Origin: Oikopleura dioica | Lineage: Eukaryota; Animalia; Chordata | Direction of reading: 5' to 3' | DNA: 64,000 nucleotides | NCBI GenBank assembly: GCA_907165135.1 | Contig: OU015567.1 | Location: forward strand, 620,001 to 684,000 | Shown here: piece by piece, positions 1 to 64,000 of the stretch | Layout: every line of letters begins with the position of its first letter | Position numbering within the stretch: position 1 is the stretch's first letter | Notes under the pieces: model-generated | What the model was told of the DNA's origin: nothing | The model's database searches: none | What the model saw: only the letters and a program-made list of their open reading frames with translations | Translations under genes and position numbers: made by a program

Positions 1-127
1 GAAGAATAATTTCTTCCAGAAGTTCTTTCAATTGAGTTTTATTTTTTCTAGGGCCAATTTTTATTTTTTTTTTCTAGAGCATCTGCTAGAATTCTGTGTT
101 TTCTCGAATAAAACTCAGTTTCAAGTT

Positions 128-421
128 ATGAGTACTCCCGGCGACTACAATTACGGGGCTGTGAATAATCAGTGGTCGCCAGGTTTTCAGGGGCACGAAA
201 GTTCACAGTGGGCTGCTCCAAGTACCAATTCTTCTTCTTACTCCGGACAACCTGGAAATCCGCAATATCTTCCTGGTGCCCCTGCAAGCTCATATCCAGG
301 ATATGTGATGAACCCTGGTGTTCATAACTTTGCACCAGTGAATGTTCCCGACAAAAACGAGCATGTTTTGCAAGATCTGCAAAAATTATTCAGGTTAATT
401 GGTTCAATTTTACATCTTTAA
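128..421 (+). CDS. Exon of an unidentified gene with a Gly/Pro/Ser/Gln/Tyr-rich low-complexity N-terminus; probably continues to ~970
   Basis: ORF MSTPGDYNYG...LQKLF followed by a GT donor-like site (CAG|GTTAAT). Downstream exons were not resolved. Confidence 0.35.
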   Translation: MSTPGDYNYGAVNNQWSPGFQGHESSQWAAPSTNSSSYSGQPGNPQYLPGAPASSYPGYVMNPGVHNFAPVNVPDKNEHVLQDLQKLFRLIGSILHL

Positions 422-1786
422 AAATCTGAATCGAAAATTCAATAGCTTGAACCATTAAAAGATCGCCAGCTAACGCCGATATTCACCTGCGAAAAGCAAT
501 CCTCCAACAATATATAGAAATCCTGACGAGCAAGAGAATAACTGTCAGACACGAAAGAACAAGAGGCGGGGGCGAAGCACAAACTACTGAGATCTACTAC
601 AAGCCGACCAAGATGCCATTGACCAGGCAGAATTTCGCTCGAGGCGATCCAAAATTTGTTATTTATTTCATCCACTCTATTCTTCCGGGTTAATAATTTT
701 ATAGAAAAATGAGTTTTTGAATTTTATTAAGGAAACCCAAAAGATGCAAGCTCTTGTAGATTCTCTGATAGCCGATTGTATCAGTATCCAGTTAAAACGG
801 CGTTGTGTGGGGTTAAATCTGGCTGGAATCAGTTCATGTCCCTTTCTGAAGAAGACAGAATGATAATGGAATGCGTAAGGCTTTGTAAAGAAAAATAAAA
901 TAAAAGCTGATGCGATTTTAGACCGGCTGGAATCAAAATCAACTCTGGGCAGGAATGGCATCAGTTCAAACTTTACGTGAGTTCAAACCGCCAAAATCAA
1001 TTTTTTGTCAACAAATAAATCAAATAACTGAGTTTTAGTGGATCAAGATTACACTTCGGGACTTGCTTGCAAAATTATCTGCAGAACTATAATATTTTTG
1101 CTTCTCTGTAGAGTTCTGTTCTATTTAATCACTAAGAAATAAATTTTAATATAGAAAATTTTCTTGTATATTTCAGAAAATATCACATTTGCCATGAATT
1201 GTTTGGATGAAGAAATCTGAACAGAAAGAATCTTCAGTAGGACAGCGAAAGTTTTCAGTAAGGTTTTTGCTGTGAATCATTGATATAAAAGCATTAATAA
1301 AAATTTCAAGTTCGCACGCGAAATCCTTTGATAAATGTGTGCTATTTTCTCGGAGACTTTTGGTAAAAGTATGAAACTCAGCTGTCTCGAGAATTATGAA
1401 CTCAATTCTTATTGTGTCGAAAGAGGCACCGCTAATCTCGCCGGAAACAGGTTGCATCGGAATAATTCCTGCATAGGACTCATGGCTCCTGCATTTTCCC
1501 CTCCAGTACCAGTAGATGTCATCCTTTGTGGCAAGCTGCATTTCTGCAGCGCATTTCAATAGTGACGAATCGAAATCTTCATGCTCCGAACTCGCGGATT
1601 TTTGAAACTGTTTTCTCGCTCTGTCAAGAAACATTTTTCTTGTAAACCTTTGAATGATTGTTCAACACGAATTTCTCTATCTTTGGAAACTTACGCTCCA
1701 TTTGAAGTTTTGTTAACCACAGAAATATCTAAAATGTCGATTCTCTTGGTGTTGACATCTTGTTTTATAATTCTTTTCGTTTATTT

Positions 1787-1823
1787 GTTTGAGCTTTCGG
1801 AATTAAATTCCATCTTCAGAAAC
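1787..1823 (-). ncRNA. Minimal type-I hammerhead ribozyme (copy in inverted pLTR arm)
   Basis: Exact reverse complement of 2128-2164. Confidence 0.75.
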
Positions 1824-2127
1824 TAAGTACAGTTAACATAAAATACTCAGAAAAGTAAGCTTACCATGTGAGTGGCAAGAGAGAAATTTAGCGCACTGAA
1901 GTTTTGACAAGAAAATTAGAAGGAGAAGAGTGATATCTAGATTCATTTGATGGGCATGTATTTCACAACAATAACGCCCATCAAATCAATTTTTATTGTT
2001 GTGAAATTCTCTAGATATCACTCTTCTCCTTCTAATTTTCTTGTCAAAACTTCAGTGCGCTAAATTTCTCTCTTGCCACTCACATGGTAAGCTTACTTTT
2101 CTGAGTATTTTATGTTAACTGTACTTA

Positions 2128-2164
2128 GTTTCTGAAGATGGAATTTAATTCCGAAAGCTCAAAC
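2128..2164 (+). ncRNA. Minimal type-I hammerhead ribozyme in the PLE pLTR
   Basis: GUUU-CUGAAGA-U-GGAAU(UUA)AUUCC-GAAA-GC-UC|AAAC. Stem I GUUU/AAAC, stem II GGAAU/AUUCC, palindromic AGCU stem III; predicted cleavage after C2160. Minimal HHRs in PLE pLTRs are established. Confidence 0.8.
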
Positions 2165-2192
2165 AAATAAACGAAAAGAATTATAAAACAAG

Positions 2193-4652
2193 ATGTCAAC
2201 ACCAAGAGATATAAATATGGAACCACGACATCGCCAAGAATATAAAATAATCAGAAAAGTCCAGCGTTATAGAGAACACATCAATTTTCTACAAAATTGC
2301 TTGGATCATCAAGTCCACCCCCGATTCACTTTTTTCAAGCCGCAAGTTTTGAAGCAAGTAAAATGGAGTAAAGCTGAGGTATCGAAAAGAAGATCACAAA
2401 TAACACGTGAAACAATTCAAAAAAACAACGTAATTATTGACCAACTTAATTCTGAACTAGAATTATTTTCTAAAACTAAACTTTCAAATTTATCACCGCT
2501 TAACCTTCATCGTCACCTATCGCATTTACGAAATGTAGCCTTTCATTCTCTGAAATTTCATCGAGCTCAACTAGATAAAAAACTTAAATCTCTGATCGCA
2601 CAAAAATCCCCACCACCTTTCGAAATCAAAATTATCAATGATACATCTGTTACTTTACCACCTGAAATTATCGATATTTTGAAATTCGGAGGCTCACGTA
2701 GTATCGGGGGAACTCCTCATGCTGAGAAAATTGGCGAAAAGTATGATTATTTAGCTACTAAAATTTTTAAATATTGCAATGATAAGAAGTTCGATCCACT
2801 CTTAACAGATGAAATTTTGACTAATATTAAAGTCTCTTTTCATTCTCTTCGGAAAGCGTTCCCAAATAACAATGACGCTCAAACTCTCAAAAAGTTTTTG
2901 AAAGAGAATCCAAGCATTCTCATCCTTCCGATCGATAAATCTGACAATCTTAAAATTGTCACATGTGAACAATATGAACAAAAACTTTCAGAACAACTTT
3001 TATCCGATAAATTTATAAAAATCTCGGATGATTTTTTAGAACGAGATTATAAACGTCTAAATTGCATTCTTGAAGATTTGAAACCTTTTGTTACATCGAC
3101 CTGTTTCAACAAGATCAAGCCTAATTATAACAGTCGCACATGTTTTGGTCTCTCCAAGGAACACAAAACAAACAAACCTTTAAGACTTATCATTTCTGGC
3201 ACGAACAGCCTTACAAGCAATACAGAAAAATTTTTTTTAAAACCGATTCTTTCTAAAATGCTTGGATTTTGTAAATTCAGCATAAAAAGTACCGAAGAAA
3301 TAAAAAACAAAATCTTAAAAATTCGACCTTTTTTTGATAAAAATAAACATACAGTTTTTTCGCTTGACGTTGTGTCAATGTATGATAACGTCGATATCAA
3401 TCAAGCGATTGAATTTATTGTCAATAAAATTTACCAAAATCCAAAATTTTATTTTGAAGGTTTTATTGAAAAACCAGAGCATTTTCCATCAAAAAGCACA
3501 ATTTTCGCACTTCTTAGAGGTGCTCTTCGTGATTTTACTGGTTTTTCTAGCCGTGTCGGCAATTTTAAACAAAATAAGGGTGTCAATATGGGAGGTAGCA
3601 TTTCCCCAATTGTTGCTAGTTTTTGCAGTCTTATTGAGAATAATATTGTTAGCTCACTGACAAAATCAGGCGAGTGTTTACTTTTTGCGAGATTCGTTGA
3701 CGACTGCATAATCGTTTGTGAGAAAAAATCAAAACTAAAAATTTTCAGTAAGTTGAACTCAGTCAATAAAAATTTCCAGTTCAAAATTGAAAATATGAAA
3801 AATAACTCGATCAATTTTCTTGACTCGACAATTTTCATTAATAAAGACAACTCGCTTATTTCAATGAAACATTACAAAAAACCAACAAAAAGTAATGTTT
3901 TAACAAATTTCTCTAAGTCAATTTGCCCAAAATCCCATAAAAATAATTGCATAATTGGATCCGTAAAAAGAATCATGCACGCATCTTCAGATAAAATTTT
4001 TCAAGAACCTGCGATTGAAAAGCTTAAAAAGAAGCTTAAAGGAAATTCATACCCGTCAAAATTAATTAATTCGAAAATAGATTTAGCTTTAAAAAATGAG
4101 AAAAGAAAAGAACAAGAATATGACGAGGAAATTTATCTGTCTTTGGATTATACATCGCATCAGTGCAATCTCATCCAAAAACAATTACTAGAAACAATCA
4201 GAAAATTTTTGCCAAAATTCCGGCTTAAAATATCCTGGAAATCAATTCGAATCTCTAATTTAATAAATCCTCGCCTCAAACCTTCTCAAAATCGCGATAA
4301 TCCAACCGCCTGCATTTATAAATTTACTTGTCCTTGTAATAATGGAATATATATTGGTGAAACACTTCGACCTGTTGTTAACCGTCTGAGAGAGCACAAT
4401 TTTCGATCAAGTAACTCTGAAATTTCTACTCACATCTACAGCTGTGAAATTTATCAATCGAAATTGAAAACTGAAAACAAATACAATCTCACGCCAAAGA
4501 AGAAACTTGATTTTCTTCTTTCTCATACTTCCATTCTTAAATCAAATCTTTTCGACTGTCACAAACGAAAGTATACTGAAGCTTTTTTCATCAACATTTT
4601 ACTTCCTAATCTTAACAAACAAAACAACCACCGAAAAATAAAATTCATTTGA
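2193..4652 (+). CDS. PLE polyprotein, 819 aa: reverse transcriptase + GIY-YIG endonuclease
   Basis: IDKS (DKG-like motif), SLDVVSMY, GVNMGGSISP, ARFVDD, then CIYKFTCPC...IYIGET...RLREH...H. Uninterrupted ORF. Confidence 0.95.
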   Translation: MSTPRDINMEPRHRQEYKIIRKVQRYREHINFLQNCLDHQVHPRFTFFKPQVLKQVKWSKAEVSKRRSQITRETIQKNNVIIDQLNSELELFSKTKLSNLSPLNLHRHLSHLRNVAFHSLKFHRAQLDKKLKSLIAQKSPPPFEIKIINDTSVTLPPEIIDILKFGGSRSIGGTPHAEKIGEKYDYLATKIFKYCNDKKFDPLLTDEILTNIKVSFHSLRKAFPNNNDAQTLKKFLKENPSILILPIDKSDNLKIVTCEQYEQKLSEQLLSDKFIKISDDFLERDYKRLNCILEDLKPFVTSTCFNKIKPNYNSRTCFGLSKEHKTNKPLRLIISGTNSLTSNTEKFFLKPILSKMLGFCKFSIKSTEEIKNKILKIRPFFDKNKHTVFSLDVVSMYDNVDINQAIEFIVNKIYQNPKFYFEGFIEKPEHFPSKSTIFALLRGALRDFTGFSSRVGNFKQNKGVNMGGSISPIVASFCSLIENNIVSSLTKSGECLLFARFVDDCIIVCEKKSKLKIFSKLNSVNKNFQFKIENMKNNSINFLDSTIFINKDNSLISMKHYKKPTKSNVLTNFSKSICPKSHKNNCIIGSVKRIMHASSDKIFQEPAIEKLKKKLKGNSYPSKLINSKIDLALKNEKRKEQEYDEEIYLSLDYTSHQCNLIQKQLLETIRKFLPKFRLKISWKSIRISNLINPRLKPSQNRDNPTACIYKFTCPCNNGIYIGETLRPVVNRLREHNFRSSNSEISTHIYSCEIYQSKLKTENKYNLTPKKKLDFLLSHTSILKSNLFDCHKRKYTEAFFINILLPNLNKQNNHRKIKFI

Positions 4653-4829
4653 TGGGCATGTATTTCACAACAATAACGCCCATCAAATCAATTTTTATTG
4701 TTGTGAAATTCTCTAGATATCACTCTTCTCCTTCTAATTTTCTTGTCAAAACTTCAGTGCGCTAAATTTCTCTCTTGCCACTCACATGGTAAGCTTACTT
4801 TTCTGAGTATTTTATGTTAACTGTACTTA

Positions 4830-4866
4830 GTTTCTGAAGATGGAATTTAATTCCGAAAGCTGAAAC
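4830..4866 (+). ncRNA. Hammerhead copy in the 3' pLTR with a C17G change (predicted non-cleaving)
   Basis: GAAAGCTGAAAC here versus GAAAGCTCAAAC in the other two copies. Confidence 0.65.
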
Positions 4867-6739
4867 AAATAAACGAAAAGAAAATGTCGATTGTGAAGAA
4901 ATCTTCAATATTTTCGTTGCTAATTGTTAATTGGTCCTTTCTCTTCATCACATCGAGTTCGGAATAAAAAAGAAGCTGTTTGAGGATAAAATTGATTATG
5001 ATTAAAAATTGTTAATTAAGATTATTATTTTCAACTCTCTCCCTGATTAAGTGAGTCATATTTGTAATACCGCCTTTCGCACATGTTTAAGCAAACTGAA
5101 TTCAAGGAGCATTAAAGGCAGTAGCTAATACTGTCTCTTACATGCAGTACCATTCAACAAATTCTTCAGTGTCAATCTATCTTCAGTGCCGTTGACGAAA
5201 TAGTTTCCAAGATTCATCGTGGCAGTCGAGTTGAGAATCGCAATATCAGTCAAAATTGACGAGTCCATATCTTCAACTTCTCTCTGATCGTCCAAAAACT
5301 TTTAAGCAGCATCGACATTTCGCTGCAGATGAAAAACAATTCCCAAAACGCATGCAACAAGCGCGCTGATGAAAATGTTTCCGAAAGAAATAAATTTTCC
5401 AATAAACAACAAAAAAATCAACATTTTCCTGAAAAGAAAGATCGCTAGAAAAACGTTTTTATACTCCCGGACTTTCATCTTTTTGAATAAAGAAAGTTGA
5501 GTTCTATCTTCTATCTTGTAGCGCAGCTTCAATGAACCTGTTTTATCAACCGTGAAATAATTAAAATCGATTTTGGTAAATAATTTTCAGTTTTTCGTGT
5601 TTTCGAGTCGAAAATATGCTTCGTATTTTTTTCTGATTGTAGGGTGACGTCTTCATATAAGATTCAAGAGCCGCTTGGGGTTTATCAATAAATATTTATC
5701 GCAGCGCTGGAGAGGTAGAATGATAAAGTTTTAAGTTGGCGAGGGGGAGTGCGCGTCTTCCGCATTTCGTAACTCCGAAACCGCTCACGTTTCCTTCTTT
5801 AGCTACGTCTTCGCCCTTTCGATCTGTCGAAATTGCTACTTTTCGAAAGAAAGCACGTTGGAATAAAATCTGTGTAAAAAGAAAAGCTCTGGAATCGTTA
5901 TTTTCTTACCGAAAGCAGCGGAGGAAATCGAACAGGGTATTCAATACCACCAAAGACTAATATTGAGCTCATCACTTCCTGACGCCGCTCCAACCTTTTG
6001 TCACCGCCTCAACTTTCAGAAAATATTAAACTGACAATATTCTTAAAAATTATTTATGGCTGACAAAACACGCTCATTCAAGCATAGCTTAAGTTGGAAC
6101 AAATCTATATAAACAAATTTAAATGATGATTTTTATAAAAATGAAGATTCGGGAGTATAAGGCTGTTTTTCTTGCGATTTTTGCCGTCAGGAAAATGTCT
6201 TAGTTGTTCATTGAAAAAAAGAGGAAAGAGATTGTTTCCCGAACATTTGAATCAGTGTACTTTTTGCATGCATCTTGGGCATTGTTTTTCATCTAAAGCG
6301 AATGAATGACGATGCTGCTGGAAAATTGTTGGATGAGAAAGCCTCTGAAAAAGGGCAACTAGTTGAAGATGTGGACTCATTTGCTTCGACTGACGTTCCG
6401 ATTCTTAACGCGACAATGAGGATGAATCTTGGAGATTTCTTCGTCAACGGCAGCGAAGACAGACTGACGATTGAGAGTTTGTTGGATGAGACTCCATGTA
6501 AGGACTTAAAATAGAAATTTCTCAAAGGCTCTGATTAAGTTTGCTTATTCATTTGCGGGGTAGATCATTTTCGGTTCACCTCTCTTTATCAGGAACAGTA
6601 TTCAAAATGATTTATATCTATAAATATTGATAAAATGCGCTCAAAGTATATCTTAAAAAACATCAGCGGTATCCATATTGGCTTTTCATCAAATGATGAT
6701 TTCGAATCAAGAATCGAAGATTTCTTCAAAATCGACATT

Positions 6740-6822
6740 GTTTCTTTTCGTTCATATTTACTTAAGTATCCTGATGAAGTTTATCCAATAAACGAAAACG
6801 TTTGATACAAATCATATGATCT
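6740..6822 (+). mobile_element. 83-bp hammerhead-containing mini-insertion with 9-bp TSD (probable truncated PLE of a second family)
   Basis: ATCGACATT at 6731-6739 and 6823-6831; absent from the paralogous copies near 24121 and 49651. Confidence 0.8.
6766..6808 (+). ncRNA. Minimal type-I hammerhead ribozyme
   Basis: GUAUC-CUGAUGA-A-GUUUAU(CCA)AUAAAC-GAAA-ACGU-UU|GAUAC. Stem I 5 bp, stem II 6 bp, palindromic AACGUU stem III. Confidence 0.8.
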
Positions 6823-7725
6823 ATCGACATTTATGATATTTCAGTCGTAGATAAAACTTCGCATGGGTCGTAAGTTTCAGCTAAAGATTTTGTCAAATCA
6901 TTATGAAATTTTTAAGGTTTTCACGAAAAATGATTTTTGACGCAGCAAAAGAAGAGTTTGAACAATCTCGACTTTCTGAGCACGAAGACTTTGATTCCTC
7001 CGTATACAAATGCGCAGCAGAATTGATTACTTCTCCTGGTGGTATTACCTGGTCGAAACAAAATTTAAACAAGTGCGGACATTTTCCTCGACTACCTTAT
7101 CAGGGCGAGATAAAAAATGCCTCCTTCGACACAGTTGAAATTCAGTATTCAATCGCCGAAAAAGCTGACTTTCACAATTTTACTCGGAGTCTCAAAGAAA
7201 ACGAAACTGTTTTGTCGCGGGATCTCGCATGCGATCTGTACTTTTTTAATGTCGGCTTAATATCGTTGATTCATGCCGAAAACCTTGCTGAAAATTTCAC
7301 CTGTCCCAGCGAAGACTCCTTCTGTTCAGATTTTTTCATTCAAACAATACATGATGAATGTATTGTAACGTGATGAATGTTGGTAACGAAAATAAACCGA
7401 ACAAGAAGCCGTGAATAAAATAAGTAAAAACTGAGATTTTTGTGCGTTTTCAAGTAATTTTGGCACCTTGGCCGGAATAAGAGCGTCTCACGGTGCTGAA
7501 ATGATATATCGCTGGTCGAATTTCAGAAGCTCTAATCCGCCAGCACCAGATCGTTACACGCAATTTCGCCTCACATGTGGAGCCGCCACGATAACGATTA
7601 CCATAGTAAGCTGAGAATGTTTCTCTCTCTAGAGAAAATCACTGGGTTAGAGGGTTTCTAGGGCACGTTTGTTTTTATTGATAATTTCTTGATTTTTTGA
7701 GAATTTATCTTTCTCAAAAACTTTT

Positions 7726-8244
7726 CCCCCCCTTCCCTGGCTTTAAATTTAATTTGGGCTTGACGGCCCGAAGGGCCGTTTCCCCTTCCCTGGCTTTAAA
7801 TTTAATTTGGGCTTGACGGCCCGAAGGGCCGTTTCCCTTCCCTGGCTTTAAATTTAATTTGGGCTTGACGGCCCGAAGGGCCGTTTCCCCTTCCTGGCTT
7901 TAAATTTAATTTGGGCTTGACGGCCCGAAGGGCCGTTTCCCCTTCCCTGGCTTTAAATTTAATTTGGGCTTGACGGCCCGAAGGGCCGTTTCCCTTCCCT
8001 GGCTTTAAATTTAATTTGGGCTTGACGGCCCGAAGGGCCGTTTCCCCTTCCCTGGCTTTAAATTTAATTTGGGCTTGACGGCCCGAAGGGCCGTTTCCCC
8101 TTCCCTGGCTTTAAATTTAATTTGGGCTTGACGGCCCGAAGGGCCGTTTCCCCCCCTTCCCTGGCTTTAAATTTAATTTGGGCTTGACGGCCCGAAGGGC
8201 CGTTTCCCCCCCTTCCCTGGCTTTAAATTTAATTTGGGCTTGAC
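7726..8244. repeat. Minisatellite, ~53-bp unit x 9 plus a partial unit, each full unit containing an ACGGCCC-GAA-GGGCCGT hairpin
   Basis: Unit CCCCTTCCCTGGCTTTAAATTTAATTTGGGCTTGACGGCCCGAAGGGCCGTTT; units differ only in C-run length. Confidence 0.95.
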
Positions 8245-8879
8245 AGAGGCAGGAAAGTCTAACCTTTCAAAATAGGTAAGTACAAGACTGAGTTGATCAA
8301 TCTCAGTTTTGTCCCCAACCCCACCCTCACCCATCATTTATTTAATTCAAATTATTCCTTTTTTAATCATTATTATGGTTCCTATTCAATTGAAGATCTT
8401 TTCGAATTTAAGATTTAACTCTTTCTAAGCAAATATCTTCAAGCAAAAGTCCTCCGGAGGACTTTCCCAAGGCTAAAATATCGTATTTCAACCTGGAAAA
8501 CCTTAAATATCTTACGATTCCCAACTCGGCAAAGAGTGATTGACACTTCTATCTGTAGATTAGAGTCTGTGCTATTATAATCAAGTAAGTTTTTCGCTTC
8601 AAGTTGAGGTTTACTGTACTAAATTCTTGATTGAAACTTATGGAAAGGTGAAATTTTTGCGGTTCTTGAACTTTGAACTGGGAATTTTTCAAGAAAATAC
8701 CGATGAAATTCAGTCATTGACCCCTATAAATGAAGCTCAGAGTCTATTCTTTAGGTTAAATAATCAAACGATCAAAAAATTTGACTACAGTAAAATTTTT
8801 CTTAATAAAAACAATGATAACCCAAAATTTCTCTCAAAAATCCTCAAAATTGCCTGTTAATTTTTTCTTGTTGGGTTTC

Positions 8880-9099
8880 AAGCTTCACTGTAATGGAATT
8901 AAATATGTTTTTCTTCGGACTTTTTGACGAAAAATGTCGAAAAAGTCCCAATTTTTCTAAAATTTTGGATTTTTATTGGTCAAAAAATGCTCCGAAAAAG
9001 TTTTTATGATGAATTGAACTTCCAGGCACGCTAAAAAGCCAAAATATGGCTGTTTTGAAATTTTCGATTTTTTGATGAAAATTGTTGACGGGGGGGTCC
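8880..9099. mobile_element. Right half of a TTAA-flanked GG..CC MITE
   Basis: Ends ...GACGGGGGGGTCC|TTAA like 55502; internal similarity to the reverse complement of 15190-15300. The paralogous site near 25680 is an empty TTAA. Left boundary is approximate. Confidence 0.55.
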
Positions 9100-9275
9100 T
9101 TAAAACAGAGAAGTTGACATTCAAAGGAGAACTAAACTGTCGAAGTGTCCGACAAGCAGTCGCGAGGAAACTCGTAAAAGAATGAATTCTCGAAGTTCTC
9201 TTGTGCAATTTTCATACAAGAGAAACCGAAACCTTTCAACGCAAAGTGCGCAATGTTATTTTTCTAGGAATAATA

Positions 9276-12200
9276 ATGGGAAAGCCGATATATCAAAAAC
9301 GAATCCAGGTATTTCGACTTTTCTTAACTTTTATGAGCATACTAATAAAAGTGCCTTGATTGCGACTGCATTGGTGTTTTGCGAAAGCGAGGAAAGCGAG
9401 TCTATTTGCTGCCACAAGAAGTTCTGACTACTCGAAGCATTCGAACCCAAGAATTGGGGTATTATTAATACCATTTTAGTTTGCAGAAGGAGAATTGATA
9501 TGAGAAGCAAATGATATGACTCATATCATATGAGTTTTATTCAAAACGAGAGTTAACAGTTGCTCTGATATTTTCTAATTGTAACTCAGTAGGTAAAGGT
9601 CCCACTTGACTGAAATAATCGGATAATGGAAATGAACTATTTTATCTTAAAAAATATGCTTTTTGTATCCCTACTCAAGAATATGATATTCCCAAACCAA
9701 ACGAAAAGAAAACATGGAAGAAAAAATTAACGGCAAAAATGAGTCTGGCTGAGCACGGAAACGCTACAGATCCTCAGCAATATTCTTATCTAACCCTGGG
9801 GTCCATTTTTTGGATCACGGTGATGCTAATAGGTATTCTCTCCTTATAAATTTTTATATTTTATAGGTGGCATATTGTCACCCCTTGTTCGGGAAAATTA
9901 TTCAATTTCAGCAAATTCAAATTTCAGCAAATTACGCATCCTTGGAGAGTTCCCGAGCTGTTTCGACTTATCTTACTTCGGAGTGTCATCGAAATTACAA
10001 ACAATGTGTTCGAGTTGCAAAAATGGACATCTGTGCACAATTGATGAAACATTGCTATAAGACTCAGAAATTTATTGTTCCTCAACCAGCTTCAAGACAA
10101 GAATACAACAGAACTAAAACTCAAATTTTTTCGGTTGAAGAAAATGAAGTTAATCTCAAACGTTGTCAGAAGAAACAGTTTTACGACCAAAAAAATGCCG
10201 GCATCTTTGTTCAAATACTCTCGTTTTGGGATCAACTTGGAAGAATCCTTTTTCGCCTTGCGAGTCGATTTGTTTTGAACTGACTAAATCCTTCGATTCC
10301 GCTGGAGATGTGTGCCCAAGTCAAAAGTATTGTCGAAACGGTTGTCCGTGCCCGTTTTATAAATGCGAGAAGATTGACTCGCCGCAAAAATTGATTCCTG
10401 TTTTTGACCTTCTAGAGGATTTTACTTACGTTGACAAACTTGATACATACCTTTCTGGCGATACAACTTCTAGATATTACGGTATAATACATGATGCCTG
10501 TGGTGATGGATATTGCAAAATGTCAGACAAACAAAAGAGAGAAATTTCACTGATTTTAAACAGATCGGAGTTGGATAAGGAACGGAGTCGGAATTTGATA
10601 AAATGGTCTAAACCAGAATACGGAAGTGTAAAAATAGAAAATACTTTTTTCAAGTACAATTTTTGGATTGCCAATAAGATTGCTGTATTTTGCCAACCCG
10701 CCAATCAATCATAATTCATAAAAATCAGTTCCGAAATTATTTCATTCCATGCTATTCAGTATATATTTAAGTTTTTCCTGAAAGAATAGTTTCAGGGGTC
10801 CTCATTTAGGGATAGAACCAATTTTTGGAGCATATTTTATTGAAAATATTTATATTGGCCAGTACAGTTAATTATTGACTTTTTGGGTGGCCAAGGATTT
10901 CGGAAAAAATCTTTACCAAAATATGAGCTCAAATTATTGAAATCGGTTAAGAAAAGGAATAATGAGAGAGTTTACTTAATACAAATCAGGCGAAACGAAG
11001 AAAACGATATAACGTTCAAGAATCGGAATTTTTGAAGAAAAACATGGTGTTTTTGTTATTTTTGGCGACTTACGGCGACATTTGGCTACATTCAGCGACA
11101 TTCGGTCACATTTGGCCACAAAGTCAGTGTCAGCCAAAATTTGATTTAGAGAAATGCCCAAAAATTTGATACAAGCACATTTAAAAAGTGTCCCAAGAAA
11201 ACCCCTTAAAACTTTAAAAATGTCAAAAATTTGATGTCACAAAGTTCCATAAAAAATTGTACAGTTGTGTGAGAAGTTTCCGCACCCTATGTGAGTTCTT
11301 CGTTCCCGCACCCCTAGCCCGCACTTTTTCTACTATTTTCTTATAGAAGTAGCAAAAATGAGTGCTGCGTTTCCGCACCTTTAACCCGCTCTTTAGGGGC
11401 GCGGTCTTTAGGCCGCGCGGAAACTCCTCACACCACTGTATGCAAAATATAGCAATTGATAAGATTTCTTATTGGTCATCCAAAAATGCACGTCCAATAA
11501 TTGGTTTATTCCTCACTTGGGCAAAAGACAAGACTTTTGTTAATTAGGTTTAATTTGATTCCTTTTTAAGAAACAAAATTGTCCATACTATTGGATAAGA
11601 ACATTTCAAAATTTTTTTCTCTCAAATTTGAATGGAACTGATGAAAAAATAAGAGTTCCTAAAGACTTTTTTCCTCATGAAAGTTTTTGTAGATAAATCT
11701 CTCTGTTTTTTAAGCAAGCAACATAGTCGTAGAGAAAGGGTTAGTTGCGCGCTGCTCGAACTTAAACTAATAGTTTTTACGGTAAAGTCAGTCTATTTGA
11801 CAAAATATTTCCCATGATTGACTGATTTATGCAAAACATGATCTTGTTCACCAAATCACGAAAACTTAATAAGTCGACTGGTGCCACCTTTCTTAATGGC
11901 GAGCACTACTTGGTCAATGTACTTGGACACTTAATGAGAGTGAGAGAAGGTGGCTACGCTCCAATTATTATTCCTAATGGGCTTAATCATGTGTAAGTTA
12001 TGTCTTAGAGGTTACCAATTTTAACTTATCAGTGATTTTTCGAAATAGGGGCCTTAGCCGGCCAGGGTGCACCATCTTTGGATCACCGGCCAAAATATAA
12101 GCTCTTTCGGTGAAGTGATTTTGAAATTAGTAAACATAACATAAGAACGTTATGCACCAATCATGATCCATTAGTCATGGTCCATTTGGCCGGTAGAGTT

Positions 12201-15200
12201 AATATACCACTTTTTGCCGGCGAAGGTTAAGTTGCTACTAAGGTGAAACTTTCACTGTTTTTATGATGTTTTTGTTTTAGAGGATATTTTGTTTTTCATT
12301 TTGGATCTTCCGTCGGAACTCATCATATAAAGCTTCGATATAAAGAAGAGTCTTTACGCAAAATAGTTTTTCCTGTAGTCGTTATCTGTGATGGTCGAAA
12401 AGGGATACATATATTTTTGATATCATTTTTGATTTTATTGAATTTTTACATATTCAATAAGAAGCAAATTCGTAAGATTTACAATTTTATCAAATCAATA
12501 AATTTTGACCATATCAAGCCGTCCAACTGCAAGAGAGGATAAGTGCTTTTATTACGCTCCTGATTTTAATTTGAACCGCTTCGAAGAAGCTCAGGGTTTC
12601 ATCGCTAGCAATCACTTCAATGCGAAAACATCTTCAATTAGCTATAAAGATGTCTTCTATTTGATGAGTGTCAGAATGGGCGAAAATTTTATAAAATTGT
12701 CAAAGACTATTGCTTTAAATCGGATAAGAGCCGATGAAGAATTCGAGAAAGGTTGGAAGAAAGACGACCTAAAATTGCCAGCTGAACTTACCAACTTGGA
12801 CCCGGTCCATGTTGTTCCATTGAAAAGAGTTGCAAATGCATATTTTAACAGTTAAGGGGCGGGTGGTCGAGGCTAAGACTTTTTTCAACCTAAAAATCTC
12901 AAATTTTTTCAAAAAATATTCTTTTGCTAATTGAAAATAAGTTTAAAAAGGGTTCAATTTATGTGGGCATCTAAATGTGTATGTTTGAAAAAATATTTTC
13001 TTCGGAAAGATGATGAAAAATTTCTTCAAAGACGTAAAAAACTATATCCCCTTATCATTTTTCTTCAATATCAAACTTACCGACTCGGTAATACCGAGAG
13101 GAAAGTTCAAACCCTTTAGCGTGCGGGCCGCTTAGTTTAGAAAGTTCACCTTGTAAGAAAAGAAAATAGTTATTGAATGAAAACATGTTGTTTTCTGTAA
13201 AATCGTCATTTTCGCTCATTTTTGCAATGAAATTTTTGAAACATCACACTAATCGTCGTTTTTTAAGGTCTTTGTAAATAAAATATGACCAAGAAACATA
13301 ACTTCGCAAAAAATCAATTTAAAATTGTTTTGAGTGCGAAAATCGCGTTTCATAATTCCCGAAAATGGCGATTTCATAGCATAAAATCGAAAGTTTTCTT
13401 AAAAAATTATGGTCCAATCAAAAAAAACTAGTGGCCAAAAATGCTCCTTTCTTATCAAGAAATCTAAAACTTATATCAAAATTTTAAAAAGTCTAAGAAA
13501 ATTTTCTCGTCAACCACCCCCTTAAAATAAGACACTGTAGTTAATTAACTTCGAAAAGATCGATACGGGAAAACTTCTATTATTGATTGTCACAAGAAGC
13601 GTCGAGCTCTCAAACACCCTCTTCTCGATTTTATTAGAAGCAGAGGGAAAGTTTCTTACTGTTGGTCGTGAATGGATTGGTTCTTTGGTCAATTACGAGC
13701 GCGAATCCGTATGCTATTCGAGGTTATTCACGCAAGAGGATCTCTATTATACTGATCGGACTGGAGTCAACATCGATGAATGCGAGTATTTTGTTAACGG
13801 ATTAGTTGCCGATGAGAAAATTCTTATTCAAAATTATGTGTTTGACTCGACATTTGAAATCGAGTTTAATTTTGGAAAGAATTAAAAATCATCATGTGCA
13901 GTTAATACTTGACATTTAAACGAAAGCAAAAAACTGATATTGGTGGATAGCCTATCCCGGATAGGCTTCGGTTAGTAAAAGTAACTGAAGGTTAACTCCC
14001 CGCCTTAGTAATTTTCCCTTATTAGTCTCAAATTTTATGATTTTTACATAAAAAAAAGTTTATGAGTTATGAGTATTGGAAAAGCGGCGCGAGCTCGGTG
14101 CGCGTAGGCCCTTAAGAGTAAGGGTTGATGTTTTCAATCAACGCCTTGCATTTTAATCACTTATGTTGACAGTGATTGGACCGATCGCAACATTTTTTTA
14201 GAATCATTAAAATTACTTTTTTCGTAAAAAAGAGCGATTTCTATGCACAAAAAAATTTCTCTCGACTTTCGTGCCATTTTCACCAAATTCGTGCCATTAG
14301 AACGTAGCTATAGAATAAGATATTTGCTTATTTTAATTCTAGCAAAAAGAAAGAGTCGAGATAGAATTTATTCAACAAAAAGCGAAGAATAAAATTCATG
14401 TGACGAGCAATCCTTTTTTCGCATTTCACGACGATGTTTTTCCATTGTTTGCAAAGAATGCAGTCGCCCAGGAGCGATTCCCCTCAAAAGTTTACCCAAA
14501 AACTATTATTCCGAATCAACCTTTTACTATTCTTAAAAATCTGAATCATATTTCGACTATTGAAATGGAATTCTCTGGAACAGAAATGCTTCAATTCGAG
14601 TTCAAATTTCAAGAAAACTCAAATTTTTTGAGTGAAATAAAAATTCTTGAATTGAACTTTTTCGACGAAAAAAAGTTTCTTCAGATTTGGAAGATTAAAG
14701 AACGGATCTTATTGGATGGACTCTGATTTCTTTAATAAACGTTTAATATTCAAATCAAATGGGCTGACAATAATTATCGATTCAAACAAATCTTCTACAT
14801 TGTCTTATCTAAAAGTTTTCAAGAAAAAGTTTGGTCGACTCCTAAACAGATAAATAAAAAGGGGTTTCGGCGGACATTTAAGGGTGTCAACAACAATAAA
14901 ATAAGGGTCTCCATTAGGACACTTAAAATATATTTTTCGGGAAAACTGAAAAGTTTTTATTTCGAAGAACGAGTGTGCTCATATAAAAGAGCGTCATCGA
15001 GAACCTATGCTGAGTCAATCTGGTCATGGGGCGAAAACGAAAATTTTCGAAAAAATGGGGTCGAAATCTCAATAATGGTGGTTTTTATTTCATTTCATTT
15101 TGGATTTTTCTCAAAATTTTCCGTAGCAGCAAAAATATTTTCAACATAAAATTTTCTCCTCGTTGTCTAAACAACCCAAAGAGGGGGGATCCCTCGTCAA

Positions 15201-16980
15201 CAATGTTCCGTTAAAAATCGAAAATTTCAAAAAGGCCATGTTTTGGCTTATGAGTGTGCCTGGAAGTTAATTTAATCATAAAAACTTGTGAGGAGTACTT
15301 TTTGACCAATTCAAATCGGGAAACGGTCAGACTCATTACCGATTGGAAACCCATTAACAATCGTGGTAACCCATTACCAAGTTTGGTAATGCATTACCAA
15401 ATTCGTCAAAAAAGTGTCGATTTTTTTCGTTTAAAGAGCGAGTGTGCGCTCCGCGCCTGTATGATAGAAAATTTGTGGGGTGTTTTATTCATTAACTTGG
15501 TGAAAAGTTAAAATAAATTGATAATCGACTACCGAAAATTAGTAATGGGTTACCAAAAATTCTGGTAATGAGTCCGACCGTTCCCGTTCAAATCTGAAAT
15601 TTAAGCGAAATTGGGACTTGTTTGTCATTTCTCGTCAAAAATTCCGATTTTCAAACGCGATTTTGAGGGTGTAAGAGTCGAGATATACCCCCATAAATGA
15701 AGCCTTAAAATCGTTTTTTGACCAGCAGGATCCATCATTATTCATCGACCACTCAAAGTCAAGGTTTGGGTTAAAGAAAAAGTTTATCTTGAGGATTACT
15801 GCATGCACCTCCAAAAGGTGATTTTGGTGGAGGCCTTGTATTTTCTCGCTTTAAAAAATTTCTTCCCTTTGCATAAAAAATTCAAACTCACTCAGCTCTT
15901 GTTTTTAAATATGCTTGAATAAAAGAGCATATGCCGGAAATATATAAATTTAAGATGATTTCTAGGGTTCAGACGATGACAAAAACTGTCAGGTTTCAAA
16001 TCAGGTTTCCTTTGAAGAGAAAAGCAGAATACCTCATTCAATTAGAAAATCTTATAAGGATTATGTTTTTATCTTTCGACTTAATACTAAACTTTATAAG
16101 GATTCTATAAAGACGAAGAAAATTGGCAGTCAAATTTTACTTATAAACTTTGATAAAAAAAGAGGGAATAAGATCCGAATTTATAAATATGACGAAGCAA
16201 CGAAAATAAGAGACTTTTTCTATCAAAAACTATCGTCGAAGAAGCAGATCAATGTATTATTGTCGAGAGACATGCTTGATGAAGATATTAATCCTCTTCC
16301 ATATGCTTATGTGACGAATAGTGGGCTGATAAGCCAAGTATCATTTTTTTCATCACCTTTTCTTGGTTCGTCATCTTTCCACAGCTTTCCTGAACTTCTT
16401 TGCGGATCGAAACCAGCAATAGTGAATGATAAATTATACATATTTGGGGGATGTATCGGTAGTAAAAACGTAAATTCATAAAATTCCGAGAAAGTGATTA
16501 TAATTGTCCTTAAGATTCATCGATTAGACGGATGCTTTTTTAAAGAGCTTAATACTCATCTGAAAAATGAGTACTCTTATAAACACATGGCTCTATCTTA
16601 CGACGGAGGCAGCAAAGGTTTGGATTTTCCGTTAAGATTGAAAATAATCATTCAAATAATTAAGCTATTATTTGTTCTAATGTCAAGAGAAATAATGGGA
16701 GAGAATGTGAGTTATACAATGGGAATTATGTAGAAAGAACATTTTCCACGAAAATAAATCACCGCGGTGGCTCTATTGGTGTTTACAAAAATAACCCGAC
16801 TATAATTGGTGGATATCTAGATGAAGCAAAGAATGGAACAGTTGAGACATTGACCAAAGAGGGTAGGATTAAGCTGAAATCGCATTCAAGGTAGACGCAT
16901 TAATAAAAATACAACAGAAATATTCTTAGACGTATCTGTGGGTCTGCTGCTGTTGGACTGCCCTCAGGAAACCTTTTGTA
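9276..16980 (+). CDS. Family-Y gene copy A: large multi-exon protein with TM segment, Cys-rich CP..CP.GCPCP.Y.C module and C-terminal kelch-like repeats; apparently frameshifted
   Basis: MGKPIYQKRIQ|CLDCDC... and ORF pieces at 9867, 10163, 12505, 13583, 14400, 16260 and 16494, with YIFGG and GGSK motifs. Colinear with 25858-34125 and, inverted, with 51914-56922. Whether the kelch part is the same gene is inferred; 3' end is approximate. Confidence 0.55.
11262..11438. mobile_element. Tc1/mariner-type MITE (TA TSD, CAGT termini)
   Basis: TA|CAGTTGTGTGAGAAGTTTCCGC...GCGGAAACTCCTCACACCACTG|TA. Confidence 0.75.
12856..13521. mobile_element. TTAA-flanked MITE with GG..CC termini, in an intron of family-Y copy A
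   Basis: TTAA|GGGGCGGGTGGTCGAG...CTCGTCAACCACCCCC|TTAA. Confidence 0.65.
15317..15586. mobile_element. MITE with ~23-bp TIRs and 7-8-bp TSD, nested in an older repeat
   Basis: TTCAAAT|CGGGAAACGGTCAGACTCATTACC...GGTAATGAGTCCGACCGTTCCCG|TTCAAAT; second copy at 32463-32732. Confidence 0.75.
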
Positions 16981-18677
16981 AAGGGGTTGATATTCATTAA
17001 TCATTTTTTTTCATCAAATACCTAATCATGTGATGCCCCGTCCTATTAATACTGGAAGCGTTTTATTGAAAGACTTATATGACATATAATAAGAAAACAC
17101 TCAAAAGCTACCAAAAAAACAATCGGTCGGATTCAAACAATTGAAAAATCAAAAATATAAATTGTATTCGGTATAAATTGTTTGGGTCGATATTCTTCTT
17201 CTGAAAGGGTTTTTGAGTTCGAAAATTTGATTTTTTTGATAATTTTTTGAAAGTACTAACTTAAGTTAAAATCTTTCTCTAACAGGTCTGATTTCGCCAT
17301 ATAGCTCGTGGTTCTGTTTGAAGAAATCTCTTGCTATCTGATGAAGCTCGACGTAATTATTTTTGACAAATTATTTAAAGTTCGTGTCAGTTTTAGGATA
17401 AGGGTGTAAGTTTTATTATAAAAATATATGGGATGGGTTTTCTATTCAAACTTGGGAGGTAGGTCTCCTTTAATATAGCTAGCGTTTTTTTTGGGAACGC
17501 CGAAGTTTCCTAATTTTCATGGAAGCCCCTCATATAAATAAAGAATTTTATGCTGATTTCAACGATACCAAATCTTTATGATAGCATTATTCTATTGAAG
17601 ACAAGCTTAAGAATTCTCTTAAAGTGGGGTTATTTTTCACCCAAGTTTTCCAGGTCACCGGCTAATTTTCTTCTCAAAATAACTTAGCAAACATGAACCT
17701 TTTACTTCTGGTAATCTTTTTGTGTTCATCACCCGGTATTATTTGCATCTGATTCCGAGTACTGGGTCACAGTAAGCACCTACTGAGATTATGGCGTGCG
17801 CTTATGCTTTTTGGGCTTCCCGCGCAGCGCGCAATGCACTAGCGCGCTGTCAGTTTTACTCACTTATCTGAGGATTTCAAGCCACCCGTAAGTCCACGTA
17901 AAAAGATTTTTTCGGTAATTCAAGAGAAGTATCTGATAAAGAGCATATCTTAAAATAAATGACATGGCAGGGCGTGCTCTATATGATTCACCTCTTTGAA
18001 AGATAAATTTTGTTTTTTTGATATTTAACAAAAAAAATTGCGAATTATTCTTTCATATTTCAAATATAACTTAAACAGTTAAAGAGTATATTTTAAAATT
18101 TCTACCCCTTCTTTCTGCTTATTGGCGGGGAGGATGAAACCTCCCTTGAACATATTTGGCGACTGATGGACAATAACTGGGATGTGATTGGCTCTCTCTC
18201 ATCCGTAAGTGGATAAAAAAAAAATTCGAGAAAAGCGTATTGATAAAACCAGGTGAAATCGAATATTTAGGGTATTGGTTCTTTGGCAGCTGTTTTTCTT
18301 GACAATTCAGTTTTCGTTGTTCCTGGCAATGATTTGTCTTGGGAACCAGCGTATCTCTGGAAAATCGATTTGGCTAAAGGCTTTTACAAGTAGGTTTCGA
18401 ACAATCGGCGTTTTTTTGAAACACGGCGTGCTCTCGGGCGCTCCCGACTCTTCGCTGCCGGGATCATGTTTGTTCAAATCACCTGGTTGTGGCAATTACG
18501 AGCCTTTTTTTTCTGGGAATTTCGTGAAATACTCATAATTCTTCAACTCAGAAAAATTGACCGGTTTTTTTAATTTCATGTTTTTTAAAAAAGGTCCCTA
18601 GACGAAATGAAGAGATCATCTGAATCGGACTAGATTTTCGACTGATACTGAGCCTCTGAAGTCCCAATATGAGCGCT

Positions 18678-19061
18678 AGAAATTTTTGAGCGCCCGAAAA
18701 CGGTTGAATACTCCATCCAGTGATTATGCCTATGGTCCCAGTTCGTAAAACAGGTTCTATTTAACCAGAATCCATTCACAGAAATTGTGAACAGGGACTC
18801 TAGTGAGGACCAGTGCCTAAAGAAACCCGAAAAATGGGGGCAAAATTGAGGTGAAATCTTTGGTCTGAGTTCTGAGAGGCCAAACTTGGCGTTGATTTTG
18901 CCCTATTTTTTGGCCTCCTTCGACGCTGGTCCTCACTTAAGTCCCTGTTCACAATTTCTGTGAATTGATTCTGGTTGAATAGAACCTGCTCTACAAACAG
19001 GGACCATATGCATAATCACTGGATAGAGTATTCATCCCATTTCGGGCGCTCAAAAATTTCT
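18678..19061. repeat. Imperfect foldback palindrome, ~190-bp arms (MITE-like)
   Basis: AGAAATTTTTGAGCGCCCGAAA... mirrored by ...TTTCGGGCGCTCAAAAATTTCT; second copy at ~35823-36206. Confidence 0.75.
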
Positions 19062-20428
19062 TGGAGGTCATTGAGATTGCTGAACAACAAGTTGAAGCTA
19101 CTCAACAAGCTGCTGAACAGCCAAAGACTCCAGAGCCAAAGATTTAATGAGTCCAGCCAAGCATTCTCAATTTTTTTTCCAAAAAAAAAAATTTCGGTCG
19201 ATAATCTCTCGTTTTCAAAATTTTCGGGTTTTGTCAAAATACTCGTAATTCTCCCACTCGTAATTGCCACAGTCGACTGTAATAAGTATGACTGCGATAA
19301 CTGGCAACCACAAGTTTGTTATAATCAATTATTAAATTTTAATGCCGAAAAATAGGACAGAGATTATATCGGAAATACCGGTAAATAGAATTGCCACAGT
19401 AATTGCCACAGTCCACTGTATTTGCATCTTATCTCGTAAAGTAGGTTTGAGAGTCACCCGCTGAGAAAAGATCGCTTCCCACCGCTCACGTTCTTGCCAC
19501 TCATTCTTGCTGCTCTAGCGGGCGGAGGAGCCGTTAAAGCCCCGAGCGCGTGGAAATGTTGGCCCCACAAGGCACGCCTTGCTCCAAGAAAACGCCGATT
19601 TTCGAGACCTAGTTATATACCAAACTTATTGATAATAAAAGCCTCCCTCGTTCAATTTGAGCAAACTAAGGCGATAGCTTTGACTAAGATTCAGATTTAT
19701 TAAGCTTTAAGAAAGATAACGACGAAAATATTATTGAGACTCAGATAATTGGCCAGGTCGAAAAAGAATGGACTTATTTGGACCCTCAACCGATTGTTTT
19801 TGTGACAACCGTTGATTATTGTTCCAAAAGTCTTTTATGAACATTTCAAAAAAAATAAGTAATGAACCTTACTTTTACTCAAATACATTTCGTTTTTTAC
19901 TGTTTATGCTCGTCTTTATCCTTAAAAAATATTTATCATTTTAATAGGAATTGAAATTTTGAAAGAACCATCATGAGTCTATCAGAATTTATGCTTCTTG
20001 ATGTTGTATTTCTTTGCTCAGCTTGAGTAACTTTAGTCAAGAACGACATCAGCTCAGAAATAAATGTTTCAAAAATCTGCACTTCTTGGTAGTGGAAAAA
20101 GTTGAGTCGCTATTCTCGAAAATAAATCTGGGGTCTACTTGCTTGAGAGATTAAACCTTCTTAGACGGTCTCGCGACTTGATTACTTGATTTTTATGTTC
20201 TCCATGACATTGTGATGTAGATATCAAAAAAAAATTTTCTATTTATTTGTCTCGATTTTGTTCTACCTATAGTTTCAAGGTCAATAAGAAAAATTGTAAG
20301 CAAAAATTTTTTGATAGGACCACGTGATTTTATAAAAATCTCCTAAAAAACTCATTATTTGCCCGTTTAATTATAGATCGACGTGTTTTAGAAATAAATT
20401 TTAATGTAAAGATCTTCTGTTGTATATT

Positions 20429-21589
20429 TCAGAACATATCACATTTGTCATGAATTGTTTGAATAAAGAAATCAGAACAAAAAGAATCTTTAGTAGGACA
20501 GCGAAAGTTTTCAGCTAGGTTTTTGCTGTGAATCATTGATATAAAAGCATTGATAAGAATTTCAAGTTCGCATGCGAAATCCGTGGATAAAAGTGTACTA
20601 TTTTCTCGGAGACTTTTCGTAAAATTATGAAACTCAACTGTCTCGAGGATTCTGAACTCGATTCTTATTGTGTCGAAAGAAGCACCGCTAATCTCGCCGG
20701 AAACAGGTTGCATCGGAAAAACTCCTGCATAAGATTCATGGTTTCTGCATTTGTCCCTCCAGTACCAGTAGATGTCATCCTTTGTGGCCAGCTGCATTTC
20801 TGAAGCGCATTTCAATAGTGACGAATTGAAATCTTCATGCTCCGAACTCGCGGATTTTTGAAACTGTTTTCTCGCTTTGTCAAGAAGCATTTTTCTTGTG
20901 AACCTTTCAATGATTTTTCAATTTCTTTATAAATTTTAGTATACTTACGCTCCAAATGAAGTTTTGTTAACCACAGAAATATCTAAAATGTCGATTGTGA
21001 AGAAATCTTCAATATTTTCTTTGCTTATCGTTAATTGGTCCTTTCTCCTCATTACATCGAGCTCGGAATATAAAAGAAGCTGTTTGAGGATTAATTGATT
21101 ATCATTAAAATGAAAAATTGTTGATTAAAATGATGATTTTTAACACCCTCCCTGATTAAGTGAATCATATTTGTAATACGCCAATTCGCACATGTGTAAG
21201 CAAACTAAATTCAAGAATCATCATAAAAATAACTTTTACGATTTCTTACATGTAGTACCATTCAACAAGTTCTTCAATGTCAGTCTGTCTTCAGTGCCGT
21301 TGACAAAATAGTTTCCAAGATTCATCGTGGCAGTCGAGCTTAGAATCGCAATATTCGTCGAAATCGACGAGTCCATATCTTCAACTTCTCTCTGATCGTC
21401 CAAAAACTTTTCAGCAGCATCGACATTTCGCTGCAGAAGCCCAAAAACAATGCCCAAAACGCATGCAACAAGCGCGCTGATGATAATGTTTCCGAAAGAA
21501 ATAAATTTTCCAAAAAACAACAAAAAAATAAACATTTTCCTGAAAAGAAAGATCGCTAGAAAAACGTTTTTATACTCCCGGACTTTCAT
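20429..21589 (-). CDS. Family-X minus member, copy B, apparently intact (5 exons)
   Basis: Read by eye across GA-AG, GT-AG, GG-AG and GT-AG introns to give MKVREYKNVFLAIFLF-(TM)...FCLHMCE...EDFFTIDILDISVV...IHDKCDMF. Confidence 0.65.
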
Positions 21590-22519
21590 CTTTTGAATGA
21601 AGAAAGATGAGTTCTATCTTCTATCTTGTAGCGCTGCCTCAATGAACCTATTTTGTCAACCGTGAAATAATTAAAATCGATTTTGGTAAAAAATTTTCAG
21701 TTTTTCGTATTTTCGAGTCGAAAATATGCTTCGTATTTTTTTCTGATTGTAGGGTGACGTCTCCAGATAAGATTCAAGAGCCGTTTGCCGTTTATCAATA
21801 AATATTTATCGCAGCGCTGGAGAGGTAGAATGATAAAGTTTTAAGTTGGCGAGGGGAGTGCGCGTCTTCCGCATTTCGTAACTCCGAAACCGCTCACGTT
21901 TCCTTCTTTAGCTACGTCTTTGCCCCTCGAAATCTGTTGAAATTGCTGCTTTTCGAAAAAAAGGCACGTTGGAATAAAATCTGTGTAAAAAGAAAAGCTC
22001 TGGAATCGTTATTTTCTTACCGTAAGCAGCGGAGGAAATCGAACAGGGTATTCAATACCGCCAAAGACTAATATTGAGCTCATCACTTCCTGACGCCGCT
22101 CCAACCTTTTGTCACCGCCTCAACTTTCAGAAAATATTAAACTGACAATATTCGTTAAAATTATTTATGGCTGACGAAACATGCTCATTCAAGCATAGCT
22201 TAAGTTGGAACAAATCTATATAAACAAATTTAAATGATGATTTTTATAAAAATGAAGATTCGGGAGTATAAGGCTATTTTTCTTGCGATTTTTGCCGTCA
22301 GGAAAATGTCTTAGTTGTTCATTGAAAAAAAGAGGAAAGAGATTGTTTCCCGAACATTTGAATCAGTGTACTTTTTGCATGTATCTTGGGCATTGTTTTT
22401 CATCTAAAGCGAATGAATGACGATGCTGCTGGAAAATTGTTGGATGAGAAAGCCTCTGGAAGAGGGCAACTAGTTGAAGATGTGGACTCATTTGCTTCGA
22501 CTGATGTTCCGATTCTTAA

Positions 22520-23794
22520 GGGATCCCCCGTTTTGGCCATTTTCAACTGGAAATTCAGCCGATTTGGGCTGATGAATTGGGGCGTATAATAGCTCTACGG
22601 ATAGCCCAGGTGCTATCCGCTATTCTCTAGTACAGAGAAGTTTTTTGCTCAAGGCAAACCTTCCACTAGGAGGCGTCAAAGTTCGAAAATTTCCAAAAAA
22701 GGCCATTTTAGGCCATTTTTGATTCGAAATTCAGCCAATTTGGGCTAAGATAAACACGATCTAAAACAAGATTAAGATAGAATGAAGCCTAATCTTCAAT
22801 CTCTAGTACAGAGAAGTGATTTGGTCAAGTAATAAAAAATTTTTCTTAAGAACAACCAAATGTACCCATTTATTGCGTTTTTTAGTGTTTTTTTGCTCTC
22901 TAGCGCCAACATAAGGCTGATATTTCCAGTGCGGTTATAATATTCTTTTTCTGTGCGTCCTAAGCTTTCGATAGACCCCTTATATGTCTTATTTCGATGA
23001 CATTGAAAAACCGAAAAAAATTCGATTTTTACGCTAAGACGTGCTTTTTTTAAGGTTCCTGTATTTAAAAGACCCACTTCCACCTTTTTATACTAGGAAC
23101 ATCATACAGATTTGGAATCAGCAGGAAATTTTAAGAATTTTGACCATTTTAGTTTCCAAAATTTCCACTTCCGGTCCGATTCTAGAGCCGGAAGTTGACG
23201 AAATTTTTGAGTTTGGGCAACTTGTGACCTATCAAATTGATGCTCAGAAGATTTCGAGTCATCTCATCTACAAATCATTCAAAAAAACCATCCCAACGGT
23301 CAAACCGACCGGCAAAACTGGGAAAAAATGCATAAATTTGTGATTTTTCTTTAATTTTTTAGCGGTTGATTTGACTGCAGTCGGCATTGATTCCTCTCTC
23401 AGATGATAGGAAATCTTCTGAGCATCAATTTGAAAGGTCACAAGTTGCCCAGACTCAAAAATTTCGTCAACTTCCGGCTCTAGAATCAGACCGGAAGTGG
23501 AAATTTGGAAACTAAAATGGTCAAAATTCTTAAAATTTCCTGCTGATTCCAAATCTGTATGATAATCCTAGTATAAAAAGGTGGAAGTGGGTCTTTTAAA
23601 TACAGGAACCTTAAAAAAAGCACGTCTAAGTACAATTTACATGCATTTTCGAAATTTTCGAAGGCTTATATTTTGAGGAAATATGTTCGTAAAGGGGTCA
23701 TATGATACATCAAAATGATCCTCAGAACACGAGGAATCTGAAAATATCAAATATAGACCTTTATGAAGCACTTGAAAAAACAGGGGGAGATCCC
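22520..23794. mobile_element. TTAA-flanked non-autonomous DNA transposon (GG..CC termini) containing a nested foldback element
   Basis: TTAA|GGGATCCCCCGTTTT...AAAACAGGGGGAGATCCC|TTAA; empty site ATTCTTAACGCG near 6403 and 49321. Confidence 0.85.
23038..23626. mobile_element. Foldback MITE with ~220-bp TIRs and TAA TSD (PIF/Harbinger-like by TSD)
   Basis: TAA|GACGTGCTTTTTTTAAGGTTCC...GGAACCTTAAAAAAAGCACGTC|TAA. Confidence 0.75.
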
Positions 23795-24406
23795 TTAACG
23801 CGACAATGAGGATGAATCTTGGAGATTTCTTCGTCAACGGCAGCGAAGACAGACTGACGATTGAGAGTTTGTTGGATGAGACTCCATGTAAGGACTTAAA
23901 ATAGAAATTTCTGAAAGGCTCTGATTTAGTTTGTTTATTCATTTGCGGGGTAGATCATTTTCGGTTCGATTCTCTTTATCAGGAACAGTATTCAAAATGA
24001 TTTATATCTATAAATATTGATAAAATGCGCTCAAAGTATATCTTAAAAAACATCTGCGGTATCAATCTCGGCTTTTCATCAAATGATGATTTCGAATCAA
24101 GAATCGAAGATTTCTTCAAAATCGACATTTATGATATTTCAGTCGTAGATAGAACTTCGCATGGGTCGTAAGTTTCAGCTAAAGATTTTGTCAAATCATT
24201 GTATGAAATTTTTAAGGTTTTCACGAAAAATGATTTTTGACGCAGCAAAAGAAGAATTTGAAAAATCTCGACTTTCTGAGCATGAAGATTTTGATTCCTC
24301 CGTATACAAATGCGCGGCAGAGATGTTTACTTCTCCTGGTGGTATTACCTGGTCAAAACAAAATTTAAACAAGTGCGGACATTTTCCTCGATTACCTTAT
24401 CAGGGC

Positions 24407-24905
24407 CAGAATTGCAAATTTGCTGAGCTGAGTGAGCTGAGCTGGCTGAGTGAGCTGAGCAGTCGCTCAGTTCAGCTCAGCTCACTGATTTTCGAAATGA
24501 ATTTATCTGCTCAGCTCAGCTCAGACAATAATCACTCAGCTCAGCTCAATTATTCTCGAACATGATCTGTTCTGCTCAGCTCAGACAAGTATCATTCAGC
24601 TCAGCTCAGCTCAGGTCAATGATTTTAACACAATTTCACTACTAGAAAACAGTAAAAATTGGCTCAAATCAGCTCACTCAGCTCAGCTCAGCTCTAATTA
24701 GGGTCTGCTCAGCTCAGCTCAACTACCTTAAAAAAGGTCTGCTCAGCTAAGCTCAGCTCAATGACCTCTGAAGATGGCCAGCTCAGCTCAGCTCAGCTCA
24801 GTGAGCTCCGAAATAGGCCAGCTCAGCTCAGCTCAGCTCAGAGAATTTCTCACTCAGGGCAGCTCAGCTCAGCTCAGCAAAAATAAAGCCAAATTTGCAA
24901 CTCTG
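24407..24905. mobile_element. hAT-like MITE filled with AGCTC pentamers
   Basis: 8-bp TSD ATCAGGGC; TIR CAGA(A/G)TTGCAAATTTG; empty site in copy A near 7100. Confidence 0.9.
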
Positions 24906-25857
24906 ATCAGGGCGAGATAAAAAATGCCTCCTTCGACACAGTTGAAATTCAGTATTCAATCGCCGAGAAAGCTGATTTTCACAATTTTACTCGAAGTCTA
25001 AGAGAAAACCAAACAGTTTTGTCGTCGGATCTCGCATGCGATCTGTACTTTTTTAATGTCGGCTTAATATCGTTGATTCATGCCGAAAACCTTGCTGAAA
25101 ATTTTACCTGTCCCAGCGAAGACTCCTTCTGTTCAGATTTTTTCATTGACACAATACATGATGAATGTATTGTAACGTGATGAATGTTGGTAACGAAAAT
25201 AAACAGAAGAAAGCCGTGAATAAAATGAATAAAAACTGAAATTTGTGTGTGCGCTTTCAAGTAATTTTGGCACCTTGGCCGGAATAAGAGCGTCTCACGG
25301 TGCTGAAATGATATATCGCTGGTCGAATTTCAGAAGCTCTAATCCGCCAGCACCAGATCGTTACACGTAATTTCGCCTCACATGTGGAGCCGCCATGATA
25401 ACGATTACCATAGTAAGCTGAGAATGTTTCTCTCTCTAGAGAAAATCACTGGGTAAGAGGGTTTCTAGGGCACGTTTGTTTTTATTGATAATTTCTTGAT
25501 TTTTTGAGAATTTATCTTCCTTGATTTCATTATTTAAATCACATAAATATGAATTCATAATAAATTTTGAAATTTAAAATTTGAATAAATCTATTTCTAT
25601 ATTTTCTTTGATATATTATTTCATCTCAGTATTGCAATGCAGAGACCTTGAAAAGAGCGCGGAAAAGATAAAACACTGTTTTAAAAACAGAGAAGTTGAC
25701 ATTCAAAGGAGAACTAAACTGTCGAAGTGTCCGACAAGCAGTCGCGAGGAAACTCGTAAAAGAATGAATTCTCGAAGTTCTCTTGTGCAATTTTCATACA
25801 AGAGAAACCGAAACCTTTAAACGCAAAGTGCGCAATGTTATTTTTCTAGGAATAATA

Positions 25858-28800
25858 ATGGGAAAGCCGATATATCAAAAACGAATACAGGTATTTTGAC
25901 TTTTCTTATCTTTAATGAGCATACTTATAAAAGTGCCTTGATTGCGACTGCATTGGTGTTTTGCGAAAGCGAGGAAAGCGAGTCTATTTGCTGCCACAAG
26001 AAGTTCTGACTACTCGAAGCATTCGAACCCAAGAATTGGGGTATTATTAATACCATTTTAGTTTGCAGAAGGAGAATTGATATGAGAAGCAAATGATATG
26101 AGTTTTATTCAAAACGAGAGTTAACAGTTGCTCTGATATTTTCTAATTGTAACTCAGTAGGTAAAGATCCCACTTGACTGATATAATCGGATAATGGAAA
26201 TGAACTGTTATATCTTAAAAATGATATGCTTTTTGTATCCCTACTCAAGAGTTTGATATTCCAAAACCAAACGAAAAGAAAACATGGAAGAAAAAAGTTA
26301 CGGCAAAAATGAGTCTGGCTGAGCACGGAAACGCTACAGATCCTCAGCAATATTCTTATCTAACCCTGGGGTCCATTTTTTGGATCACGGTGATGCTTAT
26401 AGGTATTCTCTCGTTATAAATTTCTATATTTTATGGGTGGCATATTGTCACCTTGGTACCATGATCAAAGATTGGGAAAAGTCGCCCCCTGATTCGGGAA
26501 AATTATTCAATTTCAGCAAACTCAAATTTCAGCAAACTACGCATCCTTGGAGAGTTCCCGTGCTGTTACGACTTATCTTACTACGGAGTGTCATCGAAAT
26601 TACAAGCAATGTGTTCGAGTTGCAAAAATGGACATCTGTGCACAATTGATGAAACAGTGCTATAAGACTCAGAAATTTATTGTTCCTGAACCAGCTTCAA
26701 GACTAGAATACAACAGAACTAAAACTCAAATTTTTTCGGTTGAAGAAAATGAAGTTAATCTCAAACGTTGTCAGAAGAAACAGTTTTACGACCAAAAAAA
26801 ATGCCGGCATCTTTGTTCAAATACTCTCGTTTTGGGATCAACTTGGAGGAATCCTATTTCGCCTTGCGAGTCGATTTGCTTTGAACTGACTAAATCCTTC
26901 GATTCCGCTGGAGATGTGTGCCCAAGTCAAAAATATTGTCGAAACGGTTGTCCGTGCCCGTTTTATAAATGCGAGAAGATTGACTCGCCGCAAAAATTGA
27001 TTCCTGTTTTTGACCTTCAAGAGGATTTTACTTACGTTGACGAACTTGATACATACCTTTCTGGCGATCCAACTTATAGATATTACGGTTTAATACATGA
27101 TGCCTGTGGTGATGGATATTGCAAAATGTCAGACAAACAAAAGAGAGAAATTTCACTGATTTTAAACAGATCGGAGTTGGATAAGGAACGGAGTCGGAAT
27201 TTGATAAAATGGTCTAAACCAGAATACGGAAGTGTAAAAATAGAAAATACTTTTTTCAAGTACAATTTTTGGATTGCCAATAAGATTGCTGTATTTTGCC
27301 AACCCGCCAATCAATCATAATTCATAAAAATCAGTTCCAAAATTATTTCATTCCATGCTATTCAGTATATATTTAAGTTTTTCCTGAAAGAATAGTTTCA
27401 GGGGTCCTCATTTAGGGATAGAACCAATTTTTGGAGCATATTTTATTGAAAATATTTATATTTGCCAGTACAGTTAATTATTGACTTCTTGGGTGGCCAA
27501 GGATTTCGGAAAAAATCTTTACCAAAATATGAGCTCAAATTATTGAAATCGGTTAAGAAAAGGAATTATGAGAGAGTTTACTTAATACAAATCAGGCGAA
27601 ACGAAGAAAACGATATAACGTTCAAGAATCGGAATTTTTGAAGATAAACATGGTGTTTTTGTTATTTTTGGCGACTTACGGCGACATTTGGCGACATTCA
27701 GCGACATTCGGTCACATTTGGCCACAAAGTCAGTGTCAGCCAAAATTTGATTTAGAGAAATGCCCAAAAATTTGATACAAGCACATTTAAAAAGTGTCCC
27801 AAGAAAACCCCTTAAAACTTTAAAAATGTCAAAAATTTGATGTCACAAAGTTCCATAAAAAACTGTACAGTTGTGTGAGAAGTTTCCGCACCCTATGTGA
27901 GTGCTTCGTTCCCGCACCCCTAGCCCGCACTTTTTCTACTATTTTCTTATAGAAGTAGCAAAAATGAGTGCTGCGTTTCCGCACCTTTAACCCGCTCTTT
28001 AGGGGCGCGGACAGAGTTCGAAATGTAGTAACACGTTACTACTACATACTACCGTTACGACCATCAGAATTCACCGCTCAATAAAACCGCTACTACATTA
28101 CTACATTACTACCCCGGCTCCAAAAAACTGCTGCTACCTACTACCATTACTACAAAAAAATGTAGTATGTAGTATGTAGTAAACAGTTTACTACCATCTA
28201 CTACAAAGAAAATAGCTAATTATTAAAATTTTTGAAGTCAAACTAGATCCGTTGTGTACCAATTAACATTTTTAAATATAGAAAAGAGACATAGATGATG
28301 CGAAAAAAATTTAGACGTCTCTTTTTGAGAAAAATTTGCGAAATTTGCATATTTCCAAAAATCTATTTATATCTAGAACCGGTTGTAGTAATGTAGTATT
28401 ACTACATTACTACACACTTCTGAGAATTCTACTACATACTACCTTTACTACAGTCCGATGAAGTAAAATGTAGTAATTAACTACATTACTACGTTACTAC
28501 CCTACTACATTTCCAACTCTGGGCGCGGAAACTCCTCACACCACTGTATGCAAAATATAGCAATTGATAAGATTTCTTATTGGTCATCCAAAAATGCACG
28601 TCCAATAATTGGTTTATTCCTCACTTAGGCAAAAGACAAGACTTTTGTTAATTAGGTTTAATTTGATTCCTTTTTAAGAAACAAAATTGTCCATACTATT
28701 GGATAAGAACATTTCAAAATTTTTTTCTCTCAAATTTGAATGGAACTGATGAAAAAATAAGAGTTCCTAAAGACTTTTTTCCTCATGAACGTTTTTGTAG

Positions 28801-31800
28801 ATCAATCTCTCTGTTTTTTAAAGCAAGCAACATAGTCGTAGAGAAAGGGTTAGTTGCGCGCTGCTCGAACTTAAACTAGTAGTTTTTACGGTAAAGTCAG
28901 TCTATTAGGCAAAATGTTTCCCATGATTAACTGATTTATGCAAAACATGATCTTGTTCACCAAATCACGAAAACTTAAAAAGTCGACTGGTGCCACCTTT
29001 CTTAATGGCGAGCACTACTTGGTCAATGTACTTGGACACTTAATGAGAGTGAGAGAAGGTGGCTACGCTCCAATTATTATTCCTAATGGGCTTAATCATG
29101 TGTAAGTTATGTCTTAGAGGTTACCAATTTTAACTTATCAGTGATTTTTCGAAGTAGGGGCCTTAGCCGGCCAGGGTGCACCATTTTTGGATCACCGGCC
29201 AAAATATAAGCTCTTTCGGTGAAGTGATTTTGAAATTAGTAAACATAACATAGGAGCGTTATGCACCAATCATGATCCATTAGTCATGGTCCATTTGGCC
29301 GGCAGAGTTAATATACCACTTTTTGCCGGCGTTGCTACTAAGGTGAAACTTTCACTGTATTTTATGATGTTTTTGTTTTAGAGGATATTTTGTTTTTCAT
29401 TTTGGATCTTCCGTCGGAACTCATCATATAAAGCTTCGATATAAAGAAGAGTCTTTACGCAAAATAGTTTTTCCTGTAGTCGTTATCTGTGATGGTCGAA
29501 AAGGGATACATATATTTTTGATATCATTTTTGATTTTATTGAATTTTTACATATTCAATAAGAAGCAAATTCGTAAGATTTACAATTTTATCAAATCAAT
29601 AAATTTTGACCATATCAAGCCGTCCAACTGCAAGAGAGGATAAGTGCTTTTATTACGCTCCTGATTTTAATTTGAACCGCTTCGAAGAAGCTCAGGGTTT
29701 CATCGCTAGCAATCACTTCAATGCGAAAACATCTTCAATTAGCTATAAAGATGTCTTCTATTTGATGAGTGTCAGAATGGGCGAAAATTTTATAAAATTG
29801 TCAAAGACTATTGCTTTAAATCGGATAAGAGCCGATGAAGAATTCGAGAAAGGTTGGAAGAAAGACGACCTAAAATTGCCAGCTGAACTTACCAACTTGG
29901 ACCCGGTCCATGTTGTTCCATTGAAAAGAGTTTCAAATGCATATTTTAACAGTTAAGGGGGTTGTGGTCGAGGCTAAGACTTTTTCAACCTAAAAATCTC
30001 AAATTTTTTCAAAAAAATATTCTTTTGCTAATTGAAAATAAGTTTAAAAAAGGTTCAATTTATGTGGGCATCTACATGTGTATGTTTGAAAAAATATTTT
30101 CTTCGGAAAGATGATGAAAAATTTCTTCAAAGACGTAAAAACTATATGATATAGTCTATATCCCCTTATCATTTTTTTCAATATCAAACTTACCGACTCG
30201 GTAATACCAAGAGGAAAGTTCAAACCCTTTAGCGTGTGGGCCGCTTAGTTTAAAAGTTCACCTTGTAAGAAAAGAAAATAGTAATTGAATGAAAACATGT
30301 TGTTTTCTGTAAAATCGTCATTTTCGCTCATTTTTTCAATGAAATTTTTGAAACATCACACTTATCGTCGTTTTTTAGGTCTTTGTAAATAAAATATGAC
30401 CAAGAAACATATCTTCGCAAAAATCAATTTTTAATTGTTTTGAGTGCGAAAATCGCGTTTCATAATTCCCGAAAATGGCGATTTCATAGCATAAAATCGA
30501 AAGTTATCTTAAAAAATTATGGTCCAATCAAAAAAAGCTAGTGGCCAAAAATGCTCCTTTCTTATCAAGAAATCTAAAACTTATATCAAAATTTTAAAAA
30601 GTCTAAGAAAATTTTCTCGACAACCACCCCCTTAAAATAAGACAATGTAGTTAATTAACTTCGAAAAGATCGATACGGGAAAACTTCTATTATTGATTGT
30701 CACAAGAAGCGTCGAGCTCTCAAACACCCTCTTCTCGATATTATTAGAAGCAGAGGGAAAGTTTCTTACTGTTGGTCGTGAATGGATTGGTTCTTTGGTC
30801 AATTACGAGCGCGAATCCGTATGCTATTCGAGGTTATTCACGCAAGAGGATCTCTATTACACTGATCGGACTGGAGTCAACATCGATGAATGCGAGTATT
30901 TTGTTAACGGATTAGTTGCCGATGAGAAAATTCTTATTCAAAATTATGTGTTTGACTCGACATTTGAAATCGAGTTTAATTTCGGAAAGAATTAAAAATC
31001 ATCATGTGCAGTTAATACTTGACATTTAAACGAAAGCAAAAAACTGATATTGGGGGATAGCCTATCCCGGATAGGCTTGGGTTAGTAAAAGTAACTGAAG
31101 GTTAACTCCCTGCCTTAGTTATTTTCCCTTATTAGTCTCAAATTTTATGATTTTTACATAAAAAAAAGTTTATGAGTTATGAGTTTTGGAAAAGCGGCGC
31201 GAGCTCGGTGCGCGTAGGCCCTTAAGAGTAAGGGTTGATGTTTTCAATCAACGCCTTGCATTTTAATCACTTATGTTGACAGTGATTAGACCGATCGCAA
31301 CATTTTTTTAGAATCATTAAAATTACTTTTTTCGTAAAAAAGAGCGATTTCTATGCACAAAAAAATTTCTCTCGACTTTCGTGCCATTTTCACCAAATTC
31401 GTGCCATTCGTGCCATTCGTTCATTTTGAGTACTGACCTAATGGACAGCCGTAGCCATAGAATAAGATATTTGCTTATTTTAATTCTAGCAAAAAGAAAG
31501 AGTCGAGATAGAATTTATTCAACAAAAAGCGAAGAATAAAATTCATGTGACGAGCAATCCTTTTTTCGCGTTTCACGACGATGTTTTTCCATTGTTTGCA
31601 AAGAATGCAGTCGCCCAGGAGCGATTCCCCTCAAAAGTTTACCCAAAAACTATTATTCCGAATCAACCTTTTACTATTCTTAAAAATCTGAATCATATTT
31701 CGACTATTAAAATGGAATTCTCTGGAGCAGAAATGCTTCAATTCGAGTTCAAATTTCAAGAAAACTCAAATATTTTGAGTGAAATAAAAATTCTTGAATT

Positions 31801-34125
31801 GAACTTTTTCGACGAAAAAAGTTTCTTCAGATTTGGAAGATTAAAGAACGGATCTTATTGGATGGACTCTGATTTCTTTAATAAACGTTTAATATTCAAA
31901 TCAAATGGGCTGACAATAATTATCGATTCAAACAAATCTTCTACATTGTCTTATCTAAAAGTTTTCAAGAAAAAGTTTGGTCGACTCCTAAACAGATAAA
32001 TAAAAAGGGGTTTCGGCGGACATTTAAGGGTGTCAACAACAATAAAATAAGGGTCTCCATTAGGACACTAAAAATATATTTTTCGGGAAAACTGAAAAGT
32101 TTTTATTTCGAAGAACGAGTGTGCTCATATAAAAGAGCGTCATCGAGAACCTATGCTGAGTCAATCTGGTCATGGGGCGAAAACGAAAATTTTCGAAAAA
32201 ATGGGGTCGAAATCTCAATAATGGTGGTTTTTATTTCATTTCATTTTGGATTTTTCTCAAAATTTTCCGTAGCAGCAAAAATATTTTCAACATAAAATTT
32301 TCTCCTCGTTGTCTAAACAACCCAAAGAGGGGGGATCCCTCGTCAACAATGTTCCGTTAAAAATCGAAAATTTCAAAAAGGCCATGTTTTGGCTTATGAG
32401 TGTGCCTGGAAGTTAATTTAATCATAAAAACTTGTGAGGAGTACTTTTTGACCAATTCAAATCGGGAAACGGTCAGACTCATTACCGATTGGAAACCCAT
32501 TAACAATCGTGGTAACCCATTACCAAGTTTGGTAATGCATTACCAAATTCGTCAAAAAAGTGTCGATTTTTTTCGTTTAAAGAGCGAGTGTGCGCTCCGC
32601 GCCTGTATGATAGAAAATTTGTGGGGTGTTTTATTCATTAACTTGGTGAAAAGTTAAAATAAATTGATAATCGACTACCGAAAATTAGAAATGGGTTACC
32701 AAAAATTCTGGTAATGAGTCCGACCGTTCCCGTTCAAATCTGAAATTTAAGCGAAATTGGGACTTGTTTGTCATTTCTCGTCAAAAATTCCGATTTTCAA
32801 ACGCGATTTTGAGGGTGTAAGAGTCGAGATATACCCCCATAAATGAAGCCTTAAAATCGTTTTTTGACCAGCAGGATCCATCATTATTCATCGACCACTC
32901 AAAGTCAAGGTTTGGGTTAAAGAAAAAGTTTATCTTGAGGATTACTGCATGCACCTCCAAAAGGTGATTTTGGTGGAGGCCTTGTATTTTCTCGCTTTAA
33001 AAAATTTCTTCCCTTTGCATAAAAAATTCAAACTCACTCAGCTCTTGTTTATAAATATGCTTGAATAATAGGGCATATGCCGGAAATATATAAATTTAAG
33101 ATGATTTCTAGGGTTCAGACGATGACAAAAACTGTCAGGTTTCAAATCAGGTTTCCTTTGAAGAGAAAAGCAGAATACCTCATTCAATTAGAAAATCTTA
33201 TAAGGATTATGTTTTTATCTTTCGACTTTATACTAAACTTTATAAGGATTCTATAAAGACGAAGAAAATTGGCAGTCAAATTTTACTTATAAACTTTGAT
33301 AAAAAAAGAGGGAATAAGATCCGAATTTATAAATATGACGAAGCAACGAAAATAAGAGACTTTTTCTATCAAAAACTATCGTCGAAGAAGCAGATCAATG
33401 TATTATTGTCGAAGTACATGCTTGATGAAGATATTAATCCTCTTCCATATGCTTATGTGACGAATAGTGGGCTGATAAGCCAAGTATCATTTTTTTCATC
33501 ACCTTTTCTTGGTTCGTCATCTTTCCACAGCTTTCCTGAACTTCTTTGCGGATCGAAACCAGCAATAGTGAATGATAAATTATACATATTTGGGGGATGT
33601 ATCGATAGTAAAAACGTAAATTAATAAAATTCCGAGAAAGTGATTATAATTGTCCTTAAGATTCATCGATTAGACGGATGCTTTTTTAAAGAACTTAATA
33701 CTCATCTGAAAAATGAGTACTCTTATAAACACATGGCTCTATCTTACGACGGAGGCAGCAAAGGTTTGGATTTTCCGTTAAGATTGAAAATAATCATTCA
33801 AATAATTAAGCCATTATTTGTTCTAATGTCAAGAGAAATAATGGGAGAGAATGTGAGTTATACAATGGGAATTATGTAGAAAGAACATTTTCCACGAAAA
33901 TAAATCACCGCGGTGGCTCTTTTGGTGTTTACAAAAATAACCCGACTATAATTGGTGGATATCTAGATGAAGCAAAGAATGGAACAGTTGAGACATTGAC
34001 CAAAGAGGGGTGGATTAAGCTGAAATCGCATTCAAGGTAGACGCATTAATAAAAATACAACAGAAATATTCTAAGACGTATCTGTGGGTCTGCTGCTGTT
34101 GGACTGCCCTCAGGAAACCTTTTGT
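25858..34125 (+). CDS. Family-Y gene copy B (the more intact copy)
   Basis: Continuous 257-aa ORF at 26547-27320 and 150-aa ORF at 31547-31999, where copy A is frameshifted. 3' end is approximate. Confidence 0.55.
27868..28546. mobile_element. Tc1-type MITE (copy B) carrying a nested hAT-like MITE
   Basis: Same termini as 11262-11438, with an extra ~510 bp inside. Confidence 0.75.
28012..28521. mobile_element. hAT-like MITE filled with ACTAC/GTAGT pentamers
   Basis: 8-bp TSD GGCGCGGA; TIR CAGAGTT(C/G)GAAATGTAGTA, 18/19 match; absent from copy A. Confidence 0.9.
29957..30631. mobile_element. TTAA-flanked MITE (copy B of 12856-13521)
   Basis: TTAA|GGGGGTTGTGGTCGAG...CTCGACAACCACCCCC|TTAA. 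Confidence 0.65.
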
Positions 34126-37100
34126 AAAGGGGTTGATATTCATTAATCATTTTTTTTCATCAAATACCTAATCATGTGATGCCCCGTCCTATTAATACTG
34201 GAAGCGTTTTATTGAAAGACTTATATGACATATAATAAGAAAACACTCAAAAGCTACCAAAAAAACAATCGGTCGGATTCAAACAATTGAAAAATCAGAA
34301 ATATAAATTGTATTCGGTATAAATTGTTTGGGTCGATATTCTTCTTCTGAAAGGGTTTTTGAGTTCGAAAATTTGATTTTTTTGATAATTTTTTGAAAGT
34401 ACTAACTTAAGTAAAAATCTTTCTCTAACAGGTCTGATTTCGCCATATAGCTCGTGGTTCTGTTTGAAGAAATCTCTTGCTATCTGATGAAGCTCGACGT
34501 AATTATTTTTGACAAATAATTTAAAGTTCGTGTCAGTTTTAGAATAAGGGTGTAAGTTTTATTATAAAAAAATATGGGATGGGTTTTCTATCCAAACTTG
34601 GGAGGTAGGTCTCCTTGAATATTGCTAGCGTTTTTTTTGGGAACGCCGAAGTTTCCTAATTTTCATGGAAGCCCCTCATATAAATAAAGAATTTTATGCT
34701 GATTTCAACGATACCAAAATCTTTATGATAGCATTATTCTATTGAAGACAAGCTTAAGAATTCTCATAAAGTGGGGTTATTTTTCACCCAAGTTTTCCAG
34801 GTCACCGGCTAATTTTCTTCTCAAAATAACTTAGCAAACATGAACCTTTTACTTCTGGTAATCTTTTTGTGTTCATCACCCGGTATTATTTGCATCTGAT
34901 TCCGAGTACTGGGTCACAGTAAGCACCTACTGAGATTATGGCGTGCGCTTATGCTTTTTGGGCTTCCCGCGCAGCGCGAAATGCACTAGCGCGCTGTCAG
35001 TTTTACTCACTTATCTGAGGATTTCAAGCCACCCGTAAGTCCACGAAAAAGATTTTTTCGGTAATTCAAGAGAAGTATCTAATAAAGAGCATATCTTAAA
35101 ATAAATGACATGGCAGGGCGTGCTCTATATGATTCACCTCTTTGAAAGATAAATTTTGTTTTTTTGATATTTAACAAAAAAAATTGCGAATTATTCTTTC
35201 ATATTTCAAATATAACTTAAACAGTTAAAGAGTATATTTTAAAATTTCTACCCCTTCTTTCTGCTTATTGGCGGGGATGATGAAACCTCCCTTGAACATA
35301 TTTGGCGACTGATGGACAATAACTGGGATGTGATTGGCTCTCTCTCATCCGTAAGTAGATAAAAAAAAAATTCGAGAAAAGCGTATTGATAAAACCAGGT
35401 GAAATCGAATATTTAGGGTATTGGTTCTTTGGCAGCTGTTTTTCTTGACAATTCAGTTTTCGTTGTTCCTGGCAATGATTTGTCTTTGGAACCAGCGTAT
35501 CTCTGGAAAATCGATTTGGCTAAAGGCTTTTATAAGTAGGTTTCGAACAATCGGCGTTTTTTGAAACACGGCGTGCTCTCGGGCGCTCCCGACTCTTCGC
35601 TGCCGGGATCATGTTTGTTCAAATCACCTGGTTGTGGCAATTACGAGCCTTTTTTTTCTGGGAATTTCGTGAAATACTCATAATTCTTCAACTCGGAAAA
35701 ATTGACCGGTTTTTTTAATTTCATGTTTTCTAAAAAAGGTCCCTAGACAAAATGAAGAGATCATCTGAATCGGACTAGATTTTCGACTGATACTGAGCCT
35801 CTGAAGTCCCAAAATGAGCGCTAGAAATTTTTGAGCGCCCGAAAACGGTTGAATACTCCATCCAGTGATTATGCCTATGGTCCCAGTTCGTAAAACAGGT
35901 TCTATTTAACCAGAATCAATTCACAGAAGTTGTGAACAGGGACTCTAGTGAGGACCAGTGCCTAAAGAAACCCGAAAAATGGGGGCAAAATTGAGGTGAA
36001 ATCTTTGGTCTGAGTTCTGAGAGGCCAAACTTGGCGTTGATTTTGCCCTATTTTTTGGCCTCCTTCGACGCTGGTCCTCACTTAAGTCCCTGTTCACAAT
36101 TTCTGTGAATTGATTCTGGTTGAATAGAACCTGCTCTACAAACAGGGACCATATGCATAATCACTGGATAGAGTATTCATCCCATTTCGGGCGCTCAAAA
36201 ATTTCTTGGAGGTCATTGAGATTGCTGAACAACAAGTTGAAGCTACTCAACAAGCTGCTGAACAGCCAAAGACTCCAGAGCCAAAGATTTAATGAGTCCA
36301 GCCAAGCATTCTCAATTTTTTTTCCAAAAAAAAAAATTTCGGTCGATAATCTCTCGTTTTCAAAATTTTCGGGTTTTGTCAAAATACTCGTAATTCTCCC
36401 ACTCGTAATTGCCACAGTCGACTGTAATAAGTATGACTGCGATAACTGGCAACCACAAGTTTGTTATAATCAATTATTAAATTTTAATGCCGAAAAATAG
36501 GACAGAGATTATATCGGAAATACCGGTAAATAGAATTGCCACAGTAATTGCCACAGTCCACTGTATTTGCATCTTATCTCGTAAAGTAGGTTTGAGAGTC
36601 ACCCGCTGAGAAAAGATCGCTTCCCACCGCTCACGTTCTTGCCACTCATTCTTGCTGCTCTAGCGGGCGGAGGAGCCGTTTAAGCCCCGAGCGCGTGGAA
36701 ATGTTGGCCCCACAAGGCACGCCTTGCTCCAAGAAAACGCCGATTTTCGAGACCTAGTTATATACCAAACTTATTGATAATAAAAGCCTCCCTCGTTCAA
36801 TTTGAGCAAACTAAGGCGATAGCTTTGACTAAGATTCAGATTTATTAAGCTTTAAGAAAGATAACGACGAAAATATTATTGAGACTCAGATAATTGGCCA
36901 GGTCGAAAAAGAATGGACTTATTTGGACCCTCAACCGATTGTTTTTGTGACAACCGTTGATTATTGTTCCAAAAGTCTTTTATGAACATTTCAAAAAAAA
37001 TAAGTAATGAACCTTACTTTTACTCAAATACATTTCGTTTTTTACTGTTTATGCTCGTCTTTATCCTTAAAAAGAATTTATCATTTTAATAGGAATTGAA

Positions 37101-37573
37101 ATTTTGAAAGAACCATCATGAGTCTATCAGAATTTATGCTTCTTGATGTTGTATTTCTTTGCTTAGCTCGAGTAACTTTAGTCAAGAACGACATCAGCTC
37201 AGAAATAAATGTTTCAAAAATCTGCACTTCTTGGTAGTGGAAAAAGTTGAGTCGCTATTCTCGTAAATAAATCTGGGGTCTACTTGCTTGAGAGATTAAA
37301 CCTTCTTAGACGGTCTCGCAACTTGATTACTTGATTTTAATGTTCTCCATGACATTGTGATGTAGATATCAAGAAAAATTTTTCTATTTATTTGTCTCGA
37401 TTTTGTTCTACCTATAGTTTCAAGGTCAATAAGAAAAATTGTAAGCAAAAATTTTTTGATAGGACCACGTGATTTTATAAAAATCTCCTTAAAAACTCGT
37501 TATTTGCCCGTTTAATTATAGATCGACGTGTTTTAGAAATAAATTTTAATGTAAAGATCTTCTGTTGTATATT

Positions 37574-38734
37574 TCAGAACATATCACATTTGTCATGAAT
37601 TGTTTGAATAAAGAAATCGGAACAAAAAGAATCTTTAGTAGGACAGCGAAAGTTTTCAGCTAGGTTTTTGCTGTGAATCATTGATATAAAAGCATTGATA
37701 AGAATTTCAAGTTCGCATGCGAAATCCGTGGATAAAAGTGTACTATTTTCTCGGAGACTTTTCGTAAAATTATGAAACTCAACTGTCTCGAGGATTCTGA
37801 ACTCGATTCTTATTGTGTCGAAAGAAGCACCGCTAATCTTGCCGGAAACAGGTTGCATCGGAAAAACTCCTGCATAAGATTCATGGTTTCTGCATTTGTC
37901 CCTCCAGTACCAGTAGATGTCATCCTTTGTGGCCAGCTGCATCTCCGCAGCGCATTTCAATAGTGACGAATCGAAATCTTCATCCTCCGAACTCGCGGAT
38001 TTTTGAAACTGTTCTCTCGCTTTGTCAAGAAGCATTTTTCTTGTGAACCTTTCAATGATTATTCAATTTCTTTCTTAATTTTCATATACTTACGCTCCAA
38101 ATGAAGCTTTGTTAACCACAGAAATATCTAAAATGTCGATTGTGAAGAAATGTTCAATATTTTCTTTCCTTATCGTTAATTGGTCCTTTCTCCTCATTAC
38201 ATCGAGCTCGGAATATAAAAGAAGCTGTTTGAGGATTAATTGATTATCATTAAAATGAAAAATTGTTGATTAAAATGATGATTTTTAACACCCTCCCTGA
38301 TTAAGTGAATCATATTTGTAATACGCCAATTCGCACATGTGTAAGCAAACTAAATTCAAGAATCATCATAAAAATAACTTTTACGATTTCTTACATGTAG
38401 TACCATTCAACAAGTTCTTCAATGTCAGTCTGTCTTCAGTGCCGTTGACAAAATAGTTTCCAAGATTCATCGTGGCAGTCGAGTTTAGAATCGCAATATT
38501 CGTCGAAATCGACGAGTCCATATCTTCAATTTCTCTCTGATCGTCCAAAAACTTTTCAGCAGCATCGACATTTCGCTGCAGAAGCCCAAAAACAATGCCC
38601 AAAATGCATGCAACAAGCGCGCTGATGAAAATGTTTCCGAAAGAAATAAATTTTCCAAAAAACAACAAAAAAATCAACATTTTCCTGAAAAGAAAGATCG
38701 CTAGAAAAATGTTTTTATAATCCCGAAACTTCAT
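37574..38734 (-). CDS. Family-X minus member, copy C
   Basis: Near-identical to 20429-21589. Confidence 0.65.
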
Positions 38735-39453
38735 CTTTTTCAACAAAGAAAGTTGAGTTCTATCTTCTATCTTGTAGCGCAGCTTCAATGAACCTGTTTT
38801 ATCAACCGTGAATTAATTAAAATCGATTCTGATAAAATACTTTCAGTTTTTTATGTTTTCGAGTCGAAAATATGCTTCGTAATATTTTCTGATTGTAGGG
38901 TGACGTCTCCAGATAAGATTCAAGAGCCGTTTGCCGTTTATCAATAAATATTTATCGCAGCGCTGGAGAGGTAGAATGATAAAGTTTTAAGTTGGCGAGG
39001 GGGAGTGCGCGTCTTCCGCATTTCGTAACTCCGAAACCGCTCACGTTTCCTTCTTTATATGGTGGTTTTATACTGAATATAATTGGAACACGGGAATCAA
39101 TCTCGAATAAGTTTATTAACCCTGATAGGTGTGAGCAGAAAATAATAAAATATATATATTATATTTTATGTTATACCTGTGAAGTCAGGGAAAAGAATGA
39201 TAAAATTATAGAGGTACAGTCGTTTTTATAGTGTAGGACACCACCCATCGGTGGCACGGACTTAGACTTGGTCGTATGAACTCGGCGTTGGCCATATCGC
39301 CAACGCTGGAATAGAGAGGGGCGAGCTGTCAAGGTATGATGGAGTGAAAGCCTTGGCGTTGGGCACGTCACGGCTCACTGAGCATAATTACGTCGACCAC
39401 GCGCGCTAGAATCCCATATTTCGAAGCGAAAACAGTAGGAAAACCACTACATA

Positions 39454-39472
39454 TTTTCCCCTTTTTATTTTT
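39454..39472 (-). other. Polypurine tract AAAAATAAAAAGGGGAAAA
   Basis: Lies 2 nt upstream of the TG start of the LTR on the minus strand; repeated near 44091. Confidence 0.8.
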
Positions 39473-39501
39473 GAAGCGAAGCGTCCGTTGAGCGTAGAAA
39501 T

Positions 39502-40098
39502 TTAGTGATTTTCGATGAAGTCGAAAACATTTTCTGGTAGAGAGTCGTGCTGGATGGAGTTTACGACTTGTAGAGATTCCGAATGTGAAGTTTCTGCATG
39601 ATTGATTCGGTAAGTCGAGTATTTGTGAGCAAGATCATTTGTGAAAATTTTGATGTGAGTTCTCGCGTATTCGAGCTGGTCGGAAAACGATTTTGAATCG
39701 GCTTCTAGAAATTTGAAAGCGATCCTTGACGTGTAATATCGTTTTTCATAGATTGTTTGAAATTGTCTCATCAATTCGATGCGAGTGTTTTTATCGACCA
39801 AAAGCTGATAGAGAATTGCTGTCTCACTTATCCAGTTGAGCAAACTGTCATGATTTTCAAAAAGCAATTCCTGGAGGTGATTGATATCAAAGTGAAAGTG
39901 ATCTTTAAGGGACTTAGCTTCGTTTTTCAATTCTTGCAAAAAGTCGAGCAGCGATTGCAAGTTTTCTTTTGAAATTGAGTTCGGTAAGAAGTGGATTGGA
40001 ATGGTGACATCAAAGAGAGCAGGAATGATAAAGCGTTGAATGAGCCGCTTTGGAGGAGCGTCGTTGAGCACGAAGAAATCATTTTGAAGAGAGGTCAT
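39502..40098 (-). CDS. 198-aa ORF of unknown function just upstream of the PPT
   Basis: Open in unit 1; the second copy (~44140-44735) has single-base indels. No RT, integrase or TM motif seen. Confidence 0.4.
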   Translation of the reverse strand: MTSLQNDFFVLNDAPPKRLIQRFIIPALFDVTIPIHFLPNSISKENLQSLLDFLQELKNEAKSLKDHFHFDINHLQELLFENHDSLLNWISETAILYQLLVDKNTRIELMRQFQTIYEKRYYTSRIAFKFLEADSKSFSDQLEYARTHIKIFTNDLAHKYSTYRINHAETSHSESLQVVNSIQHDSLPENVFDFIENH

Positions 40099-41477
40099 TT
40101 TCGATTTTTTTCTCTTTTAAAAATGAGTATTGGACCAACCAGTACTCCGTTCAGAACCATTTTTTTTAAGGCTAGAATGCGCCATCGAGTGTTTCTTCCG
40201 GACGTTGTGAGGTCATTCCGATGTCTTTTCTTGTGAACATTTGTGACCAGTGATAAGTAGTCAAAGTCGTGAATCGGGCCTATTGTGATGGGTATTTTTC
40301 TGTTTACTTCTTTCCCCTTTTTATTTTTGAGCGGATGATCTTCACGAGCAGGAGATCGTTAATGAGCGCCAATTATTGAGCATTTGATCATCACGAGCAG
40401 GTGATCGTTAATTTGTACCTGTTATCGGACCAGTAATCTAGTAGAACTTAACAGACTATATATAGAACTAAGAGCGAGTTCCAACAAGAAGAGAGTGTTA
40501 CATTATGAGTGATATAAAGCTGTGAACAGAGCTGTGAGATTGTGAATAATTTGCTTGTGATTAGAATATTTAAGCAAATGTGAATAACAAATACTCTCTT
40601 GTGATAAACTTTGAAGCAAGTGAGCGATATTGCTTCCAATAAACTTTTAGGCATGTGATTAAAATAGTAGAGCAATAGAGCAAAATTGCTGCGAACAGAA
40701 CGATAGGTTACTTGAGCAAGGTTAACTTCGTGAAAGTATTGTAATAGGGATTTATATGGCCTACGAGCAGGGCGTGAATTAGAATTGATAAAGAGTAATT
40801 ACCCTATTCTTAAGAATATGTAAAGCTATTGAGCAAAGCTTTGAGCGGAACCTGTGAGTTAGATGCCTAATTATTCATAAATGGACTTTCTGTGTGTGAT
40901 TTTGGCAACTGCACCCATTGCCAAACATCTGCAGAAGGCTGGACCAAAGTTCAGAAAAGAGGTACTTATCGTGTGGCCAATTAATAAGTACATTAGCTGG
41001 GTCATGAGAACAAAAATCCACAGAGGCCTGCATGTAAACTTCGTAATAACGGTCTGGTTGAGCATTACCAGTAAGCTGGATTCCCATTTGAGCTCTATCG
41101 GGGGAGTTAATATTCTAGTGAGCCAATTTCCAGTTGTGCATTGAACCGCCGAAGTTGTGAGGAACCAATTAAACCTTTGACATGCATGTCGTGAGAGCAG
41201 GTCTTTAGACTACAGAGTGAGCGAGCAATCCAAATATGAGTGAACGGTGGCTAGATAATGGGAACGCATATCTGAGCACCACCACGTCGTGAAAATGTGA
41301 CGATTTGAGAGCGAGATAGTCGAGCAGCTATCTGTGAACAGGTCGAGTTATGAGCGAAACTTCTAGACCATTATAAGGATTAGTCGAGCAGCTAATCACA
41401 GGACAACACTATCGTCATGAGCGGAGACGATCTTTCCAATTGTTGTCGTGAGCTGAGTCATCTCTATCACTTGGCTC

Positions 41478-41885
41478 TTTATGATCTTTATGACTCGTTA
41501 ACATCTTTTCATTCTTCTGAGCAGGAATGATCTTATCTCTATCAACAAGGAGCGATTGATCTTTATGAGAGCTAATTTTTGAATTTCTTTTCTTCTGAGC
41601 AGGAATGATCTCATCTCTATCAAAAAGGAGCGGTTGATCTTTATGAGAGCTAATTTTTGACTTTTCATTCTTCTGAGCAGGAATGATCTCATCTCTATCA
41701 ACAAGGAGCAGTTGATCTTTATGAGAGCTAATTTTTGACTTTTCATTCTTCTGAGCAGGAATGATCTCATCTCTATCAACAAGGAGCGGTTGATCTTTAT
41801 GAGAGCTAATTTTTGACTTTTCATTCTTCTGAGCAGGAATGATCTCATCTCTATCAACAAGGAGCGGTTGATCTTTATGAGAGTT
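41478..41885 (-). repeat. 78-bp (26-codon) tandem repeat, ~5 copies, in a 211-aa ORF of the LTR internal region
   Basis: SSHKDQPLLVDRDEIIPAQKNEKSKI repeats; duplicated at ~46110-46517. Confidence 0.9.
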
Positions 41886-43670
41886 AACTTTAGACTTGTT
41901 CTTAACTTCGTCTTTTAGGACTTTCCCTTGTGATTCGGCCACGTCATCTTCCTTGATAAATTCTGTTCTTAAGGCAGTCTTTCGTTTGAGCGGTCGAATC
42001 AGACTGATATGACGCCGATATTTTCTTCGTGAATGGATATTTAATTGCAATCAGTTTGTGCATAATCGACTTGATATATGAAGACTTTTTCTAAGGGTAA
42101 TTGAGCGAATATTCTGTCCTTATGAGCGAGCGACGAAGTTCTTTGAGCGGTGTAATCAGACGCGTATATCACACGAGCAGGTGATTGTTCTGACTCTTTC
42201 CATGATTGACGAAAAACCTTCTGAGCAGTTGCACTGGCTAATGATTTCTAGCGTGAGCAATGTGCAAGTATCGTTTTCAATCGTCAACGTGCAATTATTG
42301 GAGAACAAGTTGATCACGAGAAAAGATAGCTTGTGATATTTGAGTTAAAAACTTCTCGTGAGTAGACAGGCATTGCGAGCAGTAGCCATAATTTGTATGT
42401 CCAGTTTCTATCTAAGAGCTTCTTAGAGCTGAGATAGCCTTCTTTCTGATCCACTTATAAATCAACTCTTATTAATTTGCCTATTTAAAGAGCTAAAGAT
42501 CTTAGATTTGGAAAGGCATTTTTTTGGAGCATAGATCATCTTTCCGTTAATACGTAAGATAATAATTTCTACCAGAGTCTCAATTTTTCCGTTCTGATTA
42601 CATCTGATGAGCAGGGATCGTTAACATTATTGGACATGTGAGGTTCTGAACGACGAGCAGGTTCAGCTTTACTTTGGTGATGAAGATTGAAGTGTGGCCT
42701 CAATGAGTGAGTCGAAATTTGCACACTTTTGTGGCACATTTGACGGTTCTTGATAAGAGGTGCAAGTAGAAGAGCGGGAACATCTGAGCGGATGCTTGTT
42801 CTACTGCAACCAAAATTGATGAGCAGCATATCGGAGTCCATTAAGCAAGATTGTTTTAAACCAAATTTGTATTGCGCTTGTGATAAAATGTCCGTCATTT
42901 TTCTTCATCATTTCTTGGTTAATTCTTCGTCTCATAATTTTTGATATCTTCTTTTTATATCATTAGATGCAATAAAGACGATTTTTCGAGCTTCGAGCAG
43001 AGCTGTGAATGTTTTGAGCTTTAAACTCTTGATTGATCATTAGCGCCTATTATATTCTGTTAATGAGAATAGATCATTCTGTAGCACGCTGAGAAATATT
43101 TCGAAGATTGAGCAATATTATTTCCCGTTTGACCAGTTCCATGGGCCGAGGTTCATTTGCATAGCAGAACCGTACACGAATTTCGGCACCTCTTTGGAAT
43201 GAGTTTCTATGTGAATTCAAATCTAAAGTCTTCCCGGAATGATAATTAAAATCAAGGAACTTTGAATTTCTTCTTTCAGGATTTGGAACATGACGACCTT
43301 CATGATTTCTTCTGAGATAAGCGATCATTTGATTGGTTATTATCATGAAGAACACATTGATTTTAAGTTGTCGTTTTCAGGGATTTGATCATCAGTTTGA
43401 TTTCCGGTTGAGGTGATTTTTTTTCGATTTTCGGATTTGAGAGCAATGAGATTCCGTTTTTCGAATTAAAAAAATATCAACTTTATTCCGGAAGTAAAAC
43501 TTATTATCATACTAATCGAGAAAATCGGGTAAAATTGCCTAAGGATTCAAAACAATGCCCGTTTTATCGAATAAAAAATGATAAATAAGTATGTATTCAC
43601 GGATCGTCATTGATAAATTTACGGATGTTTTATCTCTTGTATCTTTTTTATATCTCTCTTGTTGGGCGTA

Positions 43671-43689
43671 CCGATTAATTCAGTCACCA
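43671..43689 (-). other. Candidate primer-binding site TGGTGACTGAATTAATCGG
   Basis: Begins with TGG 5 nt after the LTR end; the first 7 nt resemble tRNA-Trp-type PBSs (TGGTGAC). Primer identity is unverified. Confidence 0.55.
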
Positions 43690-46600
43690 AAATATATGGT
43701 GGTTTTATACTGAATATAATTGGAACACGGGAATCAATCTCGAATAAGTTTATTAACCCTGATAGGTGTGAGCAGAAAATAATAAAATATATATATTATA
43801 TTTTATGTTATACCTGTGAAGTCAGGGAAAAGAATGATAAAATTATAGAGGTACAGTCGTTTTTATAGTGTAGGACACCACCCATCGGTGGCACGGACTT
43901 AGACTTGGTCGTATGAACTCGGCGTTGGCCATATCGCCAACGCTGGAATAGAGAGGGGCGAGCTGTCAAGGTATGATGGAGTGAAAGCCTTGGCGTTGGG
44001 CACGTCACGGCTCACTGAGCATAATTACGTCGACCACGCGCGCTAGAATCCCATATTTCGAAGCGAAAACAGTAGGAAAACCACTACATATTTTCCCCTT
44101 TTTATTTTTGAAGCGAAGCGTCCGTTGAGCGTAGAAATTTAGTGATTTTCGATGAAGTCGAAAACATTTTCTGGTAGAGAGTCGTGCTGGATGGAGTTTA
44201 CGACTTGTAGAGATTCCGAATGTGAAGTTTCTGCATGATTGATTCGGTAAGTCAGTATTTGTGAGCAAGATCATTTGTGAAAATTTTGATGTGAGTTCTC
44301 GCGTATTCGAGCTGGTCGGAAAACGATTTTGAATCGGCTTCTAGAAATTTGAAAGCGATCCTTGAGGTGTAATATCGTTTTTCATAGATTGTTTGAAATT
44401 GTCTCATCAATTCGATGCGAGTGTTTTTATCGACCAAAAGCTGATAGAGAATTGCTGTCTCACTTATCCAGTTGAGCAAACTGTCATGATTTTCAAAAAG
44501 CAATTCCTGGAGGTGATTGATATCAAAGTGAAAGTGATCTTTAAGGGACTTAGCTTCGTTTTCAATTCTTGCAAAAAGTCGAGCAGCGATTGCAAGTTTT
44601 CTTTTGAAATTGAGTTCGGTAAGAAGTGGATTGGAATGGTGACATCAAAGAGAGCAGGAATGATAAAGCGTTGAATGAGCCGCTTTGGAGGAGCGTCGTT
44701 GAGCACGAAGAAATCATTTTGAAGAGAGGTCATTTTCGATTTTTTCTCTTTTAAAAATGAGTATTGGACCAACCAGTACTCCGTTCAGAACCATTTTTTA
44801 AGGCTAGAATGCGCCATCGAGTGTTTCTTCCGGACGTTGTGAGGTCATTCCGATGTCTTTTCTTGTGAACATTTGTGACCAGTGATAAGTAGTCAAAGTC
44901 GTGAATCGGGCCTATTGTGATGGGTATTTTTCTGTTTACTTCTTTCCCCTTTTTATTTTTGAGCGGATGATCTTCACGAGCAGGAGATCGTTAATGAGCG
45001 CCAATTATTGAGCATTTGATCATCACGAGCAGGTGATCGTTAATTTGTACCTGTTATCGGACCAGTAATCTAGTAGAACTTAACAGACTATATATAGAAC
45101 TAAGAGCGAGTTCCAACAAGAAGAGAGTGTTACATTATGAGTGATATAAAGCTGTGAACAGAGCTGTGAGATTGTGAATAATTTGCTTGTGATTAGAATA
45201 TTTAAGCAAATGTGAATAACAAATACTCTCTTGTGATAAACTTTGAAGCAAGTGAGCGATATTGCTTCCAATAAACTTTTAGGCATGTGATTAAAATAGT
45301 AGAGCAATAGAGCAAAATTGCTGCGAACAGAACGATAGGTTACTTGAGCAAGGTTAACTTCGTGAAAGTATTGTAATAGGGATTTATATGGCCTACGAGC
45401 AGGGCGTGAATTAGAATTGATAAAGAGTAATTACCCTATTCTTAAGAATATGTAAAGCTATTGAGCAAAGCTTTGAGCGGAACCTGTGAGTTAGATGCCT
45501 AATTATTCATAAATGGACTTTCTGTGTGTGATTTTGGCAACTGCACCCATTGCCAAACATCTGCAGAAGGCTGGACCAAAGTTCAGAAAAGAGGTACTTA
45601 TCGTGTGGCCAATTAATAAGTACATTAGCTGGGTCATGAGAACAAAAATCCACAGAGGCCTGCATGTAAACTTCGTAATAACGGTCTGGTTGAGCATTAC
45701 CAGTAAGCTGGATTCCCATTTGAGCTTGATCGGGGGAGTTAATATTCTAGTGAGCCAATTTCCAGTTGTGCATTGAACCGCCGAAGTTGTGAGGAACCAA
45801 TTAAACCTTTGACATGCATGTCGTGAGAGCAGGTCTTTAGACTACAGAGTGAGCGAGCAATCCAAATATGAGTGAACGGTGGCTAGATAATGGGAACGCA
45901 TATCTGAGCACCACCACGTCGTGAAAATGTGACGATTTGAGAGCGAGATAGTCGAGCAGCTATCTGTGAACAGGTCGAGTTATGAGCGAAACTTCTAGAC
46001 CATTATAAGGATTAGTCGAGCAGCTAATCACAGGACAACACTATCGTCATGAGCGGAGACGATCTTTCCAATTGTTGTCGTGAGCTGAGTCATCTCTATC
46101 ACTTGGCTCTTTATGATCTTTATGACTCGTTAACATCTTTTCATTCTTCTGAGCAGGAATGATCTTATCTCTATCAACAAGGAGCGATTGATCTTTATGA
46201 GAGCTAATTTTTGAATTTCTTTTCTTCTGAGCAGGAATGATCTCATCTCTATCAAAAAGGAGCGGTTGATCTTTATGAGAGCTAATTTTTGACTTTTCAT
46301 TCTTCTGAGCAGGAATGATCTCATCTCTATCAACAAGGAGCAGTTGATCTTTATGAGAGCTAATTTTTGACTTTTCATTCTTCTGAGCAGGAATGATCTC
46401 ATCTCTATCAACAAGGAGCGGTTGATCTTTATGAGAGCTAATTTTTGACTTTTCATTCTTCTGAGCAGGAATGATCTCATCTCTATCAACAAGGAGCGGT
46501 TGATCTTTATGAGAGTTAACTTTAGACTTGTTCTTAACTTCGTCTTTTAGGACTTTCCCTTGTGATTCGGCCACGTCATCTTCCTTGATAAATTCTGTTC

Positions 46601-49061
46601 TTAAGGCAGTCTTTCGTTTGAGCGGTCGAATCAGACTGATATGACGCCGATATTTTCTTCGTGAATGGATATTTAATTGCAATCAGTTTGTGCATAATCG
46701 ACTTGATATATGAAGACTTTTTCTAAGGGTAATTGAGCGAATATTCTGTCCTTATGAGCGAGCGACGAAGTTCTTTGAGCGGTGTAATCAGACGCGTATA
46801 TCACACGAGCAGGTGATTGTTCTGACTCTTTCCATGATTGACGAAAAACCTTCTGAGCAGTTGCACTGGCTAATGATTTCTAGCGTGAGCAATGTGCAAG
46901 TATCGTTTTCAATCGTCAACGTGCAATTATTGGAGAACAAGTTGATCACGAGAAAAGATAGCTTGTGATATTTGAGTTAAAAACTTCTCGTGAGTAGACA
47001 GGCATTGCGAGCAGTAGCCATAATTTGTATGTCCAGTTTCTATCTAAGAGCTTCTTAGAGCTGAGATAGCCTTCTTTCTGATCCACTTATAAATCAACTC
47101 TTATTAATTTGCCTATTTAAAGAGCTAAAGATCTTAGATTTGGAAAGGCATTTTTTTGGAGCATAGATCATCTTTCCGTTAATACGTAAGATAATAATTT
47201 CTACCAGAGTCTCAATTTTTCCGTTCTGATTACATCTGATGAGCAGGGATCGTTAACATTATTGGACATGTGAGGTTCTGAACGACGAGCAGGTTCAGCT
47301 TTACTTTGGTGATGAAGATTGAAGTGTGGCCTCAATGAGTGAGTCGAAATTTGCACACTTTTGTGGCACATTTGACGGTTCTTGATAAGAGGTGCAAGTA
47401 GAAGAGCGGGAACATCTGAGCGGATGCTTGTTCTACTGCAACCAAAATTGATGAGCAGCATATCGGAGTCCATTAAGCAAGATTGTTTTAAACCAAATTT
47501 GTATTGCGCTTGTGATGAAATGTCCGTCATTTTTCTTCATCATTTCTTGGTTAATTCTTCGTCTCATAATTTTTGATATCTTCTTTTTATATCATTAGAT
47601 GCAATAAAGACGATTTTTCGAGCTTCGAGCAGAGCTGTGAATGTTTTGAGCTTTAAACTCTTGATTGATCATTAGCGCCTATTATATTCTGTTAATGAGA
47701 ATAGATCATTCTGTAGCACGCTGAGAAATATTTCGAAGATTGAGCAATATTATTTCCCGTTTGACCAGTTCCATGGGCCGAGGTTCATTTGCATAGCAGA
47801 ACCGTACACGAATTTCGGCACCTCTTTGGAATGAGTTTCTATGTGAATTCAAATCTAAAGTCTTCCCGGAATGATAATTAAAATCAAGGAACTTTGAATT
47901 TCTTCTTTCAGGATTTGGAACATGACGACCTTCATGATTTCTTCTGAGATAAGCGATCATTTGATTGGTTATTATCATGAAGAACACATTGATTTTAAGT
48001 TGTCGTTTTCAGGGATTTGATCATCAGTTTGATTTCCGGTTGAGGTGATTTTTTCGATTTTCGGATTTGAGAGCAATGAGATTCCGTTTTCGAATTAAAA
48101 AATATCAACTTTATTCCGGAAGTAAAACTTATTATCATACTAATCGAGAAAATCGGGTAAAATTGCCTAAGGATTCAAAACAATGCCCGTTTTATCGAAT
48201 AAAAAATGATAAATAAGTATGTATTCACGGATCGTCATTGATAAATTTACGGATGTTTTATCTCTTGTATCTTTTTTATATCTCTCTTGTTGGGCGTACC
48301 GATTAATTCAGTCACCAAAATATATGGTGGTTTTATACTGAATATAATTGGAACACGGGAATCAATCTCGAATAAGTTTATTAACCCTGATAGGTGTGAG
48401 CAGAAAATAATAAAATATATATATTATATTTTATGTTATACCTGTGAAGTCAGGGAAAAGAATGATAAAATTATAGAGGTACAGTCGTTTTTATAGTGTA
48501 GGACACCACCCATCGGTGGCACGGACTTAGACTTGGTCGTATGAACTCGGCGTTGGCCATATCGCCAACGCTGGAATAGAGAGGGGCGAGCTGTCAAGGT
48601 ATGATGGAGTGAAAGCCTTGGCGTTGGGCACGTCACGGCTCACTGAGCATAATTACGTCGACCACGCGCGCTAGAATCCCATATTTCGAAGCGAAAACAG
48701 TAGGAAAACCACTACATTTAGCTACGTCTTTGCCCCTCGAAATCTGTTGAAATTGCTGCTTTTCGAAAAAAAGGCACGTTGGAATAAAATCTGTGTAAAA
48801 AGAAAAGCTCTGGAATCGTTATTTTCTTACCGTAAGCAGCGGAGAAAATCGAACAGGGTATTCAATACCGCCAAAGACTAATATTGAGCTCATCACTTCC
48901 TGACGCCGCTCCAACCTTTTGTCACCGCCTCAACTTTCAGAAAATAATAAACTGACAATATTCGTTAAAATTATTTATGGCTGACGAAACATGCTCATTC
49001 AAGCATAGCTTAAGTTGGAACAAATCTATATAAAAAAATTTAAATGATGATTTTCATTAAG

Positions 49062-50651
49062 ATGAATATTCGGGAGTATAAGGCTGTTTTTCTTGCGATT
49101 TTTGCCATCAGGAAAATGTCTTAGTTGTTCATTGAAAGAAAAGGAGAGAGATTGTTTCCCGAACATTTGAATCAGTGTACTTTTTGCGTGCATCTTGGGC
49201 ATTGTTTTTCATCTAAAGCGAATGAATGACGATGCTGCTGGAAAATTGTTGGATGAGAGAGCCTCTGAAAAAGGGCAACTAGTTGAAGATGTGGACTCAT
49301 TTGCTTCGACTGAGGTTCCGATTCTTAACGCGACAATGAGGATGAATCTTGGAGATTTCTTCGTCAACGGCAGCGAAGACAGACTGACGATTGAGAGTTT
49401 GTTGGATGAGTCAGCATGTAAGGACTTAAAATAGAAATTTCTGAAAGGCTGTGATTTAGTTTGTTTATTCATTTGCGGGGTAGATCATTTTCGGTTCGAT
49501 TCTCTTTATCAGGAACAGTATTCAAAATGCTGAATATCTGTGAATACTCATAAAATGCTCAAAAAGTATATCTTCAAAAACATCAGCGGTATCAATCTTG
49601 GCTTTTCATCAAATGATGATTTCGAGTCAAGAATCGAAGATTTCTTCAAAATCGACATTTATGATATTTCAGTCGTAGATAAAACTTCGCATGGGTCGTA
49701 AGTTTCAGCTAAAGATTTTGTCAAATCATTGTATGAAATTTTTAAGGTTTTCAAGAAAAATGATTTTTGACGCAGCAAAAGAAGAATTTGAAAAATCTCG
49801 ACTTTCTGAGCATGAAGATTTTGATTCCTCCGTATACAAATGCGCGGCAGAGATGTTTACTTCTCCTGGTGGTATAACCTGGTCAAAACAAAATTTAAAC
49901 AAGTGCGGACATTTTCCTCGATTACCTTATCAGGGCCAGAATTGCAAATTTGCTGAGCTGAGTGAGCTGAGCAGTCGCTCAGTTCAGCTCAGCTCACTGA
50001 TTTTCGAAATGAATTTATCTGCTCAGCTCAGCTCAGACAATAATCACTCAGCTCAGCTCAATTATTCTCGAACATGATCTGTTCTGCTCAGCTCAGACAA
50101 GTATCATTCAGCTCAGCTCAGCTCAGCTCAATGATTTTAACACAATTTCACTTCTAAAAAACATTAAAAAACAGCTCAACCCAGCTCACTCAGCTCAGCT
50201 CAGCTCTAATTAGGGTCTGCTCAGCTCAGCTCAACTACCTTAAAAAAGGTCTGCTCAGCTCAGCTCAGCTCAATGACCTCTGAAGATGGCCAGCTTAGCT
50301 CAGCTCAGCTCAGTGAGCTCCGAAATAGGCCAGCTCAGCTCAGGTCAGCAAAAATAAAGCCAAATTTGCAACTCTGATCAGGGCGAGATAAAAAATGCCT
50401 CCTTCGACACGATTGAAATTCAGTATTCAATCGCCGAAAAAGCTGATTTTCACAATTTTACTCGGAGTCTCAAAGAAAACGAAACTGTTTTATTGCGGGA
50501 TCTCGCATGCGATCTGTACTTTTTTAATGACGGCTTAATATCGATGATTCATGCCGAAAACCTTGCTGAAAATTTCACCTGTCCCAGCGAAGACTCCTTC
50601 TGTTCAGATTTTTTCATTCAAACAATACATGATGAATGTATTGTTACGTGA
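49062..50651 (+). pseudogene. Family-X plus member, copy C, disrupted by the AGCTC hAT-like MITE
   Basis: Same insertion and TSD as copy B. Confidence 0.75.
49937..50376. mobile_element. hAT-like AGCTC MITE (same insertion event as 24407, shorter array)
   Basis: TSD ATCAGGGC at 49929-36 and 50377-84. Confidence 0.9.
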
Positions 50652-50885
50652 TGAATGTTGGTAACGAAAATAAACAGAAGAAAGCCGTGAATAAAATGAA
50701 TGAAAACTGAAATTTGTGTGTGCGCTTTCAAGTAATTTTGGCACCTTGGCCGGAATAAGAGCGTCTCACGGTGCTGAAATGATATATCGCTGGTCGAATT
50801 TCAGAAGCTCTAATCCGCCAGCACCAAATCGTTACACGCAATTTCGCCTCACATGTGGAGCCGCCACGATAACGATTACCATAGT

Positions 50886-51530
50886 GATAATTTCAAAAAA
50901 ATTTTTGCGGGTCTGAAAATCGTAAAAATTCTGAAAGTGCAGTTTTCTTCAGCTTGTTGAGACGAGTCGAATGGTGGGTCAAACTCTTGATAACTCCAAG
51001 GATTGACCGGTTAACCGGCTTGTTACCGGAAAATACGTTTCCGCTCGCCGTTTTTGTGCTAGAAATGCTAGGATGATGAATGAACCCGGAAACTGATCCT
51101 TATGGTCAGTTCTACTGTGGGCAAAAAGATATTGGTCAAATATATAGCGAAACTTTTTTTAACGATAAAAATTCTAAATGTTGTATATATTTCGTTGTTG
51201 CTGCACCTTCCTAATTTTCGGTCCCATTTTCATAAGAAAATAGAATTTTGGTGATTAGCATCTTATGGTTAGAGATATGATTCTCATTTTTTCACCCACA
51301 GAAGAACTAACTTCAAGGACCAGTTTCCCGCTTTTTTTGTCATTCTAGCATTTCTAGAACAAAAACGGCGACCGGAAATGTATTTTCCGGGAAATTGCCG
51401 GCTAACCGGTTAATCATTGGAGTCATCAAAAGTTTGACCCATCATTCGACTCGTCTCGACGAGCTCAAGAAAACTGCACTTTCAGATTTTTTATGATTTC
51501 CGGACCCGCAAAAATTTTTTTGAAATTATC
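50886..51530. mobile_element. Foldback MITE with long (~250 bp) imperfect TIRs
   Basis: GATAATTTCAAAAAAATTTTTGCGGGTC...GACCCGCAAAAATTTTTTTGAAATTATC; probable AGT TSD; absent at the homologous sites near 7605 and 25410. Confidence 0.85.
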
Positions 51531-51913
51531 AGTTAGCTGAGAATGTTTCTCTCTCTGGAGAAAATCACCGGGAAAGAGAGTTTCTAGGGCAAGTTTGTTT
51601 TCTTCTCGAAATTTCGTATCTTTTCAAAATAATTTTTTTTTATTAGAAAATTGCTAAAAATCGATGATATTTATATTAAGGCGACAAAGCAGAGCTTCTT
51701 ACATTAAAAAAAAACTAAAACGAAAAAGCAAAAAACTTGGCCATCTGGAGACTATTGGAAGTTATTTTATATGATATAAGATCATTTCAATTCCAGCTGT
51801 AGGTTATCTTACATAGGGATCAATAATTAATTTCAAACTGTGTTTCTACTTGAGATTTTTTATTTGCAATGCGCGCTATTTTCAAGATTTAGTCTCTTAT
51901 TATGATTCATAAC

Positions 51914-54900
51914 TTATGAACAGTAGTAAGCGGGAACTTCCATTAGAAGAGGGATCAAACCCAACTCAACAGAATTTCCGATAATTCGTTTATTGATCAG
52001 TTCGTCTCCTTCGAAATCAAGTCGTTCTATAGTATAGGGGGTTCGATAGCCAGAGACGATGAAAATTGCATTTTTGATCATTATTGCAGATCCGGAAGAG
52101 ACCGCCTTAATTGATTTGATAATTTTAGGAACGAAACGAAACAAAGAAAGTGTGGAGTAGGAGAGTATAAAAAGAAAGCTTGAAAGTGTTTTTTTAAGTA
52201 GGGTTGCCTCATTTAGAAAATAAAATAACTAGTCATGGTTTTAAGAAGATTTTTCTCAGAATTTGAGTAAAATATAAAACGCAAATTTATTCGCTTGACT
52301 ATTTGCAAAAACTCAAAATAAATAAGCTTAAAGCTTTCGTGTGATACAGTATTATTGATCAGTGATACTTCTTTTTGCGGACTTTCTAGATTTGCACTTT
52401 CTAGCTCCATTCTTTCGATTTTTGATTCGATTCGCGGTTCATTTAAATTTTTTTTTGTTACTTTTTGGAGGTCTCCGATTTTCTCCCAATCCAATGTCTC
52501 GCTCGTGAGACGCCAAATTGAATCGAAATAATGAGTTGTACGAGGCCAATCACATCTATAATACGATCCTCCAGCAAGCAAAAGGTTCCCACTGGGAAGG
52601 CTTACCAAAACATGATGCGAAATATGTCTTAAAAGGGTGAAAATAAATAATTGATTTTAAACTACCTTTCGGGGAAGTCGGGAAGTCCTGACCAGCCAAA
52701 AGAATGAAGACTCTCCACTTTATTCCTTTCGTAACAAGAACCGTAACTAAACCGTCCGTAAGAACCTCCAACTGTTGTTGGTTTTCCTCTAAAGTAACCA
52801 AGTTTTCCTCCATGATGCGTAAATCGGGAAGAAAAGGTGGACATTGAATATTCTCCATCATGGACTTCGCATTTGTTTTTGTCGAAAACATCAAAGCAAA
52901 TTAATGCCTTTTCTCCATTTTCGATGGATAGTGCAGCTCCGCCATTGGAAAATTTATTGATTAATTGAGTCGGAATTTCCTTCCATATGCATCCTTCAAG
53001 TTTCGCCACCTTGAAAATAATTTTAGGGAATTATCTTTTTTTTTTTTACTTTTCGAAGATCCGAGTGTCCTCCAAAAGCAAACAGCTCGTTTTTGACGAT
53101 CGCATGTCGACATAAAAGATATCCGGCGACACAATTGCTGCGTTGCTCGTTTTCGAACCATCCATTCTTTTGTTATGTATTCGCCCATAACCAAAATTGC
53201 CCTTTCATAATTGTGAATAAATCTTTTCATTTTTGTAAAACTATCGAATTTAAAAATCCGTATTTTTTCGTTTCCGACAAATTTGAGGCCGTCAATTTTG
53301 AATCTTAAGGTATTTTTGTATGTCTGCAAATTCTATTATTGCTCAGTAATACGGATCTTATCAAAAACTTATTCTTATATATTACTGTCCCTCGTTTACT
53401 TCTAAAACATATGAATCATTCAAGTCCGATGATTTGAAATATAATTCCCATTCCGACAATTTTGTTACATTCGCCCGGAAGAATAACCGTTCTTCTAAGT
53501 AATCAGAACAGAGTTGCAAATTTGCTGAGCTGAGTGAGCTGAGCTGAGTGAGCTGAACTGGCTGAGTGAGCTGAGCAGTCGCTCAGCTCAGCTCAGCTCA
53601 CTGATTTTCGAAAATGGATTTATCTGCTCAGCTCAGACAATAATCACTCAGCTCAGCTCAGCTCAATTATTCTCGAACATGATCTGTTATGCTCAGCTCA
53701 GCTCAGACAAGTATCATTCAGCTCAGCTCAGACAAGTATCATTCAGCTCAGCTCAGCTCAGCTCAATGATTTTAACACAATTTCACTACTAAAAAACAGT
53801 AAAAATTGGCTCAAATGTGCTCACTCAGCTCAGCTCAGCTCTAATTAGGGTCTGCTCAGCTCAGCTCAACTACCTTAAACAAGGTCTGCTCAGCTCAGCT
53901 CAGCTCAATGACCTCTGAAAATGGCCAGCTCAGCTCAGGTCAGCTCAGTGAGCTCCGAAATAAGCCAGCTCAGCTCAGCTCAGAGAATTTCTCACTCAGC
54001 TCAGCTCAGCTCAGCGAAAATAAAGCCAAATTTGCAACTCTGAATCAGAATCTATCCAATAAGAATAATTATCATAAGCTCCAAAAGAAAGCAGAGAACT
54101 CCCATCGAAAAAGCTACACTCCATAATTTTTGTTTCTTCGAAAATGCCTTCTTCCTCCGAAGCGATTATTTTGAATATAAAGCTCTCGGTTTGATTGAAT
54201 TTCATTTCAAGAGTTGAAATGTGATTCAACTCTCCAAGAGAAGTAAAAAATTTATCCGGAATGATTGTTTCTCGGCCAAAACTCGGAGGGTAGCGTTGTT
54301 GGGAAACAGCGTTTTTGACGAAACCAGGAAAAACGTTGTCGTGAAATGAAAAAGAGGGATTGCTCGTGACGTGCATTTGTTTATTCGATGGCTGCTTCAC
54401 AAACTCGAGCTCGATTATGTCTTTTTGAAGAATTTGAAAAATTCATTTTAATTTTTTAATTAAGAAAACATTAAATTAAATCCTTTCCAAAAAAAAACTT
54501 GACTTCAAACGAAAAATCAAAAATATAATTATGAATAAAGATTCTCTCATCGTGAACTATGCCGTTTCCAAAGTATTCGCACTCGTCATTGTTATAGCCC
54601 GATGGACCAGTGTACCAGCCATCGGAAGCGAACAATTTTGAATAACAAACGGATTTTTCATCAAAAGTATCTTCATATTTTGCAAGCGAACCGATCCACT
54701 CGCGGCCAAGACTCAAGAATTTTCCTTCTTCCTCGAGCAGCACAGAATAAAGCGTGTTTGAGAGAGCAATACTTCTTGCCACTATCATCAAAAGAAATTT
54801 ATCTACGTCGATCTTTCTTGGGTCAAAAATGAACATGTCTTCAACTTAAAGTTTGCATAGACCCATTCCAGAGGAACCACGTGGACAGGATCAAGTTCTG

Positions 54901-56922
54901 CTAGTTCCACTGGAAGACGAAAATCGCCCTTTTTCCATCCTTTTTCTAATTCCTCCTGTTTTCGTATTCTGTTCAGAGCGATCGTTGTCGACAACTTAAT
55001 ATAATGATCCCCCAGCTTGATGCTCATCAAGTAAAAAACTCCCTTGAAGCTGATCGATGAAACTTTCCCGCTTATGTGATTGCTGGCTATGTAACCTTGA
55101 GCTTCTTCAAAACGATTGAGATTATAATCCGGAGCGTAGAAGAAGCACTTGTCCTCTCGTCCAGTTGGACGGCTTGAAATGGTCAAAATTGTCGCTCGCC
55201 CATTCATTGTTTTTTAAGGACCCCCCGGTAATGGATTCTACGGATAAAAAAAAAGATTTCGAGGCTTCATTTTTGGGGGTCTATTTCGACTCCTTCACCC
55301 CTAAAATCGCATTTGAAAATTGGACTTTTCGTCGGAAAATGACGAATTTGCCCTAATTTTGCCAAAAATATTGATTTTTCTTGGTCTAAAATTGCTCTTA
55401 TCAAGTTTTTGAAGCAAGTTAACTCTGAGGACGCAATAAAAACCAAAAATATGGTGTTTTGAAAATTTTCCATTTTTCGAAGAAAAGAGCTGACGGGGGT
55501 CCTTAAACAGTCTCATTTTTTTGACCTTTTACAAATGACAATCACTGGAAAAACTTTTCTGTCATTTTGCTTTAATAAAATTTCGATTGAATGAGTCCCG
55601 ATCGAGGATCCAAAATGGAAAACAAAGAAGCCGCTGTAAATATGGAAGAAAGCTACGAATGATATAATAACCTACAGATTTTTGCGTCGATTGGATATAA
55701 ATATTGGGGCAGTGCCACGCTCTGTTAATCTGATGAAGTTTCCCAGTGCATCGACTAAATAGTGTTCGCCATTGAGGAAAGTAGCGCCGGTAGACTTTCA
55801 AGATTTTTCGAAAAATCAGTTTTTAACCCCAAAATTTTGAATTTTCGAGAAAAACGTTCATAAGGAAATAAATAATCTGAAGCATTATTTTGTTTGGTTT
55901 TTCCATAAAAATCGGAAAAGATTATCTGAAACTTTTGTTTTTGTAACAACTCTCGATCTTCCAAGCGGCCAGTTATAAGCTCAATATCACCATTTGAACT
56001 AAAGATCTCTTCGTCCGATATTTCCGTGTTTATCGCGCTTTTTCTTAAATCGAAAACGGGAGTCATTTTCTGTCGCGATTCAACCTTCTCGCACACGTAA
56101 TAAGGACAGGGGCATCCTTTTGGACAATTTTTCTGAAATGGGCAAATTTCTCCAGATCCCTCCGAAGCTCTTGTCAATCGAAAACACATCGACTCACAGG
56201 GCGTGATGGGGTAAGTCCTCGTTGATTCCAAAACAAGCGTTTCCGAGCAGAGATGTCGGCAGATTTTTGGTCGTAAAACTGTTTCTTCTGACAGCGTCGG
56301 AGATTCACTTCGTTTTCCTCTTCGGAAAAGTCAAGCGGCGCAGGTTTGGCGCGTTCGATCAGAGAAACCGGTTCCGGGAGGATAAATTCTTGAGTTTCAA
56401 AGCATAGCTTCATCAAATGCCCGCAGTAGTCCATTTCGGCGATTCGAACGCATTCCTTGTAATTTCGATTGCAAGTCGAAGTCAGAAAAGTCGTCACCGC
56501 GCGGGATTTCTTCAGAGAATGCAAATTCGCTTGAAATGTTTTGGATAATGACAAAATAAAAAGATACCTAACAGCATCACAGTTATCCAAAACAGCGAGC
56601 CAATACTTAGATAGGAGCCCATTTGAAGCATGGTCGAAAATCCGTGCTTGGCAAAGCTCAATTGCGCGGACACTTTTTTCTTCCATGTCTTCTCTGTTTT
56701 CAATTTTTGGATGTGATGCTTTTGAGTGTGAATGCTTCGGGTCGTCAAGACTTTTTCCGGAAACAAGTAAACTTTCTTTCCCCTTTTCCTCAATACGCCG
56801 ATGCAGTCGCAATCAAGACACTTTTATAAAATAATCTTCTTTTTTAGCAAAAGTTTAGTTACCTGAATTTTTGCTCGAAAACAAAGTTTTTTCTTTCTCT
56901 TTTTTGCTTCTTCGATAACCAT
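51914..56922 (-). CDS. Family-Y gene, diverged inverted paralog (TM + Cys-rich + kelch-like), one exon hit by an hAT-like MITE
   Basis: MVIEEAKK...KIQ|CLDCDCIGVLRKRGK; CPFQKNCPKGCPCPYYVC; TISSRPTGREDKC; VFGG...KLEGC; TVGG...KVE; ends PAYYCS. Exon order matches 9276-16980. Confidence 0.6.
53509..54042. mobile_element. hAT-like AGCTC MITE, independent insertion
   Basis: 8-bp TSD AATCAGAA; TIR CAGAGTTGCAAATTTG; splits the WIDSD|YLEER coding sequence. Confidence 0.92.
55218..55502. mobile_element. TTAA-flanked MITE, GGACCCCC(C)G termini
   Basis: TTAA|GGACCCCCCG...CGGGGGTCC|TTAA; internal part similar to the reverse complement of 15620-15720. Confidence 0.85.
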
Positions 56923-57287
56923 AGCGAGTTATCTCTTATAGAGAAAAAAGGACTATTTTGAAGGAAAAACGAAAAAGCGCTTGTTGATAAAAGTCCTCGT
57001 CAGTGGTACTTGTTTGAGACTTTGACAGTTTGAATTCCGTCTTTCTTCTTTTTGAATGTCAGAAGCTCTGACACAACATAGTGAAATTAAAAAAAATTTC
57101 TAGCGAAATCGTCGCAAAAAAAACTCTCGAATCTCTAGTTCCTGGAATAAGCAAAAAGTCTCTAGATGGCGAAGCTTGACCGGCATTATTCTCATTTTGG
57201 CCTCACTCGTTTCATATTTTATCCCCGTTTTTTTGCAGTTGAAAAAAGTCGACAAATTTAAAGAGAAAAGAAGCAGTGCCTCAGAAG

Positions 57288-60828
<3,541 letters not shown>

Positions 60829-61421
60829 ACTAACCGATTAACTGTTTTTATAATTTGTTTTATAATGTTAGAATTTCCTGTGTAAATAAAGATCTTGACG
60901 AAAGAAACCAAATGAGAAGAAGAATTTTTGAATCCTTCTTTTTCTTTGTTTTAAGTGAATAGTTACTGTATTGTATTTTGGCATGAGAGATCAGCGCAGT
61001 TGAAGAACACCGAAATGGAGTGAGCAGTTTCTGTTTAAAAATAGTGACTGAGGAATGAAAAAATAAGCAGTTCTTATCCTTCTGGGAAGTGAGTATGTAC
61101 AGCTTGAAAAGAGGAAGGATGAATGATTATTGCTAGGTGGTGGAAATAGAAACTTAGAATAGTATTCGGCTGAGAAGGTAAAACTTGTCGGCTAGACCGG
61201 TGATTTTAACCTGTTTACGCGTCACGACCATTTCTAGGGCCGATTTCCTTTTTGGCCATAAATTGGTCGATATGCGCAGACAGGTTAAATTAGATATAAA
61301 AAGGCGAGTGAAGAGAGCAAATGTACAAAGTATGGCGTTTTATCAGGATCCTCATTCTACATTTTTAAGGGTCTGAAAGTATATAAATAAAAAGTGTCGA
61401 TTTGTTCTATTTTTCTTCATG

Positions 61422-63264
61422 TCAGTTGTCTGCTTTTTGAACAGGCGGGCTCAAGCTTATGCGTTCCTCCGCGTAGACGGTCGAATCGGCGAATTGCTCA
61501 ACGTCGGGAAGTGCTCCTTCTTGCCTGTTGCCGCGTTGCTTGACACAGTGAAGCACGGAGAGGGTCATGGAAACGAGGATAAGGAGGGGGATGAAGATTG
61601 AAGTTGAACGCACGGCTACTTCGGCTTCGTTTCTAAATTTAAATCAATGTCTGGTAATATCTGGTTATCTTACCTGGGTTGTAGGCCTTGAACATGGGTT
61701 GTATTGAAATAATAAAATCTTTTCGTTTTCGTCGGAATCGCATGATATCCGAGGAAATTCTTGTGTCTCTTCGTCTCTGGGCAATTTTCGTAGCTGATTT
61801 CAGTCGTGGAAGTGTTCTTTGGGCATAGATTTGTGACTTCGATAGGCTTGGAAATTGAAACGCGCCACAGATCGTGCGCCAGGCGATGGGAACACTTGGA
61901 GAATTGATCGAGAAGGTCGAATTTTTGGCAGCCGGATTGGGTGCGGCCGCCGTCAGGCCAGATGTCCAAGTGGCCGATGTTTTCGAAGACGCCGAAGCCA
62001 AATGCGTTTGTGTGGATCACTGAGGAACGGATGAAAAGCTGCTTCGAAGAATGCTAAAGCAATGAAAAACTTACCAGAAACAAACTTAGCGTCCGTTGGA
62101 TCGAGTCTGGAATCAACTGGAGCCGCTTGATCCTTGAAAATCTCCACTTGTACCGGCTTGTCTTCATAAAACTGAGCTAAAAACGAAAAATGATCTCATT
62201 GCGTCTCTTTGTTTGATTTTACCTTGAAATTCTTTGAACCAAGCTTTGATATCAAAGTTCTCAAATCCTTCGCTCCAGGAAGAAAAGCTCGATGAAGAAT
62301 CGCTTGAATTGTCTTCTGGCGCGAGGGTGGTTGTAGAAGGCTGAAGCGGCTCAGGCTTACTGTATAATTTGAAGGCTTCGTCGCTGATGAAATATGGACC
62401 AGCCGGATCAAGTCCGTCGATTCGGTCGACTTCGAAGCTGCCGTTCGAGATGGTGCGGAGCCAGAAGCCTGCCTGGCCGCAGACGTGGGAGCCAAGGCTG
62501 TGGCCGACCAGGTGAATCTTCAGCGAGGGGTTTTTGAGCTTTACGTCGTAGAGAAATTTACCCAAAAGGCGGCCCGCAACTAAATCTACCTCAAAAAGAG
62601 CTTTTTAACTAACTTTACCTTGCGTATTTGTCGCAGCTCTTCCATAGTTCCAAAAGTCCTCAGCACCATTACTCCAGTCGAACTCCAAAACGCTCGGAGG
62701 TCGAGAAAGGTTGAAGAGATCAGCTCTAGCAGGCTCAGTCCACCGGGTCGTTTCACCGTTGTCCATTGAATCGACGAAACCGTGGGTAAAGACGACCAGT
62801 TTCTCGGGAAAGTCCGTTTTTTGAATAAATTTTTCAGTGCCGTTTGTCCAGTAATCGCTTTTTGAAAGGATATTTATAAAGAAAAGAACTGACAGCTGCG
62901 CTCGGCGACCTGTGTAGATACCTGAGTCAGGGTTTGTTAAACCTGTAGGACCCAGTCTCAGATCGCCGTGCTCAGACTGACAGTATTCAAGACTGTATCT
63001 AAATCCTTTCCTAAGAACTTCATACTTCTGCGTTTCGTTTTGCCTTTCCTTCGTATAATAGAAAAACTTGGGCTGGATCACTTTGGGACTGTCAGGTTCA
63101 CACTTCCAGAAGCTAGAATCGAACGAGCCGATTCCAAACTCCGAGAAGTCGACTGTCCCATTCCACTCGCAGAATAATCGCTCGGCAGTGTCGAGGACAT
63201 TTCGCGAAGTGAGACAACTCAGGCAGAGAGCAGGCAGGAGCGAGAACTCGAGCCAGGGACGCAT
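61422..63264 (-). CDS. Pancreatic-lipase/phospholipase A1 family protein with signal peptide and predicted C-terminal TM anchor, 5 exons
   Basis: FTHGF, HLVGHSLG, GLDPAGP, LDPTDAKFV, VIHTN, GHLDIWPDGG..QSGC, CSH. GT-AG introns include 62586-62618 and 61633-61673; the latter joins in frame to the 61422-61613 ORF. Confidence 0.85.
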
Positions 63265-63580
63265 CGTCACGTGAAATTAGGACAAATCATTTCTGAAAAG
63301 AAAACAGGGGTTATTTTTAACATTCCAAATTGAAGCTAATAAATAAGCACAGAGAGTGATAATAAAGTCCTAATATCCCGCACTCGAAAATCTCTACTGA
63401 AACCTGAGTCAGGGTTCTGAAACGCGATTGTCGATTTTATAAATTATGATTTGACATAAAAAATAATCGCAATTGTTTCTCAAGGTGCGCAATCACAGCT
63501 CACAAGTGGGCCTGGTGATTGACGACAGTGTATCATCACGAAATCTATCAAATTTTTGATAAAAGTAACTGCTTTTCGGG

Positions 63581-63647
63581 GGTGACGGCGGGAGTGAGTC
63601 TTTGTAAAGATTGAGTCTTTTTGTAAAGACTCATTCCCGCCGTCACC
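63581..63647. repeat. Short inverted repeat (~23-bp arms) built on AAAGACTCA/TGAGTCTTT motifs that recur at 63910-64000
   Basis: GGTGACGGCGGGAGTGAGTCTTT...AAAGACTCATTCCCGCCGTCACC. Confidence 0.6.
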
Positions 63648-64000
63648 GCGCGGTATCGGCGGGAGTGTGTCTTTGTTCTAGAAACTTTTTCAACTTGAAA
63701 ATATAGTCGAAGCGGTAAACGTATAACCCGTTTTATCAATGAATTTTCTCTAAGACAAGCGCGGAGCGCACAAACGGTCAGAAAATGGTTTGAAATGTCA
63801 TTTTCAAGTTGACTTTTAGGTTATTCCTTCATGTTAAATAAGGAACTGATGAATAGAAATGATTCAGAAGAGACAACAAATTTTTTTCTAGAGACGTAAA
63901 CAATTGCTCGAAAAAGACTCAGTCTTTTATTTTTCTAAAAAAAAGACTCACTGCCCGAAGAAAAAGACTGAGTCTTTGCGCGAAGACTCAGTCTTTACAA

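Follow-up and report, generated by a model that had tools for sequence, protein, structure and literature searches.

The 83 bp at positions 6740 to 6822 of the 64,000-nucleotide stretch of Oikopleura dioica DNA analysed here (hereafter the window, C5:620001-684000 in the genome) are, with a probability that we put at roughly 90%, an abortive, 5'-truncated copy of a Penelope-like element (PLE) of the family denoted B, which was dead on arrival and the product of which cannot move. We regard the insert as 5'-truncated because it ends at the canonical 3' end of family B and starts inside the predicted intron of the family-B pLTR; collinearity with that pLTR, the target-site duplication, the empty sites in paralogous genes, the size series of family-B insertions and the existence of a family-B RT-EN gene all speak for the same reading. 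The insert lies in the FF(K/T)IDI codons of its host gene, at the same 10-bp site that in a paralogous gene is occupied by a complete PLE of another family, A, just as an earlier note on this DNA had pointed out.

The evidence for an insertion comes from the paralogs. In the window the 83-bp sequence is present in a single copy, and the type-1 paralogs at 24120 and 49650 are uninterrupted, reading AATCGACATT/TATGATATTTCAG (AATCGACATT/TATGAT); hence the 92 extra bases of the affected gene consist of an insertion and a 9-bp target-site duplication. The flanking repeat reported earlier is thereby borne out, with ATCGACATT on both sides and the paralogous sites empty. The features of the locus and of the neighbouring PLE-A are collected in Table 1.

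Table 1. Coordinates, in the window, of the insert, its predicted hammerhead, the host gene and PLE-A
Feature	Positions	Strand	Remarks
Left duplication copy ATCGACATT	6731-6739	+	I-D-I codons, exon 1, type-1 paralog; paralogous sites empty
5'-truncated 3' end (pLTR tip) of a family-B PLE, 83 bp	6740-6822	+	sense to host gene; collinear with B pLTR
Last 27 nt of the predicted 42-nt family-B pLTR intron	6740-6766	+	pyrimidine tract and AG
Minimal hammerhead motif (predicted)	6766-6808	+	sequence parse; architecture as in PMC4209133; cleavage predicted only
Helix I, GUAUC/GAUAC	6766-6770 / 6804-6808	+	5 bp
Core CUGAUGA	6771-6777	+	
Unpaired (bulged) A	6778	+	ahead of helix II
Helix II, GUUUAU/AUAAAC	6779-6793	+	6 bp
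GAAA	6794-6797	+	
Palindrome AACGUU	6797-6802	+	replaces closed helix III
Predicted cleavage	U6803/G6804		U at position 17; 19 nt short of insert end
Remainder of the 19-nt stretch from cleavage site to family-B 3' terminus (...CATATGATCT)	6809-6822	+	canonical first reverse-transcription start
Right duplication copy ATCGACATT	6823-6831	+	
Host gene exon 1 (type-1 paralog), interrupted	6635-6869	+	ATG 6635, donor GTAAGT 6870
Host intron	6870-6916	+	47 nt
Host gene exon 2	6917-7373	+	no recognisable protein family
PLE-A left duplication AATGTCGATT	1733-1742	+	reverse complement of AATCGACATT
PLE-A, whole	1743-4882		3.1 kb; 10-bp duplications AATGTCGATT on both sides
PLE-A inverted 5'-truncated arm	1743-1943	-	outer 28 nt (1743-1770) are the tail into the ORF start
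PLE-A direct unit	1945-4882	+	
PLE-A 5' pLTR	1945-2180		predicted intron 2087-2128, hammerhead 2128-2164
PLE-A ORF	2193-4652		819 aa, RT and C-terminal GIY-YIG
PLE-A 3' pLTR	4647-4882		hammerhead with G at position 17 (base 4862)
PLE-A right duplication AATGTCGATT	4883-4892	+	FFTIDI codons, type-2 paralog on minus strand

When the whole genome (64,281,565 bases in 19 contigs) was searched with the 83 bp, at least 39 matches were obtained, so that the relatives elsewhere in the genome on which the earlier reading depended do exist, in the number of at least 38 beyond the copy in the window. In each of the 29 other copies for which the flanks were read, the sequence continues upstream into the same ~50 or more bases of the family-B pLTR, and the 5' boundary of the window insert (6740) is absent from all of them. 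The genome-wide matches to family B form outward-facing inverted pairs 0.3-3.2 kb apart, or single arms; within the pairs, one arm stops at ...CATATGATCT and the partner arm is 28 nt longer (ATTAACGAAGTCAAC...AAGATATA). The end ...ATGATCT is common to 11 independent family-B insertions, give or take A, AT or ATT, and the 11 paired insertions are flanked by duplications of 9-13 bp, the insert's own being 9 bp.

The full-length copy closest to the insert, which differs from its relatives by one mismatch, is found at C3:450447-453610 and consists of an inverted pair, with arms 99% identical to the insert, around a 3.2-kb element. This element contains two ORF pieces, in which the YVDD and GIY-YIG motifs are present; both run collinear with the protein encoded by PLE-A, to which they are 33% (454 aa) and 28% (392 aa) identical. 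The fact that the ORF of this copy is broken counts against the truncated-copy reading. The assignment of the insert to the PLEs follows from its collinearity with the pLTR of an element encoding RT and GIY-YIG, together with the canonical family 3' terminus and the target-site duplication. Family-B insertions come in sizes of 83, ~86 and ~200-260 bp, 0.5-1.1 kb, 1.9-2.4 kb and 3.2 kb (3160 bp), the ~86-bp case at C3:1956877 being composed of a 30-nt inverted tail arm and a 56-nt direct arm within a 12-bp duplication. The internal junctions differ among these copies, which indicates that they were truncated independently and do not all descend from a single short element. It has been suggested that single minimal hammerheads are "probably related to truncated PLEs" (PMC4209133), and among the hallmarks of PLEs are a high frequency of 5'-truncated copies, a 5' arm in inverted orientation and a tail of 30-40 bp on one side (PMC8557442).

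The 5' boundary of the insert falls within a 42-nt segment of the family-B pLTR (GTATTC...TTTAG, with GT...AG ends) that is precisely missing from several intron-less copies (L051 and L052); the equivalent 42-nt segment of PLE-A is likewise precisely missing from the copy at C5:6845146. Judged from their sequence, these segments are pLTR introns ending at the helix I base, a peculiarity already familiar from PLEs. The insert begins 15 nt into the family-B segment, which implies that its template RNA would have been unspliced. The earlier suggestion that the start of the insert resembles an inverted, AACGAAAAGAA-like PLE end has to be abandoned because what was taken for a terminal structure is the pyrimidine tract of this predicted intron. 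In reverse complement, the 5' end of the insert does match the 3' end of PLE-A over 11 nt, an observation that counts against a truncated family-B copy and that we attribute to the same pyrimidine tract.

Retrozymes are tandem repeats that yield circular RNAs. The non-LTR (animal) retrozymes resemble the insert in being short, hammerhead-bearing sequences thought to be derived from PLE pLTRs; unlike them, the insert is single, with no tandem partner and no copies that share its boundaries, and the head-to-tail hammerhead repeats that mark such retrozymes were not found either in the window, which holds the single copy, or among the genomic matches, which are inverted pairs or single arms. That the 83 bp form a ribozyme retro-unit complete in itself, a mini-retrozyme that a PLE enzyme mobilises in trans, is thus highly improbable: although the insert includes the whole hammerhead and little besides, and although a preprint proposes non-autonomous hammerhead elements from PLE pLTRs in vertebrates (bioRxiv 10.64898/2026.07.22.740005), its 5' boundary is shared by none of the copies read, all 29 of which extend into the family-B pLTR, its start falls mid-intron, it matches the arm of a full PLE collinearly and at 99% identity, and tandem copies are absent from the window and from the genomic matches. 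Another parallel to a 5'-truncated PLE copy is provided by dead-on-arrival, 5'-truncated LINE insertions and twin priming, in which target-primed synthesis aborts early and leaves a 3'-end fragment flanked by a duplication, the inverted arms of twin priming resulting from priming at both nicks. In contrast to LINEs, which start from a poly(A) end, PLEs initiate at an internal position of the RNA, and their endonuclease is of the GIY-YIG type.

That the insert carries a complete minimal hammerhead, as stated in the earlier note, is supported by a parse of all its parts: CUGANGA...GAAA, H17, a helix I of 4-5 bp, an unpaired base and a palindrome in the place of helix III. The hammerheads of metazoan PLE pLTRs have been described as minimal and dimer-dependent, with an unpaired base ahead of helix II, and the published ones cleave poorly in vitro (PMC4209133); by its predicted architecture, the insert's hammerhead is of this minimal, dimer-requiring type (PMC4209133). 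The requirement for dimers stems from the lack of a closed helix III, and because the motif has none, it is to be expected that the Rfam hammerhead models (types I, II, III, HH9 and HH10) produced no match at the gathering threshold or at E up to 10. Between the PLE families of this genome (A, A2, B, C and D), covariation is seen in all three helices, I, II and III. The hammerheads of A, A2, C and D have the same architecture and different helix sequences in which complementarity is kept: GUUU/AAAC, UAGUA/UACUG or UGA/UCA in helix I, GGAAU/AUUCC, GGAC/GUCC, GGAU/AUCC or GGAG/CUCC in helix II, and AGCU or AGAUCU as the palindrome. In monomer folding, a minimum energy of -8 to -10 kcal/mol is predicted for a structure in which helices I and II are retained. 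The PLE-A hammerhead, with its CUGAAGA core and AGCU palindrome, is unlike that of the insert, and the proposal that the two come from different PLE lineages is supported by the proteins of families A and B, which are 28-33% identical.

The same hammerhead, in which helix I has 4-5 bp and lacks loop 1, a single base ahead of helix II is unpaired and helix III is not closed, is found in truncated endonuclease-positive PLEs (Cervera & De la Pena 2014, PMC4209133; Craig et al. 2021, PMC8557442). Further points of likeness are that the motifs of those PLEs are mostly single or in inverted pairs 100-700 bp apart and come from truncated PLEs, and that 5' truncation, an inverted 5' arm, a 30-40-bp tail and a pLTR intron recur. 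The insert differs in that, at 83 bp, it comes close to the minimum size (Craig et al. include 3' ends from 80 nt upwards), and in that it has no inverted arm and lies in a coding exon in sense orientation.

PLE-A itself has perfect duplications and differs from its relatives by one mismatch; Pfam does not recognise the RT in its protein and gives a sub-threshold GIY-YIG match (E 0.0017), and its relatives in public data, retrieved by a word-based protein search, contain RVT_1 (PF00078) and GIY-YIG (PF01541). Each of the four families A, B, C and D has pLTRs and an inverted 5' arm, with a tail at one end that measures 28 nt in A and B and 19-25 nt in C and D. Counted from the predicted cleavage site, the direct 3' end is reached after 20 nt in A, 19 nt in B, 23 nt in C and 26 nt in D, and the inverted arm is longer by 19-28 nt. 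Thus, the 3'-end geometry that the insert was earlier seen to share with PLE-A is a genuine correspondence (19 and 20 nt, respectively), and it is a class property of PLEs.

This geometry has a counterpart in vitro. For the Poseidon PLE of Anolis carolinensis, it has been shown that both DNA strands are cut and extended, with 5'-ATT-3' favoured on each (Frangieh et al. 2024, PMC11167929), that reverse transcription has two adjacent internal starts, the spacing of which equals the tail, and that the hammerhead is dispensable for insertion (PMC11167929). The ends of the Oikopleura PLEs match this two-start, both-strand scheme (PMC11167929) and provide clean natural examples of it, with two starts, a one-arm tail and cuts in both strands. 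The starts themselves differ: those of Poseidon are 111-118 nt into the ORF (PMC11167929), those of A and B 19-20 and 47-48 nt past the predicted cleavage, at or before the ORF start, and those of C and D are farther out than in A and B (~23/48 and 26/45 nt past the predicted cleavage). Where orientation is known, the tail is always on the inverted arm here, whereas Poseidon showed no strand difference in vitro (PMC11167929). Families B, A and the others appear to be undescribed for this Oikopleura assembly; the paper on the OKI2018_I69 assembly of O. dioica called PLEs almost absent (PMC8008620), in a genome that turns out to harbour diverse, apparently recent ones.

So why do two PLE lineages occupy the same site? 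The host gene family has six copies, all within the window, arranged as three ~17-kb units of divergent pairs, and two of the six paralogs have been hit at the same 10-mer, namely both genes of unit 1 and no others, 1.84 kb apart. The sense-strand nick is at the identical phosphodiester (after ACATT) in both insertions and the other nick is within 1-3 nt. If insertion were uniform, one of the five paralogous sites would receive a second hit with a probability of ~7e-5, and if PLEs were restricted to the ~1e5 genomic AAT-N4-ATT sites, with one of ~1.5e-2, both figures assuming ~300 PLE insertions genome-wide, which is a guess (RT matches were scored for 55 of 116 candidates). We conclude that the same-site hit is real and that the target preference seen in other insertions is too weak to explain it.

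This preference was assessed on a sample of 11 paired and three further family-B insertions, a second family-A insertion and one insertion each of families C and D. AAT-N4-ATT, put forward earlier as the target preference of both lineages, is a frequent pattern (102 per 64 kb) and fits none of 18 other insertions, AAT-N3-ATT fitting one of the 18, so the claim fails. In the orientation of the element, the 11 paired family-B duplications open with AAT (3), ATT (2), AAA (2), TTT (2), GAT or TTA, a T directly follows the duplication in 9 of the 11, and only AATTTGATT among them resembles AAT...ATT. The pattern is also missing from the three additional family-B duplications (GAACACGCTAAT, CTTCTAAC and GAATATGAGATAT), from that of the second family-A insertion (ATTTT[A/G]AAAAT) and from those of families C and D (GGATTTAATTTT and GGAATAATATT). 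Site specificity of the R2 kind is not apparent in these insertions, the duplications of A, B, C and D being all different and sharing an A/T-rich start only. What emerges is a weak A/T-rich preference (AAT/ATT/AAA/TTT) at the priming nick, in agreement with the published preference for ATT. The 7 occurrences of AATCGACATT in the window, against 0.35 expected, reflect the conservation of this sequence in all six paralogs. The target resembles the PLE tail (ATGTC.A, also at the ORF start) at 9 of 18 positions, other family-B targets lack such a motif, and we treat the resemblance as chance; microhomology priming at the target was also considered, and the sole pairing found (GAUGUC) would give an end other than the observed one.

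With two events as the sample, we lean slightly towards a true hot spot, that is, a 10-mer and context that two PLE lineages prefer on account of an ATT on each strand 10 bp apart, of local DNA shape or of open chromatin just inside two divergent genes. The location of all six gene copies in the window with two of them hit at one sense-strand phosphodiester, the low odds of chance (~7e-5 to ~1.5e-2, on the guessed ~300 insertions), the published cleavage by Poseidon at ATT on both strands (PMC11167929) and the near-palindromic character of both PLE-A duplications speak for this explanation; the facts that the other insertions (11+3 of B and one each of A, C and D) share only the A/T-rich start and the following T, that another AAT-N4-ATT of this exon, 38 bp upstream, carries no insertion in any paralog, and that the events are two argue against it. 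Coincidence, noticed because many windows were scanned, is rather unlikely: PLE target choice in this genome is loose, the region is 0.6 Mb from a chromosome end, with more PLE RT matches at C5:244703 and C5:535054, and the first-stage scan was large, but a probability of 1e-4 to 1e-2 per genome (on the guessed insertion count) and a sense-strand nick that is identical to the base tell against it. A single episode, in which the PLE-A endonuclease cut both paralogous sites and the second break took up a short family-B cDNA, is improbable, for despite the distance of only 1.84 kb, the youth of both insertions (perfect duplications, one mismatch each to relatives) and the restriction of palindromic duplications to PLE-A, the insert ends exactly at the reverse-transcription start of family B, with a duplication of normal size, as in target-primed synthesis by B, and no temporal link connects the two events.

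A scenario for the origin of the insert as a truncated family-B copy would run as follows. A family-B RT/GIY-YIG particle would have introduced a nick into the gene's antisense strand, within AATGTCGAT/T, and the 3'-OH at this nick would have primed reverse transcription of an unspliced family-B transcript from the normal internal start, 19 nt past the predicted hammerhead cleavage. Synthesis would have stopped after 83 nt, comprising the hammerhead and 27 nt of the pLTR intron, and the cDNA would have been joined to the second nick (after ACATT, sense strand), fill-in generating the 9-bp duplication. Of these steps, we infer in which order the nicks were made, that synthesis was aborted and which enzyme was at work. 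One weak, dimer-dependent predicted hammerhead is left behind, in sense orientation in exon 1, along with a stop codon 22 codons on. The site would most likely be shared with PLE-A through a local PLE hot spot, with ATT on both strands 10 bp apart, ~100 bp into divergent genes. The more specific notion that AATCGACATT and its context ~100 bp inside genes constitute a genuine hot spot recognised by two lineages, the enzymes of which are ~30% identical, is tentative, the odds being somewhat against it. If it is true, GIY-YIG PLE endonucleases would read beyond ATT, for instance a symmetric ATT/ATT 10 bp apart that would fit an enzyme dimer, and the AATCGACATT site would be a natural substrate for dissecting PLE target choice. 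At present, the locus offers one concrete candidate hot spot that bears on the specificity of PLE endonucleases.

Taken by itself, the insert is a dead fragment of a retroelement, of an ordinary kind, through which one member of a small, lineage-specific gene family is disabled. When the host gene is set beside its uninterrupted paralog, its read-through frame is seen to meet a TGA at 6803-6805, 22 codons on. Removal by splicing does not restore the gene in either of the forms considered, GT 6740 to AG 6844, which takes out 105 nt and leaves the frame shifted, or the 27-nt GT..AG of 6740-6766, after which the frameshift remains. For the host protein, the ESM Atlas offers weak PAN-domain leads only (0.87; exons searched singly). 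In general, the window has the marks of eukaryotic DNA, with few long ORFs and short GTAAGT...AG introns.

The terminal repeats (pLTRs) of both Penelope-like element (PLE) families found in the host genes, A and B, contain a GT..AG intron of 42-44 nt, the 3' end of which coincides in both with the base of hammerhead helix I. For families A and B alike, there are genomic copies from which the intron is missing by exact excision, and the existence of these copies indicates that spliced and unspliced RNAs are both reverse transcribed.

Coordinates of features in the window and in the genome (G000; contigs C4 and C5)
Feature	Position	Element or source
Intron in pLTR of PLE-A (the 3.1-kb family A element)	window 2087-2128	
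PLE copies bearing on presence or absence of the pLTR intron	L042 (G000:C5:6845146); L051; L052; L053	
Exon 2 of type-1 paralog 2, interrupted	window ~24420-24840	dispersed repeat
Exon 2 of type-1 paralog 3, interrupted	window ~49940-50380	dispersed repeat
Example RT-EN match	C5:15852101-15854569	genome-wide RT-EN search
Example RT-EN match	C4:4738246-4740708	genome-wide RT-EN search
Example RT-EN match	C4:12376928-12379396	genome-wide RT-EN search
Example RT-EN match	C4:8246846-8249272	genome-wide RT-EN search

Every two-armed insertion (the family B pairs and families A, C and D) has exactly one tail, and wherever the orientation is known in families A-D, the inverted arm carries the tail and the short end is the direct 3' end; no strand difference in the start site has been reported in vitro (PMC11167929). 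A second miniature family B insertion, L050 (~86 bp; region of G000:C3:1956877-1956931), joins an inverted tail arm of 30 nt to a direct arm of 56 nt and is flanked by a 12-bp duplication, GAACACGCTAAT. In the 3' pLTR of PLE-A, the hammerhead carries G at cleavage position 17 (GCUG; window 4862), a base that neither the 5' pLTR nor the inverted arm shares, both having C there; this sole difference is predicted to inactivate the 3' copy of the ribozyme.

The host genes form three tandem units of ~17 kb across window 1-55000, each containing a divergent pair of type-1 and type-2 paralogs (~54% identical) that encode a small cysteine-containing protein of no recognisable family; a genome-wide search found this family at no site outside the window. 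In type-1 paralogs 2 and 3, exon 2 is interrupted by a ~450-bp GCTCA-rich dispersed repeat with 330 candidate copies genome-wide; together with the family B insertion in paralog 1, this means that no type-1 copy is intact in the present assembly, each of the three being broken by a mobile element.

The paper on an assembly that this genome appears to match describes PLEs as almost absent and 44% of repeats as unclassified (PMC8008620). Our search for the PLE reverse transcriptase-endonuclease (RT-EN) protein scored at least 55 matches out of 116 candidates, belonging to many families (25-40% identity); several retain intact ORFs of ~840 aa, and many lie on contig C3 (2.9 Mb).
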